Origin: Haliangiales bacterium
GTDB taxonomy: Bacteria; Myxococcota_A; Polyangia; Haliangiales; SHYZ01
Assembly: GCA_035259575.1 (NCBI GenBank)
Contig: DATFWE010000042.1
Coordinates: forward strand, 4,882 to 68,881
DNA length: 64,000 bases
Direction of reading: 5' to 3'
Shown: positions 1 to 64,000 of the stretch, piece by piece
How the letters are laid out: every line of letters begins with the position of its first letter
Numbering within the stretch: position 1 is the stretch's first letter
Program-made: the position numbers and the translations under genes
The notes under the pieces: model-generated
The model's input: the letters and a program-made list of their open reading frames with translations, nothing else
What the model was told of the DNA's origin: nothing
The model's database searches: none

Positions 1-459
1 GGCGTCGGTCACCGGCCCGCGCGCGAACCCGACGTCGACCCTCCCCGCGTGCAGGGCCTCGATCTGCCGCGCCGGCGGCATGTCCTCGAGCTGGACCTCG
101 ACCCCGGGCAGCCGGGCGCGAAACGACCGGACGATCTCCGGCAGGCCGCCCAGCGCGGCCGCCGGGACGTAGGCGATCCGCAGCCGTCCCAGCTCGCCGC
201 GGGCGGCGCGCCGCGCGGCCGTGACGGCGTCCTCGATCCGCGCGAGCAGCAGCCTCGACTCGTCGAGGAACGCGGCGCCGGCCGGCGTGAGCGACACCCG
301 GCGCCGGTTGCGATCGAAGAGCCGCAGGCCCAGCTCCGCTTCGAGATCCCGGATCTGCCGGCTGAGCGACGGTTGGGCGATGTGGACGCGCGCCGCCGCG
401 CGCCCGAAGTGGAGCTCCTCGGCGAGCGTGACGAAGTAGCGAATGTGCCGGAGCTCCAT
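1..459 (-). CDS. LysR-family transcriptional regulator (3' end runs off the window)
   Basis: Manual translation from ATG 459: MELRHIRYFVTLAEELHFGRAAARVHIAQPSLSRQIRDLEAELGLRLFDRNRRRVSLTPAG, a classic LysR HTH. Not in the ORF track because it lacks a stop in the window. Confidence 0.93.
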   Translation of the reverse strand, partial: MELRHIRYFVTLAEELHFGRAAARVHIAQPSLSRQIRDLEAELGLRLFDRNRRRVSLTPAGAAFLDESRLLLARIEDAVTAARRAARGELGRLRIAYVPAAALGGLPEIVRSFRARLPGVEVQLEDMPPARQIEALHAGRVDVGFARGPVTDA

Positions 460-460
460 G

Positions 461-475
461 ATGCCCATTAGGTAT
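461..475. promoter_or_regulatory. Putative LysR binding site (T-N11-A, ATGC-N7-GTAT)
   Basis: Imperfect inverted repeat TGATGCC-CATTA-GGTATCA between the divergent lysR and MFS starts. Confidence 0.5.
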
Positions 476-495
476 CACAGCTTCCGGAAAAGATC

Positions 496-1758
496 TTGGA
501 CATGCGTGCCCGGCGACCGCATCTACCCCATGTGGCCCAAGCGTCTCGATCGCAGCGAGGAGCCGTCGGCACGGTGGCCGTCGCGACCGCGCTCAACCCG
601 CTGAACACCTCCATGATCGCGGTGGCGCTCGCGGACGTGCGGTCCGATCTCCGCGTCGGGCCCGCCTCGGCGTCCTTGTTGCTGCTGTCGTTCGCCCTGG
701 CGTCGGCGGTGGCCCAGCCTCTCGCCGGCTGGCTCGCCGATCGGGTCGGTTCCCGCCGCGTGCTCGTGGCCGGGCTGGCGATCGCGGGCGCGACCGGCGT
801 CGCGGCGGCGGCCGTGCCGTCGTTCGCGCCCCTCGTCGCGGTTCGGGCGATCCAGGCGCTCGGTACGTCGGTCGGGTTTCCCGCCGGCGTCGCGGCGCTC
901 GGGGCGCTGGTCGCGGGCGGGGGGCGGGGCGGGCGGGTCCCCGCGGCATGGCTCGGCGCGCTCACGGTCTCGAGCAACGCGAGCGCCGCGCTGGGCCCCG
1001 TGCTCGGAAGCTTCCTCGGCGCGGTCGCCGGCTGGCGGGCCGTGTTCCTCGTCAATGTCCCGATCTCGCTCGTCGCGATCGGCCTGGCGCTTGCGTATCT
1101 TCCGCCGGACGCGGCCGGGTCTCCGCGCCCCGTCGCGACGGATCGCGGGGCCGCCGGCGGACGCGCGTTGTGGTCGGTGTACGCCCGCTTTGCGCTGGTC
1201 TGCGCCATCTTCTACTCGGTGTTTTTCGCCCTCCCCCAGTGGCTCGAATCCACCCGGCGGCTCACGGCCCCGCAGACGGGGCTGGTGATGCTGCCGTTCG
1301 TGGGCACCGCGGTGCTCGCCATGCCGTTCGCCGTCAGGCTACTTTCGCGCGTCGGGGTCGCGCGCATGCTGGTCGTGGGAGCGGGCGGCCTGGTCGTGGC
1401 GACCTGGCTGCTGACGCTCGTGGGAGCCGACACGTCCGTCGTCGCGCTCGTCGCGATCGCGGCTGCACTCGGGGTACCCAGCGCGTTCAACAATCTGGGG
1501 CTCCAGGCCGAGCTCGTCGAGCATGCCCCCCGCGAGCGGCAAGGAGCGGCGGCCGGTTGGTTCCAGAACGCGCGATTCGTCGGCGCGATGGCGGCCGCCG
1601 GTCTGCTGGCGATGGTCGGCGACCCCGCCGCCACCCGCGGGCTGCGCACGCTGGCCGTGGTCCTGGCGCTCTCGAGCGTCGCGCTGCTCGTGTGGTCGGG
1701 ACGACGGGCGGTCGCGCTCGCCGCCCGCAAACCTGTCACCATCACGGAAAGGACATGA
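496..1758 (+). CDS. MFS transporter
   Basis: Many hydrophobic helices; LNPLNTSMIAVAL start and GWLADRVGSRRV MFS motif A. Start may be ATG 502. Confidence 0.88.
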   Translation: MDMRARRPHLPHVAQASRSQRGAVGTVAVATALNPLNTSMIAVALADVRSDLRVGPASASLLLLSFALASAVAQPLAGWLADRVGSRRVLVAGLAIAGATGVAAAAVPSFAPLVAVRAIQALGTSVGFPAGVAALGALVAGGGRGGRVPAAWLGALTVSSNASAALGPVLGSFLGAVAGWRAVFLVNVPISLVAIGLALAYLPPDAAGSPRPVATDRGAAGGRALWSVYARFALVCAIFYSVFFALPQWLESTRRLTAPQTGLVMLPFVGTAVLAMPFAVRLLSRVGVARMLVVGAGGLVVATWLLTLVGADTSVVALVAIAAALGVPSAFNNLGLQAELVEHAPRERQGAAAGWFQNARFVGAMAAAGLLAMVGDPAATRGLRTLAVVLALSSVALLVWSGRRAVALAARKPVTITERT

Positions 1759-2840
1759 TCATGACGGCTTCACTCGATGAGGCGCTCGACCGCCTGCGCG
1801 GTGCCGGAGGCGAGATCGCCGGCGGCGGCATGCCGAATCACGGGCCCATGGCCGCCGAGGCGCTGGTCGCGCTCGGCCGCGGCGACGTCGTGGCGCGCTG
1901 GGCGGAACGGTACCGCACCGTGCTGGGCACCATGCCGGAGGCGAGCTCGGCGGTCACGATGGCGTCGTGGCGCGACGCACTCGGGGCGCCGCTCCGCTTC
2001 GGCGACTGGGCGGCGTTCTTCCGCGATCAGGTGGCGAAAAAAACCTGGCGGACCGTGCTCGCATCGTGGATCGGTCTCCTCGTGCCCGCGATGAATTCGG
2101 GCGGCACGCATGGGCTCATCCGAACCGCCCACGCGCTGCGCGCGCTCGAGGACGCGGAGACGCCGCTGCGGATCGAGGAGCTGGCGGTCGCGCTCGCGTT
2201 CTGGGCGGCTTACTACCGAGCATTCCCCACGCCGGCGCGGCTGTCCGGGACGCTCGGCTTCGCCGAAGCTCTCGCGCGGGTGCCCCGGCTCATGCGCGGT
2301 CGAGACCGTCGGGGCTTTCCGAGGGACCTCGCCCACGTGGCGGGGTCGGATCCGGACCTCGCGATCGCGGTGGATCGCGCCGCCCCACCCGAGTCCATCG
2401 AGCGCGCGCTCGGCGAGATCACCGAGGCCGGAGCCCGTCTGTACCTGGCCAACGCCGACCGCCAACCGCTCGTGCTGCTTCACATCGTCACCAGCGCGGC
2501 GGCCCTCCGGCTCCTTCTGCCGCATCTGTCGAGCGACCTCAGGCCCGTCGCGTTCGCCGGCCTGTGGCAGGCCGCGGCCGCGAACGCGGCCATGTTCAGC
2601 GACGAGCCGGCGCGCGACGGCGACGACCAGGGGTCGTTCTCCGAGCCGGAGATCATCGACCGATCGGTCGAGACGGAAGACCCGCACGCGATCAAGTTCG
2701 CCGAGGCATGCCTCCGCGAGCACCGGTTGCGCCCTCGACCCGTGTACCTCGCAGCCGCACGAGACTTCGCCGAACGGGCCCGCCGGGCGCGGGGCTGGAG
2801 CGAGGCGGAGCGCGTGGCCGCCGGGATGGAGTTTCCCTGA
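1755..2840 (+). CDS. Questin oxidase family (DUF4243-like) protein
   Basis: C-terminal part of track ORF 948..2840. ATGA overlap with the MFS stop; motifs NHGPMAAEAL, HGLIRTAH, LHIVTSAAALR, DPHAIKFAEAC. Confidence 0.7.
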   Translation: MIMTASLDEALDRLRGAGGEIAGGGMPNHGPMAAEALVALGRGDVVARWAERYRTVLGTMPEASSAVTMASWRDALGAPLRFGDWAAFFRDQVAKKTWRTVLASWIGLLVPAMNSGGTHGLIRTAHALRALEDAETPLRIEELAVALAFWAAYYRAFPTPARLSGTLGFAEALARVPRLMRGRDRRGFPRDLAHVAGSDPDLAIAVDRAAPPESIERALGEITEAGARLYLANADRQPLVLLHIVTSAAALRLLLPHLSSDLRPVAFAGLWQAAAANAAMFSDEPARDGDDQGSFSEPEIIDRSVETEDPHAIKFAEACLREHRLRPRPVYLAAARDFAERARRARGWSEAERVAAGMEFP

Positions 2841-2865
2841 CGCGAATCCGCGTTACGCTTTCCGC

Positions 2866-4050
2866 GTGCACCTCTCGGCCGCCGCGGCGCGGCGCTTCCT
2901 CGTCCGGCGCCACCTCCTCGCCCCGCCGCGATCGCTGCCCGCGCGGGCGCGCTCGGTGCTCGCCGTCGTCCGCGCGCTCGGATCGCTGCAGTTCGACCCG
3001 CTCGAGACCCCGGGCGCGCGCAACCACGAGCTGGTCCTCCACGCGCGCGTGGCCGGCTACCGCCGGGGCTGGTGCGAGCGCTGGCTCTACGGGCCCGATC
3101 GCCGCCTGTTCGAGGCCTACAACAAGTCGCTCAACATCCTTCCCGTCGAGGAGCTCCCCTACCACCGCATCAGCTTTTCGCGCGGCTGGCCGGGGTACGG
3201 CCAGCTCCTCGCCGGCCACACCGCCGAGACGGCGCGCATCCTCGCGACGATCGCCGAGCGCGGGCCGCTGCCGAGCTCGTACTTCTCCAGGGAGATCAAC
3301 CATACGCTGCCGGGCGGCTGGGGGCCGATGCGCGCCGGACGCCTGCTCGTCGAGGGACTGTTCGTGCACGGGCGCCTGGCGATCGCGCGCCGCGACGGGA
3401 ACACCCGCTTCTACGACCTGCCCGAGCGCGTCTATCCCGCCGAGCTCCTGGCGCGGCCGGTCGAGGACGGCGCGGCGCTGCGGCATCGCCTGCTCACGCG
3501 CTTCCGCGGCGTCGGGCTCCTCGGCGCGGGGGGCGCGGCCGAGGTGACGACCGGGACGGGGCCGGCCGCCGCGCGCCGGAAGGCCATCGAGGGGCTCGCC
3601 GCCGAGGGCGTCCTCGTGCCGGTCACCGTCGAGGGCGTGCGCGGCCCGCGCTGGATCCTCGCCGAGGAACGGCCGCTCCTCGATGCGGGCGCGGCAGGCG
3701 GCGCCGTCACGTTCCTCGGGCCGCTCGATCCGTTCCTGTGGGATCGCCGCCTCGTGCGCGAGCTCTTCGGCTTCGACTACACCTGGGAGGTCTACACGCC
3801 GGCGAAGAAGCGCAAGCACGGCTACTACGTCTTGCCGATCCTCTTCGGCGACCGGCTGGTGGGGCGGATCGAGCCGCGCCTCGACCGGGAGGCCGAGACG
3901 CTGGCGATCGCCGGCCTGTGGCACGAGGCCTCGTTCCGGCCGACGCGCCGCTACCGCGCGGCGTTCGACGACGCGCTGGAGGCCTACCGCGCGTTCGTCG
4001 GTGCCGACGAGGTCGTCCGCTCCAGGCTCAGTGATGGTGCGCGGCCATGA
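2866..4050 (+). CDS. YcaQ/AlkZ-like DNA glycosylase (winged-helix) family protein
   Basis: GTG 2866 start (MHLSAAAARRFLVRRHLL); motifs LQFDPL, NHELVLHARV and LGPLDPFLWDRR..LFGFDYTWEVYTPAKKRKHGYYVLPIL. Confidence 0.85.
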   Translation: MHLSAAAARRFLVRRHLLAPPRSLPARARSVLAVVRALGSLQFDPLETPGARNHELVLHARVAGYRRGWCERWLYGPDRRLFEAYNKSLNILPVEELPYHRISFSRGWPGYGQLLAGHTAETARILATIAERGPLPSSYFSREINHTLPGGWGPMRAGRLLVEGLFVHGRLAIARRDGNTRFYDLPERVYPAELLARPVEDGAALRHRLLTRFRGVGLLGAGGAAEVTTGTGPAAARRKAIEGLAAEGVLVPVTVEGVRGPRWILAEERPLLDAGAAGGAVTFLGPLDPFLWDRRLVRELFGFDYTWEVYTPAKKRKHGYYVLPILFGDRLVGRIEPRLDREAETLAIAGLWHEASFRPTRRYRAAFDDALEAYRAFVGADEVVRSRLSDGARP

Positions 4051-4651
4051 ACAGCGGCCGGAGGGCGAGCCACACCGCGAGGAGGCCCCACGCGACGGCC
4101 TGCACCGCCGGGGCGACGCGTACGCCGAGCCGCCGGAGGCCGGCGCCGGCGAGCGCGGGCACGAGCAGGCCGGGCAGCGTCCCGACCCAGAACGCGGCCA
4201 TGGTGAGCGCGCCCTCCCCCGTTCCGCCGCTCCCGGCGGCGAGGATCCACGCCGGGACGAGCATGCCGCAGGGCAGAAATCCCGTCGCGGCGCCCAGGCC
4301 CAGACCGCCGCGCGGCAGGCGGCGGACGAGCCGCGTCCAGACGCCCGGCCGGCGGAGCGGCACGAGCCGCGACGCACCGGCGGCCACGATCGGCGACACC
4401 GCGCGCGCGATCGCGAATGCGGCGACGAGGAGGAGCGTCACGGTCTGCACCGTGCCGACGGGGAGGGCGCACAGCGCGTGCTCGCCCAGCGCGCCCATGA
4501 TCGCGCCGGCCGCCCCGTAGGACGCGAGGCGGCCGACCTGGTAGCGCGCGCGTCCACTTGCCGCGGCGGCGAGCGGCCCGCACATCGCCGCGCAATGGAG
4601 CGATCCGGCCAGGCCGGCGGCGGCGGCGGTGGCGAGCGCGGCGATCATCAT
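4028..4651 (-). CDS. DsbD_2 / sulfite-exporter TauE-SafE-like membrane protein of cco clusters
   Basis: GLAGSLHCAAMCGPL and GFLPCGML motifs; ATGA-coupled to ccoG. Confidence 0.85.
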   Translation of the reverse strand: MMIAALATAAAAGLAGSLHCAAMCGPLAAAASGRARYQVGRLASYGAAGAIMGALGEHALCALPVGTVQTVTLLLVAAFAIARAVSPIVAAGASRLVPLRRPGVWTRLVRRLPRGGLGLGAATGFLPCGMLVPAWILAAGSGGTGEGALTMAAFWVGTLPGLLVPALAGAGLRRLGVRVAPAVQAVAWGLLAVWLALRPLFMAAHHH

Positions 4652-6006
4652 GGGCGCGGCCCCAGGAAGCGCGCCTCGAGCACGCGGGTCTCGCCGCCCG
4701 CGGACACGCGGATGGGCACGCGCCTCTCACCGCGGAATTGCGCGCGCGGCACGATCATGAACACCGGGGCGTGCGCGTCGGCCATCGGCTCGAGCGCGAT
4801 CTCCGCCATCGGCACGACGAAGCTCATCCCCGGCGAGGTCTCGGGCGCGATGGTGAACGTCGCCGGCTCGGCCTTCTTGTTGACGAGGTGGATCTCGAAC
4901 GAGTTCGTGACCTTCTCGGCGTCGACGACGAACGGCAGGCCGCGGGTGCGGAGGAGGTTCGCCTCGAAGCCGGCGCGGCCGGCGAGCGCCAGCGCCGCCG
5001 CCACGATCGCCGCGCCGAAGACGGCGAGATAGAGGTAAAGGCGCGGGCGCAGGACTCGTTTGCGCTTCCCGTCGAGCCCGTTGAGCGAGTCGTAGCGGAT
5101 CAGGCCCCGCTTGCGCCCGATCTTGACCATGATCTCGTCGCAGGCGTCGATGCAGGCGGTGCAGGCGATGCAGTCGAGCTGGAGGCCGTTGCGGATGTCG
5201 ATGCCGGTGGGGCACACGACGACGCAGCGTTTGCAGTCGACGCAGTCCCCGGCTCCGGCGGCGCCGAGCTTGCCCCGCGGCTCCCCCCGCGCGGCGTCGT
5301 AGCCGATGACGAGCGAGTCCTTGTCGAGGAGCACCGCCTGCAGCCGGCCGTACGGGCACACGCCGATGCATAGCTGCTCGCGGAAGAACGCGAAGTTGAG
5401 GTACAGCGCCGCGGTGGTCGCGGCGGCGACCGCGAACGCCTCGGGGTGGGCCGCCGGCGATCCTTGCACCATCTGGAACAATCCGGGGAGCGAGGCGAAG
5501 TAGGCGAGGAAGACGTGCGCCAGGACGAACGAGATGGCGACCCACGCGGCGTGGGTAGCGGCCTTGCGCCAGACGCGATCCCACGTCCACGCTCCTGCGT
5601 CGCGGCGCATGCGCCTCTCGCGCGGGCCCTGGAGCCAGCGTTCGACGCGGCGGTACACGCCGTCGAGGAACACCGTCTGCGGGCACGCCCATCCGCACCA
5701 CACCCGCCCCAGGAGCGCAGTCGCCACGAACAGGACGAACCCGACGCCGAGGAGGACCACCAGCATCATCCAGATGTCCTGGGCGTTGAACGTCGCGCCG
5801 AAGAGGTGGAAGTGGCGCCGCGGGATGTCGATGAACACGGCAGGATGGCCGCCGATGCGGATCCACGGCAGGGCCACGTAGACGCCGATCAGCGCCGCGA
5901 ACGTCCATCGCCGGGCCGTCGCGAACCGCCCCGTCACGTCCGCGGGGTAGACGAACTTCCGGTGCCCGTCGGGGAGGAGCGAGCTCGCGGCGCCGTCGGG
6001 GATCAT
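4648..6006 (-). CDS. ccoG: cbb3 oxidase accessory 4Fe-4S protein CcoG/FixG
   Basis: CGWACPQ, CIGVCPYG, CVDCKRCVVVCP and CIACTACIDAC motifs; start ATG 6006 overlaps the ccoP stop. Confidence 0.93.
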   Translation of the reverse strand: MIPDGAASSLLPDGHRKFVYPADVTGRFATARRWTFAALIGVYVALPWIRIGGHPAVFIDIPRRHFHLFGATFNAQDIWMMLVVLLGVGFVLFVATALLGRVWCGWACPQTVFLDGVYRRVERWLQGPRERRMRRDAGAWTWDRVWRKAATHAAWVAISFVLAHVFLAYFASLPGLFQMVQGSPAAHPEAFAVAAATTAALYLNFAFFREQLCIGVCPYGRLQAVLLDKDSLVIGYDAARGEPRGKLGAAGAGDCVDCKRCVVVCPTGIDIRNGLQLDCIACTACIDACDEIMVKIGRKRGLIRYDSLNGLDGKRKRVLRPRLYLYLAVFGAAIVAAALALAGRAGFEANLLRTRGLPFVVDAEKVTNSFEIHLVNKKAEPATFTIAPETSPGMSFVVPMAEIALEPMADAHAPVFMIVPRAQFRGERRVPIRVSAGGETRVLEARFLGPRP

Positions 6007-6557
6007 ATCTCCGGGGCGCCCTGCGGCGCCTTGCCCGCGGGCGCGTCGGTGTGGCGCAGGGTGAGGACGTAGGATACGACCTCGCGGACCTTCTGCTCCC
6101 CGAGCTGGGGGCCCCACGCCGGCATCCCCTTGTCGAGGACGCCGCCGCGGACGACCTTGATGATGTCCTCCGGCCTGCCGCCGTGGATCCAGTAGCGGTC
6201 GGTGAGGTTCGGTCCGATCTGCCCGCCGCCGTCGGCGCGGTGGCAGGCGGCGCACGTGGCCACGAACGTGGCCTTGCCCGCGCCGACTATGGCGACGTTC
6301 TTCGCCATCGCCTCGAGCTTCTCGCCGGTGAGCTCGCCCTCGGCGGCGAGCTTCTTGGCCTCTTCCTGCGCGAGGGCGTACTTTTCGGCCTTGTACTGGT
6401 CGACCGGGCTGGGCCCGGCCTTGAGCACCTGGAACCAGATCCAGTAGCACGTGGCGAAGACGACCGTGCCGAAGAGGATCCCGCGCCACCACAGCGGGAG
6501 CTCGTTGTCGAGCTCGCGCAGGTCATCGTCGTAGGTATGGAGCGGCTTGTCACTCAT
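6003..6557 (-). CDS. ccoP: cbb3 oxidase subunit III (short mono-heme CcoP)
   Basis: HTYDDDLRELDNELPLWW N-terminus, single CAACH, GPNLTD and MPAWG; GGAGAGG SD before ATG 6557. Confidence 0.9.
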   Translation of the reverse strand: MSDKPLHTYDDDLRELDNELPLWWRGILFGTVVFATCYWIWFQVLKAGPSPVDQYKAEKYALAQEEAKKLAAEGELTGEKLEAMAKNVAIVGAGKATFVATCAACHRADGGGQIGPNLTDRYWIHGGRPEDIIKVVRGGVLDKGMPAWGPQLGEQKVREVVSYVLTLRHTDAPAGKAPQGAPEI

Positions 6558-6723
6558 GGTCCTCTCCATCGAGGGGAAGGCGCGCGATGCGCTCGTAGCG
6601 GCCCTTGGCGCGCCAGGCGCGCACCGCCGCGGCCGCGAACACGACCGCGAACAGCAGGAACGCCGCCAGCGGCAGGGCGAGGAGCGGGCTCTTGGCGAGG
6701 AGCTCTCCGAAAAGGAACCTCAC
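6550..6723 (-). CDS. ccoQ: CcoQ/FixQ-like small membrane subunit (57 aa; not separately listed in the ORF track)
   Basis: MRFLFGELLAKSPLLALPLAAFLLFAVVFAAAAVRAWRAKGRYERIARLPLDGEDHE; GTGA overlap with the ccoNO stop; one TM helix plus ARLPLD tail, between ccoO and ccoP. Confidence 0.75.
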   Translation of the reverse strand: MRFLFGELLAKSPLLALPLAAFLLFAVVFAAAAVRAWRAKGRYERIARLPLDGEDHE

Positions 6724-9032
6724 GGCGCACCTCCGGCCTGGGCCACGCTCTTGGGCGCGACGGTGTCGTCGGGCGGCAGCGATTTCTTCCCCAGGCTCTG
6801 CAGATAGGCGACCAGCGCGACGAGCTCGCTGTCGGGGGCCACGGCGATCCCGCTCTGGGCGAGATCCGCGGCGATGCCGGCGCCCTGCGCCCGCGCGTCG
6901 TCGCCGGCGGACGCGACCTCGGCCGCGTCGTAGGGGACGCCGAGCATCCGCATCACGCCGAGCTTCGAGCGGGTGCGCCCGAGGTCGACGCGGCCGTCGG
7001 CGAGGAACGCGTAGGGCGGCATGTTGGAGCCCGGCGACGTCGACCGCGGGTCGAGGAGGTGCTGGTAGTGCCACAGGTTGGGGTACTTGCCGCCGACGCG
7101 CGCGAGATCGGGTCCGGTGCGCTTGGACCCCCACTGGAACGGGTGGTCGAAGGCGGAGTCGGCGAGCTGGGACCGATCGCCGTAGCGCTGCGTCTCGAAG
7201 CGCATCGGGCGGATCATCTGCGAGTGGCAGGTGTAGCAGCCCTCGCGCAGGTAGATGTCGCGCCCCTCGAGCTCGAGCGGCGTGTACGGGTGCGTCTGGC
7301 CGGGCGGACCGTCGGTCTTGGCGATGACCACCGACGGCACGATCTCCGCCACGCCGCCGACGAGGATGGCGATCAGCGTGAACACGGTGAACAGCAGCGG
7401 CCGCCCTTCGAGCAGCCGGTGCAGCCCGGCGCTGCCGCCGGACAGCTTGATCGCCCAGAACCCGACCAGGCCCACGAACCCCGCCAGCATGAGGAAGCCG
7501 AGCGCGCCGATCGTGTCGAGGAAGCCGACGGCGATCGCCAGGCTCCCCACGATGCCGACCAGGACGAGCGGCGGGGCGAAGACGATCTTCTTCCACGACG
7601 GCTCCGCCGCGCGAGCGAGCGGGACCACCTCGACCACGCCGTCGACCGCCTTGCCGGCGCGCGCCGTCTTCCACAGGTTCCACGCCATCACGCCCATGCC
7701 GGCGAGGTACATCGCCCCGCCGACGACGCGCACGATGTACATCGGGCGGATCGCGGCGAGCGTCTCGACGAAGTTGGGGTACATGAGGCCGCCGCCGTCG
7801 CCCTGCGCGCGCCACATCATGCCCTGCGTCACGCCCGACACCCACATCGCCACGACGTAGAGCAGGATGCCGATCGTCCCCAGGTAGAAGTGCGCCTCCG
7901 CCGCGGGCTTCGAGTAGAGCTTGGTGCCGAAGAGGCGCGGCACCATCCAGTAGAACATCCCGGCGGCCATGAAGCCGTTCCACCCCAGCGCCCCGGAGTG
8001 CACGTGCCCGATGATCCAGTCGGTGTAGTGCGCCAGCGACGATACGCTCTTGATCGACAGGAGTGGCCCCTCGAACGTCGCCATGCCGTAGAACGTCACC
8101 CCGGCGACGAAGAACTTGAGCACCGGGTCCTGGCGGACCTTGTCCCACGCGCCGCGGAGCGTCAGCAGCCCGTTCAGCATGCCGCCCCAGCTCGGCGCCC
8201 ACAGCATGACCGAGAACACCATGCCGAGCGTCTGCGCCCAGTCGGGGAGCGCAGTGTTCAGCAGGTGGTGCGGGCCCGCCCAGATGTACACGAAGATGAG
8301 CGCCCAGAAGTGGACGATCGACAGGCGGTAGGAGTAGACCGGCCGGTCGGCAGCCTTGGGCAGGTAGTAGTACATGATGCCGAGCACCGGCGTGGTGAGG
8401 AAGAACGCCACCGCGTTGTGCCCGTACCACCACTGCACCAGCGCGTCCTGCGCCCCGGCGAAGATGGAATAGCTCTTGAGCGCCGACAGCGGCAGCGACA
8501 GGCTGTTCACCACGTGCAGCACCGCCACCGTCACGATCGTCGAGATGTAGAACCAGAGCGCCACGTAGAGGTGCTTCTCGTTGCGCCGGGCGAGGGTCCA
8601 GAAGAAGTTGATCGCGAACGTCACCCACACCACCGCGATGGCGACGTCGATGGGCCACTCCAGCTCGGCGTACTCCTTGCCCTGCGTGAAGCCGAGGGGG
8701 AGCGTGATCGCCGCGGCGAGGATGATCGCCTGCCACCCCCAGAAATGGATCGCCGCCAGCTTGTCCGACGCGATGCGCGCCTTGAGCAGGCGCTGCGTCG
8801 AGTAGTAGATGCCGGCGAAGATCATGTTGCCGACGAACGCGAAGATGACCGCGTTGGTGTGGAGCGGGCGGAGGCGGCCGAAGCTCAGCCAGGGGGCCGC
8901 ATTCGCCTGGGGAAACGCCAGCTGCACGGCGACGACGATGCCCACGAGGAGGCCGACGAGCCCCCACCCCACCGAGGCGGCGATGAACTGTCGGCTGATC
9001 TTGTCGTTGTAGACGACCTTAACGGTGGCCAT
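6720..9032 (-). CDS. ccoN: Fused cbb3-type cytochrome c oxidase subunit I/II (CcoN-CcoO)
   Basis: LRPLHTNAVIFAF, HNAVAFFLT, WAGPHHL and HVHSGALGW in CcoN; EGCYTCHSQMIRP, WGSKRTGPDL and SNMP in CcoO. Confidence 0.97.
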   Translation of the reverse strand: MATVKVVYNDKISRQFIAASVGWGLVGLLVGIVVAVQLAFPQANAAPWLSFGRLRPLHTNAVIFAFVGNMIFAGIYYSTQRLLKARIASDKLAAIHFWGWQAIILAAAITLPLGFTQGKEYAELEWPIDVAIAVVWVTFAINFFWTLARRNEKHLYVALWFYISTIVTVAVLHVVNSLSLPLSALKSYSIFAGAQDALVQWWYGHNAVAFFLTTPVLGIMYYYLPKAADRPVYSYRLSIVHFWALIFVYIWAGPHHLLNTALPDWAQTLGMVFSVMLWAPSWGGMLNGLLTLRGAWDKVRQDPVLKFFVAGVTFYGMATFEGPLLSIKSVSSLAHYTDWIIGHVHSGALGWNGFMAAGMFYWMVPRLFGTKLYSKPAAEAHFYLGTIGILLYVVAMWVSGVTQGMMWRAQGDGGGLMYPNFVETLAAIRPMYIVRVVGGAMYLAGMGVMAWNLWKTARAGKAVDGVVEVVPLARAAEPSWKKIVFAPPLVLVGIVGSLAIAVGFLDTIGALGFLMLAGFVGLVGFWAIKLSGGSAGLHRLLEGRPLLFTVFTLIAILVGGVAEIVPSVVIAKTDGPPGQTHPYTPLELEGRDIYLREGCYTCHSQMIRPMRFETQRYGDRSQLADSAFDHPFQWGSKRTGPDLARVGGKYPNLWHYQHLLDPRSTSPGSNMPPYAFLADGRVDLGRTRSKLGVMRMLGVPYDAAEVASAGDDARAQGAGIAADLAQSGIAVAPDSELVALVAYLQSLGKKSLPPDDTVAPKSVAQAGGAP

Positions 9033-9183
9033 GGGTCTCCTCGGTTTTTTCGTCGCGTAGGGGAAACAGGGACAGGCGATCGGCGTGCTCGTGGTCGCGC
9101 TGCTTCATGCTGAAGCCGAAAAGGAGGATCGAGCCGGCGACGAGCATCAGGCTCACGAACACCTGGAGGATCACGACCGCCAT
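9019..9183 (-). CDS. ccoS: cbb3 oxidase maturation protein CcoS/FixS (54 aa; not separately listed in the ORF track)
   Basis: MAVVILQVFVSLMLVAGSILLFGFSMKQRDHEHADRLSLFPLRDE; one TM helix, between ccoI and ccoN, overlapping both. Confidence 0.8.
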   Translation of the reverse strand: MAVVILQVFVSLMLVAGSILLFGFSMKQRDHEHADRLSLFPLRDEKTEETHGHR

Positions 9184-11492
9184 AGACGACTCCGCCGCGA
9201 CAGCGATGCAACCGTCGCGCCGATCACGGTGAGCGAGCTCGCGGGCATGAGCACGGCGCACAAAAGGGGCGACATCAGGCCGGCGTAGGCCAGCGCGACG
9301 GCACCCACGTTGTAGGTGACGGCGATGGCAAGATTGGTGCGCACCACGCGGGCGAGGCGGCGCGCCGCATCCAGCGCGAGCCGCACCGGGCGCAGGCCGG
9401 GCGACGTGAACCAGAAATCGGAGCGCGCGGGCATGAACGGCCGGTCGATGGCGGGCGTGCCCGAACAGGTCGCCTGGTCGGCGGCGAGGCTGTCGTTGAT
9501 GCCGTCGCCGATGAACAGGACGTCGCCGCGGTCGTTCGCGCGGAGCCACGCCGCCTTGGCCGACGGGGTCTGTCCGCCGAGCGCGCGCGCCGCCGGAATG
9601 CCCAGCGCCCGCGCCTGGTCGGCCACGCGCGCGGGCGAGTCGCCCGACAGGATCCACACCTCGTAGCGGCCGGCGGCGAGCCGCCGCGCCTCGTCGGCGG
9701 CGTCGGGGCGGAGCTCCTCCACGGTCTCGAGCGGGATGGGCGGCGCGCCGGCCGCGGAGAACCCGGCGGCGTCGAGCCGGTAGACGCGGCCGCCGCGAGT
9801 CAGCTCGACGCCGCGCCCGGGCTCCTCGACGACCACGAGGCCGTCGACGAAGCGGTGCGCCCCGGCGTCCTCGAGCGCGCGTCGCACCGCCGCGGCCCTG
9901 GGGTGGGAGCTACGCGCGGCGAGGTTGTAGAGCGCCTCGCGCGCGTCGCCGTCGAGGGCGGCGAGGGCCGTCGGGTCGGCGAGGCGCAGGGACCCCGTCG
10001 TGAGCGTGCCCGTCTTGTCGAACACCACCCGCCGCACCGCGGCGGCGCGGTCGAGGAACCCGCCGGCGCGCACGTACAGGCCGTGGCGGCGCAGCCCCGC
10101 CTGGGCGAGCTCGTAGGCGAGGGGCGTGGCGATCCCCAGCGCGCACGGGCAGGTGACGATGAGCACCGCGGCGGTGACCGCGAGCGCGCGGCCGGCGTCC
10201 CCGGTCGCGAACGCCCATCCGCCGAACGCCCCCGCGGCGAGCGCGAGCACCGCGATGACGTACCAGCGGGCGAGGCGGCGCCAGAACGCCGTCGCCCGCG
10301 GCAGCTCGGTCTCGCGCCGCGTCGACTTCTCGAGGAGGGGCAGGAGCGTGGACGCGGCGAACGGGCCGGCGGCGCGGGCGGCCGCCGCGTGCGCGGACGC
10401 GTTGAACGCGCCCGCCGGGATGGTGTCTCCGCGGGCGAACGCGCGCGGGGCGCTCTCTCCGGTGATCCAGTCGAGCGAGAACGTGGCGGCCTCGGCGTCG
10501 AGCGCGGCGTCGACGGGGCAGAGGTCGCCCGGCGCGAGGAGTAGGCGATCGCCCTCGCGGAGCTCGGCGCAGCGCACGATCGCCACGCGGTCGCGGTCCA
10601 CGCGGCGGACGAGGAGCTCATCCGCGCCGTCGGCGGCGAGGAGCTGGCGGCGGTTCTTCTCGAGGACGCGCTCCTGCAGGAACCGGCCGAGGAGCATGAG
10701 GGCGATGAAGACGGTGAGCGTGTCGAAGTAGGTGGCGTCGCCGCGATGGGCGACGAACGACAGCGTGGACGAAGCGAACGCGAGGAGGATCCCCAAGGCG
10801 ATGGGGAGGTCGAGGTGGAAGAGCCCGCGGCGCAGCGCCTCCCACGCCGAGCGGAAGAAGACCGGGCCGCCCACCAGCACGGCCGCGGCGGCGAGCGCGA
10901 AGTTGAGGTCCCGGAACATGCGGTAGATCGGCCCGGCGCGGAGCCCGGCGTAGGTCGCGATGCCGAAAATCATCGCGTTCATGGCCAGGGCGACGCACAC
11001 GCCCAGGCGCCAGAGGAGGTCGCGCGAGCCGGTCGGCGCGTCGGGCTTGCGCGCCGGGCCGAGGCGATAGCCGAACCGCTCGATGTCCGTCACCAGCTCG
11101 CCGAGGGGAAACTCCGGCGCGACGGTGAGCGACAGCGTGCCGAGCGCCGGGTTCACGACGATGTCGAGCGCCCCGCGGTCTCGCCGGCGCGCGAACATCT
11201 GCTCGATCAGCCACACGCACGCGGCGCAGCGGATGCCCTGGACGTCGAGGCTGAGGCGCTGGACCGGCCCGCCGGCGGCGAGGCGCTCCGCCGCGAGCGC
11301 CACCCACTTGTGGTCGGCCGGCGCCTCGGCGGCGGTCGCCGGCACGCCCACCGCGCCGCCGAGCTCGTAGTAGCGGTCGAGACCCTCGCTGCGGATGAGG
11401 TGGTACACCGTCTCGCACCCGCGGCAGCAGAAGGATCCGGCGCTGGGCGTGCCGCAGTGCAGGCAGGCGACCGCGCAGGACGACGAAATCAT
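9171..11492 (-). CDS. ccoI: P1B-type Cu-ATPase CcoI/FixI
   Basis: N-terminal CLHCG..FCCRGC, CAAC metal domain, CPC, DKTGTLT and GDGINDS. Start placed at ATG 11492, downstream of a sigma54-like element. Confidence 0.93.
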   Translation of the reverse strand: MISSSCAVACLHCGTPSAGSFCCRGCETVYHLIRSEGLDRYYELGGAVGVPATAAEAPADHKWVALAAERLAAGGPVQRLSLDVQGIRCAACVWLIEQMFARRRDRGALDIVVNPALGTLSLTVAPEFPLGELVTDIERFGYRLGPARKPDAPTGSRDLLWRLGVCVALAMNAMIFGIATYAGLRAGPIYRMFRDLNFALAAAAVLVGGPVFFRSAWEALRRGLFHLDLPIALGILLAFASSTLSFVAHRGDATYFDTLTVFIALMLLGRFLQERVLEKNRRQLLAADGADELLVRRVDRDRVAIVRCAELREGDRLLLAPGDLCPVDAALDAEAATFSLDWITGESAPRAFARGDTIPAGAFNASAHAAAARAAGPFAASTLLPLLEKSTRRETELPRATAFWRRLARWYVIAVLALAAGAFGGWAFATGDAGRALAVTAAVLIVTCPCALGIATPLAYELAQAGLRRHGLYVRAGGFLDRAAAVRRVVFDKTGTLTTGSLRLADPTALAALDGDAREALYNLAARSSHPRAAAVRRALEDAGAHRFVDGLVVVEEPGRGVELTRGGRVYRLDAAGFSAAGAPPIPLETVEELRPDAADEARRLAAGRYEVWILSGDSPARVADQARALGIPAARALGGQTPSAKAAWLRANDRGDVLFIGDGINDSLAADQATCSGTPAIDRPFMPARSDFWFTSPGLRPVRLALDAARRLARVVRTNLAIAVTYNVGAVALAYAGLMSPLLCAVLMPASSLTVIGATVASLSRRSRLWRS

Positions 11493-11505
11493 CACGCGGG
11501 CATCT

Positions 11506-11522
11506 AGCAAGGAGGGTGCCGA
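11506..11522 (-). promoter_or_regulatory. Putative sigma54 -24/-12 promoter of the cco operon
   Basis: Minus strand TCGGCACCCTCCTTGCT (GG-N10-GC, close to TGGCAC-N5-TTGC). Confidence 0.7.
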
Positions 11523-11550
11523 CCGCCGCGCGCCCGGACCGGGGACGCGG

Positions 11551-11565
11551 GCGCAGTTTCTGCGC
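11551..11565. promoter_or_regulatory. Palindromic activator-type site
   Basis: GCGCAG-TTT-CTGCGC; a half site (GGAAG-AAT-CTGCG) lies 31 bp downstream at 11583-11595. Confidence 0.6.
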
Positions 11566-11614
11566 CCCCATCCCCGAGCCGGGGAAGAATCTGCGCGCTT
11601 TCCGACGACCTTCC

Positions 11615-11630
11615 GAGCACGCGACTTGCA
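11615..11630 (+). promoter_or_regulatory. Putative sigma54 promoter (non-canonical AG at -24)
   Basis: GAGCACGCGACTTGCA; ATG 11644 lies 15 nt after the -12 C. Confidence 0.5.
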
Positions 11631-11643
11631 GTCTGATCACGTC

Positions 11644-12498
11644 ATGCACACCGTGTCCGAGCTCATGACGCCGAGCCCGATCGTCATCGACGTCCATCAA
11701 CCGTTGGCGGAGGCCTCCGAGCGGATGGAGCAGTTCAGGCTCCGGCATCTGCCGGTCATCGACGCTCGGGGCCGGCTCGTCGGGATCCTGTCCGAGCTCG
11801 ACCTCTATCGCTTCAAGGACAAGCGGCCTCGGGCCGACCTCGAAAACATGGCCGTCGGCGCGGCCATGGACCCGAATCCCTACACCGTGGCGCCGGACGC
11901 TCCCATCACCTCGGTCGCGCGCACCATGGCCGCCCAGCGCATCGGCGCTGCGGTCGTCATGAACGAAGGCCGCGTCGCCGGCGTGTTCACCACCGTCGAC
12001 GCGCTCCGCGGGCTCGCGGCGGCGGACGTGCTCTCCGAGGTCGGTGGCGCGCCGGTGTCGCCGACGGCCGCGCGCAAGGTCCTCTGCCCCATCGACTTCT
12101 CCCCCGGTTCGCGCGAGGCCGTGTGCCACGCGCTCGACCTCGCGCGCGGCTCCGGCGGCTCGGTCACCCTGTTTCACGCCTTCGACGTGCCGGCGGTGTC
12201 GTTCACCCCGGCGATGATCGAGCAGGCCGACGAGCAGGTGCTGGCGTCGCTTCACGAGTGGCGGCTCGACTTCCAGCGTCCCGGCGAGGCCGATATCGCC
12301 GTCGCCAAGGGCATCGGCCCGGCGTGGCGGGCGATCGTGGACTACGCGAAGGCCCACGACTACGACGTCATCGTGATGGGGACGCACGGACGCACCGGGC
12401 TCCCGCGCATGCTGGTGGGCTCGGTGGCGGAGAACGTGACGCGCCACGCGCCCTGCCCGGTGATGATCGTGCGGCGCCGCGAGAGCGATCGCCCATGA
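11644..12498 (+). CDS. CBS-domain pair fused to a universal stress protein domain
   Basis: VSELMTPSP..RLRHLPVID..LVGILS and IGAAVV..VAGVFTTVD (CBS); VLCPIDFS..IVMGTHGRTGLPRMLVGSVAENV.RHAPCPV (USP). Confidence 0.9.
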   Translation: MHTVSELMTPSPIVIDVHQPLAEASERMEQFRLRHLPVIDARGRLVGILSELDLYRFKDKRPRADLENMAVGAAMDPNPYTVAPDAPITSVARTMAAQRIGAAVVMNEGRVAGVFTTVDALRGLAAADVLSEVGGAPVSPTAARKVLCPIDFSPGSREAVCHALDLARGSGGSVTLFHAFDVPAVSFTPAMIEQADEQVLASLHEWRLDFQRPGEADIAVAKGIGPAWRAIVDYAKAHDYDVIVMGTHGRTGLPRMLVGSVAENVTRHAPCPVMIVRRRESDRP

Positions 12499-12517
12499 AG
12501 ACGATCGTGAGGCGGCG

Positions 12518-14179
12518 ATGCATGACCCGTCGTCTGAGACCTCCCGGCTCGACGAGCTGACCGCCGTCGTGGCAAGGCTCGAGGAGCGCGTCGCGAGGCT
12601 CGAACGCGCGCCTGCGGAGTCGAGCGCGCCGCGCCAAGCGCCGCGACCTGCGCCGCGTGCCGAGCCCATGCCGCGGCCACGCTGGCTCGATGCCGCGCTC
12701 CTCGGGCGGAGCTTCATCGTGCTGGGAATCGGTTACCTCCTCCGGGCGATCACCGATCTCCCCGTCGTGCCGGACGCCGTGGGCGCCGGCGTCGGCCTCG
12801 CCTTCGCGGCCGCGCTCCTCGTCCTCGCCGATCGCGCCGGCGCGCGCGGACGTCCTGCGAGCAGCGCCTGCCACGGCGCGACCGCGCTGATCGTCGCGTA
12901 CCCCCTGGTGGCCGAGCTGGTGGCGCGCTACGCGCTCATCGGTGCGGCCGGGAGCGCGGCGCTGGTCGTGGCCTTCAGCATCGCGACGATGGTCGTGGCG
13001 GCGCGCCGTCGGGTCGTCGCCCTGGCCTGGATCGTCACGCCTGCATCTCTGCTCGCGATCGTCGCCCTGGCCACGCAGACGGGTTTGACGGCACCCCACG
13101 CCGCCGCCGTCGTGGCGCTCACCGCGGCATCCGCTTGGCTGGCGCGCCGCCTCCGGCAACGCTTCCTCGTCTGGCCGGTCGCCATCGCCTCCGACCTCGT
13201 CGTCCTCCTGTTCGCGTCGCTGGTCGTGTGGGGGAGGAGCGCCGCCTCGCCGTGGGGCGCGGCCGCCATCGCCCTCCTCTTCTTCGGGCTCTGCGCCGGC
13301 GGCACGATGGCGCGGGCGGTGCGCGACGGCACCGCCACGACGCCATGGGAGAACCTCCAGGCGTCCGCCGCTTTTGTCGTGGGGCTGGTGCCGGCGGCGC
13401 GAATCTCCGCCCAGCTGGCCGGCGGCGCGTTCCTCGGCCTGGCGATGCTCGCCCTCGGCGTCGCCGGCGAGGTCCTCGCCCTGCGTGCGTTCTCGCCGCA
13501 GACCGCCGGACGTACGCTCGCCTTCTGGACGTCGCTCTGGCTGGCCGTGGTCGTGGTCTCGCTCGCCGTCGTCTTCCATGGGCCCGCGCTCGCGCTCGTC
13601 GAGCTCGCGCCGGCGGCGGCCATGCTGATCGTCGTGCGCCGGCGCGAGCACCCGGCGGGTGAGCTCCAGGCGCTCGCGACGATCGTCGTCGCCGCGGCCG
13701 TCTCCGGTGCGCTCGATGATGTCGCGCGCGCGCTGACCGCCCCGCCGCCCGACGTCGCCGCGCCCGGCCCGATCGGGCTCGCGGTCCTCATGGCTCTCGT
13801 CGTCGCCGTTGTCCGCGGCATCCGCGAGCCCCCGCGCGACGCGAGCCTTCCGCGTCGCGCCGCCAAGATGCTCGCGGTGCTGCTGGGCGCGCTCTCTGTC
13901 GCCGGACTCGCCGCCGGGCTCGCCGCCGCGATCCTCCACCCCTCGTTCGCGGCCATGGCGACGATCCGCACGGGCATCCTCTCGCTCTCCGCCGTTGCGC
14001 TCGCGCTCGTCCCGCGGCGGTCGTGCGCGGACCTCGTCTACCCCCTGCTGGCGCTCATCGCCATCAAGATCGGCGTCGAGGACCTGCGGCACGGCGTGGC
14101 GGCGACCCTGTTCGTCAGCCTCGGCCTCTTCGGGCTAACGCTGATCCTGGCGCCGCGCTTCCGCCAGGCCGGCACATGA
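12518..14179 (+). CDS. Polytopic membrane protein, DUF2339-like
   Basis: N-terminal coil RLEERVARLE, Pro-rich linker, then many TM helices. Confidence 0.55.
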   Translation: MHDPSSETSRLDELTAVVARLEERVARLERAPAESSAPRQAPRPAPRAEPMPRPRWLDAALLGRSFIVLGIGYLLRAITDLPVVPDAVGAGVGLAFAAALLVLADRAGARGRPASSACHGATALIVAYPLVAELVARYALIGAAGSAALVVAFSIATMVVAARRRVVALAWIVTPASLLAIVALATQTGLTAPHAAAVVALTAASAWLARRLRQRFLVWPVAIASDLVVLLFASLVVWGRSAASPWGAAAIALLFFGLCAGGTMARAVRDGTATTPWENLQASAAFVVGLVPAARISAQLAGGAFLGLAMLALGVAGEVLALRAFSPQTAGRTLAFWTSLWLAVVVVSLAVVFHGPALALVELAPAAAMLIVVRRREHPAGELQALATIVVAAAVSGALDDVARALTAPPPDVAAPGPIGLAVLMALVVAVVRGIREPPRDASLPRRAAKMLAVLLGALSVAGLAAGLAAAILHPSFAAMATIRTGILSLSAVALALVPRRSCADLVYPLLALIAIKIGVEDLRHGVAATLFVSLGLFGLTLILAPRFRQAGT

Positions 14180-14185
14180 ACGGGG

Positions 14186-14237
14186 CGCAATGCTTGCGGG
14201 GGCGCAAACGCGCCAGGCGGGAAACGCAATCTTTGCG
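14186..14237. promoter_or_regulatory. Pair of perfect CGCAA-N3-TTGCG palindromes (putative enhancer sites)
   Basis: 14186-14198 CGCAA-TGC-TTGCG and 14225-14237 CGCAA-TCT-TTGCG, upstream of a sigma54 element. Confidence 0.72.
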
Positions 14238-14256
14238 CGGGAATCGCGCTCACTGC

Positions 14257-14273
14257 TTGGCACGGAGTTCGCT
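14257..14273 (+). promoter_or_regulatory. Putative sigma54 promoter of the cyt c-Rieske-cyt b operon
   Basis: TTGGCACGGAGTTCGCT, GG-N10-GC with TGGCACG. Confidence 0.75.
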
Positions 14274-14304
14274 GGTCTTCGATGGCCATAAGGAGGTCGC
14301 AACC

Positions 14305-14652
14305 ATGAAGCGGCTGAGCGCCATGTTCTTCCTCTCGATGTCTCTCCTCGGTCCCGCCATCGCCTCGGCGGACGACGCCGCGACGAATCGCGTGTTCCGC
14401 GCCAAGTGCGCGTCCTGCCACGGCGAGGACGGCAAGGGACACACCAAGGAAGGCGAGAAGATGAAGGTAGGCGACATGACGTCGGCCGCGTTCCAGAAGG
14501 AGCTCACCGACGAGAAGATCAAGCAGACGATCGAAAACGGCCTGTCCCGCGAGAAGAACGGCGTCAAGCAGGAGATGAAGCCGCTCAAGGACAAGCTCAC
14601 GCCCGAGCAGATCGACGCGCTGGTCAAATACGTCCGCGGGCTGGCCAAGTAG
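14305..14652 (+). CDS. Secreted mono-heme class I cytochrome c
   Basis: AGGAGG SD, signal peptide, CASCH and distal Met (QEMKP). Confidence 0.92.
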   Translation: MKRLSAMFFLSMSLLGPAIASADDAATNRVFRAKCASCHGEDGKGHTKEGEKMKVGDMTSAAFQKELTDEKIKQTIENGLSREKNGVKQEMKPLKDKLTPEQIDALVKYVRGLAK

Positions 14653-14665
14653 CCGAGGCGCGCCC

Positions 14666-15124
14666 ATGAGCGATCACGCACCCGCGCCGGTGACGCGAAG
14701 GCGATTCCTCGACGCCCTTCTCGGCGCGGGGCTCGTCGGCTGGCTGGCCACGGTCCTTTACCCGGTGCTGCGTTATCTCAAGCCGCTCAGCTCGACCGGT
14801 CCGGGCGGACCGATCAAACTGTCGGCCGACGAGGCGACCAAGCTCGAGCGGGAACGCTACGTGATCGTGCGCGCCGGCACCAGCCGCGTCCTCGTCTTCG
14901 AAGATGCGGCTCAAGGCCTGCGCGCGCTGTCGGCGAAGTGCACCCACGAGGGGTGCACCGTGCAGTACGTCGCGGGCGAGTCGATCGTCCTGTGCGCGTG
15001 CCACAACGGCCGCTACGACCTCGACGGCCGCGTGCTCGCTGGGCCGCCGCCGCGCCCGCTCGCGCAGTACGAGGCGCAGCGCGACGCCGACGGCTCGATC
15101 CTCGTCAAGCTGGGGACGTCGTGA
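14666..15124 (+). CDS. Rieske 2Fe-2S subunit of a Rieske/cytochrome b complex
   Basis: Tat-like RRRFL plus TM helix; CTHEGC and CACHNG motifs. Confidence 0.93.
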   Translation: MSDHAPAPVTRRRFLDALLGAGLVGWLATVLYPVLRYLKPLSSTGPGGPIKLSADEATKLERERYVIVRAGTSRVLVFEDAAQGLRALSAKCTHEGCTVQYVAGESIVLCACHNGRYDLDGRVLAGPPPRPLAQYEAQRDADGSILVKLGTS

Positions 15125-18015
15125 GCGCACCGGAGCGCCGGCGCGGACGCCTCTTCCGCTGGCTGGACTCGCGCTACCAGCTCCAGCCCGTCGTGGACTT
15201 CCTCGAGCACAAGGAGGTGCCGGTCGGCGTCCACTCACTGATCTGGTACTACCTCGGCGGCACGACGCTGTTCTTCTTCGTCGTGCAGATCGCGTCGGGC
15301 GTGCTGCTCCTCATGTATTACCAGCCCGGCGAGGCCACGGCGTACGAGAGCATCCGCTACATCACCACGAAGGTGCCGTTCGGCTGGCTCATCCGCTCCG
15401 TCCACTGCTGGAGCGCGCACCTGATGATCGTCTCGCTGGTGGCGCACATGTTCTCGACGCTCATGCTCAAGGCCTACCGGCCGCCGCGCGAGCTGACCTG
15501 GGTCACCGGCTTTCTCCTGTTCGCCGTCGCGCTCGGCTTCGGCTTTTCCGGCTATCTCCTGCCGTGGAACGAGCTGTCGTTCTTCGCCACGTCGGTCGGC
15601 ACCGACTCGGTGAAGGAGATCCCGGTCATCGGCGACTGGTTGCTGCAGGTCCTGCGCGGGGGCACCGAGGTGAGCATCAACACGCTCTACCGCTTCTTCG
15701 GGCTGCACGTCGTCATCCTGCCGCTGGCGGCGTTCGCCATCATCGCCGTCCACCTCCTGTTCATCCAGCGCCAGGGCATGGCGCCGCCGGTCCATCCGCC
15801 GGCGACGCCGCGCGCGATGAAGTTCTTCCCCAACTTCGCGGTGCGCGATCTGCTGATCTGGCTCTTGTGCCTGGCGGCGCTGACCAGCCTCGCGGTGTTC
15901 CTGCCGTATGGCCCCGGCGTCCCCGGCGTGGAGTGGGAGCTCGGCAAGAAGGCCAACCCGCTCGCCCCGGCCTACCCGGGGATCAAGCCGGAGTGGTACT
16001 TCCTGTGGGTCTACCAGCTCCTCAAGGAGTTCCCGCCGCACCTGGTCGGCGGCCTGGAAGGCCCGCAGGCGGCGCTGCTGCTCGTCGGCGGGCTGCTCGT
16101 CGTGTGGGCGCTCATCCCGTGGCTCGACCGATCGGCGCGCCGCAACGAGCCCTCCCCGGCCTTCACCGACTTCGGCATGGCGGCGCTCCTGTTCATCGCG
16201 TTCCTGACGCTCAAGGCGTGGGACATCGGCGGGGGCGCAGGCAAGGTGCCGGACGCGCGGGCGGTCGCGTGGACGACGGCCTGGTACGCGCTCGGCGTGG
16301 CGCTCGTCTCGGTAGTCGTGCGCGCGGTCGTGTACCGGCATCGCTGGTTCCTGTTCACCGGGGCGTTCGCCGTCCACGTGGTGCTGCACGGTCTCGTCGG
16401 CCTGCCCTACCTCCTCGCCGGCGCCATCGGCATCGGCGTGCTCCTGGCGGCGCTGGGCGGCCTCAAGCTGCGCGGTCGCGGCGCCGTCGCGCTGCTCGTG
16501 GTCCTCGGCGCCGTCTCGGCGGCGCGCGCCGACGAGCCGCTGCCGCCTGCGCTGCAGAAGATGTTCGACGCCCGCCGGCCCGACGGCGCGCCCGTCATCC
16601 CGCCGGCGCAGCGAGAGTACTTCGCCAAGCTTCCCGATCGCGTGCGCGCCCTCGTCGCCGAAGCGGCCGACGCGACCATCCTCGGCTCGGCCGAGCACGC
16701 CCGCCGTCTGTTCGCGCTGAACCTTCCGCCGACGGCCTTCGAGCTCCTCATCAAGGACAACTGCATCGTCTGCCACACCGATCCAGGCAACGTCGAGGCG
16801 CGCACGCTCTTCTCCGCCGACCCCAAGGCCGACAAGTCGTCGCCGCGCCTCAACCTCAAGGAGTTCGCCAGCGACGTGCACTTCCGCCGCGGCGTGTCCT
16901 GCTCCGGCTGCCACGGCGGCTCGCCCACCGACCTCAACATGACCGACGCCATCGCCGAGCGGTGGCCGAGCGAGGAGGACCGCGCGAAGTCGCACGCCTG
17001 GATCCCGGCGTTCTGCGCGCGCTGCCACAGCGACGCCGCCTACATGCGCTCCTTCAACCAAGCCTTGCCCACCGACCAGCTCGCCAAGTACAAGACCAGC
17101 CGACACGGCCAGCGGCTCCTGGTCGAGGGCGACGACAAGGCGGCCCAGTGCGCGAGCTGCCACGGCGGGCACGGGATCCGCAGCGCGAAGAGCCCCAAGT
17201 CGATGGTCCACCCGCAGCGCGTTCCCGAGACGTGCGGCGCGTGCCACGCCGACGCCCGGTACATGGCCGGCGAGAAGACCGACCGCGGCGAGCCCCTGCC
17301 GACCAATCAGCTCGAACAGTACAGGAAGAGCGCGCACGGCAAGGCCCTCCTCGAGAAGGGCGATCTCGGCGCGCCGGCGTGCAACTCCTGCCACGGCAAT
17401 CACGCCGCGCAGCCGCCCGCCGTCGCCTCCGTGTCGGAAGTCTGCCGCGTTTGCCACGTCACGAACGGCCGGCTGTTCGACGGCTCGAAGCACAAGATCG
17501 CATTCGAGAAGCACGGCTGGCCGGAATGCGCCCAGTGTCATGGCAAGCACGACATCGCCAAGGCGAACGACGAGCTTCTCGCCGACGGGGCCGAGCGGCT
17601 GTGCCACGCTTGCCACGCCAAGGACGCGCCGGACAACAAGGAATGCGACGCCACGGCGAGCCATTTCCACGCGACCCTCGGCGAGCTGGCCGGGTCGATG
17701 ACGGCGTACACCGTCGAGGGCGAGGAGCTGGCGAAGAAGGGCCTCGACGTCGAGCCGCTCACGAACGTGCTCGGCGAGCTCGAGGAGTCGCTCGTCAAGG
17801 CGCGCGAAGGCATCCACAGCTTCGACAAGGACACGTTCGATCGCCTGGCGGATCCGGCGCGCGCGGCCGCGAAAAAGAGCCAGGAGCTCATCGACGCCTC
17901 GCGGAAGGAGTACCGCTTCCGGCAGGGCGGGCTCCTGGCGGCGATCGGTGCGATGTCGCTGCTCGCGCTCGGGATCTACCTCACGCTGCGGCGGATCGAG
18001 TCGCGGAAGCCCTGA
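15121..18015 (+). CDS. Cytochrome b (b6 + subunit IV-like) fused to a C-terminal 9-heme cytochrome c domain
   Basis: GTGA overlap with the Rieske gene; RSVHCWSAH, RPPRELTW, SGYLLPWN, FFGLHV, AVHL and KPEWYFL, then 9 CxxCH and a C-terminal TM helix. Confidence 0.9.
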   Translation: MSAPERRRGRLFRWLDSRYQLQPVVDFLEHKEVPVGVHSLIWYYLGGTTLFFFVVQIASGVLLLMYYQPGEATAYESIRYITTKVPFGWLIRSVHCWSAHLMIVSLVAHMFSTLMLKAYRPPRELTWVTGFLLFAVALGFGFSGYLLPWNELSFFATSVGTDSVKEIPVIGDWLLQVLRGGTEVSINTLYRFFGLHVVILPLAAFAIIAVHLLFIQRQGMAPPVHPPATPRAMKFFPNFAVRDLLIWLLCLAALTSLAVFLPYGPGVPGVEWELGKKANPLAPAYPGIKPEWYFLWVYQLLKEFPPHLVGGLEGPQAALLLVGGLLVVWALIPWLDRSARRNEPSPAFTDFGMAALLFIAFLTLKAWDIGGGAGKVPDARAVAWTTAWYALGVALVSVVVRAVVYRHRWFLFTGAFAVHVVLHGLVGLPYLLAGAIGIGVLLAALGGLKLRGRGAVALLVVLGAVSAARADEPLPPALQKMFDARRPDGAPVIPPAQREYFAKLPDRVRALVAEAADATILGSAEHARRLFALNLPPTAFELLIKDNCIVCHTDPGNVEARTLFSADPKADKSSPRLNLKEFASDVHFRRGVSCSGCHGGSPTDLNMTDAIAERWPSEEDRAKSHAWIPAFCARCHSDAAYMRSFNQALPTDQLAKYKTSRHGQRLLVEGDDKAAQCASCHGGHGIRSAKSPKSMVHPQRVPETCGACHADARYMAGEKTDRGEPLPTNQLEQYRKSAHGKALLEKGDLGAPACNSCHGNHAAQPPAVASVSEVCRVCHVTNGRLFDGSKHKIAFEKHGWPECAQCHGKHDIAKANDELLADGAERLCHACHAKDAPDNKECDATASHFHATLGELAGSMTAYTVEGEELAKKGLDVEPLTNVLGELEESLVKAREGIHSFDKDTFDRLADPARAAAKKSQELIDASRKEYRFRQGGLLAAIGAMSLLALGIYLTLRRIESRKP

Positions 18016-18034
18016 CGCGGGCGCGCCGGCGACA

Positions 18035-18077
18035 CGAATTTCTTGCGCGCATCGGCTCGGGGGACGCAATCGGTGCG
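18035..18077. promoter_or_regulatory. Pair of degenerate CGCAA-N3-TTGCG sites
   Basis: CGAAT-TTC-TTGCG (18035) and CGCAA-TCG-GTGCG (18065), 30 bp apart. Confidence 0.55.
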
Positions 18078-18197
18078 TCGCCGGGGCACGCGGGCCGCGC
18101 CCCATTGTCGTGCAGATATCTTTCCAGGCCCGCCAAGGCGGCGTCATTTGTTTCGAATGGGCGCTCGCGCGAACGGGCGTCATGCAAGTTTCTTTCA

Positions 18198-18213
18198 CGG
18201 CACGCTGGCTGCA
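18198..18213 (+). promoter_or_regulatory. Putative sigma54 promoter
   Basis: CGGCACGCTGGCTGCA; ATG 18227 lies 15 nt after the -12 C. Confidence 0.65.
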
Positions 18214-18226
18214 ACACCGACGAGCC

Positions 18227-19120
18227 ATGTCGACGCACGATCGGATCGCAACGAGTATCGCGCTCGCGTTCGGGTCCGCGGTGGCGTGGGTGGCGTGCGG
18301 GGGCGGTTCTTCGACGACCTCGCCGCCGGACGCCGCTCCGCCCGACGCGCGCCCGCCGGCGCCGGACGCCGCCCCACCCGACGCCAGCCCTCCGGATGCC
18401 CCGCCGCCCCCGACGCTGACGCTGTCGCTCGATCCCGCGCTCGACACCGACCCCGACACCGTGAAGGCGACGGCGATCACGGCGGCCGACTTGCTCGACA
18501 CGTCCGGCACGGCGGTCGCGCACGCGACTGTTGCGAACGACCAGGCGGTGTTCGCGATCGGCGCTCTCGCGCCAGGTGAGTTCTTCATCAAGGTGAACGG
18601 GGACGCCGACGATCTCGTGCCGACGCGCATCGACAACCCTGCGGCGAGCGTCGTCCAGCGAGTGGGACAGAAGCTGAGGGCAAGCTTGATCGGGCCGGAG
18701 AACAGCCCGGTGTACCGCGTGAACACCTATTCTGCCGGCCAGGGAGAGAGCCCGATCGTGAGATTCTCCGACGGCACGACGATCGCCGGCGAGCAGCCGT
18801 ACATCTTCATCACGCTCGCCCTGCCAAAGGTTGACATCAAGGTCCTGGGGACGGGGGCTCGCGTGAGCACCCTTTTGCCGGGCTCGCAGCTTCACCCGAG
18901 CACGCTCGTGCCCTTCGACGCCTGGATCCTGAACACCAGCGGCCAGCCGCACCACGGGGATGCCTACAACGCGGCGCCCTCATCGTGCAGCGGGTGCCAC
19001 ACGAAGCTCGACATGAAGCCGGCGAGCTATGCCGACATCACCGTCGCGAACGGCTGGTGCTTCCATTGCCACAATGGAACGGCGGGAGACGGCAGCGGCT
19101 TCGTCGATCCTACCCAGTAG
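18227..19120 (+). CDS. Di-heme c-type cytochrome lipoprotein of unknown function
   Basis: Lipobox-like WVAC, Pro/Asp-rich PDAAPP repeats, C-terminal CSGCH and CFHCH. Confidence 0.78.
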   Translation: MSTHDRIATSIALAFGSAVAWVACGGGSSTTSPPDAAPPDARPPAPDAAPPDASPPDAPPPPTLTLSLDPALDTDPDTVKATAITAADLLDTSGTAVAHATVANDQAVFAIGALAPGEFFIKVNGDADDLVPTRIDNPAASVVQRVGQKLRASLIGPENSPVYRVNTYSAGQGESPIVRFSDGTTIAGEQPYIFITLALPKVDIKVLGTGARVSTLLPGSQLHPSTLVPFDAWILNTSGQPHHGDAYNAAPSSCSGCHTKLDMKPASYADITVANGWCFHCHNGTAGDGSGFVDPTQ

Positions 19121-19172
19121 GAACGACGAAGAAGGGTGGAAAGCTGTGGGGGGAAGGGACGGCTCGCGCGGC

Positions 19173-22100
19173 TTACCTGTGCACCTCGGCGATGGCCGCC
19201 AGGCGGCCGGGGCCGTGGCAGAGCAGACACTGCTCCTTCGTGGCGCCCGGGGCGAGCACGACGCTGCGCGGCGCGTAGAAGTAGCCGCCCATCGCCTGCA
19301 TGTGGTCGATCGCCACGGGCGTGTCGTGGCACGCGGAGCAGGCCGCGACAATCGGCGACTTCACGAGCGTCGTGGGATCGGCCTCGCACGGCGCCGAGGT
19401 GGAGCACGTCTTGGCGGCCACACCGGTGCACGGAGCAGCGCTGGTGCACGTGCACGGAGCGGCCGCGGTGCAGTTGGTGCCGCCCTGCTTGCCCGAGGTG
19501 ACCCCGGTCACCGTGCACGGGTTGGCAAGGCTGCACGTGCACGGCGTCGCCGGCGTGCAGCTCTGGGTCCCCTGCGTGCCCGTTCGCCCGTCGGGAAGCG
19601 TCGTCGTGAGGTTGGTCGTGGCGAACCCGAGCCCGTAGTCGGTGAAGCCGTCCGCGATGACGTACGGCGAGATGGTGAACCAGCTCGCCGGATTCGTCGT
19701 CGCGTTGTTGTTGTATCGCCCCTTCGCGACTGTGCTCGGCAGCATGCTGGGCAGCGCGGCCATGCTCGTGGCGGAGCTGAAGTCGTAGTCGCCCGCGACG
19801 TGGCACGCCGTGCAGTTGTTGAGCGGCCCGGGGAACTCCACGTGGGAGAAGTTCTCGGTCGCCGACTCCGCGTGCCACGTGAACGCCACGGTGCGCTTGC
19901 GCGCGCCGTGGATCGCGTGGATGAAGTCCTTGGCGTTCCCGCCCCAGCCGCTGGTCGACTGGTTGGGGTTGTGACAGAACGAGCAGGTCGGCCCGTTGTT
20001 GCGCTGCCCGGCGTGGAACGTCGGCGCGGCGCCGAGCGTGACGTGACACTTGAGGCAATTTGCGTTGTCGATGATGACGTGGCGAGCCGTGTATCCCGTC
20101 GCCACCTTGTAGACGTCGGGCGCGGGGACGATCAGGCCGCCTTGCTTCTTGACGGTGTCGTACGGGAACGCGGGGAGATCGATCTCGGTCAGCGGGAACG
20201 CCGACACCAGGTTGTAGGTGTAGCCCACGCCGCCGGTGAGCTGCGCGGCGTTGTTCGGGATCACGACGTTGGGGAGGACGATGGTATAGAAGCCGGACGC
20301 GTCGGGTCCCGTCAGCGTGCCGGCGCCCGTTCCCGTCGCGGTGCCGTTCCAGATGTTCTTGATGTAGCCGCTGGCGGTCGCGTTGTAGTCCGCCGGTGCC
20401 GCGATGCCGTCCTGCGGCACGCTGAACGCGAAGTAGACGCTCGGCGAGCCGACGAAGCCGTCCATGAGCTCGGTGGCGCCGCCGCCGAACGTGGGGAAAG
20501 CGACGTTGCTGCCGTTCTTGAGCAGCTTGAACTTGATCGACGGGCGCTTGACCCCGCCGGCATCGGCGACGGCGTCGACGCTGCTGACGGCGTACGTGAT
20601 GACCGCCGCGCCTTCGGGGACCGCCCCCGCGGCCGCCAGGAATCCCGCGTTCGTGTTGGCGTTCGTGCCGCCATTCAAGATGTTGTTCGGGTCCGGGGGA
20701 GCGATCGGCACGTGGTATCTGCCGATGAGCGCCGGCGTGTGGCACGTGGCGCAGGCGCCGTCGGCGACTGCGCCGCCGGTGTGCTTGCACGGCACGTTCA
20801 AGCCCGTGCCGTCGACCGCGGGCGGATGGACGCACGTCGCGGCGGACGAGGCCGCGGCGAAGTCGACCTGGTCGTGGCACGACGTGCACGCGGCGAGGGT
20901 CGGACGACCCTTCGCCTGCGCGCCTTGCGCCGCGCCGTCGTGGCAGGCGCCGCAGTTGCGGATGTCCTGCGGATAGGTCGCAGCGACGCCGTGGAACACG
21001 TTCTGCGGCTGGAGCGACTCGCCGTTGTGGATGCGGTGCACGAACACCATGGCCTGCGCCGCGGGGTTCGAGACCCGGGCCGGGTTGTGGCACACGACGC
21101 AGTACCGCGCGTCGATGCGGCCGCTGTTGTGGAAGCTGCTCGAGGTCAAGCCCTCGGCGCTGAAGCCGCGGTGGCAGTTGTTGCAGCCCGCGGTCGACGC
21201 GATCTCCCGGTTGAGCGGCGTCCCGGTGGGGTTGTTCGGGATGTAATTGAAATACGTGTTCACCGCGTCGAAGCCCGCCGGGTCGAGCGTGTTGTCGAGG
21301 TTGGTCTGGCGGGAGGCCTCGATCCACACGACGTGCGTGTTCCCCAGCTTGCTCGCGTCGTACGCGACCGCCGTGAAGACGACGCCGTTCGGGGCGCCGG
21401 ACGTGTCGGTCTGCTGCACGTCGGCCGTGGGGAACGTGTAGGTGTACTCGCCGGACAAGGGAACGTCCTCGACGAGCAGTCCGACCGCGGGCGTCCTCGT
21501 CGTCGCGGTGGTCGTGGCGCTGGGGTTGTAGGCGGTCGGCTGGAACCTGGTCTGCGCCGACGCCGAGCTCGCCTGCGTGAGCACGGTGTTCGGCAGGACG
21601 TTCCCGTCGGGGTCCTTGGTGAGGTACGACAGCGAGAACCGCATCGCGATCGGCGTGTTCAGCGTGTAGATCCCGTTCTTGTCCACGGGGAAACCGCGCG
21701 AGTCCTTCATCGAGAACCGGACGGAGATTGCGCCGGACGCGTCGTCGCTGACGCCCTTGATGGCGATCGCCAGCCCGGTGCTCGTGGCCGAAGGGCCCGG
21801 GGTGCCGCCGCATACATACGTCGTCTGCGCGGGGTTCACCTCCGAGGGATCGAGGAGGCCGTTGCCGTTGGCATCGACGCCCATCTCGATCTTGACGCCG
21901 CCGGACGGGCAGTTCGGCCCGGGCGGCTCGGGGCTGGTTTTCACGAGCGTCGGCCGGCCGCTCGAGCCGTTGCAGATGTACGTCGTCTCCGACGCGTTGA
22001 CCTCGCCCGGATCGAGGACGCCGTTCATGTTCGCGTCCACGCCGGTCTCGAGCCTGGTGCCGCCGTTGGCGCAGTGCGCCCCCGGGGGCTCGGGCGTGGT

Positions 22101-22205
22101 CGCGACGAGCGCCGTGCCGCCGGTGTCGCCCGTGCAGCCGGCGAACAAGACCGCCGCGACCGCGCCGGCGAGCCGGATTCGTCCGATTCTGCTTGCGTTG
22201 TGCAT
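19173..22205 (-). CDS. OmcA/MtrC-family decaheme cytochrome lipoprotein with N-terminal tandem repeats
   Basis: GGAGG SD before ATG 22205; lipobox LFAGC; 10 CxxCH in a 5+5 arrangement separated by a beta-rich domain; FVHRIH and FIHAIH distal-His motifs. Confidence 0.88.
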   Translation of the reverse strand: MHNASRIGRIRLAGAVAAVLFAGCTGDTGGTALVATTPEPPGAHCANGGTRLETGVDANMNGVLDPGEVNASETTYICNGSSGRPTLVKTSPEPPGPNCPSGGVKIEMGVDANGNGLLDPSEVNPAQTTYVCGGTPGPSATSTGLAIAIKGVSDDASGAISVRFSMKDSRGFPVDKNGIYTLNTPIAMRFSLSYLTKDPDGNVLPNTVLTQASSASAQTRFQPTAYNPSATTTATTRTPAVGLLVEDVPLSGEYTYTFPTADVQQTDTSGAPNGVVFTAVAYDASKLGNTHVVWIEASRQTNLDNTLDPAGFDAVNTYFNYIPNNPTGTPLNREIASTAGCNNCHRGFSAEGLTSSSFHNSGRIDARYCVVCHNPARVSNPAAQAMVFVHRIHNGESLQPQNVFHGVAATYPQDIRNCGACHDGAAQGAQAKGRPTLAACTSCHDQVDFAAASSAATCVHPPAVDGTGLNVPCKHTGGAVADGACATCHTPALIGRYHVPIAPPDPNNILNGGTNANTNAGFLAAAGAVPEGAAVITYAVSSVDAVADAGGVKRPSIKFKLLKNGSNVAFPTFGGGATELMDGFVGSPSVYFAFSVPQDGIAAPADYNATASGYIKNIWNGTATGTGAGTLTGPDASGFYTIVLPNVVIPNNAAQLTGGVGYTYNLVSAFPLTEIDLPAFPYDTVKKQGGLIVPAPDVYKVATGYTARHVIIDNANCLKCHVTLGAAPTFHAGQRNNGPTCSFCHNPNQSTSGWGGNAKDFIHAIHGARKRTVAFTWHAESATENFSHVEFPGPLNNCTACHVAGDYDFSSATSMAALPSMLPSTVAKGRYNNNATTNPASWFTISPYVIADGFTDYGLGFATTNLTTTLPDGRTGTQGTQSCTPATPCTCSLANPCTVTGVTSGKQGGTNCTAAAPCTCTSAAPCTGVAAKTCSTSAPCEADPTTLVKSPIVAACSACHDTPVAIDHMQAMGGYFYAPRSVVLAPGATKEQCLLCHGPGRLAAIAEVHR

Positions 22206-22242
22206 CACGTCCTCCATCAAGCCGTTCGTACCGACCCGGCCG

Positions 22243-23322
22243 TCAGAAATGACAGGTCGTGCACATCCCGTTGCTGCGGATCTCCGAGTGGTCGTGGTGC
22301 GAAAGCCACGACGCGGGATGTGGGTTGCCGCCGATCCCGCCGACGCGGTGGCAGCTCACGCAGTTGGATCGCGGGCCCTGGTCGTGGCACGACGCGCAGC
22401 TCGCGATGTCGCGCCGCGCCGCCTCGCCATGGAAATCCCCCGATCCCGGGATGGTCCACCCGAGCGGATGCGGATCACGCGGATTTTGCGCGGTCGGCGT
22501 CAAATTCTGGGCCTGATGACAGCTCGTGCAGAAATCGTTCCCATGGCACTTGCGGCAGGAGGCCTCGTTGCCGGCGGCCTCGATCGAGTGCCGTCCGAGG
22601 AAGTCATTGCGGTGGATGAAGGACGCGTCGACCGACTCGGGGAACTTGACCTCGACCCGGGTCGCCACGGTCCGGGCGTGGCAGTCCGCGCAGTACGTCT
22701 GGTCGTGGCACTGCGCGCAGTTCCCGGCGGAGCTGCGCGCGTCGGCGCCGTGGCGCGCGATGTAATTGCCCTGGTGCGAGAAATCGGACAGGGGCTTGAG
22801 CGCGATGCGGTTCAGCGTCGGATGGCACCCCGTGCACTGGGTCTGCGCGTACTCCTGCGCGTGCTCGTGGCAGCCCAGGCAGTCGCTCATCTTGGGCACG
22901 GTGTCCACCGCTGCGAACGGCTCCGGGAGCCGCTGGTGACAAGTCGAGCAGTCCTCCTTGACGCGCTCGATGTGCTTCTGGTGGCTCATCTTCACCAGGC
23001 CCTCGGCGAGCGTGCGCTTCGCGGCGTGCTGGACGTCCGTGTGGCAGAAGCTGCAGTTGTTCTTTTCCTTCTGCTCCTTGTGGCACTGGAGGCACGTGTC
23101 TTCCGGGGGCAGCGCCTCGGGCGCGGTGCCGAGCGCGGTCTCGTCGAACACGCCCTCGTGGCAGGCGATGCACTTGACGTCGTTCTTGGCGTGGATCTCG
23201 TGCGGAGCGCGGATCCGATCGCTGGGCGGGTCGGCCGGCGTCGTCCGCGGCGACGCGGGCCAGCACGAGACGAGGGCGCCGCCGGCGGCGGCGAGCGCGA
23301 CGAGGGCAAGCGCCTTCCTCAC
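22243..23322 (-). CDS. 13-heme cytochrome c3-like lipoprotein
   Basis: GTG 23322 overlaps the upstream stop; lipobox LVSC; 13 CxxCH with PHEIH and SHQKH c3-type distal His pairs. Confidence 0.9.
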   Translation of the reverse strand: MRKALALVALAAAGGALVSCWPASPRTTPADPPSDRIRAPHEIHAKNDVKCIACHEGVFDETALGTAPEALPPEDTCLQCHKEQKEKNNCSFCHTDVQHAAKRTLAEGLVKMSHQKHIERVKEDCSTCHQRLPEPFAAVDTVPKMSDCLGCHEHAQEYAQTQCTGCHPTLNRIALKPLSDFSHQGNYIARHGADARSSAGNCAQCHDQTYCADCHARTVATRVEVKFPESVDASFIHRNDFLGRHSIEAAGNEASCRKCHGNDFCTSCHQAQNLTPTAQNPRDPHPLGWTIPGSGDFHGEAARRDIASCASCHDQGPRSNCVSCHRVGGIGGNPHPASWLSHHDHSEIRSNGMCTTCHF

Positions 23323-24584
23323 GGCGTCACCTTCTTCGCGCGGTAGTCGAAGTTGTAGACCAGCTTCGCCATCGCCTCGGTGCGCCACTCGAGCAGCGGC
23401 GTCCGCCCGGTCAAGCCGCTCACGAGGCCCCTCCACCCGGGCGCGAAGTCCCAGCCGACCGTCGCGGCGAACGTCAGCGACAGGTTCTCGCCGTTGATCC
23501 GCGGGTCGAGCCACACCGCGTCGCAATCGAGGGTCGCCGTGACGTCGCGGCCGAACCGGTGCAACCCGTAGATGCGGCCCTGGACGTAGCGGCTGGCCGG
23601 CAGCGCGAGGACGCGCCCCTGGACGCCGATCTGAGTCATGTCCGCCCCGTCGACGGCGAGCGATGCGCGCAGCCCGGCGCGCCCGCCGGTGCCGGAGTCG
23701 TCGTGGAGCACGAAGCCGTCCCCCCACAGGCGAAGGCGCGCCCACGGCCGGAAGTACACCGTCGCCCCGCCCTCCTCGCGCGCCTCCTCGGCGAACACGG
23801 AGAAGATCGACGCCCGCGATACGAACAGATCCGGCGCGGTGCGCGCCGCCTCGGCCGTGACCTCGAGGTTGCGCAGCGGCTGCCACAGCGCGCGCAGCGA
23901 CGCCTCGCTGATCCTCTGCTCGAGGATGCTGAACGCCGCGAGCGCGGTCAACGTGACCTCTTCCGTCACGACCGCGCGCGCGTCGACGCCGGCCTCCTGG
24001 CGATCGACCAAGCCGTCGTCGAGGATGTCCACGAACGAGAGGCCGCCCTCGAAGATCGGCGACGGCCGCCACGACAGGCGCCCGCCGATCACGCCCTGAC
24101 CGTGGGCGTAGCCGAAACGCGGCGGCACGGGAACGCCGCCGTAGATCTGGACACGGATGCCCGCGGGGGCGAGCGCGACGACGTCGGCACCGTCGAGCTG
24201 AAGGTTGCGCGCGACGCCCGAGGCGACGAGCTGGCGCCCGAGACGCACGCCCAGGTGACGATCGAACAGCTTGCCCTCGATGAACGCGACGTCGACGTCG
24301 CCGGTGACGTTGCGGTCGTCCAACGTGGTGCCGCCGGCGACCATGCCCCACCCGGACACGACGATGCGCGTCCCGTGGACTCCCGGGATGTCGACGTCGC
24401 GCGCCGAGAGCCAGATTTCCTCGTACGCGGGTACGACCGTGTGCACCGTGCCGTCGCGTGGGTCCTGGCGCCCGGCGAGGAGCGTCAGAGCGGTCGCGTC
24501 GACGGTCTGCCCGTGCACGAGCACCGGCAGGCCCACGCCGACGGCCGCCACGATCGCGCTAGTTCTGAACGTCGACCATTCCAT
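23319..24584 (-). CDS. Putative outer-membrane beta-barrel (porin of a porin-cytochrome conduit)
   Basis: Signal peptide, no hemes, many alternating amphipathic strands (GVDARAVV, LEVTAEAAR, LTFAATVGWDF, AMAKLVYNF); coupled between two multiheme genes. Confidence 0.68.
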   Translation of the reverse strand: MEWSTFRTSAIVAAVGVGLPVLVHGQTVDATALTLLAGRQDPRDGTVHTVVPAYEEIWLSARDVDIPGVHGTRIVVSGWGMVAGGTTLDDRNVTGDVDVAFIEGKLFDRHLGVRLGRQLVASGVARNLQLDGADVVALAPAGIRVQIYGGVPVPPRFGYAHGQGVIGGRLSWRPSPIFEGGLSFVDILDDGLVDRQEAGVDARAVVTEEVTLTALAAFSILEQRISEASLRALWQPLRNLEVTAEAARTAPDLFVSRASIFSVFAEEAREEGGATVYFRPWARLRLWGDGFVLHDDSGTGGRAGLRASLAVDGADMTQIGVQGRVLALPASRYVQGRIYGLHRFGRDVTATLDCDAVWLDPRINGENLSLTFAATVGWDFAPGWRGLVSGLTGRTPLLEWRTEAMAKLVYNFDYRAKKVTP

Positions 24585-25980
24585 TGATGTGGGCTCCGCC
24601 AACCTTGATGGCGCCGCCGGGCAAGACCGTCCCGGAGTGACACTGCACACAGTCCGACAGCTTCAGGCTCGGGTCATGGGCGTCCGTCGGCGGTGGGATG
24701 CCGTGGCACGAGCCGCAGGCGATCGTGCCCACCCCGCCGCCCCACACCGGCCGCACCGCCCCGTGGCACCATACGTTGTTGCAGGTCTGCGCCTGCGCAT
24801 CCCACGCCGGCTGGGTTTTGCCGCCGCCCGTGGCGCGCACGCCGGTCATGGCGACGGTCGCCTCCTGCGTGAGGTGCCCGGGCGCATCGACGCTCGCGGG
24901 GACCGTGTGGCAGTCGCCGCACGCCACGGGCGCGGACAAAAGGTGCAGCGCGTCCGTGTGCGCGAGGTGGCTGCCCGTCGCGGGCGGCTGGCCGTGACAG
25001 CTCGTGCACACATCGGCGCCGACGCCGAAGTCGATGCTGCCGTTGACGTGCTTGCTCGCGTCGCGGACGTGGCGCTCGGCGTCGACGACCGCCGAATGGC
25101 AATCGACGCAGCGACCGCCGGTGTTGTGATGGCCGCTCGGCGGCAGCCCGTGGCACGTGCCGCACGCCGCCTGGTCGGGGCCGCCGGTCCACTTCGGCGC
25201 GGTCCGCGTCGCCGCCGCGTCCGTGAACGCGCCCCCGTGACAGTAGACGCCCGAACAGGTCCGGGCGGGCTGATCGTAGGTCGGCGTCGCCGACATCGCG
25301 AATGCCAGGGCGCCGAAGTGTATCGTCGCCGGTCCGGTGTGGAGGTGGCCGGCCTCGGTCACGACCGCCGGCTTCAGGTGGCACGCGGTGCAGTCGAGCG
25401 CCGCGCCGATGCCTCCCGAGACGTGGGCCAGGTGCGACCCGGTGGATGGCGGCTGCCCGTGACAGCCCGTGCACGATGTCAGCCCGCCGGAGTGGCAGGT
25501 CGCGCACCCGACGCCCGAGGTGCCGCCGGCGAAGTCGCTGCCGTGGCATTTCGCGCACAGGGTGAGGTCCCAGTTGAACACCTGGCCGACGACCGTGCCG
25601 TGGAACGTCGGATCGCTCGGATTCATCAGGCCCGGGCCATGGACGGGCGACGTCTCGTAGCCCAGGTCATCGTCGACGACCCAGGTCCGCAGCAGCGCGA
25701 ACGTGGTCGCGAACGGCGCGTGCGTCGCGTCGCTCCCGATGGCGATGAGGACGGACGTCGCGTCGCCGGCGCGGGCGCGCGCGATGACCTGAAAATAGTC
25801 GTCCGTCCGGAAGCCGGCCGCCGGCTCGCTCCCGGTGTGGCAGGAGCCGCACTTGTCGGCGAGCGCGGGCGCGACGTCCTTCTTCCACGTCAATCCCTGT
25901 CGCCGCACACCCGGCTCGAGGGTTTGCGGCGTGGCGCAACCCACGGCGAGGCCGACGGCCATGGCGGCGACTGCGCGCAT
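24559..25980 (-). CDS. 13-heme CxxxxCH/CxxCH-domain cytochrome lipoprotein
   Basis: Lipobox LAVGC; 11 CxxCH plus CSGVYCH and CNNVWCH; two internally repeated modules. Confidence 0.9.
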   Translation of the reverse strand: MRAVAAMAVGLAVGCATPQTLEPGVRRQGLTWKKDVAPALADKCGSCHTGSEPAAGFRTDDYFQVIARARAGDATSVLIAIGSDATHAPFATTFALLRTWVVDDDLGYETSPVHGPGLMNPSDPTFHGTVVGQVFNWDLTLCAKCHGSDFAGGTSGVGCATCHSGGLTSCTGCHGQPPSTGSHLAHVSGGIGAALDCTACHLKPAVVTEAGHLHTGPATIHFGALAFAMSATPTYDQPARTCSGVYCHGGAFTDAAATRTAPKWTGGPDQAACGTCHGLPPSGHHNTGGRCVDCHSAVVDAERHVRDASKHVNGSIDFGVGADVCTSCHGQPPATGSHLAHTDALHLLSAPVACGDCHTVPASVDAPGHLTQEATVAMTGVRATGGGKTQPAWDAQAQTCNNVWCHGAVRPVWGGGVGTIACGSCHGIPPPTDAHDPSLKLSDCVQCHSGTVLPGGAIKVGGAHINGMVDVQN

Positions 25981-25983
25981 GGC

Positions 25984-26322
25984 TCACTTGCCGGCGAACG
26001 ACCGCATGTACTTCACCAGGTCCTCAATCTGGTCGGGCTTGAGCTTCGCCTTGTAGGCGTCCATCTGCTGCTTCTTGCCGTCCTTGGTCCGGTCGAGCCC
26101 GTCCTCGATCGCCTTCTGGATGGCCTCGTCGGTGAACTCCTTCTGCCACGCGGGGGCGGTCGCGTCGCGGACGCCCATCTCCTTGCCCTTGGTGGTTTGC
26201 CCCTTGCCGTCGTCGCCGTGGCACGACGCGCACTTCGCCTTCCAGGTGCGCTCGGTCTTGTCCGCCCGAGCGGCGGTCGCGAGAGCCATGATGCAGAACA
26301 ACGCGGTGCAAACCGTACGCAT
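25984..26322 (-). CDS. Secreted mono-heme cytochrome c (paralog of 14305..14652)
   Basis: AAAGGAG SD, signal peptide, KAKCASCHGDDGKG and QQM distal Met. Confidence 0.92.
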   Translation of the reverse strand: MRTVCTALFCIMALATAARADKTERTWKAKCASCHGDDGKGQTTKGKEMGVRDATAPAWQKEFTDEAIQKAIEDGLDRTKDGKKQQMDAYKAKLKPDQIEDLVKYMRSFAGK

Positions 26323-26324
26323 GA

Positions 26325-26543
26325 TCACTCCTTTGCCCGGGGAGGGGCCGCCGCCTCGTCCGGCCGACCCCAAACGAGCCAATAGAGGTAGAGGAGAAGG
26401 CCGATGCCGAGCGCTGCTCCGCCGACCGTCGCGAACGCGATGAACGACAGCGGGTGCGACCAGAACAGGGTGACGAGCTCGACGACGAGCGCCACCATCA
26501 CGAGCGCACACGCGAGGCGCAGCAGCAGCGACGACCGGCTCAT
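26325..26543 (-). CDS. Small two-TM membrane protein (72 aa)
   Basis: ATGA overlap with the NapC-like stop; MSRSSLLLRLACALVMVALVVELVTLFWSHPLSFIAFATVGG... Confidence 0.72.
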   Translation of the reverse strand: MSRSSLLLRLACALVMVALVVELVTLFWSHPLSFIAFATVGGAALGIGLLLYLYWLVWGRPDEAAAPPRAKE

Positions 26544-27160
26544 TCCTTGTCCTCCGTCGGTCCGGACCACAGCTTGAGCTTGGCGAGCTCATCGACGGCA
26601 TGGACGTTGGGGTGGCAGCTCTGCGACAGACACGACAGCTCGTTGCTCTGGATGCGCGCGCGTTCCTTCTTGTGTTCCGACGTATCCTCGAAACCGCGCG
26701 TGCCGTCGTGGCAGTGCAGGCACTCGCGATTGTTGTACGGCGTGTAGAGCTTGATTTGCTCGGGCACGGTGCCGAGGTAGGCCACCCACACGTGCTGCAG
26801 GCCCTTGAGCTTGGCGTGGAGGTCGCCGTAGAGCGTGTACGTCGTGTGGCAGGCGAAACATGCCGTTTGGCGCGGCACGCGGGAATTCTGAACATGGGCC
26901 GCAGGGAGGTATCGGGGATCGTCGATGGTTAGGCTCTTCCCGTACTTCTCCATCGCGTGGCAGGACGTGCAGTAGGCGACCGTCTTCGAGTGCTCGATGT
27001 GCGTGCTCGTCCCCATGAACACGATGAACAACGGAAACACCATGATCGAGACGAAGCCGAACAGCTTGCCGATGCCGTGGGTCAAGACCTGCGGTCGCGC
27101 GACGCCCACGAAGAGGAGGGCGATTGCGACGAGGATGCTCGCAACAGGTAGGATCCCCAT
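26540..27160 (-). CDS. NapC/NirT (CymA-like) membrane-anchored tetraheme quinol dehydrogenase
   Basis: N-terminal TM helices; YCTSCHAM, CFACH, AKLKGLQHV, CLHCH and a last heme as CLSQSCH. Confidence 0.85.
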   Translation of the reverse strand: MGILPVASILVAIALLFVGVARPQVLTHGIGKLFGFVSIMVFPLFIVFMGTSTHIEHSKTVAYCTSCHAMEKYGKSLTIDDPRYLPAAHVQNSRVPRQTACFACHTTYTLYGDLHAKLKGLQHVWVAYLGTVPEQIKLYTPYNNRECLHCHDGTRGFEDTSEHKKERARIQSNELSCLSQSCHPNVHAVDELAKLKLWSGPTEDKE

Positions 27161-27179
27161 ATGGACACCCGCCCAGCCC

Positions 27180-27196
27180 AGCAACCTGCTTGCCAA
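27180..27196 (-). promoter_or_regulatory. Putative sigma54 promoter of the multiheme operon
   Basis: Minus strand TTGGCAAGCAGGTTGCT. Confidence 0.72.
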
Positions 27197-27235
27197 CCTG
27201 GGCCCGGTTTTTGGCGGGTCTCTGGCAGTCTTTCC

Positions 27236-27278
27236 CGCAAATCCTGCGTTTCAGGGCGGCCGAGGCGCGAAAACTGCG
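27236..27278. promoter_or_regulatory. Pair of CGCAA-N3-CTGCG-type sites
   Basis: CGCAA-ATC-CTGCG (27236) and CGCGA-AAA-CTGCG (27266), 30 bp apart. Confidence 0.62.
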
Positions 27279-27282
27279 TGGG

Positions 27283-27774
27283 TCAGACGGACGATGAGGC
27301 CAGCTCCGCGTTGATGCGGGCGGCCACGTCCTCGACGAAGCGCAGGACGGCGGCCTCGGCCACCCGATGCAAGAGGAGGGCGTCGAGGGCGGTCCCGACC
27401 GGCCCAAGCGGGGGACGGTATGCCCCGTAAAGCTCGATCTGGGTCTCGTGGCGCGACAGCGGATAGAGGCGCAGCGAGGCCTCCATCGACGGGAAGAAGC
27501 CGCCGGCGCGCGCGGCCGTCCACGCGATGTCGATCCGAGCCGTCCGGTCCCCGAGGACGCCGACCTCCTCGGACCGGGAGACGACCCGGATGCTCACCGG
27601 CACGCCGACCTCGAGAGGGCCGAGCTTCACGCGCAGCGTCGCTCCGACCTCGTCGGCCCGCACCGAGGCCGCGCGGGTGGCGCGCTGGAACAACCCGGCG
27701 GCGTCGCCGTCGAGGAGCGCGCACACGCGCTCGTAGGAGGCGGTCACGTACTCGTAGCAGCGCAGCTCGATCAT
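27283..27774 (-). CDS. Hypothetical protein, possible START/SRPBCC-like fold
   Basis: C-terminal part of track ORF 27283..29229, coupled to the hemN stop (MIELRCYEYV..FFPSMEASLRLYPL..YRPPLGPVG..ALLLHRVAEA). Confidence 0.6.
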   Translation of the reverse strand: MIELRCYEYVTASYERVCALLDGDAAGLFQRATRAASVRADEVGATLRVKLGPLEVGVPVSIRVVSRSEEVGVLGDRTARIDIAWTAARAGGFFPSMEASLRLYPLSRHETQIELYGAYRPPLGPVGTALDALLLHRVAEAAVLRFVEDVAARINAELASSSV

Positions 27775-29135
27775 CACACCGTCCTCGAGAAAACGGGTCG
27801 GCGGGCGTCCCCGTGCCCGCGATACGCGTCGAACGCCATCGACACGTTGCGGACGAAGACCCGACCGAGCGGAGTGAGCCGGATGTCGCCGCCGTCGATG
27901 ACGCACAGACCGTCGTCCGCGAGCGCGCGCAGGCGCTCGAGCTCGGGGGCAAATGCGTCGAGCTCGTCGGCCGCGAGCGTCGCGCGGAGGTTGCACATGA
28001 GGTTGCCGATGATCGCCCGCCGCCGCTCGTCGTCGGGGCTGCGCACCCAGCCCCGCTCCACCGGCAGGAGGCCGGCGTCCAGCATGGCCGCGTAGCGCGG
28101 CAGCGTCTTGACGTTCTGCAGGTAGGCGCCGCCGACGTCGCCGATGCCGCTGACGCCGAGCGCGATCGTGCCGGCGCCCCCGCGTCCGGCGGAATAGCCC
28201 TGGAAGTCGCGCCACAACCGCCCCTCCGCGCGGGCGCGCGCGAGCTCGTCGTCGGGCAGCGCGAAGTGATCCATGCCGATGGCGACGTAGCCGGCGTCGA
28301 TGAGGGCGTCGTGGGCCAGGCGAAACAGCGCGAGCTTGGCCGCGCCGGTCGGGAGCTCCGCCACCGGCAGGCGGCGCTGGTGCGGTTTCACCGTCGGGAC
28401 GTACGCGAACGAAAAGAGCGAGATGCGGTCGGGGCGGATCGCCGCGATGCGCTCGATCGTCCGCCGCCATGACGGGGGCGTCTGGCGCGGCAGGCCGTAG
28501 ATGAGGTCGAGGTTGACGCTGCGCAACCCGAGCGAGCGCGCCCCGTCGACCGCCGCGCGCGTCTCCTCCTCCGTCTGGATGCGCGCGATCGCCCGTTGCA
28601 CGTCCTCGTCGAGGTCCTGGACGCCCATGGAGATGCGCCGGAAACCCAGGCGCGCGAGGAGCTCGAGCTGCGTCGTCCGGGTGACCGCGGGGTCGACCTC
28701 GACGGCTAGCTCGGCGTCGGGAAGGATGTCGAACGCGCCGGCGAGGATCGCGTGGAGCTCGGCGAGCTGCCGCTCGTCGAGGAACGTCGGCGTCCCCCCG
28801 CCGAGGTGGACGCGCGAAATCGCCTTCCGCCCGCCGAGGGCGGCCCGCACCAGCGCCGCCTCCTTTCGCACCAGGGCGAGATAGTCGTCGCCCTTCGCTT
28901 GGTTCTTGGTGACGATGACGTGGCACCCGCAGTACGAGCACATCTCGCGGCAGAACGGGATGTGCACGTAGAGCGACAGGGGCTCGGCGCCAGCGCGGGC
29001 GAGCGCCGCCTCGGCCTCGTGCGGGCCGAGGGCGCGCCAGTCCACCGCGGTGGGGTAGCTCGTATAGCGCGGCCCCGGGACGTCGAGTCGACGCGTCATC
29101 TCGTCGGAGAGCGCCGGGAAGTGCGCGTCGGTCAT
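27774..29135 (-). CDS. hemN: Oxygen-independent coproporphyrinogen III oxidase
   Basis: GPRYTSYPT, LSLYVHIPFCREMCSYCGC, HLGGGTP, MDHFAL and RDFQGY motifs. Confidence 0.95.
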   Translation of the reverse strand: MTDAHFPALSDEMTRRLDVPGPRYTSYPTAVDWRALGPHEAEAALARAGAEPLSLYVHIPFCREMCSYCGCHVIVTKNQAKGDDYLALVRKEAALVRAALGGRKAISRVHLGGGTPTFLDERQLAELHAILAGAFDILPDAELAVEVDPAVTRTTQLELLARLGFRRISMGVQDLDEDVQRAIARIQTEEETRAAVDGARSLGLRSVNLDLIYGLPRQTPPSWRRTIERIAAIRPDRISLFSFAYVPTVKPHQRRLPVAELPTGAAKLALFRLAHDALIDAGYVAIGMDHFALPDDELARARAEGRLWRDFQGYSAGRGGAGTIALGVSGIGDVGGAYLQNVKTLPRYAAMLDAGLLPVERGWVRSPDDERRRAIIGNLMCNLRATLAADELDAFAPELERLRALADDGLCVIDGGDIRLTPLGRVFVRNVSMAFDAYRGHGDARRPVFSRTV

Positions 29136-29147
29136 GCGACCGGTTCG

Positions 29148-29163
29148 TGCAAGCCCGAGGCCA
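29148..29163 (-). promoter_or_regulatory. Putative sigma54 promoter of hemN
   Basis: Minus strand TGGCCTCGGGCTTGCA; ATG 29135 lies 14 nt after the -12 C. Confidence 0.7.
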
Positions 29164-29193
29164 CGCCTTTCCTCGACTCGGGGCGCCGGCGGG

Positions 29194-29237
29194 CGCACAG
29201 CTTGCGCGACGGCCGCGCAAAACCCGCAAAAGCTGCG
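29194..29237. promoter_or_regulatory. Pair of CGCA-N5-TGCG palindromic sites
   Basis: CGCAC-AGC-TTGCG (29194) and CGCAA-AAG-CTGCG (29225), 31 bp apart. Confidence 0.62.
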
Positions 29238-29245
29238 CGGTCCCG

Positions 29246-31072
29246 TCAGCCGGGCGGAAACCTGCCCTCGAGCTGCACCACGCCGTCCTCGAGCTTGCTC
29301 GTGAACGGGATGCCGCTCTTGTGGAACACGGCGAGCATGGGGCCGTTGCCGGCCAGGACCTCGGCGCGAAACCCCGCCAGGCCGCGGCCGCGCGCGATCT
29401 CCATCATCCGGCGGAGCAGCAGCTTGCCCACCCCGCGACCCTGCCAGTCGTCGCGGACCACGAACGCGATCTCCGCCAGCCGCGTCGCCGGATCCACGTC
29501 GTAGCGACACAGGCCCACGATGTCCTCGGTGGTCGGCTCGCACACGACGAGGCCCATCGCGCGGTCGTAGTCGACGTCGACCATCGCCTGCATCTCTTCG
29601 TGGGGATGGCTGCGGCGATAGCCGAAGAAGCGGCGGTACGTGCTCTCGTCGGAGAGCGAGTAGAGCAAGCGCTGGAGCGGCGCCTCGTCGCTCATGCGCA
29701 GCGGGCGGACCTCCACCTCCTCGCCGCCCTTCAGGGTCTCGCGGCGCGTCTCCTCGAACGGATAGGTCGCGCGCGGCGCGATCTGATCCGGGAACACGAA
29801 CCGCCGGCGCTTGGCGGCGACGAGGAGCTCCGCGCGGAAGTCGGGATGGGCGATCTCGACCAGCGCCTTGGCGCGCTCGCGCACGCTCTTGCCCCACAGG
29901 TCGGCGATGCCGTGCTCGGTGACGACGTAATGGACGTCGCCGCGGCTGGTCACGACCCCTGCCCCCTCCTCGAACGCCGCGTTGATGCGGCTGATCGTGC
30001 CCTTCTTGGCGGTGGAGCGGAGGGCGATGATCGCCTTGCCGCCGCGGCTGCGCGACGCGCCGCGCACGAAATCGACCTGGCCGCCGATGCCGGAATAGAA
30101 CCGGCCGCCCACGGTGTCCGACGCGACCTGGCCGGTGAGATCGATCGCCAGCGCGGAGTTGATCGCGATCATCCTGTCGTTGCGCGCGATCGTCCCCGGG
30201 TCGTTGGTGAACTCCGACGGGCGCATCTCCAGCGCCGGGTGCTCGTGCGCCCACTCGTAGAGCGCGCGCGTGCCCATGACGAAGGACGTCACCATCTTGC
30301 CCGCGAGCAGCGTCTTCTTGCGGCCGGTGACGACGCCGGCCTCGGCGAGGCGCATGACTCCGTCGGAGAGCATCTCCGTGTGGATGCCGAGATCGTGGCG
30401 ATGCCCGAGCGCCGCCAGGACGGCGTCGGGGAGCTCGCCGATGCCGGTCTGGAGCGTCGCGCCGTCGGGGACGAGCGACGCCACGTGCCGCCCGATGGCC
30501 AGCGCCGCCTCGTCGGGCGGCTCGGCGGCGCGCTCGAGAATGGGCGCGTCGACCTCGACGAACCGGTGGATGCGCCCGATGGGGATCGCCGAGTCGCCGT
30601 GCGTCCACGGCATGCGGGGGTTCACCTGGGCGATGACGAGGTCGGCGGAATCGACGGCGGCGCGCACGATGTCCACCGACACCCCCAGGCTCACGTAGCC
30701 GTGCCGGTTGGGCGGGGTGACCTGGATGAGCGCCACGTCGATGCGCACGCGCCGGCTGCGGATGAGCTCGGGGATGTCGGACAGGAACACCGGGATCCAG
30801 TCGGCGCGGCCGTCGTGGACGGCCTCGCGCACGTTGGGCCCGATGAAGAACGCGCTGTGGTGGAACCGGGCCCGGTGCTCCGGGCGCACGTAGGGGGCGG
30901 GCCCGAGCGTGAGCAGGTGCACGATCTCGTTGTCGGCGAGATGCGCGCCGTGGTCGACGAGCGCGTCGACCAGCGCGACCGGCTCGGCCGCGCCCGAGCC
31001 GATGAGGATGCGCCGTCCGGGGCGGATGAGGCGAATCGCGGCGGCGGGCGAGCAGAGCTTGTCCTTGAGCAC
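29246..31072 (-). CDS. Acetyl-CoA hydrolase/CoA-transferase fused to a C-terminal GNAT domain
   Basis: LQTGIG, LGIHTEM, AINSALAIDLTGQV, GIGGQVDFVRGA and VVTEHG, then EIAFVVRDDWQGRGVG. Confidence 0.9.
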   Translation of the reverse strand: MLKDKLCSPAAAIRLIRPGRRILIGSGAAEPVALVDALVDHGAHLADNEIVHLLTLGPAPYVRPEHRARFHHSAFFIGPNVREAVHDGRADWIPVFLSDIPELIRSRRVRIDVALIQVTPPNRHGYVSLGVSVDIVRAAVDSADLVIAQVNPRMPWTHGDSAIPIGRIHRFVEVDAPILERAAEPPDEAALAIGRHVASLVPDGATLQTGIGELPDAVLAALGHRHDLGIHTEMLSDGVMRLAEAGVVTGRKKTLLAGKMVTSFVMGTRALYEWAHEHPALEMRPSEFTNDPGTIARNDRMIAINSALAIDLTGQVASDTVGGRFYSGIGGQVDFVRGASRSRGGKAIIALRSTAKKGTISRINAAFEEGAGVVTSRGDVHYVVTEHGIADLWGKSVRERAKALVEIAHPDFRAELLVAAKRRRFVFPDQIAPRATYPFEETRRETLKGGEEVEVRPLRMSDEAPLQRLLYSLSDESTYRRFFGYRRSHPHEEMQAMVDVDYDRAMGLVVCEPTTEDIVGLCRYDVDPATRLAEIAFVVRDDWQGRGVGKLLLRRMMEIARGRGLAGFRAEVLAGNGPMLAVFHKSGIPFTSKLEDGVVQLEGRFPPG

Positions 31073-31108
31073 GGGCCGAATATGGGGTTCGCGGCCGGCG
31101 TTCGCAAG

Positions 31109-33571
31109 TCAGGTCGTCGCGTGCGCCCGCTCCTCGGCCGCCTCGCGATGGGCGAGCGGACGGTACACGATGCGGCACGCGACGCGGCCCTTGTCCCCGT
31201 CGGTGACGTTTGCCGGGATGTACAGGAACGCCGACTCGGTCTCGCACTCGAGGACGCGCGGGCCCCGCTCGACCATGCCGTCGAGCAGCACCCGGCCGGA
31301 GATGTCCTCGGTGTGGTGGGACTCGTGGTCCTGGTACAGGGCGGAGGTGGCGACGAGCTCCACGCTCTCGATCTGCACCCAGGTGTAGCGCCGGCCGAAC
31401 AGCACCGCGACGTTCATGCCGGCCTCGCCGATGGGAACGACGAGGGCGAAGAAGCCGTCGTGCGTCGCGTGCGCGTCGCGGGCGGCGACGGTGGACTCGG
31501 CGCCGCGCGCCAGCACGAACGGCACGTTCTCGCGCCGCACGGTGAAGTCGGCGTGGGCGAAGCTCAACCCATAGCGCTGCTGGGCGAAGTAGGTCACCGC
31601 CATCTCGAGCCCGGCGTAGCGCAGCTCGATGGGGTAGTTCATGCGGCGCCCGGAGTGGCCGTGCTCCATGAAGAACAGTCCGCGCCGGCGCAGGCCGGTC
31701 AGGCCCTCCTCGCGGTCGAACAGGCGGAAGGAGTCGGTGGTGGCCAGGTTCATGTCGAGACGGAAGCCCTCGAGGTAGGCCATCTCATGGCGCGTGGGGA
31801 AGTACGACAGGCGGCCCAGCTGCCCCAGCGCGGCGCGGCGCAGCGACGCGAGATCGGGGCGCTTGCCCGTCGCGGCGAAGAAGCTCTCGGCATCGGCGGC
31901 GAACGCGCGGCACGCCTCCTGCACCGGCTTCACCCGCTCGATCTGGTCGCGCGCGATCACCTGGGGCGCGCCGATCGGCCTCCCCTCCTCGTCGTAGTCG
32001 ACGACGCTGTCCATGTCGGCGGTGCAGATGTCCTCGAGCAGCGCCACCTGATCCACCAGCGACAGCACCCCGCGCTCGTCGCAGCACGACGGGTCGAGGA
32101 GGCCTTTGCGCGAGCGCTCCCACCCGGGCGTGCCCACGACCATGAGGTAGAGCCCGGCGACGTCGACCCCCCACTCCTCGCGAAGCACCGGCTCGAGCAG
32201 GCGCTGCGCCGTGCACTCGTAGCCGAGATCGACGAAGACGAGCGTATCGCCGGGCGCGACGCCGGCGGTGCGCTCGACGTAGCGGCGCAGGCGCGCGCGG
32301 TAGGCGCGCGAGCGCTCGAAGATCGCCGCCATCGTGTCGGGACGGCGGATGCGCCGCATGAACTCGTCGAACGGGCGCGACTTCCTCTTGGCGGCGGCGA
32401 CGATGTCCCTGCCCTGGTCGCCGGCGAGGCCGAGCTGCCGGGCGAGGTCGTCGAGGCGCTGCGTCCCGATGAAGCGCGCCAGGTAGCGCTCGACGTCCTC
32501 GGGCCCGCGGAACGACGCGGCGTAGGCGGCGAAGCGGCTGATGCCCACCTCGTGGCCGACGGGCTCGCCGGCGATCGCGCTGGCCACCTGGCGCGGCAGG
32601 TAGGCGTCGCGCATGAGGAACAGCGGCTTCACGCGCTTGCCGGCGGCGCGCAGGGCGGCGAGCTCGTCGACGATGAACCGCCCGAACGCATACATGATCG
32701 GCCCGGCCGCGGCGTAGCCGAGGAGCTGGTCTCCGTCGGCGGGGGCGCGCCGCTGGGCGAGGACGCCGTGGAACGGGCTGGGCACGCCGGCGGTGTGGCG
32801 CACGCTCGGGTCGAGGAGCGCCATGGCGGTCCCCTGCAGGCGCAGGAGCTCGCACACGTCGGCATCGTTCTGCACGAAGCGAAGCGCGCGCATGCCGGCG
32901 GCGAGCGGCGCCGTCAGGTCGGCGGTCGGGTTGTCGCCGATGTGGAGAACCGCGTCGGGGCGGACGTTGAGCTCGGCGAGGACGTGGCGGAACAGGCCGT
33001 CCGCCTTGCCCTCGCGGAAGCGGCTGGAGCAGAACACGCGCGCGATCGCGGCGTAGGCGTCCTCCGGCAGCACGGCGGCGAGGAGCGCGCGCAGCTCGGT
33101 CTCGTCGAGGTAGGTGTCGCTGACGATCGCGACGCGCAGGCCCTTGCGCCGGGCGGCCCGGATGAGCTCCACCGTCGGGGGAAACGCGAAGCAGGCGTCC
33201 ATCTCGGCGGCGAGCTCGGCGCGGGCGAGCTCGGCGATCTCGGCCTCGCCGAGGTCGGGGAACGCGGCGCGGTAGATCTCGGGGAGCCGCACCTCTGACC
33301 GGCCCTTCTGCAGCCGCCGGAGCGAGCGCGCCAGCGACTCCGCCTGCGCGCGCAGCCGGGCGGTGAGCCCGCGGGCGCGAAACGGCGGCGCGTGCTGGAG
33401 GTCGTAGAAGACGTCGGCGGGGGTGGCCGTCCTGCGGAACAGCAGCGTGTCGAAGCAATCGAGGGACAGAACCTTGATGCGCCCGGCGTGCGCGGCCAGG
33501 GCATCGATGAGCTCGAACGCGCGGACCTCAGGGCGGGCGGCGTCCATGTGCGCGGGGGCGGTCGAGGGCAT
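31109..33571 (-). CDS. HAD phosphatase domain plus PRTase-like domain; probable dual-domain ribofuranosyltransferase-like protein
   Basis: SLDCFDTLLFR, VSDTYL and HIGDNPTAD (HAD); GYAAAGP, LFLMRDA, ISR and FVDLGYECTAQ (glycan phosphoribosyltransferase-like). Confidence 0.6.
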   Translation of the reverse strand: MPSTAPAHMDAARPEVRAFELIDALAAHAGRIKVLSLDCFDTLLFRRTATPADVFYDLQHAPPFRARGLTARLRAQAESLARSLRRLQKGRSEVRLPEIYRAAFPDLGEAEIAELARAELAAEMDACFAFPPTVELIRAARRKGLRVAIVSDTYLDETELRALLAAVLPEDAYAAIARVFCSSRFREGKADGLFRHVLAELNVRPDAVLHIGDNPTADLTAPLAAGMRALRFVQNDADVCELLRLQGTAMALLDPSVRHTAGVPSPFHGVLAQRRAPADGDQLLGYAAAGPIMYAFGRFIVDELAALRAAGKRVKPLFLMRDAYLPRQVASAIAGEPVGHEVGISRFAAYAASFRGPEDVERYLARFIGTQRLDDLARQLGLAGDQGRDIVAAAKRKSRPFDEFMRRIRRPDTMAAIFERSRAYRARLRRYVERTAGVAPGDTLVFVDLGYECTAQRLLEPVLREEWGVDVAGLYLMVVGTPGWERSRKGLLDPSCCDERGVLSLVDQVALLEDICTADMDSVVDYDEEGRPIGAPQVIARDQIERVKPVQEACRAFAADAESFFAATGKRPDLASLRRAALGQLGRLSYFPTRHEMAYLEGFRLDMNLATTDSFRLFDREEGLTGLRRRGLFFMEHGHSGRRMNYPIELRYAGLEMAVTYFAQQRYGLSFAHADFTVRRENVPFVLARGAESTVAARDAHATHDGFFALVVPIGEAGMNVAVLFGRRYTWVQIESVELVATSALYQDHESHHTEDISGRVLLDGMVERGPRVLECETESAFLYIPANVTDGDKGRVACRIVYRPLAHREAAEERAHATT

Positions 33572-33585
33572 TCGTCGCCTTGTTG

Positions 33586-33601
33586 AGCAAGCCCCATGCC
33601 G
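33586..33601 (-). promoter_or_regulatory. Putative sigma54 promoter
   Basis: Minus strand CGGCATGGGGCTTGCT; ATG 33571 lies 16 nt after the -12 C. Confidence 0.62.
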
Positions 33602-33679
33602 CGCTGTTCGGCAACGGTTTCAGATAGTTACATATGTGCCCGCGTCAACGTCCCCCGCGCCGACGGGAGGATTGACGGC

Positions 33680-36442
33680 TCACTCCTCGCGCAGGGCCAC
33701 CATCGGGTCCACGCGGGACGCGCGGCGCGCCGGGATGACGCTGGCGGCGATCGCGACCCCGGCCAGGAGCGCGATCGCGCAGAGCGCCGTGGTGGGGTCG
33801 TGGGGGGCGAGGCCGTACAGCATCGCCTTGGCAGCCTGCGCGCCGGCGAGCGCCAGGACGAGGCCGGCGACGAGACCGTAGAGGAGCAGGCGGGCGGCCT
33901 CCGTGACGATCATGCGCGTGACCCTGCCGGCGTCGGCGCCGAGCGCCATGCGGATCCCGATCTCGTGCACCCGCCGCGCGACGCTGTAGGACACCACGCC
34001 GTACAGCCCGATGGTGGCGAGGAGCGCGGCGAGCAGGCCGAAGAACCCGGCCAGCGTCGCCATGAGGCGCTCCTGCCGCACGGACTCGCCGACCATCCGC
34101 TCGAGGAGGTCGAAGTCCATGACGAGCCTGGGCTCGAAGTCGCCCACCGTCTGCTTCAGCGCCGTCACCACCGCCCCCGGCGGCAGCCCGGTGCGGACGA
34201 CCAGGTTGACGTAGGCCTGCGGCGTCTTGTCCTGCGTGCGCGCCCGGAACACCGTCGGCGGCGAATCCTCGCGGAGCGAGTAATACTTGCTCTCGCGCAC
34301 GACGCCGACGATCTCGTACACCCGCTCCGGCTCGCCGCTCGGTTCTGCCTCGACGCGGAGCTGCCGTCCGATCGGGTTCTTCCCGTCGAACAGCGTGCGC
34401 ACGACCTCGGCGTTGACGATGGCCACCTGCGGCGACTCCGGCGTGTCGCGCGCATCGAAGTCGCGTCCGCCGACGAACGGCGTCTCCATCGTCTTGAAGT
34501 AGTCGGCGCTGACGAGATTGAACCTGCCGGTCACCGCCTTCTTCGGGTCGCCTCCGTCGGGCCAGATGTTGTCGTGCCAGCCGCTGCCCGAGATAGGCAC
34601 GATGCTGGCCGTGGCGGCGGACGCCACGCCCGGCGTGCTCCGCACCCGCTCCAGGAGGTCGCGCACGAACGCCAGCCGGCGCTCCTGCGGCAGGTCGAGC
34701 GGACGGGCGTCGACGGTGAGCACGACGACCCCTTCGTCGCGGAAGCCGGCATCGACGGTGACGAGGTTGCGCAGGCTGCGCACGAACAGGAGCGCGCCGA
34801 ACAGGAGCACGAACGACAGCGCGACCTGCACCGCGACGAGCACGCGCCGCAGGCCGAAGCGCTCGCGGCCGGCGGTGGTCGAGCGGCCGGCCTTGAGCAC
34901 GAGGCCCACGTCGGTGCGGGTGGCGCGCAGGGCCGGCGCGAGCCCGAACAGCACGCACGTCAGGGCGGCGAGCCCGGCGGTGAAGCCGAGGACGCGCCAG
35001 TCGAGCGCCAGGTTGACGAACAGCTCCTCCCCGCGCGTGCTGAGGAACGCGACGAGCACGTCGCTGAGGAGGCTGGCGAGGAACAGGCCGAGCGCGGCGC
35101 CGAGGACGGCCAGGAGCAGGCTCTCGGCCATGAGCTGGCGGATGAGCCGGCCGCGCGAGGCGCCGAGGGCGAGGCGGATCGAGATCTCGCGCTCGCGCGC
35201 GCTGGCGCGGGCGAGCAGCAGGTTGGCCAGGTTCGCGCACGCGATGAGGAGCACGAGCCCGGCGATGGCGAGGAGGAAATACAGCGCCCCGGAGTATTCC
35301 TCGCGCAGGGAGGAGATGCCGTGGGCGGCGGAAAATGCGCCCAGCTTGTACTCCTTGTACTTCACGACGTTCTGGGGCGGATAGCCGGGCGGGACCGTCT
35401 CGTCGAGGAGCCGCTTGCCCAGCGTCTCGATGTAGGCGTCCGCCCGCTCGATCGTCCACCCCGCCTTGAGGCGGCCGACCGCCGACAGCCACCACCCGTG
35501 CGGCACGTCGAGGAGGTTGCGTTCGCCGTAGAGCGTGACCTCCATGCACAGCGGGACCGCCACGTCGAACGAGCGGCCGACCTCGAGGCCGAAGAACCCA
35601 GGCGGGGCGACGCCGATGATCGTGACGGAGTGGCCGTCGAGGGTGAGCCGGCGTCCGATCGCCGACGGATCGCCGCCGAACTGGCGCCGCCAGAACCCAT
35701 CGCCGAGGACCGCGCCCGGATCGGTGCAGCCGCGCCGATCATCGGCGGCGGCGAACGTGCGGCCGAGGGCGGGCTTGACGCGGAGCACGTCGAAGTAGTC
35801 GCCGCTCACCAGCATCGCGCGCGCCCAGCGGGCCTCGCCGGCCGGGTTGAGGTTCACCGTGCGGTCGCCGAACGCGAGCATGCCCGCGAACGCCTCCTGC
35901 TCGTCGCGCAGGTGCGTCCACAGGTTGTAGGTGAGATCGGGGTGCGACCCGTTGAACCTGCCGCTGCCCCAGTGGCGGTCGCGGATGCGGACGATGGTCA
36001 GCTCGTCGGCGCGGTCGACTGGAAGCTTGCGCAGGTGGAGTGTGTCGAGGAGCTGGAAGATGGCGGTGTTGGCGCCGATGCCGAGGGCCAGCGACAGGAG
36101 GGTCACCGCGGTGAACCCCGGGTTCTTGGCCAGCGCCCGCACGGCGTAGCGCAGGTCGTGGAAAAGGTCCCCCGCGACGCCGCGGGGCGCGCCGCCGGGG
36201 ACGATCGGGTCGCGCGCCGCGGGGCGCAAGACCCCGCGCAGGCGCTGCGACAGGACCTCGTTGTCGTCGAGCTCGGCGAGGACCGCGGCGTCGGCCTCGG
36301 CGGGGCTCCGGCCCCGGGCCACGAGCTCGGCGTGCCGGTCCTCGAGGTGCTGGACGATCTCCTCGACGATCTCGTTCTCGCGCGTCGGCTCGAGCTGCGC
36401 GCCCGCCAGCCGCCGCAGGACCTCGGCTCGCCACTCAGGCAT
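33680..36442 (-). CDS. Duplicated ABC permease (MacB/FtsX-like, ADOP-type)
   Basis: EIVQHLEDR prefix, DLRYAVRALAKNPGF, LALGIGANTAIF, LIACANLANLL, EISIRLALGA and EIGIRMALGA. Confidence 0.92.
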   Translation of the reverse strand: MPEWRAEVLRRLAGAQLEPTRENEIVEEIVQHLEDRHAELVARGRSPAEADAAVLAELDDNEVLSQRLRGVLRPAARDPIVPGGAPRGVAGDLFHDLRYAVRALAKNPGFTAVTLLSLALGIGANTAIFQLLDTLHLRKLPVDRADELTIVRIRDRHWGSGRFNGSHPDLTYNLWTHLRDEQEAFAGMLAFGDRTVNLNPAGEARWARAMLVSGDYFDVLRVKPALGRTFAAADDRRGCTDPGAVLGDGFWRRQFGGDPSAIGRRLTLDGHSVTIIGVAPPGFFGLEVGRSFDVAVPLCMEVTLYGERNLLDVPHGWWLSAVGRLKAGWTIERADAYIETLGKRLLDETVPPGYPPQNVVKYKEYKLGAFSAAHGISSLREEYSGALYFLLAIAGLVLLIACANLANLLLARASAREREISIRLALGASRGRLIRQLMAESLLLAVLGAALGLFLASLLSDVLVAFLSTRGEELFVNLALDWRVLGFTAGLAALTCVLFGLAPALRATRTDVGLVLKAGRSTTAGRERFGLRRVLVAVQVALSFVLLFGALLFVRSLRNLVTVDAGFRDEGVVVLTVDARPLDLPQERRLAFVRDLLERVRSTPGVASAATASIVPISGSGWHDNIWPDGGDPKKAVTGRFNLVSADYFKTMETPFVGGRDFDARDTPESPQVAIVNAEVVRTLFDGKNPIGRQLRVEAEPSGEPERVYEIVGVVRESKYYSLREDSPPTVFRARTQDKTPQAYVNLVVRTGLPPGAVVTALKQTVGDFEPRLVMDFDLLERMVGESVRQERLMATLAGFFGLLAALLATIGLYGVVSYSVARRVHEIGIRMALGADAGRVTRMIVTEAARLLLYGLVAGLVLALAGAQAAKAMLYGLAPHDPTTALCAIALLAGVAIAASVIPARRASRVDPMVALREE

Positions 36443-36767
36443 GTTCGCCTCCCGTGATGCGGTTGATGGCGGCGACGAACGCCTCCCACGAGCTGCGCTG
36501 CTGCGCGAGCACCTTCCGGCCGCTCGGCGTGATGCGGTAGTACCGCCGCCGTCGCTGGCCGGCCTTCTCCACCCAGCGGCCCTGGAGCCAGCCGCGCTTC
36601 TCCAGGCGGTAGAGGAGAGGATACAGCGACGCCACGTTGAAGCGCACCACACCGTCGGAGCGGGAGTCGATCAGCTTGCTGATCTCGTAGCCGTGACGGG
36701 GGCGTACTTCGAGGAGCGAGAGGATCAGCAGCTCGGCGCTGCCCTTCTTGAGCTCTTTGTCAGCCAC
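36435..36767 (-). CDS. PadR-family transcriptional regulator
   Basis: KKGSAELLILSLL..RHGYEI..SLYPLLYRLE..RRRYYRIT. Confidence 0.93.
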   Translation of the reverse strand: MADKELKKGSAELLILSLLEVRPRHGYEISKLIDSRSDGVVRFNVASLYPLLYRLEKRGWLQGRWVEKAGQRRRRYYRITPSGRKVLAQQRSSWEAFVAAINRITGGEHA

Positions 36768-36769
36768 AG

Positions 36770-36810
36770 GTCGTTATACGATATATGATCGTACGACGTA
36801 TGGCTGTCAA
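36770..36810 (-). promoter_or_regulatory. PadR promoter/operator region
   Basis: TTGACA at 36810-36805 (minus); AT-rich inverted repeat TACGAT-N5-ATCGTA at 36777-36793. Confidence 0.5.
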
Positions 36811-36818
36811 GAGGGGCG

Positions 36819-37289
36819 TCAGGAAGCCTTGCGCTCCTGGCGCGCGGCCGCGGCCGGTCCGACGGCGAGGACCGGGCACGGCGCCCGGCGCAGCACCTGC
36901 TCGGCGACCGAGCCGAGGATCGCGCGCTTGATGAAGCCGCGCCCGTGCGTCCCCAGCACGATCACGCCGCACCCCGAGTGGTGCGCGCGGTCGAGGATCC
37001 CTTCGGCCGACATGCCCAGCGCCTGCACCACCTCGACGTGGGGGGCGCCCATCGCCTCGGCGTCCGTCTTCCACTCGTCCAGGCGCTTCCGCGACGCGGC
37101 GACGAGAGCGTCGATCACCTGCCGGCCCGGGAACGGCGCCTCGGGCAGGCTCGCCATCGGCGGCGCGACCGCGTGGTAAAGCTCGAGCGACGCCCCCAGC
37201 TTGACCGCGAGATCCACCGCCACGTCCATCGCGGCGCGCGAGGTATCGGAGAAGTCGACCGGACACAGGATTCGATCCCAGCTCGTCAT
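36819..37289 (-). CDS. Universal stress protein
   Basis: ILCPVDFS..IVLGTHGRG..ILGSVAEQVLRRAPCPVL; GGAGG SD before ATG 37289. Confidence 0.93.
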   Translation of the reverse strand: MTSWDRILCPVDFSDTSRAAMDVAVDLAVKLGASLELYHAVAPPMASLPEAPFPGRQVIDALVAASRKRLDEWKTDAEAMGAPHVEVVQALGMSAEGILDRAHHSGCGVIVLGTHGRGFIKRAILGSVAEQVLRRAPCPVLAVGPAAAARQERKAS

Positions 37290-37314
37290 TCGCATCACCT
37301 CCCAAGGCCGTCAC

Positions 37315-37353
37315 TGCAACGCGCGTACCGCGCCGACTGGCCCGAACCTTGCG
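37315..37353. promoter_or_regulatory. Back-to-back sigma54-like promoters
   Basis: Minus CGGTACGCGCGTTGCA (37330-37315) and plus TGGCCCGAACCTTGCG (37338-37353). Confidence 0.62.
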
Positions 37354-37366
37354 TACGTCGGGATCC

Positions 37367-37783
37367 ATGAACCCCAGCGAAGCGCGTGCGCACATCCTGC
37401 GAGAGCACGACCGGCTGCGCGAGCTGCTCGCGGCCGCCGAGACCGCCGCGGCGCGTCTCCTCGCGGGAGTGGACGATGCGGACCGCTTCCGCGGGATCGT
37501 CGCCGAGCTGCGCACCGCCCTGGCGGAGCACAATGCGCACGAGGAGGCGCTGATCGAGCCGATGCTGGCGGGCGTCGACGCCGTGGCGCCCCTCCGCATC
37601 CGGCGGATGGTCGAGGAGCACGCCGCGGAGCACGCCGCGCTGCGGGCGCACCTCGCCGGCCCGGAGGCGGAGATCGCGCACCGGATGTCGGACCTCGCCG
37701 AGGACCTCCTCGCCCACATGGAAGCGGAAGAGCGCACGTTCCTCCACCCCCGCGTCCTCGGCGACGACACGCCCCGGGGCTGA
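37367..37783 (+). CDS. Hemerythrin-domain protein
   Basis: REHDRL, AEHNAHEE, EEHAAEH and LAHMEAEE iron-ligand pattern. Confidence 0.87.
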   Translation: MNPSEARAHILREHDRLRELLAAAETAAARLLAGVDDADRFRGIVAELRTALAEHNAHEEALIEPMLAGVDAVAPLRIRRMVEEHAAEHAALRAHLAGPEAEIAHRMSDLAEDLLAHMEAEERTFLHPRVLGDDTPRG

Positions 37784-37786
37784 GCG

Positions 37787-37868
37787 CGCAGCGTTTGCGC
37801 CCCGGCGGCCCCACATCGCCGAATATCGCAAGGTCTGCGCCATCCCCGATCTGGGCAGGGGGTCTGCC
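37787..37868 (+). promoter_or_regulatory. Palindrome pair plus weak sigma54-like element
   Basis: CGCAG-CGT-TTGCG (37787), CGCAA-GGT-CTGCG (37827) and GGGCAGGGGGTCTGCC (37853-37868). Confidence 0.55.
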
Positions 37869-37886
37869 TTGGGCGACACTGGGACG

Positions 37887-40139
37887 GTGATCGCCGCCGC
37901 CACGCTCGACGAGCTGGTGCGCCTCCGTGGGGCCGAGACCCCCGCCGCCGATGTGCTGCGCTTCGAGGGCCAAGCCCTCCGCGCCGCGGAGCTCGACGAG
38001 CGCTGCCGGCGCACCGCCCGCGCCCTCGCCGATGCCGGCATCGGGCCGGGCGATCGGGTACTCCTCTACCTGCCCAATGGAATCGACGTCATGGTGGCCT
38101 GGTTGGGGATCGTGCGGCGCGGCGCGATCGTGGTCCCGGCGCATGCGACGCTGCGCGAGCGCGATCTGGGGCACCTGCTCGCCGTCTCCGGGGCGAAGCT
38201 CGCGCTCACCGACGCGGCCGGCGCGCCGGCGATCGCCCGGGCCGGCGCGCCCGGCGACGTGTGGATCGACCTCGGCCCGGCGCGGACGGCCCCCGCCCAC
38301 GGCGGCGAGACGCCCGCCGCGCCCGACGACGTGGTCGCGCTCCAGTACACGTCGGGCACGACCGGCCTGCCCAAGGGCTGCATGCTCACGCACGCCTACT
38401 GGCTCGCGCTCGTCGGGGCGATGGCGGCCTATGCGCCGTTCGGACCGGACGACGTGGCGCTGTCCGCGCAGCCGGCCAGCTACATGGACCCGATGTGGAA
38501 TCTGTTCCTCGGTCTCGCGACGGGCATGCCTCTGGCGCTGCTGCCGCGCTTCTCCGCGACGACGTTCTGGCGCAGCGCCGTCGCCACGCGCGCCACGTTC
38601 TTCTACTGCCTCGGCACGATGCCCCTCGTCCTGGCCAGGCAGCCGATCGACCCCGCGATCGAGCGCGGGCACCGACTGCGGTTCGTCCTGTGCTCGGGGA
38701 TCCCGGCGGCGCGGCACGCGGAGCTGGAGGCGCGCTACGGCTGTCCCTGGCGCGAGGCCTACGGGACGACCGAGCTGGGGGCGGTGCTGCTCTCGCCCCT
38801 CGCCGCCGTCGACGACGTGGGGACCGGGGCCCTCGGCGAGCCGTGCGCGGGCAAGGAGATCCGCGTCGTGCGCGACGACGGCGCCGCGGCCGGGCCCGGC
38901 GACTCCGGCGAGCTGCAGGTGCGCGGCCCGGCCCTCATGCGCGGGTACTTCGACGACGCGGAGGCCACCGCCGCGTGGTGCCCCGACGGCTGGGCGCGCA
39001 CCGGCGATGAGGTTGCCCTCGACGCGCGCGGGCGGCCGCGCCACGTCGGGCGGCGGCGCGACCTCATCCGGCGCGGCGGCCAGAACATCGCCGCGGCCGA
39101 GGTCGAAGCGGTCCTGGCCGAGCATCCGGCGGTGCGGCAGGTCGCCTGCGTCCCCGTCCCCGACGAGATCCGCGGGGAGGAGGTCAAGGCCTACGTGGTG
39201 CCGGCGGCGCCCGGCGCGGTGTCGCCCGAGGCGCTGGTGGAGCACGTGCGCGAGCGGCTGGCGCCGTTCAAGGCGCCGCGGTACGTCGAGATCGTCGCGA
39301 CGCTGCCGATGACGCCGTCGGAGCGCGTGGCCAAGCGCCTCCTCGCGCGCGCGGTCGGCCCGCGGACCTACGACGCGGACGAGCCCGTCGCCATGCGCGA
39401 GCTCACCCGCCTGGTCGCGCGCGCCGATTGGGTCGGCCTCGACGAGATGCTCGAGCTCGAGACCGACGCGGTGCTGGCGTGCCTCGCCGACCCCCAGCTC
39501 GAGCGGCGCGTGCGGGCGCGCGTGGGCGATCGCGCCCCCGACCCCTCGCCCGGCCCCGACGTGCGCGTCGCGCGCGCCGGCCGGCTCGCGACCATCACGC
39601 TGGACCGCCCCCACGTGGCCAACGCCCTGCGCCACGCGAGCCTGCGCGAGCTCCTCGCGATCCTCGACGCGCTGGCCGCCGACGACTCGGTGGACGCGGC
39701 GGTCGTCACCGGCGCCGGCCGCGCCTTCTCCGCCGGGGAGGACCTGCGCGAGCTCGTCGCCGGCCTGCCCGGCTCGGCCGCCGCGGCGCTGCCGCTGGCG
39801 CAGGACCTCACCCGCCGCATCGTGGCGCACCCGAAGCGCATCGTCGCCGCGGTGAATGGGCCCGCGGTGGGGCTGGGCGCCGAGCTCGCCCTCGCCTGCC
39901 ACGCGCTGGTCGCGGCGCGCGGCGCGTTCCTCAGCTTCCCCGAGGCGGAGATCGGGCTCCTGCCCACGAACGGGGCTTTCCACTTCGTGCCGCGACGGGC
40001 CGGCCCGGCGCTGGCGCTCGCGTGGTTCCGCGGCGGTGCCCCCATCCCCGTCGAGGAAGCGGCGGCCGCCGGCCTGGTGGCGCGGGTCGTTCCGCCCCAC
40101 GAGCTCGCCGCGGTCGCGGCCGCCGTGGCGCTCGGCTGA
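37887..40139 (+). CDS. CaiC-like acyl-CoA ligase fused to an enoyl-CoA hydratase/isomerase domain
   Basis: YTSGTTGLPKG, YGTTE, RTGD and RGGQNI (ligase); ITLDRP..NAL, FSAGEDL, AVNGPAVGLGAEL and FPEAEIGL (crotonase). Track start is TTG 37869. Confidence 0.88.
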   Translation: MIAAATLDELVRLRGAETPAADVLRFEGQALRAAELDERCRRTARALADAGIGPGDRVLLYLPNGIDVMVAWLGIVRRGAIVVPAHATLRERDLGHLLAVSGAKLALTDAAGAPAIARAGAPGDVWIDLGPARTAPAHGGETPAAPDDVVALQYTSGTTGLPKGCMLTHAYWLALVGAMAAYAPFGPDDVALSAQPASYMDPMWNLFLGLATGMPLALLPRFSATTFWRSAVATRATFFYCLGTMPLVLARQPIDPAIERGHRLRFVLCSGIPAARHAELEARYGCPWREAYGTTELGAVLLSPLAAVDDVGTGALGEPCAGKEIRVVRDDGAAAGPGDSGELQVRGPALMRGYFDDAEATAAWCPDGWARTGDEVALDARGRPRHVGRRRDLIRRGGQNIAAAEVEAVLAEHPAVRQVACVPVPDEIRGEEVKAYVVPAAPGAVSPEALVEHVRERLAPFKAPRYVEIVATLPMTPSERVAKRLLARAVGPRTYDADEPVAMRELTRLVARADWVGLDEMLELETDAVLACLADPQLERRVRARVGDRAPDPSPGPDVRVARAGRLATITLDRPHVANALRHASLRELLAILDALAADDSVDAAVVTGAGRAFSAGEDLRELVAGLPGSAAAALPLAQDLTRRIVAHPKRIVAAVNGPAVGLGAELALACHALVAARGAFLSFPEAEIGLLPTNGAFHFVPRRAGPALALAWFRGGAPIPVEEAAAAGLVARVVPPHELAAVAAAVALG

Positions 40140-40147
40140 AGATACAG

Positions 40148-40176
40148 TTGTACTTCCAGTATAACGATCGTATCCT
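40148..40176 (+). promoter_or_regulatory. sigma70-type promoter with an overlapping imperfect inverted repeat
   Basis: TTGTAC-N17-TATCCT; inverted repeat GTTGTAC-TTCCA-GTATAAC flanked by GATAC and GTATC. Confidence 0.55.
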
Positions 40177-40183
40177 CACGAGC

Positions 40184-40639
40184 ATGCAATGGGTGACGCG
40201 TCGGCACATCCGGGTGAACCGGACCGCCACAGCCTGGCTCGTCAGGCGCTTCATCGACCCCGGGGCGAGCTTCGTCTTCTGCGGCGCCGAGGAAGTGGCG
40301 GCCGTCGAGGCGCAAGGCGCGATCGGTTTCGACGCGCCCGGCGCGCGCTATCCGCACCGCGACGACCGGGGCCGCTGCTCGTTCGAGGCGCTCGTCGACG
40401 AGCATTGCGCGGGCGACGACGCGCTGCGCCGCATGGCGCGGATCGTCCACGGCGCCGACTTTCGCGACGCCGCCGCCGCGCCGCCGGAGTCGGCCGGACT
40501 GCGCGCGATCTCGCACGGCTTCCCCCTCGTCGCCGCCGGCGACGACGAGACGGTCGAGCGCGCCGGCTTTCTCTACGACGCCCTGTACGCCGCGCTGGCC
40601 GAGGCGTCGCGCCCTACCCCGACCAGAACGAGCACTTGA
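40184..40639 (+). CDS. ChrB C-terminal-domain (chromate resistance family) protein
   Basis: MQWVTRRHIRVNRTATAWLVRRFIDP..FDAPGARYPH..CSFEAL..IVHGAD; frame of track ORF 39428..40639. Confidence 0.85.
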   Translation: MQWVTRRHIRVNRTATAWLVRRFIDPGASFVFCGAEEVAAVEAQGAIGFDAPGARYPHRDDRGRCSFEALVDEHCAGDDALRRMARIVHGADFRDAAAAPPESAGLRAISHGFPLVAAGDDETVERAGFLYDALYAALAEASRPTPTRTST

Positions 40640-43094
40640 CGAGGAACACGTCGGCCGCCGCGCCGCGGAAAGCGGCGCCGACGTCGAGCCGCGCGTTCTC
40701 GCCCGGTGCGAGGTCGACCGCCTGCGACTGGGAACGCGCGTACACGAGGTACAGCGTCGAGCCGAGGCGCCACTCCCAGCGGAGGACGACGTTGGCGTTC
40801 AGGACGGCCTCCTCGCGGTCCGGGTTCGCGGCGGGCGGCGCGGCGGGCGTGAGGTCATCGAGATGGACCACGCGCGAGGTGGACGTGGTGAACGCATCGT
40901 AGTGCACCGAGGCCAGAAACATCTGCGCGTAGGCCTGGAGCGTGAGGCGCGGCGCGAACGTGTACGTCGCCCGGAGCGTCGCGCCGACGCTGGCGGCCTG
41001 CTGGTGGCCGAAGAGCGGGCGGCCGTCCGCCGTGGTCTGCCCGACGTAGCGCGGCTCGCCGGTGGTGTAGGTGGCGGCCGGAAGGACGTCGATGTCGAGC
41101 TGCGGGAGCGCGCGCACGCCGATCGACCCCTCGACCGAGAAGTTCCACCCGTCGAAGAGACGCTGGCTCTGGGTGCTGAGCGAGCCGACCACGCGGGCCC
41201 GCGGGTCGGTGCTGAGGCTGGCCTCGAGCCCGAGCAGGCCCGCGCGCTCGAGGGCCGTCCCGTCGCCGACCTCGCGGTCGTCGAAGTGCGCGGCGCGATA
41301 GTGGAGCTCGACGAAGTACTCCCAGAACCCGCGCAGCTTGCCCGACGTGTTGATCTGGTAGAGCTCGGCGAGCTTGAGCCCGTCGACGTTGCGCCGGTGG
41401 AACGTCTCCAGGCGGTACGAGCTCTCCAGCAGGACGTCGCCGGGCGTGCGGTCCTTGTACTCCCCGACCGCGGCGATGCTGTGCAGGTTCGCGCGCGTGA
41501 GATAGCCCAGGTCGTCGATGTCGAACCGGCGCCCATACCCCTCGTATTGCAGGTCGAACAGCCAGCTGCCGCCCTCCTTGGCGGCGTGGGCCAGCACGCC
41601 GGGCGCGACGTCGCCCGACTCGATGATCGTGCCGTCGACCTGTCGGCGCGGCGGACCGTTGGCGCTGAGCGAGGCGAGCGCCATGCCGTTGACGACGTAG
41701 TCGCCCGACGGCGAGCGCCAGCGCGCGTCCACGGCGGCCACGTAGGCGTCGTGAAAGCAGCGGCTGCCGTGGACGACGACGGTGCCGCTCGCGCACAGCG
41801 TGTTGAGCTGGAGGTCCGCCGGATAGCTGTCGGGGCGCTCGAAGCGCGTGACCGAGGTGGCCATCGCGCCGACGTGCGCGTTGTCGCCGATGTCGCGCTT
41901 CACGCGCACTGCCGCGAACGCCGTGACCGGTTCGAGGGCGCGCGCCGCGCGGCTCCCGTCCGCCGCCTGCACGGTCGCGTCGTTCGCGCCGACGACCGCC
42001 GCCAGCGCGCCGACCGTGACGCGCCCGCCGAGCTGGCCCGAGAGCTTGGCGGCGCCGTAGATCGACGACGGCTCCGGCGCGTCGACCAGCTGCTCCCCGG
42101 CCGCCAGCTCTGGGGCCGCCGGCTGGCGCCCGATGCGGCGCGTATAGAGGATCCGGACCGGCGTCGCGAACGCGTCCAGCCCCTCGAGGAAGAACGGCCG
42201 CTTCTCCGGGAAGAACGTCTCGTAGGTGGTGAGGTTGAGCACCACCTGATCGGCCTCGACCTGCGCGAAGTCGGGCAGGACCGTCGCGTCGAGCGTGAGG
42301 TCGCGCGCGATGTGCCACTTGGCGTCGAGGCCCGCGGCCGCGGAGACATCGGTCCCGGAGGTCAGCGTGTCGGGGGTCGGTTCGCGCCGCCGCAGCTTGG
42401 CCAGCGCGAACGGCCGGATCTCGAACGGGCTGCCGGCGCGCAGGCCCTCGAGCGGCCCGAGCGTCCCGTAGTGCGACACCTCGCCGGCCACGTTCCGCGG
42501 GATGAACGCCCACTCGTCGATCTCCTGGCGCGCGGAGACGTACCGGCGGACCTGGAGGCCCCATGTCTGGCTCGGCGCCTCCGGGAAGCGGAGGATGCGC
42601 AGGGGGATGCGCAACTCCGCGGTCCAGCCCGCGTCCGTGCGCGCCGTCGCCGCCTCCCAGTTTTCGTCCCACTCGAGGCTGAGCTCGGTGTCGTCGTAGC
42701 GGATGCCGTCGACGAGCACGCCCGCGGCGTTGACGCTGAAGTGGAACGCCGACTTGCCGTCGCCGCGCGTGCCGAGGTCGATCTCGACGCGGTCGGCGTC
42801 GACGACCCGATCGCGACGCGTCAGCCGCGCCACGAGCGGCGAGTGTTCTTGCGGGCAGTCGACGGCGACGTAGATGGCGTCGTCGTCGTAGAGCACGCGG
42901 ACGGTCGTGGCCTCGCTGGGCGGCTGCCCCTCGTCGGGGAACTTCTGCACGAACGCGGTCGCCGGGGCGGCGTCCGCCCACGCCGCATCGTCGATGCGGC
43001 CGTCGATCGCCGGCGCGCGCTCCGCCCGCGTCGGGCGCAGCGCGGGCGGGGACCCCTCCACCAGCAGCGCCGCCGTAACGAACAACTGAATCAT
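40614..43094 (-). CDS. CBM9-like domain plus DUF5916 outer-membrane protein
   Basis: PAIDGRIDDAAW..LYDDDAIYVA..GWTAELRIPL; PDFAQVEADQVVLNL..FFPEKRPFFLEG; strand-rich C-terminus. Confidence 0.85.
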   Translation of the reverse strand: MIQLFVTAALLVEGSPPALRPTRAERAPAIDGRIDDAAWADAAPATAFVQKFPDEGQPPSEATTVRVLYDDDAIYVAVDCPQEHSPLVARLTRRDRVVDADRVEIDLGTRGDGKSAFHFSVNAAGVLVDGIRYDDTELSLEWDENWEAATARTDAGWTAELRIPLRILRFPEAPSQTWGLQVRRYVSARQEIDEWAFIPRNVAGEVSHYGTLGPLEGLRAGSPFEIRPFALAKLRRREPTPDTLTSGTDVSAAAGLDAKWHIARDLTLDATVLPDFAQVEADQVVLNLTTYETFFPEKRPFFLEGLDAFATPVRILYTRRIGRQPAAPELAAGEQLVDAPEPSSIYGAAKLSGQLGGRVTVGALAAVVGANDATVQAADGSRAARALEPVTAFAAVRVKRDIGDNAHVGAMATSVTRFERPDSYPADLQLNTLCASGTVVVHGSRCFHDAYVAAVDARWRSPSGDYVVNGMALASLSANGPPRRQVDGTIIESGDVAPGVLAHAAKEGGSWLFDLQYEGYGRRFDIDDLGYLTRANLHSIAAVGEYKDRTPGDVLLESSYRLETFHRRNVDGLKLAELYQINTSGKLRGFWEYFVELHYRAAHFDDREVGDGTALERAGLLGLEASLSTDPRARVVGSLSTQSQRLFDGWNFSVEGSIGVRALPQLDIDVLPAATYTTGEPRYVGQTTADGRPLFGHQQAASVGATLRATYTFAPRLTLQAYAQMFLASVHYDAFTTSTSRVVHLDDLTPAAPPAANPDREEAVLNANVVLRWEWRLGSTLYLVYARSQSQAVDLAPGENARLDVGAAFRGAAADVFLVKCSFWSG

Positions 43095-43123
43095 CCGAGG
43101 GGCCCCAGGATACAAGGTCGGCC

Positions 43124-43152
43124 TTGACAGCGAAACGGGCGAACCCCACGCT
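43124..43152 (+). promoter_or_regulatory. sigma70-type promoter of chrB
   Basis: TTGACA-N17-CACGCT; GTG start lies 7 nt downstream. Confidence 0.5.
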
Positions 43153-43159
43153 CACGTCA

Positions 43160-44140
43160 GTGACCGCGCCGGCGTCGGGTGAAGGACGGTGGCTCCTCCT
43201 CATCCATCAGATCCCGCCCAAGCCCGACTACCTGCGCGTGAAGATCTGGCGGCGCCTCCAGCGCGTCGGCGCCGTCCCCATCAAGAACTCAGTCTACGTC
43301 CTGCCGCAGGGCGACCGCGCGCAGGAGGACTTCCAGTGGATCGTGCGCGAGATCGCCGCGCAGGGCGGCGACGCGTCCGTGTGCGAGGCCCGCTTCGTCG
43401 ACGGTCTGTCCGACGAGCACGTCGAGGCGATGTTCCACGCCGCGCGCGACGCCGAGTACGGCGAGATCGCCGAGGGCGCGCGCCGCCTCGTCGACGGGCT
43501 GCGCAAGGCCGACGCCGCGCGCAAGTCGGAGATCGCCGCCGAGCTCGAGCGCCTCCGGCGGCGCCTCGCCGAGGTGGTGGACATCGACTTCCTCGGCGCC
43601 CCCGGCCGGGAGGCCGCCGAGTCGGCCCTGACTGCCCTGCACGATCGCCTCCGCCCCGCCGAAGCCAAGGGCGAGGACGAGCCCGAGCGGCGATTCCGCC
43701 GCGAGGACTACCGGGGCCGGACGTGGGTGACGCGCAAGGGCATCCACGTCGATCGCATGGCGAGCGCGTGGTTGATCCGCCGGTTCATCGACGAGCGCGC
43801 CGCGTTCAAGTACGTCCCCGCCAAGGGGTACCGGCCCGAGCGCGGCGAGGTACGCTTCGACATGTTCGAGGCGGAGTTCACGCACGAGGGGGACGCCTGC
43901 ACCTTCGAGGTGCTGATCGACCGCTTCGCCCTCCGCAAGGATCCCGGGCTCGCGCACATCGCCGAGATCGTGCACGAGCTCGACGTGCGGGACGGCAGGT
44001 TCGAGCGCGAGGACGCCGCCGGCATCGGGGAGATGGTCACCGGCATCTGTCTCGCCCAGCGCGAGGACGGCGAGCGGCTGGCGCTGGCGTCCCGCCTGCT
44101 CGACGCGCTCTACGAGAGCCTGCGGCGGCGCAAGCGCTGA
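43160..44140 (+). CDS. chrB: Full-length ChrB-family protein (N- and C-domains)
   Basis: WLLLIHQIPPKPDYLRVKIWRRLQRVGAV..NSVYVLP and WVTRKGIHVDRMASAWLIRRFID..FTHEGDACTFEVL. Confidence 0.85.
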   Translation: MTAPASGEGRWLLLIHQIPPKPDYLRVKIWRRLQRVGAVPIKNSVYVLPQGDRAQEDFQWIVREIAAQGGDASVCEARFVDGLSDEHVEAMFHAARDAEYGEIAEGARRLVDGLRKADAARKSEIAAELERLRRRLAEVVDIDFLGAPGREAAESALTALHDRLRPAEAKGEDEPERRFRREDYRGRTWVTRKGIHVDRMASAWLIRRFIDERAAFKYVPAKGYRPERGEVRFDMFEAEFTHEGDACTFEVLIDRFALRKDPGLAHIAEIVHELDVRDGRFEREDAAGIGEMVTGICLAQREDGERLALASRLLDALYESLRRRKR

Positions 44141-44188
44141 CCGGTGCACCGCCGGTCCAGCGCGCGGCCTATCGAGCGGGGCGAGGGA

Positions 44189-46804
44189 TCACTCGGCGTA
44201 GAGCGCGATGACCGGGCTCAGCCCGGCCGCCCGCCGGGCCGGGATCACCGACGCGGCCGCGGCCACGACGACGAGGACGACGGGGACGGCGGCGAAGGTG
44301 GCGAGATCGGTGGGGCTGACCTGGTAGAGAAGGTTGGCCAGGACGTGGGTGAGGGCCAGGGCGCCGGCGATGCCGAGGACGACGCCGAGCGAGGCCAGCT
44401 TGAGCGCGTCGCCGAGGACCAGGCGCAGGACGTCCATCCGGCGCGCCCCGAGGGCCACGCGGACGCCGATCTCGCGCGTGCGCTGGGTGACGAGGAAGGC
44501 GAGGACGCCGTAGACGCCGACGGCGGCGAGGAGGAGGGCGATGAGGGCGAAGCCTCCGATCAGCGCGGCGAAGAAGCGCGGGGCGGCGACCGAGCGCGAA
44601 AGGACGGTTTCCATGGTCGCGACGTCGAAGATCGGCTGATCCGGATCGAGCGACCGGACGGCGCCGCGCACCGCGGCGACCAGCGCGCTCGGCTCGACTT
44701 CCGTCCGCACCGCGAGGGTCATCCAGCGGAGGAACTCCGGCTTCTGGGCGTGCGGCTGGTACACCGCCGGCCCCTCGTCGGCGTCGAGCCCCATGTGCTT
44801 GACGTCGCCGACGACGCCGACGATGGTGCGGAGCGCGCCGTCATCGGCGCCGAGCCGCAGCCGGCGGCCCAGCGGCGAGCCGTCGGGGAAGTAGCGAGCG
44901 ACCAGGCTGTCGTTGACCACGACCACGCCGGCGGCGCCGCTCCGGTCGGTGGCGTCGAACCGCCGCCCCGCGCGCAGGGGGATGCCCATGGTGGCGAAGT
45001 AGTCGGGCGAGACCACGCGGTAGGCGGCGTAGGGGGGCCGGCCTCCCGCGGGGACCGGGCGCCCTTCGATGGCGAGCTCGTTCATCATCTGGTTCTTGCG
45101 CAGCGGCAGGTCCTGGACGCCGCCGACGCTGCGGACGCCGGGGAGGGCGCCGATCCGCCGCTCCAGCTCCTGGAAGAAGGCGATCTGCCGGTCGTTGTCG
45201 CGGTATTTCTGCGCCGGCAGCCACACCCGCAGCGTGAGGAGGTTGCGCGTGTCGAACCCGGGCGCGACCGCCGACAGCCGCGCGAAGCTCTTCATCAGCA
45301 GGCCGGCGCCGACGAGGAGGATCAGCGCCAGGGCGATCTCGCTCACCACCAGCGCGCCGCGGAGTCGGGCCCGCTGGCCCCCGCCCTCTCGTTTGAGCGC
45401 GTCGAGCGGGGCGTCGCGGGACACGAGGAAGCCGGGCAGCAGGCCGCAGGCCAGCGCCGACCCGACGGTGATCGCCAGCGTCACCGCGAGCACCCGCCCG
45501 TCGATGGTGGCCTGGGCCAGGCGCGGGATGCCACCGGGGCCCCAGGCCAGGACGCCGTCGACCGCCAGGGCGGCGAGGCCGGTGCCGGCGGCGGCGCCGA
45601 GGAGGGCGAGGAGCAAGCTCTCGGTCAGCGACTGTGCGACCAGCCGGGCGCGCCCGGCGCCCACGGCCACGCGGATGGCCATCTCCCGTCGCCGCGCGGC
45701 AGCGCGGGCCAGGAGCAGATTGGCGGCGTTGACGTTGGACACGAGCAGCACGCAGGCCACCGCGCCGAGAAGGATGAGCAGCGGCGGGCGCGCGTCGCCG
45801 TAAAGGAGCGGCACGAGCCGAGACACGCGCACGGTCCAGCCGAGGTCGTCGGGGTACTCCTGCGCCAGCCGCGCGCCGACGGCCTCCATGTTTGCCCGGG
45901 CGCCGGCCACCGTCTCCCCCGGCGCGAGCCGCGCGATGACGCGGATGAACCGGGTGCTGCGGCCGTTGCGGTTGGCGTCGCCCGGTCCGGCGGGGGCCCA
46001 GAGATCGATGTCGTCGCCGGGGTAGGCGAAGTCGGGCGCCATCACGCCGACGACGGTGACGCTCTGGCCGGCGAGCGCGATGCTCCGGCCGATCACCCCG
46101 GGGTCGCCGCCGAACCGCCGCTGCCACAGGCCGTGGCCGATCACCGCCACCGGCGGGCTGTCTGCCCGATCGTCGGCGACGCCGAGCGTCCGGCCCAGCG
46201 CCGGCCTCGCTCCCAGGACGTCGAAGAAGCCGCCGGTGACGATCGCGGTGGTGAGCCGCTCCGGCGGATCGACGCCGGTGAGGTTGGCGGTCCAGGTGAA
46301 CGACGCCGCCATGCCGGAGAACGACCGGTTCTGCGCCTGCCAGTCGGAGAAGTTCGCGAACGACGCCGACCGGACGTCGTCGGCCGCGCCGGAGGTCTCC
46401 CACACGGCCACCAGCCGATCCGGTTCGGCGAACGGCGGCGGCCGGAGCACCACCGCGTCGACGACGCTGAACACCGTCGTGGTGGCGCCGATTCCAAGGG
46501 CCAGCGTGGCGACCGCGGCCAGGGCGAACGTCGGCCGCCGGGCCAGCGACCGCGCGGCGATGCGGAGGTCGCGGCGGAACACGTCGACGAGGCCGGCGCC
46601 GCGGAGTTCGCGCGCTTCCTCGCCGATGCCGGTCACGTTGCCGAACCGGCGGCGGGCGTCGCGCTCGGCATCCTCCGGCGTCATCCCGGCGGCGCGGTTT
46701 TCCGCGATCCGCATTTCGATGTGGAAGCGGATCTCCTCGTCGACCTCGCGGGCGACCCGCCCGGGGGCGAACACGGCCCGCAGCCGCTGCCAGAGGCGGC
46801 TCAT
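44189..46804 (-). CDS. Second duplicated ABC permease (ADOP-type)
   Basis: EIRFHIEM..ARRRFGN prefix, LALGIGATT, EMAIRVAVGA and EIGVRVALGA; ATGA-coupled to PadR. Confidence 0.92.
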   Translation of the reverse strand: MSRLWQRLRAVFAPGRVAREVDEEIRFHIEMRIAENRAAGMTPEDAERDARRRFGNVTGIGEEARELRGAGLVDVFRRDLRIAARSLARRPTFALAAVATLALGIGATTTVFSVVDAVVLRPPPFAEPDRLVAVWETSGAADDVRSASFANFSDWQAQNRSFSGMAASFTWTANLTGVDPPERLTTAIVTGGFFDVLGARPALGRTLGVADDRADSPPVAVIGHGLWQRRFGGDPGVIGRSIALAGQSVTVVGVMAPDFAYPGDDIDLWAPAGPGDANRNGRSTRFIRVIARLAPGETVAGARANMEAVGARLAQEYPDDLGWTVRVSRLVPLLYGDARPPLLILLGAVACVLLVSNVNAANLLLARAAARRREMAIRVAVGAGRARLVAQSLTESLLLALLGAAAGTGLAALAVDGVLAWGPGGIPRLAQATIDGRVLAVTLAITVGSALACGLLPGFLVSRDAPLDALKREGGGQRARLRGALVVSEIALALILLVGAGLLMKSFARLSAVAPGFDTRNLLTLRVWLPAQKYRDNDRQIAFFQELERRIGALPGVRSVGGVQDLPLRKNQMMNELAIEGRPVPAGGRPPYAAYRVVSPDYFATMGIPLRAGRRFDATDRSGAAGVVVVNDSLVARYFPDGSPLGRRLRLGADDGALRTIVGVVGDVKHMGLDADEGPAVYQPHAQKPEFLRWMTLAVRTEVEPSALVAAVRGAVRSLDPDQPIFDVATMETVLSRSVAAPRFFAALIGGFALIALLLAAVGVYGVLAFLVTQRTREIGVRVALGARRMDVLRLVLGDALKLASLGVVLGIAGALALTHVLANLLYQVSPTDLATFAAVPVVLVVVAAAASVIPARRAAGLSPVIALYAE

Positions 46805-47136
46805 GTCGTCTCCATGATCTTGGCGATGGCGATCGACAGGCGCTGCCAGCTCTCGGCCTCGGCCTCGAGCTGCCGCCGCCCCTTGGGGGTGAGCTGATAG
46901 TAGCGGGCGCGCCGGTTGTTCTCGGTCGTGCCCCACTCGGAGCGGATCCATCCCCGTTCTTCCATCCGATACAGCGCCGGGTAGAGGGAGCCCTCTTCGA
47001 CCTGGAGCGCGTCGTCGCTGGTGCGCTGGATCCAGCGGGCGATGTCGTAGCCGTGGCTGGCGCCGCGCCGCAGCGTCTTGAGCACGAGCATGTCGAGGGT
47101 GCCCTGGAGAAGGTCGGATCGAGGAGCGCGTTCCAT
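46801..47136 (-). CDS. PadR-family regulator (acidobacterial-type)
   Basis: DLLQGTLDMLVLKTL..HGYDIARWI..EEGSLYPALYRME..NNRRARYYQLT. Confidence 0.94.
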   Translation of the reverse strand: MERAPRSDLLQGTLDMLVLKTLRRGASHGYDIARWIQRTSDDALQVEEGSLYPALYRMEERGWIRSEWGTTENNRRARYYQLTPKGRRQLEAEAESWQRLSIAIAKIMETT

Positions 47137-47184
47137 TAGACGTCCTAGGGGAGCGTAGGGGCGCTCCCTTAGAATGTCAAGGGG
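47137..47184 (-). promoter_or_regulatory. sigma70 promoter and putative PadR operators
   Basis: Minus TTGACA-N17-TACGCT; GGGAGCG-N6-CGCTCCC palindrome over the -10; related 18-mers CCCTTGACATTCTAAGGG and CCCTAGGACGTCTAATGG. Confidence 0.6.
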
Positions 47185-47240
47185 AAGCGGGCAGCGCTCG
47201 CGCCAGGGCATCGAGGTCTTCGACCAGCCCGCCTCGGTAC

Positions 47241-47338
47241 GCTCTTCCCGTCTTTCTCCATCGCGTGGCACGATGTGCAGTAGGCGACGCTCTTGGAGTG
47301 CTCGACGTGCGCGTTGGTCCCCATGAACGCAATGAACA
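47241..47338 (-). pseudogene. 98-bp relic of a NapC/NirT-like cytochrome gene
   Basis: Ungapped match to 26933-27030, 85/98 identical by manual count; encodes FIAFMGTNAHVEHSKSVAYCTSCHAMEKDGKS. Confidence 0.85.
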
Positions 47339-47339
47339 C

Positions 47340-48614
47340 TTGCGCGGCCGCGTCGCTTTCGTCGCGGTCGCGGTGGCCGTCGTGGCGTCGGCCTGCGACG
47401 GCCCGCGCGGGCCGGAGGCGCGGGGCGTGACGGCGTCCCCCCAGGCCCCGGGCCGCGACGATCGCGAGCGCCGCGACCAGGCGGCGGCGCTGATGCTGCG
47501 CTTCGCGGAGCGCACGGGGCTCACGTCAGCGCGAGCGGAGCGGCGCTACCTGTGGACGGATGCGTTCGCCGTGTGCAACTTCCTCGGCCTCGCGCGCGCG
47601 ACCGGGGAAGCGCGCTACACCGAGCTCGCGCTGCGGCTGATCGATCGCGTGCATCACACCCTCGGGAAGCATCGCGCCGACGATGCGCGCACGGGCTGGC
47701 TGAGCGGCCTGTCCGCGCAGGACGGCGAGGCGCACCCCACCCGCGGCGGCCTGCGCATCGGCAAGGAGCTGCCCGAGCGCCGCCCGGACCAGCCGTTCGA
47801 CGAGCGGCTGGAATGGGAGCGCGACGGCCAGTACTTCCATTACCTCACCCAGTGGATGCACGCGCTCGATCGCGCGGCACGAGCGACCGCCACGCCGCGA
47901 TTCAATCGGTGGGGGCGCGAGCTGGCGGAGACGGCGCGCGCCGCGTTCGCCCACGGCGCGCGGGGCACCTCGCTCCGACGCATGTACTGGAAGATGAGCA
48001 TCGACCTCGGGCGGCCGCTCGTGCCGTCGATGGGCCAGCACGACGCGCTCGATGGGTACGTCGCGTGCGCCGAGCTGCGGGCGACCGCGGCGGCGTCGGG
48101 GGAGCCGGCTGCGGGTCCGACGCCGCCCACGCTAGAAGACGAAGCCCGGGACTTCGCCCGGATGATCGACGTCGACAACCTGGCGACGGCCGACCCGCTG
48201 GGGATCGGGGGCCTCCTGGTCGACGCCCATCGCCTGGATCGGCTCGTCCGCCGCGGAGCCGGTGCGGACGGCGGCCTGCGCGATCGGCTGCTCGGCGCGG
48301 CGATCGCGGGGCTGGAGCAGTACGCGCGGGCCGGCGACCTCGGGCGCCCCGCCGAGCGACGCCTCGCGTTTCGCGAGCTCGGGCTCGCGATCGGGCTTCA
48401 CGCGGTCGCGGCGATGCGGCGCGGGGCGACGGACGAACCGGAGCGCAGGCTCCTCGAGGCGCTGCGCCCCTACGATAGGCTGGCCGACGACGTCATCGCC
48501 TTCTGGCTCGAGCCCGAGCACCAGAGATCGTCGACGTTCGTGGAGCACGAAGACATCAACGAGGTCATGCTGGCGACCGCGCTCGCGCCCGAGGGATTCC
48601 TCGGCGAGCTCTGA
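47340..48614 (+). CDS. Conserved-looking hypothetical protein, possible lipoprotein
   Basis: RYLWTDAFAV, GGLRIGK, RDGQYFHYL.QWMHAL and HEDINEVMLATAL blocks; TTG 47340 gives MRGRVAFVAVAVAVVASAC. Start uncertain. Confidence 0.7.
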   Translation: MRGRVAFVAVAVAVVASACDGPRGPEARGVTASPQAPGRDDRERRDQAAALMLRFAERTGLTSARAERRYLWTDAFAVCNFLGLARATGEARYTELALRLIDRVHHTLGKHRADDARTGWLSGLSAQDGEAHPTRGGLRIGKELPERRPDQPFDERLEWERDGQYFHYLTQWMHALDRAARATATPRFNRWGRELAETARAAFAHGARGTSLRRMYWKMSIDLGRPLVPSMGQHDALDGYVACAELRATAAASGEPAAGPTPPTLEDEARDFARMIDVDNLATADPLGIGGLLVDAHRLDRLVRRGAGADGGLRDRLLGAAIAGLEQYARAGDLGRPAERRLAFRELGLAIGLHAVAAMRRGATDEPERRLLEALRPYDRLADDVIAFWLEPEHQRSSTFVEHEDINEVMLATALAPEGFLGEL

Positions 48615-48716
48615 AGAGCGCTCCGTCACATAGAGTGCTCGGCAGGCAAAAGGTTACGGCGTCCGCGTGTAACCGATCGCCGTCGGCAGACTCCGTTCAT
48701 GCGAAGGAGGAATCGC

Positions 48717-50072
48717 ATGTCCATCCGTCCTTTGGCCAAATTCGGGGGGTGCGTGACGCTGTGCATGGCCATGGCGTGCACCGGCGCGTCCGCGCCGATC
48801 GGCGATCAGGGCGCCGCCGAGGGGTCCGACAAGACCGGCGAGCCCGATTCGGTTCGCCAGGCCGCCCTGGCGATGATCCGCGAGGGCCGGCACACGTTCC
48901 GCTTCGACACCTTCGGCGACGAGGCGTTCTGGGGCGACACGCTCCGGTTGCATCAGGCGATCGCCGGCGCCGCGAACGGCGGCGTCGGTCCCGGCGTCAG
49001 CCCCGCCGCGGCGCTCGGTCTCGGCCTGAAGGTCGACGTAGAGGCGCTGCCGCGCGAGCTGCGGGTTGCAATTCGCAATGGGCAAGTGGATCTGAACGAC
49101 CCGGCCACGACCGTCGCGCTGCTCCGCCTGAATGCCGTCGTGGGGGTCACCGGCTTCTTCGCCGGCGACGGAACGCTGCGCTCCATGGGCATCCAGTGTG
49201 CGCTTTGCCACTCCACCGTCGACGACTCGTTCGCGCCGGGCATCGGGCGCCGCCTCGACGGCTGGGCCAACCGCGACCTCAATGTGGGCGCGATCGTCGC
49301 GGCCGCGCCCGACCTGTCGGTCGTCGCGAGCCTTCTCGGCACCGATCAGGCGACCGTGCGCACGGTGCTGCACTCGTGGGGGCCCGGCAAGTTCGACGCC
49401 GAGCTCTTCATGGACGGCAAGGCCTTCCGCCCCGACGGCGGCTCGGCGGCCACGCTCATCCCGCCGGCGTTCGGCCTCGCCGGCGTGAACCTGCACACGT
49501 GGACCGGTTGGGGCTCGGTCACGCACTGGAACGCGTTCGTCGCCAACCTCGAGATGCACGGCAAGGGGACCTTCTTCGACCCGCGCCTCGACGACACGAG
49601 CCGGTTCCCCATCGCGGCCGCGAACGGCTTCGGTCACGTGACGATCGCCGAGAACGAGGACCGCATCACCCCGCGGCTGCCGGCGCTGCATTTCTTCCAG
49701 CTCGCGTTGCGCGCGCCGCGGCCGCCGGAAGGCAGCTTCGACGAGGATGCCGCCGAGCGCGGCGGTGCGGTGTTCTCGGGCAAGGCGCGCTGCGCGAGCT
49801 GCCACGTCCGGCCGCTCACCACCGAGCCCGGCTGGAACATGCACACCGCGCAGGAGGTCGGCATCGACGAATTCCAGGCCGACCGCGCGCCCGACCGGCG
49901 CTATCGCACTACGCCCCTGCGCGGCCTGTGGACCCACCAGAAGGGCGGCTTCTACCACGACGGCCGCTTCGCGACGCTGCTCGACGTCGTGAACCACTAC
50001 AACTCGTTCATGGCCCTGGGCCTCACCGACACCGAGAAGCAGGAGCTCGTCGAGTTCATGAAGTCGCTATGA
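48717..50072 (+). CDS. Di-heme c-type cytochrome lipoprotein with a CCP/MauG-like C-terminus
   Basis: AAGGAGG SD; MAMAC lipobox; CALCH and CASCH; YRTTPLRGL..FYHDGRFATLLDVVNHY. Confidence 0.8.
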   Translation: MSIRPLAKFGGCVTLCMAMACTGASAPIGDQGAAEGSDKTGEPDSVRQAALAMIREGRHTFRFDTFGDEAFWGDTLRLHQAIAGAANGGVGPGVSPAAALGLGLKVDVEALPRELRVAIRNGQVDLNDPATTVALLRLNAVVGVTGFFAGDGTLRSMGIQCALCHSTVDDSFAPGIGRRLDGWANRDLNVGAIVAAAPDLSVVASLLGTDQATVRTVLHSWGPGKFDAELFMDGKAFRPDGGSAATLIPPAFGLAGVNLHTWTGWGSVTHWNAFVANLEMHGKGTFFDPRLDDTSRFPIAAANGFGHVTIAENEDRITPRLPALHFFQLALRAPRPPEGSFDEDAAERGGAVFSGKARCASCHVRPLTTEPGWNMHTAQEVGIDEFQADRAPDRRYRTTPLRGLWTHQKGGFYHDGRFATLLDVVNHYNSFMALGLTDTEKQELVEFMKSL

Positions 50073-50166
50073 CCCCCCGCTGACCGCGGCCCCTTGCGCT
50101 CGGCGCGGCTCCGAGCCTACGCTTCGATCCGCCGGGACAACGCCCCGTCCCGGCAAGGAGGTCACC

Positions 50167-50904
<738 letters not shown>

Positions 50905-50949
50905 CCACACGACTTGGCCGCGCCACGCGCGCCGTGTACACAGGACGAC

Positions 50950-51369
50950 ATGCTCGCCCTTCGTCTGGCCTCCCTCACCCCCATCGCCCACGCCCTCCTG
51001 CGCATCGTCGCCGGCGCGATGTTCGCGCAGCACGGCGCCCAGAAGCTGTTCGGCGCGCTCGGTGGCACCGTCATGCCCGTCGGCTCGCAGCTGTGGATCG
51101 GCGCGGTCATCGAGCTCGTCGGCGGCGCGCTGATCGCGCTCGGCCTGTTCACGCGCCCGTCCGCGTTCGTCGCCAGCGGTACGATGGCGGTCGCGTACTT
51201 CCAGTTCCACTGGAAGCTCCACCTCGGCACGGCCGTGTTCCCGGCCGTCAACAAGGGAGAGCTGGCGGTGCTGTACTGTTTCGTGTTCCTCGTCTTCGCG
51301 TGCACCGGCGCCGGAAAATGGGGGCTCGACGGCGTCCTGATCGCCCGCGATCGGGGGTTCCGGGGTTGA
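50950..51369 (+). CDS. DoxX-family membrane protein
   Basis: LLRIVAG..HGAQKLFG..ELVGG..GLFTR..GTMAVAYF..NKGELAVLY. Confidence 0.9.
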   Translation: MLALRLASLTPIAHALLRIVAGAMFAQHGAQKLFGALGGTVMPVGSQLWIGAVIELVGGALIALGLFTRPSAFVASGTMAVAYFQFHWKLHLGTAVFPAVNKGELAVLYCFVFLVFACTGAGKWGLDGVLIARDRGFRG

Positions 51370-51381
51370 CACGATTCGCCG

Positions 51382-52152
51382 ATGCGCAACATGGATCATA
51401 TGAAGGACAAGGTCGCGCTGGTCACGGGCAGCTCGCGCGGCATCGGCGCGGCGATCGCGAAGGTGTTCGCGGCCGAGGGGGCGAAGGTCGCGGTGCACGG
51501 CAGGGACGCGGAAGCAATCTCCGCCACCCGGGAAGCGATCGAGAATGCCGGCGGCCGCGCGATCGGCGTCGCCGCCGACGTCACCAATCTCGCCGAGATC
51601 GAAGCCATGCGCGCGCGCATCGAGGAGGAGCTCGGCCCCATCGATGTGCTCGTCGCGAATGCCGGGGGCAGCTTCAGCCCGCCCGGACCGATCGAAGAGA
51701 CCAGCGAGGAAGGCTGGCGCGCGTCCGTCGAGGGAAACCTCACCGCGACGTTTCTCACCATCAAGAGCATCCTCCCCGGCATGAAGCAGCGACGGGCGGG
51801 CACCATCATCACGATGTCGTCGTCCGCCGGCCGTCGCGCGCACCCGCGGTCCCCCCTACCCTACGCCGCGGCGAAGGCGGGCATCGAGCTCCTCACGCAG
51901 GATGTCGCCGCCCAGGCGGGCCCGTTCGGCGTTCGCGTGAACTGCATTGCGCCGGAGACGATCCTCACCGAGCGCAATCTGCAGCGCATCCCGGAAGCCC
52001 AAAGGTCCCAGCTCGTCGACGCCCATCCGCTCAAACGCCTGGGGACGCCCGAGGACGTCGCGCGCGCGGCGCTGTTTCTGGCCTCGGATGATGCCGCCTG
52101 GATCACCGGCATCATCCTGGACGTCGCGGGCGGCGCGGTGATGGTGCGGTGA
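51382..52152 (+). CDS. SDR-family oxidoreductase
   Basis: TGSSRGIG, ANAG, YAAAK and VNCIAPE. Start could be 51382, 51391 or 51400. Confidence 0.92.
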   Translation: MRNMDHMKDKVALVTGSSRGIGAAIAKVFAAEGAKVAVHGRDAEAISATREAIENAGGRAIGVAADVTNLAEIEAMRARIEEELGPIDVLVANAGGSFSPPGPIEETSEEGWRASVEGNLTATFLTIKSILPGMKQRRAGTIITMSSSAGRRAHPRSPLPYAAAKAGIELLTQDVAAQAGPFGVRVNCIAPETILTERNLQRIPEAQRSQLVDAHPLKRLGTPEDVARAALFLASDDAAWITGIILDVAGGAVMVR

Positions 52153-52167
52153 CGGACGTATGGCCGC

Positions 52168-54042
52168 TCAGGGCGCGCCCGACGCGCCCGCCCGTTCCGC
52201 GCGCACGCGCTCGCGGAAGTCGGCCTCGTCCTCCGCGATCATCTTCGTCCAGCCGTCGGGATCGTAGAGCGGGTGCGGGCGGACCGCGGCGCGGATCTTG
52301 TCGACGCGCCCCTCGAACAGCTCCTGGGGGTGCATCGTCAGGTAGATGTCGGGCTTGAGCTTCTTCAGGCGGGCGAAGCTCTGCAACGTGTCCTCGACGA
52401 GGCGCGGAAACTTCGGATTGCCCACGAGCTTGACGCCGACGTTCGGCCCCGCGCACGCGTAGAACGCAACCGCATACGACTCCTTGCCGTCCTGCACGCG
52501 AGTCGTCCACACCGTGCAGCCGGGCGTGTGTCCCGGCGCCCACACCGCGCGCAGCGTGGTTCCGCCCAGCGTCACCGTGTCGCCGTCGGCCAGCACCCGG
52601 TCGACGTGGACCGGGTCCCACCCCTCGTCGCCCAGCGGCGAGCGGTCCGTGCCCGACGCCAGCGCCGCCGCGTCGTCGCGGAGCGCCATCACGCGCGCGC
52701 CCGTCGCCCGTTGCATCGCCGCGTGCCCCTGCACGTGGTCGAAGTGCGCGTGACCCGACAGCATGATCTTGATGTCGCGCAGCTTGAACCCCAGCTTCTC
52801 GATGCTGCCGCGGACGACCGGCTCCATCTCCCGCGTGCCGGTGTCGAGGAGGATGTGGCCCTCGGGCGTGACGATGAGGTAGGAGGCGATGTTCCGCGCG
52901 CCGACGTAGTAGATGTTGCCGACGATGCGGAACGGCTCGACCGCGGCGCTGGCCGGGCCGTGGAGCTCCGCGCTGACGCCCGGTTTGAGGACTCCGTGGG
53001 GATGGTCGCGGTAGTGCTGCTCGAGCCAGTGGGCGCCGAAATCGCCCCCCGCCTCGTCGAGCGCGTGCCACACCGAGTGTACGTGCGTCGCATCCTGCTG
53101 CGTATTGTCGTACTCGTAGACGAACGTCGGCCCCTTCACGCGGTAGTAATGGGGCTGCCCCGGCGCGGCGCCGCCGGCCCAGGTGAAGACGACGCGGTCG
53201 AGTCCCTTTTCGGCGATGCGCGCGCGCTCGCGCTCGGCGAGCTCGCGCGGCAGGTTGGCGACCGCCTCGTCGATGAGCGCGGCGAGGATCGCGCGCTGCG
53301 GCTCGGTCATCCGCGCCGCGGGAAGCCCCGGCAGGTCGCCGCCGCTCGCGCCCGGCCCGGTGAGGATGTCGCGCGGAGCGGCGACCTGATAGATCGCCTG
53401 GGCGCGCGACGCCCCGTCCAGGCTGGCCAGCAGGCGGAAGCCGAGGTCCTCCTCGTCGGCGAGCACGCGCATCCCGCCGAGGAACTCGCCGGTCACGCGC
53501 GTCGGCGACGCGCCGAAGAACGCCGGCGCCTCGACCGGGCGAACCCCGTCGACGAGAGTGAGGTTGAGCGACAGGTGGTGCCCCTCCAGCCGCCAGCCCC
53601 ATGTCGCCGTCGTCGACGGCTCGCCGAACACCGCCAGGTAGTACGCGCCCGGGTCGCGGCCGGGATCGTTGTGCTCGCGCCGCCGCAGCACCTCCTCGAG
53701 CGCCATGATCCCCGTGGCCTTGAGAAATCCCTGCCGGCTGAGCGCGGTGGACAGGAACGCGTAGGCCAGGTGCCGCTGCGCCGTGTCGAGCGTGCCGAGC
53801 GCGATCCCGCGCCGCGGCTTGGGGACGTAGTGCCAGCGCTGCCGCTCGGCGTCGTCGACCGCGAACGCGGCCCGCGCCCGCTGCGCGGGCTTGAGCGACG
53901 ACAGGAAGCGCCGGGCCGCCTCGACCATGTCCGCGGACAGCACCTTCTCGTCGCGATCGCGGTCGTGTACGGGCTCGTGCGCCGCCGATTGCGCGGCCGC
54001 GAGGCACAGGGTCACCAGGAATCCACGTCGCATGGCGTTCAT
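52168..54042 (-). CDS. Secreted DUF3500-domain protein fused to a subclass B3 metallo-beta-lactamase domain
   Basis: Signal peptide; WHYVP, WGWRLEGHHLSLN and EYDNTQ..HVHSVW (DUF3500); EPFRIVGNIYYVG, LLDTG, HAHFDH, GHTPGC and MHP (B3 MBL). Confidence 0.85.
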   Translation of the reverse strand: MNAMRRGFLVTLCLAAAQSAAHEPVHDRDRDEKVLSADMVEAARRFLSSLKPAQRARAAFAVDDAERQRWHYVPKPRRGIALGTLDTAQRHLAYAFLSTALSRQGFLKATGIMALEEVLRRREHNDPGRDPGAYYLAVFGEPSTTATWGWRLEGHHLSLNLTLVDGVRPVEAPAFFGASPTRVTGEFLGGMRVLADEEDLGFRLLASLDGASRAQAIYQVAAPRDILTGPGASGGDLPGLPAARMTEPQRAILAALIDEAVANLPRELAERERARIAEKGLDRVVFTWAGGAAPGQPHYYRVKGPTFVYEYDNTQQDATHVHSVWHALDEAGGDFGAHWLEQHYRDHPHGVLKPGVSAELHGPASAAVEPFRIVGNIYYVGARNIASYLIVTPEGHILLDTGTREMEPVVRGSIEKLGFKLRDIKIMLSGHAHFDHVQGHAAMQRATGARVMALRDDAAALASGTDRSPLGDEGWDPVHVDRVLADGDTVTLGGTTLRAVWAPGHTPGCTVWTTRVQDGKESYAVAFYACAGPNVGVKLVGNPKFPRLVEDTLQSFARLKKLKPDIYLTMHPQELFEGRVDKIRAAVRPHPLYDPDGWTKMIAEDEADFRERVRAERAGASGAP

Positions 54043-54070
54043 GGTGGCGTCGCGGCGGGGCGCGGTCCAA

Positions 54071-54098
54071 TTGATAGATTCGATGCCATCGATAGAAT
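54071..54098 (+). promoter_or_regulatory. LysR promoter and T-N11-A operator
   Basis: TTGATA-N16-TAGAAT; perfect palindrome TCGATG-C-CATCGA at 54080-54092. Confidence 0.62.
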
Positions 54099-54104
54099 GG
54101 CTTT

Positions 54105-55004
54105 ATGGACCCGGATCCGCGCTATCTCCACACGTTCCTCGTCGTCGGTCGCGAGCGCAGCTTCAGCCGCGCGGCGGCGATCCTGCACCGGACCCAGCCG
54201 GCGGTGAGCTACCAGATCCGGCGGCTGGAGCAGCAACTCGGCACGAGCCTCCTCGACCGCACCAGCCGGCACGCCAGCCTCACCCGCGCGGGACAGCAGC
54301 TCCACGATTTCTGCCAGCGGTTCTTCGACGAGCTCGAGCGGCTGCAGACGGCGCTGCGCTCCGGCTCGGCGATGGCGCTCGAGACGCTGCGCATCGCGTC
54401 GGTCAGCGGGTTCGGCCGATACGTCCTGTTCCCGCTGCTCGCGCGCCTGCCCGACCTGCCCTACTCGCTGCGCTTCCCCACCGCCGACCAGGTGTTCGCC
54501 GCGCTCGAGGACGGGGAATGCGACGTCGGTTTCGTGTACCTGCCGCGCGTGTCGAGCCGCCTCCTCACCGCGCCGGTGTGGCGTGAGGAGCTGGTGCTCG
54601 TGGCGCCGGGCGGCGGCCGCGGCCGGCGCATGCCGCAGCAGCTGCCCGGGTTCGAGGCCCTGTCCTTCGTCACCTACGACGAGAGCGAGTACGTCTTCGG
54701 CAAGTGGTTCGAAGCGCTGTTCGGACGCCAGCCGCGCGTGCTGCGCAGCCGGTACCATTTCGAGGAGCTCGAGGAGGTGGTGAGCACCGTCGCCGCGGGG
54801 CGGGGCTGGTCGATCGTCCCCGACCATGCGGTCGCCCAGGCCGCGCGCCGCGGCGACGTCGCGATCCTCCGCCACCCGCGCCGCCGCGTGCGCAACCTCA
54901 TCTACGCGGTGACGCGCGCCAACGCCCCCGCCCACCCGGCGGCGACGCACGTCATCGACGCGCTGCGCGCCGCCCGGCCGCGTTCTGTCTCGGGTTTTCG
55001 CTGA
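54105..55004 (+). CDS. LysR-family regulator
   Basis: RSFSRAAAILHRTQPAVSYQIRRLEQQLG..LLDR; divergent from the MBL fusion gene. Confidence 0.93.
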   Translation: MDPDPRYLHTFLVVGRERSFSRAAAILHRTQPAVSYQIRRLEQQLGTSLLDRTSRHASLTRAGQQLHDFCQRFFDELERLQTALRSGSAMALETLRIASVSGFGRYVLFPLLARLPDLPYSLRFPTADQVFAALEDGECDVGFVYLPRVSSRLLTAPVWREELVLVAPGGGRGRRMPQQLPGFEALSFVTYDESEYVFGKWFEALFGRQPRVLRSRYHFEELEEVVSTVAAGRGWSIVPDHAVAQAARRGDVAILRHPRRRVRNLIYAVTRANAPAHPAATHVIDALRAARPRSVSGFR

Positions 55005-55013
55005 CCGGCACGT

Positions 55014-56714
55014 CTAATCGTCGTCGCCGTTGCGGCGGAGGATCTCCCACGTCGCGTTGTCGCCGTGCTGCTGGGTGAAGAAGACGCGCCAGCCGTCGCG
55101 GAACGGCCGCGGGATGCTCGCGCCGAGGAGGCCGTCCCGGCCGGGATCCCCGTTGGACACGTGGATGCCGGTGATCTCGTTGTCGCCGTCGTTCTGGAAG
55201 CCGGGTGAGCCCGACAGCGCCGAGTCGATCGTCGCCGACGGATCGCGGCCCTCGGCGATGATCCGGATCGGCGCGTGGCTCGGGTCGGAGTAGTCGACGC
55301 GGACGTCGAACAGGAACGCCGAATCGAGGGCGTTGTGCTGGGTATGGAGCGTGTCGCCGCGGTCCTCGACGAAGACGATGCGATTCGCGTCCCAGAACGC
55401 GACGTTGTCGAAGCCGGCGTGGTCGAGATCGCCGCGGTAGAATAGGGCGAGGGTGCCGTGGTCGGCGGACGGCTCGGACTGGGTCAGCACGAACACGCCG
55501 CCGAAGCCGCCGAAGCCCGACCCGGCCTCGGTGAGCGCGTTGGTGTCGCCGGTTTCGTCGAAGAAGAAGCGGCGGAAGCCCGAGCCGGGCTGGAATTGGC
55601 CGTTCTCGGGCCGCTTGAACGGCGTCGCCAGCTTGGCCTTGGCGAGCGCATTGGCGCTGTACGGCGCGGTGCCGTCGACGGCGGTGTCGTGGAGGGTGAC
55701 CCAGTGGGTCTCGAACACCTTGCCGTAGGTGTGCAGGTCCCCGACGTCGGGCGACAGGATGTCGGCGTCCGCCTGGCCGGCGTGGAACGCGATCGGCTGG
55801 CCGGTCCGGAGGGAGATCACCTGGAGCGCCTGAAGCTTGCCTTCCTTCAGGTTCCCCGGATCGCCGGGGACGTACCGGTAGATGAAGCTGTTGGGCTGGC
55901 GCGCGCGGCGGTTCACGGTGCCGGTCGGTCCGCCGACGTCCTCGACGATCCACACGTTTCCGTCCGAATCGTTCTGGATGCCCTCGTAGCCGCCGCGGCC
56001 GACCGCGCCGGAGATGTCCTCGACCTGCGACGGGAAATCGAGCGTCGCCTGCCACACGCCCCCGTTGGCGCCGGCCTCGAACGTGAACAGCAGTCGCCGG
56101 GCGAACGGATCCCAGGTCGATCCGTCGAAGGTGGGAATGCGGTTGCCCGCGACGTCGTGGGAGGCGAGCAGCGTCACCCGGTGCAAGTCGTCGGCGTCGA
56201 GGTTGATGCGCGAGATGAAGCCCACGCCGCGGGCGCCATTCTCGTGTCCCTGGAACAGGAAGTGACGCCCGTAGTCGTAGCCGGGGTCGGCGCCGTGCTG
56301 GCCGCGCAGGACGAGATAGGTGTTCTTGTCGGGCTCCGTCTTGGTCGCCTCGACGTTGTGCGTCGCGGACTGCACGTCGCCCGGCGCCGGCAGCATCGGG
56401 CCGTTGCCGTTGTAGCCGTAGTGGGTGAGGTCGACCGTCGTGCCGTCGGCGAGCGTGACCCTGGCCGGGTTCTCCAGGGGGGTCGAACCCTGCGCCACCG
56501 CGGTGGCGAAGAGCTCGGGGGAATACACGTTCGGGGACGTGACGCCGGGGCTCTTGGTGTTCGCGGCGGCCACAGGCGTCAAGCCCACCCCGTCCTCGTC
56601 GCGGCCGCGGTCCTCGGCGGAGATCGCGCCGACGCCCTCCGTCGGGCGGGGGGGCTCGGACGAGCAGGCGGTCGCGAGCAGCAGGGACAAGGACACCAGT
56701 CGATGGATTCGCAT
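55014..56714 (-). CDS. PhoX-like (DUF839) alkaline phosphatase family lipoprotein
   Basis: AAGGAGG SD; LATAC lipobox; GHEN, YEG, IVED, FKRPEN, FDNV, VED, EITG and QH beta-propeller motifs. Confidence 0.7.
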   Translation of the reverse strand: MRIHRLVSLSLLLATACSSEPPRPTEGVGAISAEDRGRDEDGVGLTPVAAANTKSPGVTSPNVYSPELFATAVAQGSTPLENPARVTLADGTTVDLTHYGYNGNGPMLPAPGDVQSATHNVEATKTEPDKNTYLVLRGQHGADPGYDYGRHFLFQGHENGARGVGFISRINLDADDLHRVTLLASHDVAGNRIPTFDGSTWDPFARRLLFTFEAGANGGVWQATLDFPSQVEDISGAVGRGGYEGIQNDSDGNVWIVEDVGGPTGTVNRRARQPNSFIYRYVPGDPGNLKEGKLQALQVISLRTGQPIAFHAGQADADILSPDVGDLHTYGKVFETHWVTLHDTAVDGTAPYSANALAKAKLATPFKRPENGQFQPGSGFRRFFFDETGDTNALTEAGSGFGGFGGVFVLTQSEPSADHGTLALFYRGDLDHAGFDNVAFWDANRIVFVEDRGDTLHTQHNALDSAFLFDVRVDYSDPSHAPIRIIAEGRDPSATIDSALSGSPGFQNDGDNEITGIHVSNGDPGRDGLLGASIPRPFRDGWRVFFTQQHGDNATWEILRRNGDDD

Positions 56715-56834
56715 CGGACACCTCCTTGGAAGCCCTTCCGTCAGGCGGGGCACGTGTACGCCCCACGCGGACCGGCGGCAAACCACATTCCGGAAACGAA
56801 TCGTCGACGGACGGGGTGCAGACCACCCCTTGAT

Positions 56835-58094
56835 CTAGGGGAACAGACCGCGGATGCGGGTCGCGTCGGCGACGCGGCTCACGGCCCGGATGTACGCGGC
56901 CGTGCGCATGTCGGTCTTGTGGGCGACGGACGTCTCGTGCACCTCGGCGAACGCCTTCTTCATGATCGTCTCCAGGTGCCGGTTGATGGTGGCCTCGTCC
57001 CAGAAGAACGAGCTCAGCCCCTGCACCCACTCGAAATAGGACACCGTCACGCCGCCCGCGTTGGCGAGGATGTCGGGCACGACGAACGTGCCCTTGTCGC
57101 GCAGGATGTCGTCCGCCATCGGCGTCGTCGGGCCGTTGGCCGCCTCGACGATGATGCGCGCCCTGACCCGCGCCGCGTTGCCGCGGTGGATCTGGTTTTC
57201 CAGCGCCGCTGGGATGAGGACGTCGCACGGCAGCTCGAGCAGCTGCTCGTTGCTGATGGGTTCGGCTTCCGGGTAGCCGACCAACGTATGGTGCGCGTCC
57301 TTCCACGCCTGCACCCCCGCCGGATCGAGACCGCGCGGATTGTGGATGCCGCCCCGCGAATCCGACACCGCTACGATGCGCGCGCCGTCGAGGTGGAGCA
57401 GCCGGGCCACGGTGGCGCCGGCATTGCCGAACCCCTGCACCGCCACCGTCGCGCGGTCCGGGGGGACGTTGCGGACGCGGCACGCCTCGCGCACGATGTA
57501 CTGGCAGCCGCGGCCCGTGGCTTCGCGCCGTCCTTCGGAGCCCCCGACCTCGAGGGGCTTGCCGGTAACGACGCCGAGCGCGGAATGGCCCGCCACCATG
57601 CTGTACGTGTCGAGCATCCACGCCATGGTCTGGGCGTTGGTGTTGACGTCGGGCGCCGGGATGTCGGTCTCCGGCCCGATGAACGACGAGATCTCGAACG
57701 TGAACCGCCGCGTGATGCGCTCGAGCTCGCCCAGCGACAGCTGCTTGGGGTTGCAGCGCACGCCACCCTTGCCGCCCCCGTAGGGGATGTTGACCACCGC
57801 GCATTTCCACGTCATCCACGAGGCCAGCGCGCGCACCTCGTCGAGCGTGACGTCGGGGTGGAAGCGGACCCCGCCCTTGCACGGCCCGCGCGCGATGTTG
57901 TGCTGGACGCGGTAGCCCTCGAAGATGCCGACCGCGCCCGAGTCCATCTTGATCGGGACGCTGACCACCAGCGAGCGCTTGGGCGACGCCAACCACAGCC
58001 GCATGTCCGCATCCAGATGGATCGCGTCGGCCGCGCGCTCGAGCTGCTCGCGCGCGATGTGGAACGGATTCAGGTTCTCTTCGATCGCTGCCAT
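56835..58094 (-). CDS. gdhA: Glutamate dehydrogenase (Glu/Leu/Phe/Val family)
   Basis: KGGVRFHP, KCAVVNIPYGGGKGG, DIPAPD, QGFGNAG and NAGGVTVSYFEW; GGAGG SD. Confidence 0.93.
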   Translation of the reverse strand: MAAIEENLNPFHIAREQLERAADAIHLDADMRLWLASPKRSLVVSVPIKMDSGAVGIFEGYRVQHNIARGPCKGGVRFHPDVTLDEVRALASWMTWKCAVVNIPYGGGKGGVRCNPKQLSLGELERITRRFTFEISSFIGPETDIPAPDVNTNAQTMAWMLDTYSMVAGHSALGVVTGKPLEVGGSEGRREATGRGCQYIVREACRVRNVPPDRATVAVQGFGNAGATVARLLHLDGARIVAVSDSRGGIHNPRGLDPAGVQAWKDAHHTLVGYPEAEPISNEQLLELPCDVLIPAALENQIHRGNAARVRARIIVEAANGPTTPMADDILRDKGTFVVPDILANAGGVTVSYFEWVQGLSSFFWDEATINRHLETIMKKAFAEVHETSVAHKTDMRTAAYIRAVSRVADATRIRGLFP

Positions 58095-58170
58095 GGGCTG
58101 GTCCTCCGGCTTTTCGGGAGAATCTAGCCGACTCCGACAGGAGCGGTCGAGCGACGGCCGCACACCACGG

Positions 58171-58320
58171 TCAGTGGAGGAGATCGAAATCGAAGCTCGT
58201 TTCCGGGGCATTCGACAGCAGGAACTCCAACTTGGTCGTCTTGGCGGAAGCGGTACGCCCCCCGAACGCCGCAGCGGCCAGCACGATCGCAGCGATAGCT
58301 ATCCTCTGGGATGAGCTCAT
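58171..58320 (-). CDS. 49-aa small ORF with a signal peptide (absent from the track)
   Basis: AAAGGAGAGG SD; MSSSQRIAIAAIVLAAAAFGGRTASA-KTTKLEFLLSNAPETSFDFDLLH. Confidence 0.5.
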   Translation of the reverse strand: MSSSQRIAIAAIVLAAAAFGGRTASAKTTKLEFLLSNAPETSFDFDLLH

Positions 58321-58404
58321 GTGCCTCTCCTTTCGAGGAAAACTCAGGATGGGCGTTTCTGGACGATGGCTAGCACACTTCCCTCGAAGAGGGGGAGGCG
58401 CGAG

Positions 58405-61398
58405 TCATTGGGTCCACGCGCCGAGATCGATGACGTATCGATCGCACCAATCGGCGACGGTGCAGACGTGCTGCGCGTCCGGCGGCCGAGAGGGGTCGAA
58501 ATACCGCCAGCCCGAAGGTCCCAAGATGCGTGCGGCGCACTTGGGCCCCCGGCACTCGTGTCGGAGGGTCATGGGGACGCCGGGGAACGTGGGGGGCTGC
58601 AGCCCCGGCTGGTAGACGTGCATGTAGGGGACGCCGTCGAATCCCCAGTGATCGTCTCCGTAGCAACAGTCGCCGGCGGTGTGCGTCGACGCGTCGGGGA
58701 ACATATCCGAGCAGGCGGTCGTCGTTTGCGGCGGCGGCTGCATCGTTGCGCCGCTCTGCTCTCCGGACTGCGTGGCCGTGTGGGTGAACATGCACCCCGG
58801 CTGGTTGGTGAAGACGTAGTACTCCGTCTCGTGCTGGTGCTGGTGCACGTGGGTCGCCGGTTGTGAATTCACCATGTCGCGCTCGGCGTGGAACACCACC
58901 CCGCCGGGCTTGAACGGCGGTTCGAAGTAGGCCACGACTGCCGTGTAGTGGGTGTCGCCGCCGGAGTCGAGGTACTGGGTGTCGAAGTCGTAATCGTAGC
59001 GCGTGCAGCCGTCCGGCGGCGGGCCCGCGCAGCTCGCGACGCAGTCGTTGGTGTAGAGCCGAACGTTGGCGTCCGCGTTGCGATCGAGGTTGCCGATCGT
59101 CACCTTCACCTCGAGCGCCGGTTGCGGCGTAGGACAGCTCGGGGCCCAACGCACGACGATGTTGTTGCGGAGCGGCGTCGTCAGGACGACGTCGTCGCTT
59201 CCGTCGAGTCTCAGGTTGGTGAGGGGTGCGAGCGTCGTCGGCTGCGGATCCCCGGCCACGGCGTCGCCCTCGATGGCCACGATGGTCACGCTCGGAACGG
59301 CGTACGCGGCCTTGACGCGCTCGATGTCCGACTTCGACACGTGCAGGTCGGCGCTGGCGAGCAGGCCCGGGAGATCGCTCGCCGACCACGGCTGCGGCGG
59401 GCGGGACACGAACTGTCCGGCGAGAAGGTCGAGGCTGTCGGCTTGACGATCCAGAAAGGTCACCTTGTGCGCGTTGTCCGCGAACAAGCGCAACCGCGAC
59501 GTGAAGGCGCCGCGCGCGTACACCTCGTGGACGATATCGACGCCGAAATTGCCGGCGACGTCGAGCTCGACTTCGGAGCGGCCGTCTTGATTGAGATCGA
59601 GGCGCGGATCGTGAAGGTCGTCGCCGAGGACGGTCATTGTCCCCTGCATCGTCATCATGTCGCGCAGCCGGCGAAAGTCGCGCATGTCGACCACGCCGTC
59701 GCCCTCGGCGTCGGACGGCGGCGAGCCGTCGCGCGTGAACCCGTCGGCGGTGCCGTCGTCAAAATCGGTCATCCATTCGAGAATGGCGGGCGTGCGGGGG
59801 CGAACGACGTCGAGGCCCGCGACGGCGAACAGGAGGTTGAGCCGGGCGCTCGTGGTCGAGCCGCCGCCGTCCTGCGCTGCGGCGTAGGGCCGGGCGGTGA
59901 GCAGCGTGCGGAGCTCGGCGTTGGTGAGGGTCGGCTCGATGGCGAGCAGGAACGCGGCGGCGCCGGCGACGAACGGCGCCGCGAACGACGTGCCGTGCGC
60001 CAGGGACATACCGTCGCTCGAGTCGGGATCGAGGACCGTGATTTGGTCCCCCGGCGCGAAGACGCCGCCGCCGTCGACGTTGCTGGACGCCGCGCGCACC
60101 GCCGGATCGGTGAGTCTCGCGGCTCCCGGGGTGAGGGCCTCCACGACGATGATGTCGTCGGCGACCCCCAAGGTGGGATCCTGCGCGGCCCACGCGAGGT
60201 CGGAGTGCAACGCCGACGGGAAATTCCCGAGGCCTTTCGGCGGGCAACTCGGCTGTCCGGCTCCGCCGCACTTGCCGCGCGATCGACAGAAACTTTCGCC
60301 TTCGAGCAACATCGGCCCGGAATCGTTCCCCGCCGAGTGCACGAAGAGGATCGGACCGTCGAGCTGGGCGGCCGCGACGATCCGCGCGATCAAAACCGCG
60401 CCGTCCGCCATCAGGGCTTGCATGGTCATCGGGTCGCACCGCCGGCCGTCCGGGACGCGCTGGCTCGGGTCGATGCGCGGATCACAGCGCTCCCACACGA
60501 CGCCGCCCATGCCATCGGGGTAGCTGGAGCAGGACGAGGAGATGGTGAAGCCCAGCGACAGGTTGACGACGCGCGGCCGCCGGACGCCGTTCAGAAGCGC
60601 CTGCAGCGCGCCGAGCTCGTTCGATTGGTACAGGTTTGGGAAACGCAGGTCGACGCCCTCGGCCACCAAGGTTACGAAGGGCGCGACGCCCTCGAGGAGC
60701 TTCTTGTTGAAAAAGTTGGCGCCGATGATGCCCGCGACGGCGGTGCCATGGGGGTCGGTCCCCCCGGGCGCCGTTTCGAGGATGCCCTCGAGGTCGGGGC
60801 TCATGAGCATCGGGGCATCCACGATACCGACCACGGGCGGCGGCCGACCCACGAGAGCGTCGGCGATCCGCCGGTTGAGATTCCACGCGGCGGGAGCGTC
60901 GATGTTGTTGAAGGCCCACTGCGTGCCGTCGAACCAGCGGTCGGGCGGTGCATCGCTCGGCGGCAGGCGCGTCTGGGCGATGGAAAGGTCCGGAGCGATG
61001 ACCGCCACGGCGGCGGCGCTGCGCAAAGTCATGTAGGCCGCGTCGACGACCTCCACGGTGGAGGCCTCGCCGCAATCGAGCAGCGCGACGCCCGCGCGGG
61101 CGAACATCCCGGCGACGTGACAACCCGACGACCCGAGGGCGGCGAGAAACGCGTCGGCGCTCGCCCCCGACGCTTTTGCCGTAAGTAGGAACCGCGGCGA
61201 AGTGTCTATTCCGAACAGCGGGTTGAAAGCCGGCGCGACGTCGGCGACGGCGAAGGGCTGCTCGACGAGGCCGGGCGGGGCGTCCGGGACCGTCGTGGAC
61301 GCATCCGCCGCCGGACGCGCATCCGCACTGTCCGGAGTGCTCTGCCCGTCGCCCGCGCAGCCCGCCGCGAGCAGGAGGACGAGGATGCGCCGCCGCAC
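58405..61398 (-). CDS. S8 (subtilase) serine peptidase lipoprotein with C-terminal Ca-binding-like loops and an unknown domain
   Basis: VVGIVD, HGTAVAGII, SAGND and GTSFAAPFVAG; GTG 61398 gives MRRRILVLLLAAG-C; DAEGDGVVDMRD and DLNQDG loops. Confidence 0.85.
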   Translation of the reverse strand: MRRRILVLLLAAGCAGDGQSTPDSADARPAADASTTVPDAPPGLVEQPFAVADVAPAFNPLFGIDTSPRFLLTAKASGASADAFLAALGSSGCHVAGMFARAGVALLDCGEASTVEVVDAAYMTLRSAAAVAVIAPDLSIAQTRLPPSDAPPDRWFDGTQWAFNNIDAPAAWNLNRRIADALVGRPPPVVGIVDAPMLMSPDLEGILETAPGGTDPHGTAVAGIIGANFFNKKLLEGVAPFVTLVAEGVDLRFPNLYQSNELGALQALLNGVRRPRVVNLSLGFTISSSCSSYPDGMGGVVWERCDPRIDPSQRVPDGRRCDPMTMQALMADGAVLIARIVAAAQLDGPILFVHSAGNDSGPMLLEGESFCRSRGKCGGAGQPSCPPKGLGNFPSALHSDLAWAAQDPTLGVADDIIVVEALTPGAARLTDPAVRAASSNVDGGGVFAPGDQITVLDPDSSDGMSLAHGTSFAAPFVAGAAAFLLAIEPTLTNAELRTLLTARPYAAAQDGGGSTTSARLNLLFAVAGLDVVRPRTPAILEWMTDFDDGTADGFTRDGSPPSDAEGDGVVDMRDFRRLRDMMTMQGTMTVLGDDLHDPRLDLNQDGRSEVELDVAGNFGVDIVHEVYARGAFTSRLRLFADNAHKVTFLDRQADSLDLLAGQFVSRPPQPWSASDLPGLLASADLHVSKSDIERVKAAYAVPSVTIVAIEGDAVAGDPQPTTLAPLTNLRLDGSDDVVLTTPLRNNIVVRWAPSCPTPQPALEVKVTIGNLDRNADANVRLYTNDCVASCAGPPPDGCTRYDYDFDTQYLDSGGDTHYTAVVAYFEPPFKPGGVVFHAERDMVNSQPATHVHQHQHETEYYVFTNQPGCMFTHTATQSGEQSGATMQPPPQTTTACSDMFPDASTHTAGDCCYGDDHWGFDGVPYMHVYQPGLQPPTFPGVPMTLRHECRGPKCAARILGPSGWRYFDPSRPPDAQHVCTVADWCDRYVIDLGAWTQ

Positions 61399-61410
61399 AT
61401 GGGCTTGGCG

Positions 61411-61426
61411 TGCATCGCGCATGCCC
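61411..61426 (-). promoter_or_regulatory. Possible sigma54 promoter
   Basis: Minus GGGCATGCGCGATGCA; GTG 61398 lies 14 nt after the -12 C. Confidence 0.4.
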
Positions 61427-61604
61427 GAGGTGCGCCCGCGTGGATTCGTGGACTTGCGCGCGCGCCCGCCGGTCGTTCGCGCGCACGCACCCTGGGGCGA
61501 CACAGGTACGGCTCATGGGGCACACGTCCGTGGTCATTTCGCTCGACCGGCGTATCGTCGACTCGCCCGGACGACGCGCGAGCCGCGCCGCGCGGCACGA
61601 AAAG

Positions 61605-61633
61605 TGTCCAGCGCGCGGCCGGCCGGGCGTTGT
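61605..61633 (+). promoter_or_regulatory. Putative ECF sigma promoter
   Basis: TGTCCA-N17-CGTTGT, repeated at 63247. Confidence 0.62.
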
Positions 61634-61653
61634 CAGGGTGACGGAGGTAGAAC

Positions 61654-61992
61654 ATGGCTGAATTCGCGTACCTGTACCGAGAGGTCGACAAGGGACCAGC
61701 GTCGCCGCAAGAGATGCAGGAGCGGCTGAAAAATTGGACGGCGTGGTTCCAGGATCTGCAGGCGAAGGGGCACATCAAGCAGCGCGGCGTGCCACTCACC
61801 GTCGGCGGCGCGACGGTCAAGGGCCGCGAGCGGCAGGTGCACGACGGCCCCTACGCGGAGTCGAAGGACATCGTCATGGGCGTGACGGTCGTCGAGGCGC
61901 GCGACCTGGCGCAGGCGATCGAGCTCGCCCGTGGCTGCCCCGTCCTGGACAGCGGCGGCCTCGTCGAGGTGCGGCCGGTCCGGCAGCTGTAG
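61654..61992 (+). CDS. YciI/DGPF-family protein
   Basis: VHDGPYAESKDIVMG..EARDLAQAIELARGCP..VEVRP. Confidence 0.92.
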   Translation: MAEFAYLYREVDKGPASPQEMQERLKNWTAWFQDLQAKGHIKQRGVPLTVGGATVKGRERQVHDGPYAESKDIVMGVTVVEARDLAQAIELARGCPVLDSGGLVEVRPVRQL

Positions 61993-61993
61993 C

Positions 61994-63229
61994 TTGGCGG
62001 CGCCCGACGACCTGCTGTTCCGTCGCGAAGCCGGCCGGCTGCTCGCGATGCTCACCCGCATGCTCGGGGTGGACAAGCTCGCCCTCGCCGAGGACGTGGT
62101 GCAGGACGCGCTGCTCACCGCGTTCCAGACCTGGCGGCTCACCGGCGTGCCCGAGCACTTCGCCGCCTGGCTGACCACGGCGGCGAGGAACCGCGCCATC
62201 AGCCTGCTGCGCCGCCAGCGGACCGCTCAGCGACTCGCGCCCGAGGTCGGCCGCTTCCTGGACGAGGAGCGCACGCCCCCGGCCGCCTCCCTCGAGGGCG
62301 ACGAGCTGAGGATGATGTTCTCCTGCTGCCAACCACGGCTGCGCGAGGAGGCGCAGGTCGCGCTGATCCTTCATCTCCTGTGCGGATTCTCCGTCGGCGA
62401 GGTGGCCGCCGCGTTCCTGGTCACCGAGGCCGCCATGCACAAGCGGCTGTCGCGCGGCAAGAAGGTCCTCGCCGAGTCGAAGCGGCTGTTCGAGCTCACC
62501 ACCGCCGATTTCGCGCCCCGCCTGTCGGCCGTGCAGCGCGCGCTGTACCTGCTGTTCAACGAGGGCTACCACGGCGCCGGCCCCGAGGTCGTCCGCGCCG
62601 AGCTGTGCCGCGAGGCCATGCGCTTGGCGCGCCTGCTCCTCGCCCACCCGCCCTCGGCCACGCCCGCCAGTCGCGCCCTCGCCGCGCTCATGTGCCTCGA
62701 CGCCGCGCGGCTGCCCGGGCGCGTCGACGACGCGGGCAACCTGACCGCGCTGTCCGAGCAGGATCGCTCGCGCTGGGACGCGTCGCTCATCGCCGAGGGT
62801 ATGGAGCTGCTCGAGGCCTCCGCCGCCGGCGAGGAGGTGACGCCGTACCACCTCGAGGCCGCGATCGCCGCGATCCACGCCGCCGCGGGCCGTGCCGAGG
62901 ACACGCGCTGGGGCGACATCGTGGACCTGTACGACGCGCTCCTGCGCATCCGCCCGTCGCCGGTGGTGGCGCTGAATCGCGCCATCTCCGTGGCCGAGCA
63001 CGCCGGACCGGAGCGCGGCCTGGAGGCGCTGGCGGCGATCGATGACCGGGATCGCCTGGCCGCCTACCCGTTTTTCACCGCCGCGATCGGCGAGCTCGAG
63101 CTGCGCAGCGGCCGGTTCGACCGGGCGCGCGAGCACTTCCGCGCGGCCTACGGGCTCGCGCGCAACGAGGGCGAGCGTCGCTTCCTGGAGCGCCGGATCG
63201 CCGAGTGCGACCGCCTCGCGCGGTCGTGA
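61994..63229 (+). CDS. ECF sigma factor with a long C-terminal TPR-like extension (ECF42-like)
   Basis: LAEDVVQDA..AWLTTAARNRAI, DELRMMFSCC.P, LYLLFNEGY, QDRSRWD, YHLEAAIAAIH and SPVVALNRA. Start is approximate (TTG). Confidence 0.9.
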   Translation: MAAPDDLLFRREAGRLLAMLTRMLGVDKLALAEDVVQDALLTAFQTWRLTGVPEHFAAWLTTAARNRAISLLRRQRTAQRLAPEVGRFLDEERTPPAASLEGDELRMMFSCCQPRLREEAQVALILHLLCGFSVGEVAAAFLVTEAAMHKRLSRGKKVLAESKRLFELTTADFAPRLSAVQRALYLLFNEGYHGAGPEVVRAELCREAMRLARLLLAHPPSATPASRALAALMCLDAARLPGRVDDAGNLTALSEQDRSRWDASLIAEGMELLEASAAGEEVTPYHLEAAIAAIHAAAGRAEDTRWGDIVDLYDALLRIRPSPVVALNRAISVAEHAGPERGLEALAAIDDRDRLAAYPFFTAAIGELELRSGRFDRAREHFRAAYGLARNEGERRFLERRIAECDRLARS

Positions 63230-63246
63230 CGTTCCTCCGAAAAATG

Positions 63247-63275
63247 TGTCCACGACGACCGGGCTGAAACGCTGT
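63247..63275 (+). promoter_or_regulatory. Putative ECF sigma promoter (second copy)
   Basis: TGTCCA-N17-CGCTGT upstream of the SDR gene. Confidence 0.62.
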
Positions 63276-63294
63276 TGCGGTTGGAGGAACAGCG

Positions 63295-64000
63295 ATGAAC
63301 AGCTCAGGGACACTACGAGGAAAGTGTGCCGCGATCTTTGGCGCCGGAGGCTCGGTCGGTGCGGCCGTCGCCAAGGAGCTCGCGATGGAAGGCGCAGAAG
63401 TCTTTCTGTCCGGCCGGACGTTGTCGGGCGTGGAGGACGTGGCGCGGGCCATCGTATCGGCGGGCGGGCGGGCTCATGCGGAAGCGATAGACGCCCTCGA
63501 TGAGGCTGCCGTGAACGCGTACGTCGACCGCATCGTGAAGCAGACCGGGCGCCTCGACGTCGCATTCAATGCCGTCGGGCCGCGGGCGAGCGAGTACGGC
63601 AACGGCAAGCACGCCGTCGATCTGGCAACCGAGGAGTTCATGGTGCCGCTCACGACCATCGTCAGGTCGCAGTTCATCACCGCGCGGGCGGCCGCGCGCC
63701 AGATGGTGAAGCAACGTTCGGGCGTGGTCATCTTCCTGACCGGCAGCCCGGCGCGTGGTCACGTGGAAGGCGCGACGGCCATCGGCACTGCCTTCGGCGC
63801 GATCGAGACGTTCATGGAGAACCTGGCCGTCGAGATCTGCCCTCTCGGCGTCAGATCCGTGTGCCTTCGTACGACCGCGAACGCGGACAGCCGGACCATT
63901 CAGCAAACGGTCGACATCTTGGCGGCCAAGATGAACGTGCCCAGGGATCACATGATTGCCAGCCTCGCGAACATGAACCTCCTGAAGGTTCTCGCGAGCG
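63295..64000 (+). CDS. SDR-family oxidoreductase (3' end runs off the window)
   Basis: GGAGG SD; MNSSGTLRGKCAAIFGAGGSVGAAVAKELA..LDVAFNAVG; no stop before 64000. Confidence 0.88.
   Translation, partial: MNSSGTLRGKCAAIFGAGGSVGAAVAKELAMEGAEVFLSGRTLSGVEDVARAIVSAGGRAHAEAIDALDEAAVNAYVDRIVKQTGRLDVAFNAVGPRASEYGNGKHAVDLATEEFMVPLTTIVRSQFITARAAARQMVKQRSGVVIFLTGSPARGHVEGATAIGTAFGAIETFMENLAVEICPLGVRSVCLRTTANADSRTIQQTVDILAAKMNVPRDHMIASLANMNLLKVLAS

Follow-up and report, generated by a model that had tools for sequence, protein, structure and literature searches.

A DUF3500-subclass B3 metallo-beta-lactamase fusion gene with a divergent LysR-type regulator in a soil, myxobacterium-like genome

Environmental B3 metallo-beta-lactamases (MBLs) are abundant in soil bacteria. 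The closest described counterparts of the B3 domain reported here are FEZ-1 (PDB 1l9y) and BJP-1 (PDB 2gmn/3lvz), which have in common with it the fold, the HxHxDH...H196...H263 di-zinc site and export, at 38-40% identity across ~250 residues. MIM-1 and MIM-2 are B3 enzymes with both beta-lactamase and AHL-lactonase activity (PMC7392888), which indicates that a canonical B3 site is able to serve lactone chemistry. These two enzymes are single-domain proteins with no DUF3500 partner, however, and are not close to the domain described here, which scores only 120 bits against the NCBIfam MIM model. A 2023 review of B3 enzymes does not mention fusions, and literature searches on PF12006 or on B3 enzymes in Kofleriaceae returned nothing usable. 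The only solved structure with the DUF3500 fold identified by Foldseek is 9x86 (released 2026-04-08), which is ApmL/Amc20, deposited under the PDB title "dehydratase in amipurimycin biosynthesis". ApmL is a stand-alone, cytoplasmic tailoring enzyme from a Streptomyces nucleoside-antibiotic cluster and has no MBL association; no description of the ApmL/Amc20 reaction was found in the open literature. In fungi, the DUF3500 protein AN10530 is required for the removal of 1,2,3,5-tetrahydroxybenzene, with 5-hydroxydienelactone as the next intermediate, and its assignment to ring cleavage comes from metabolite accumulation, that is, from genetics rather than an enzyme assay (bioRxiv 10.1101/2023.06.06.543907). 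Among regulators, the AmpR-AmpC and the CatR/ClcR/BenM/CbnR-type operons are each composed of a divergent LysR gene and a T-N11-A box in the shared region, where the box overlaps the promoter of the regulator itself in an autoregulation layout.

The window, meaning the whole 64-kb stretch of DNA that was analysed, comes from a metagenome-assembled genome that is soil-derived and myxobacterium-like. The gene under study is located on the minus strand and has the following features:

52168..54042, minus strand: fusion gene, 624 aa, coordinates including the stop codon (ORF, Pfam, NCBIfam)
53980..54042, minus strand: predicted Sec signal peptide, residues 1 to ~21, MNAMRRGFLVTLCLAAAQSAA followed by HE (sequence inspection)
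53035..53937, minus strand: DUF3500/ApmL-like domain, residues 36-336 (Pfam, PDB 9x86, AF2 and Foldseek)
52948..53034, minus strand: His-rich DUF3500 tail and linker, residues 337-365, ...HYRDHPHGVLKPGVSAELHGPASAA (alignments; low pLDDT)
52198..52947, minus strand: subclass B3 metallo-beta-lactamase domain, residues 366-615 (NF033105, FEZ-1 and BJP-1 matches)

From the N- to the C-terminus, the gene product is composed of a signal peptide, a complete DUF3500 domain, a His-rich linker of about 30 residues and a subclass B3 MBL domain. The ORF together with the Pfam and NCBIfam matches bears out the preliminary description of this locus, which had reported a full DUF3500 and an intact B3 domain in one 624-aa frame; in the database the gene is called from a start 3 codons downstream, for a product of 621 aa. 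The signal peptide proposed there also reads as a Sec-like leader, and signal or lipobox leaders are aligned at the same place in the fusion homologs. Judged by inspection of this leader, the fusion protein looks like an exported, periplasmic one, as is the case for B3 enzymes. The His-rich HVHSVWH...HYRDHPH segment said to end DUF3500 is present, and the linker DNA has no in-frame ATG, GTG or TTG, in agreement with the earlier remark that it holds no internal ATG. In comparison with relatives that encode the two parts separately, the linker replaces a stop codon and the export leader of the MBL. An AF2 model of the full-length protein has a pTM of 0.49 and its inter-domain geometry is without confidence. 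None of the RNA runs searched for the fusion gene carries it.

The C-terminal half is matched by Pfam Lactamase_B (PF00753) at residues 381-571 (E 2.7e-17) and by the NCBIfam model NF033105, bla_subclass_B3, at residues 366-615 (profile 4-256 of 257). The NF033105 score of 264 bits exceeds the cut-off of 240 for this equivalog-type model. Its matches among PDB sequences include FEZ-1 (E 6e-52) and BJP-1 (E 1e-49). The six canonical Zn ligands listed in the preliminary description are all in place as H431, H433, D435 and H436 (HAHFDH), H505 (GHTPG) and H571 (MHP), and all six are invariant in 24 fused homologs. In alignment with FEZ-1/BJP-1, H431/H433/H505 correspond to the Zn1 ligands H116-H118-H196 and D435/H436/H571 to the Zn2 ligands D120-H121-H263, so that the Zn2 ligand is H121 as in B3 and not C221 as in B1/B2. 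C509 and C531 probably form a disulfide and coincide in position with the BJP-1 cysteines (GHxPGC ... FFC). The B3 half differs from FEZ-1 and BJP-1 in the 350-residue N-terminal DUF3500 domain that stands where those enzymes have a bare signal peptide, in its non-AmpR LysR control and at Ser221. This serine is typical for B3, though not strictly defining, and is absent here; the FEZ-1 "GSIG" is aligned with "ACAG", which places Cys or Ala in the column depending on the alignment, and the position is variable across the fused clades. Ser221 is a substrate contact in FEZ-1 and L1, and Mercuri and co-workers reportedly found in 2004 that S221A reduced carbapenem hydrolysis. The sequence of the B3 half marks it as a di-zinc hydrolase of the MBL fold and of canonical subclass B3 type, and it is likely to hydrolyse beta-lactams in vitro.

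Pfam DUF3500 (PF12006) covers residues 36-336 of the N-terminal half with an E value of 5.3e-80 (profile positions 5-296 of 297), and phmmer matches this half to 9x86 (E 9e-56). Its AF2 model (pLDDT 87.9) was aligned to the same structure by Foldseek with an E value of 6e-24, TM-scores of 0.71 (query) and 0.89 (target), and 35% identity. A Glu/His/Asp cluster (EGHH, PHYY, EYDNTQ, HxHxVW) is unchanged across 24 fused DUF3500 sequences and a mixed set of 34, and the invariant residues include E153, H156, H298, E310, D312, N313, H320 and H322. ApmL shares the EGHH, HYY, EYDNT and HxHSVW motifs, with E153/H155/H156, H298, E310/D312/N313 and H320/H322 common to both proteins. Unlike ApmL, the DUF3500 studied here is predicted to be exported and has a B3 MBL as its partner, either in the same polypeptide or in the same operon. 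AN10530 belongs to the same Pfam family and acts in the gallate/1,2,3,5-tetrahydroxybenzene pathway at a step upstream of a lactone that is converted by a separate protein, which follows the logic of a DUF3500 enzyme and then a hydrolase. It is a eukaryotic, cytoplasmic protein, however, that shares its gene cluster with a monooxygenase and an FAH-like hydrolase instead of an MBL, whereas the fusion carries an export leader. The domain had been described as unknown; it is a real and complete DUF3500, but given the solved homolog and the fungal genetics it is not wholly unknown. By analogy with these two proteins, the DUF3500 half probably relies on its conserved Glu/His/Asp cluster for metal-dependent catalysis, as a hydro-lyase or a ring-opening enzyme. 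Fusion partners of DUF3500 in other proteins include an alpha/beta-hydrolase esterase (which also matches the dienelactone-hydrolase family), a 3-keto-disaccharide hydrolase and SnoaL-like domains, so that DUF3500 pairs recurrently with hydrolases of unrelated folds.

The architecture search that had been suggested for this protein shows the fusion to be conserved, with ~38 homolog clusters containing both PF12006 and PF00753 at 54-72% identity, mostly in Kofleriaceae MAGs. Three relatives (L012, L089 and P0041) encode DUF3500 and the MBL as a two-gene pair. In L012, which is on the same contig as G070, the DUF3500 and B3 MBL genes are adjacent with a stop/start overlap of ATGA; the two genes are also adjacent in L089 (G019), and the gene order on the P0041 contig is LysR, DUF3500, Lactamase_B. 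Each gene of L012 and L089 has its own export leader, and the MBL leaders are lipoprotein-like by inspection (MIRIMILFLATLGC and MIRLLLMTIALAGC). Two separate genes in homologs had been named as an observation that would speak against the fusion; some relatives do have this arrangement, but the fusion itself is not refuted. These split operons are instead the unfused counterpart of the fusion and strengthen the functional link between DUF3500 and B3. With relatives carrying the same two parts as neighbouring genes, it is almost certain that DUF3500 and B3 function jointly.

In the tree, the MBL-linked DUF3500 halves group in a single clade (support 100/100), and the MBL halves are drawn from at least two B3 lineages. 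The AU test rejected the grouping of the linked or fused MBL halves in a single clade, and with it a single fusion origin (p 0.00025 and 0.006), values that are indicative only as the groups were named after the tree had been seen. The monophyletic DUF3500 and the multiple B3 lineages together indicate that the association arose or was renewed repeatedly. Stand-alone DUF3500 genes nest within the fused clade, which excludes a strict need of DUF3500 for the MBL. Other B3 fusions are found in P0066, P0068 and P0078, which have esterase (BD-FAE/Abhydrolase_3)-B3 and SBP-B3 architectures. Their B3 domains fall in the clades that also contain the B3 domain of the window and are likewise joined to an enzyme or binding domain that is exported as well; in place of DUF3500, however, this partner is either an alpha/beta-hydrolase or a solute-binding protein. 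The set of pairwise fusions (DUF3500-MBL, DUF3500-esterase and esterase-MBL) was considered as strong evidence for one pathway and is weakened by the esterases of P0226, a DUF3500-esterase fusion, and P0068 being only 24% identical.

The fusion gene is followed in the window by a short intergenic region and a divergent regulatory gene:

54043..54104, no strand: divergent control region, 62 bp (sequence)
54071..54098, plus strand: sigma-70-like promoter of the LysR gene, TTGATA-16-TAGAAT, 10/12 consensus match
54080..54092, no strand: perfect T-N11-A palindrome TCGATGCCATCGA (TCGATG and CATCGA about a central C), candidate LysR box within the spacer of the LysR promoter
54105..55004, plus strand: LysR-type transcriptional regulator, 299 aa, with HTH_1 and LysR_substrate domains

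The domain content, the divergent arrangement and the T-N11-A box are all those of a LysR-type transcriptional regulator (LTTR), and the layout, with the box over the promoter of the regulator, is the one described above for AmpR-AmpC and the catabolic LTTR operons. The -10 hexamer ends 6 nt upstream of the LysR ATG, so the LysR mRNA may be leaderless. By chance, an estimated ~0.01 such perfect palindromes would be expected in 62 bp. As a conserved operator the palindrome was rejected, as the perfect TCGATGnCATCGA is present only in the window and the orthologous intergenic regions keep the promoter hexamers instead; both the -35 and the -10 are kept in L107, L012 and L089. LysR orthologs with 60-61% identity are divergent beside both L012 and L089, which are split modules; the fused L107 and the split P0041 contig likewise have a divergent LysR-family gene. 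The nearest solved relatives of the LysR protein are CbbR, OxyR, CatM, BenM and CbnR (E 1e-9 to 1e-18). CatM, BenM and CbnR are regulators of aromatic catabolism. The regulator has no specific sequence similarity to AmpR, which was found neither among its PDB matches at E<=1e-5 nor among the top 25 NCBIfam LTTR models, all 25 of which score below their own cut-offs. AmpR-like induction was dropped on these grounds. The preliminary description had likened the locus to inducible beta-lactamase loci; the divergent LysR and the perfect T-N11-A palindrome are real, but the best matches of the protein are generic LTTRs rather than AmpR-type ones and the palindrome is unconserved.

The reading preferred here, held tentatively and at a little under an even chance, is that of an exported bifunctional enzyme under LysR control, the two halves of which serve a single pathway and act on a common small molecule. 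The DUF3500 half would either make the substrate of the B3 half or consume its product. The order favoured is DUF3500 first, yielding a lactone-type intermediate, and B3 second, hydrolysing that intermediate, because in the fungal pathway tetrahydroxybenzene breakdown is blocked ahead of the dienelactone when DUF3500 is lost. The B3 half would carry out a Zn-dependent opening of a cyclic ester or amide, that is, of a lactone or lactam ring. The LysR protein would bind over its own promoter and would most likely turn the fusion gene on with the substrate or the intermediate. The conservation of both the fused and the split arrangement lends support to the earlier proposal that the fusion links DUF3500 to the hydrolysis of a lactam or lactone. 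A canonical B3 enzyme is tied to one partner enzyme in three ways, by covalent fusion, by a two-gene operon and by a shared regulator, and these independent ties provide a concrete, testable handle on the real B3 substrate. The module is therefore a rare clue to the actual role of environmental beta-lactamase-like enzymes, and it gives DUF3500, an orphan fold whose single structure is very recent, a defined two-step context together with a hydrolase. It is improbable, if still plausible, that the module reveals a native non-antibiotic role of environmental B3 enzymes as step two of a periplasmic pathway, after DUF3500, or that in the mirror arrangement DUF3500 degrades MBL-opened beta-lactams further. 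In the non-antibiotic version, the DUF3500/ApmL fold of step one would represent a novel type of metal-dependent dehydratase or ring-opening enzyme and beta-lactam hydrolysis would be a side activity; the mirror version would be a two-step antibiotic-destruction machine. Counting against the preferred reading, the fusion has no catabolic neighbours (FAH, maleylacetate reductase, transporters) in the 64-kb window, and stand-alone DUF3500 genes occur inside the fused clade.

Stand-alone B3 genes of Acidobacteriota and Polyangia are 74-76% identical to the B3 half. This closeness, together with a score above the equivalog cut-off, counts against the one-pathway reading, since it suggests that the B3 half does the ordinary job of an environmental B3 enzyme, possibly beta-lactam hydrolysis, and is not specialised for DUF3500. 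In the main alternative, the gene would encode an inducible B3 beta-lactamase for resistance or detoxification, with beta-lactams inducing it through LysR and with DUF3500 either processing the opened antibiotic or being a co-regulated passenger. LysR-controlled beta-lactamases are represented by AmpR-AmpC and by L1/L2 of Stenotrophomonas. This explanation, unlikely but the most serious of the alternatives, agrees with the NF033105 match, the six of six Zn ligands, the identity to the proven beta-lactamases FEZ-1 and BJP-1 and the predicted export; the fusion is also the sole B3 MBL genome-wide, and its close MBL-only relatives are ordinary environmental B3 genes. It is opposed by the regulator without an AmpR match and by the Ala or Cys, variable in the family, at the Ser221 position, and beta-lactam-related neighbours (PBPs, amidases) were not found. 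Nor does it account for the repeated teaming of one DUF3500 clade with different B3 lineages or for the esterase partners of DUF3500 in other proteins. A dedicated role of the fusion in beta-lactam resistance is doubtful, and the earlier designation of the fusion as a possible unrecognised resistance determinant was overstated, as NCBI already names homologs "subclass B3 metallo-beta-lactamase". This pipeline label conceals the putative second catalytic domain, DUF3500. If the B3 half is an efficient beta-lactamase, the gene would be a resistance-type gene of unusual architecture.

A non-enzymatic DUF3500 is very unlikely. MBLs require periplasmic Zn loading, and a His-rich accessory domain could capture Zn and deliver it to the B3 half, or act as an anchor, in a metal-poor periplasm; the conserved EGHH, PHYY, HVHSVWH and HYRDHPH motifs and the many homologs that are lipoproteins are consistent with such a function. 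The same His/Glu/Asp residues are present, however, in ApmL, deposited as a dehydratase and without an MBL, and are kept in hundreds of stand-alone DUF3500 proteins with no MBL partner. The domain is furthermore a 300-residue globular fold predicted at high confidence, which is large for a metallochaperone, and the deletion phenotype of the fungal DUF3500 is metabolic.

An artefactual merging of two adjacent genes, through a frameshift in sequencing or assembly or through contig chimerism, which the true two-gene arrangement of some relatives and the metagenome-assembled source might suggest, is rejected as extremely improbable, given contigs from several samples, ~38 independent clusters with a single ORF and an alignable linker, and the absence from the fused protein of the internal signal peptide of the split MBL genes. 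The continuity of the ORF at the junction, for which a check had been proposed, is upheld by a 3285-nt Logan contig at depth 12 that spans the whole fusion gene with 0 differences, and by soil contigs from other samples (52860-53010 and 52951-53200) that traverse the linker with no changes or indels.

The fusion gene occupies 52168..54042 on the reverse strand, in a window of ~70% G+C where long ORFs lie on both strands and many overlap. Domain support at this locus is confined to that frame, and Pfam and NCBIfam place both domains in its single 624-aa product, as the preliminary description had read it:

DUF3500, complete, residues 36-336 (reverse strand; Pfam E 5.3e-80)
Lactamase_B, residues 381-571 (reverse strand; Pfam)
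Subclass B3 metallo-beta-lactamase (MBL), residues 366-615 (reverse strand; NCBIfam NF033105, 264 bits against a cut-off of 240)

The six canonical Zn ligands described for the B3 half are all present (H431-x-H433-x-D435-H436, H505 and H571), and the linker (residues 337-365, …HYRDHPHGVLKPGVSAELHGPASAA…) indeed lacks an in-frame start codon. The N-terminus resembles a Sec signal by inspection. The source genome (6.8 Mb, 92% complete, from a soil metagenome) contains this gene as its only DUF3500 and its only B3-grade MBL.

The fusion is real. An independently built 3285-nt contig is identical to the gene over its full length and short contigs assembled from other soil samples span the linker with no insertion or deletion, so the junction holds, and it is exceedingly improbable that the single ORF is an artefact. 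The architecture search found ~38 clusters (90% identity clustering) with both Pfam domains in a single protein, at 54-72% identity; the named clusters carry the NCBI label Kofleriaceae. Across 24 of the fused proteins, neither the six Zn ligands nor a set of DUF3500 residues shows any variation. When clustering is relaxed to 50%, a single full-length member stands for the whole family in a set of 1.84 billion proteins, and the fused architecture is therefore phylogenetically narrow. Both domains are already known, and fused homologs are named 'subclass B3 metallo-beta-lactamase' in databases, so the earlier suggestion of an unrecognised resistance determinant goes too far. A literature search found no description of the fused architecture, its split-operon counterpart or the regulator.

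The same parts also occur as adjacent genes. The DUF3500 gene of locus L012 (same contig as G070:C22) ends in …HYRNHSHGAQR* and its stop overlaps the start of the B3 MBL gene (ATGA), which has a leader of its own, MIRIMILFLATLGC. Locus L089, from relative genome G019, has this layout with the MBL leader MIRLLLMTIALAGC, and the contig of protein P0041 (JGI soil) carries LysR, DUF3500 (347 aa) and Lactamase_B (294 aa) in that order. The window linker occupies the place of the stop codon and MBL signal peptide of the split forms. Since each half has an export leader when separate, the module appears to work outside the cytoplasm.

The regulatory region comprises three features:

LysR-type regulator gene, 54105..55004, forward strand, divergent from the fusion gene
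Perfect palindrome TCGATG-C-CATCGA, 54080-54092, in the 62-bp spacer between the two genes
Sigma-70-like LysR promoter TTGATA-16-TAGAAT, 54071-54098, forward strand, the one strong candidate of a promoter scan

The divergent LysR gene and palindrome are as first reported, but the likeness to inducible beta-lactamase loci drawn from them is not borne out by the regulator's sequence. The protein is a generic LysR-type transcriptional regulator (LTTR) for which every NCBIfam match falls below its cut-off; its closest relatives of solved structure are a motility repressor, CbbR, OxyR, CatM, BenM and CbnR, and AmpR appears neither among the top 25 NCBIfam models nor among PDB hits at E<=1e-5. L012 and L089, both split modules, each have a divergent LysR ortholog (60-61% identity) as a neighbour, and LysR-family genes likewise adjoin the P0041 module and P0002/L107, the closest fused homolog (72% identity). 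In the large fused clade of Kofleriaceae (L001, L003) the LysR is missing, and a VOC/Glyoxalase_4 gene lies directly upstream instead (about 5460-5873 (+) in L001). The conserved blocks in four orthologous intergenic regions are exactly the two LysR promoter hexamers, and the palindrome in the promoter spacer is perfect in the window only. This layout fits classical LTTR autoregulation. As only 6 nt separate the -10 hexamer from the LysR ATG (54071-54107 (+)), the transcript may be leaderless.

A DUF3500 model from a deeper alignment (pLDDT 87.9, pTM 0.86) matched only 9x86 in a Foldseek search of the PDB (E 6e-24, TM 0.89 on target), with no other fold below E 0.1. This entry is titled 'dehydratase ApmL in amipurimycin biosynthesis' (chain name Amc20); it also matches by sequence (E 9e-56) and shares the EGHH, HYY, EYDNT and HxHSVW motifs. 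The open literature yielded no description of the ApmL reaction. The only DUF3500 functional genetics found concerns fungal AN10530, whose deletion leads to accumulation of 1,2,3,5-tetrahydroxybenzene; its authors propose a new ring-cleavage enzyme, with 5-hydroxydienelactone as the next intermediate (bioRxiv 10.1101/2023.06.06.543907). In other lineages DUF3500 is fused to an alpha/beta-hydrolase esterase (BD-FAE/Abhydrolase_3) that also matches the dienelactone-hydrolase (DLH) family, or to SnoaL-like domains, 3-keto-disaccharide hydrolase, TonB_C or TPR repeats (P0226, P0243, P0148, P0194, P0126, P0145), partners that could help define the family chemistry.

FEZ-1 and BJP-1, both proven beta-lactamases, share 38-40% identity with the B3 half. 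A pair of cysteines, one in GHTPGC and one in YAC, is retained or lost jointly across clades and aligns with those of BJP-1, which suggests a disulfide between them. Ala or Cys stands at the Ser221 position, which is variable in the family; FEZ-1 S221A reportedly lowers chiefly carbapenem hydrolysis, so the substitution need not disqualify the domain. The B3 enzymes MIM-1/2 also hydrolyse lactones (PMC7392888). B3 relatives of the window clade are fused to BD-FAE esterases or an SBP_bac_11 solute-binding domain (P0066, P0068, P0078); these esterases are distant from those of the DUF3500 fusions (24% identity). Three Acidobacteriota/Terriglobia loci (L060-L062), with matches ~1.7 kb long, may be further B3 fusions.

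The MBL-linked DUF3500 halves form a single clade (support 100/100). Several stand-alone DUF3500 genes, confirmed by look-up as truly MBL-less, are nested within its big fused clade (e.g. P0059 beside P0020), which indicates repeated loss of the MBL half. Three separate groups are seen among the MBL halves: the split clade, that of the window (window, P0002, P0003) and the big fused clade. They are interleaved with MBL-only genes from Acidobacteriota, Polyangia, Gemmatimonadota and Pseudomonadota; the window half is 74-76% identical to such genes. AU tests, which are indicative because the groups were named after the tree was seen, reject a single grouping for the linked MBL halves (p 0.00025) and likewise one for the fused MBL halves (p 0.006). 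This DUF3500 clade thus came to be associated with B3 MBLs, or had the association renewed, at least twice, which argues for functional coupling more strongly than one fusion event would.

These results point to a LysR-controlled, exported two-activity enzyme with cooperating halves. We tentatively favor a sequential model in which the DUF3500 half would act first, as a hydro-lyase or ring-opening enzyme, and the B3 half would then open a lactone or lactam ring by Zn-dependent hydrolysis, the two steps being coupled. The main rival is that the protein is an ordinary beta-lactamase, inducible, with DUF3500 either acting on the antibiotic once its ring is open or carried along as a passenger. 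It draws on the B3 match at equivalog level and on the similarity to B3 genes that stand alone, and is less likely; DUF3500 as a zinc chaperone deserves little credence. The fusion gives experimenters a direct way to approach what environmental B3 enzymes natively do and what chemistry the DUF3500/ApmL fold performs.

Several minor features were also observed. Small-molecule-enzyme genes recur beside this DUF3500 clade: VOC/Glyoxalase_4 (L001/L003), an SRPBCC 'polyketide cyclase' after the split MBL (L012, 7929-8381 (+)) and SnoaL before a stand-alone DUF3500 (L101, 460-1014 (+)). Just 3' of the L001 fused gene, a ~1.5-kb segment (7831-9540 (+)) missing from syntenic L003 codes for a product that weakly matches HNH and RuvA_C and is possibly a small mobile insertion. 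L088 (G081:C53, 557-3489 (-)) carries an intact DUF3500, but it lacks the MBL core between 'IASYLIATSQGLI' and 'FAGKIARLRAG', and its reading frame is interrupted; this copy represents either a fusion gene in decay or misassembly of the MAG. Flanking the window locus, two ORFs are without any Pfam match: 55014-56786 (-), whose 590-aa product has a hydrophobic leader at its N-terminus, and 47265-48614 (+), 449 aa. The 457-aa product of 48699-50072 (+) has two CxxCH haem-binding motifs (CALCH, CASCH) and a weak Cytochrome_CBB3 match, and it resembles a divergent di-haem cytochrome c. On the same strand, 3' of this gene, lie two SDR genes and a DoxX gene.
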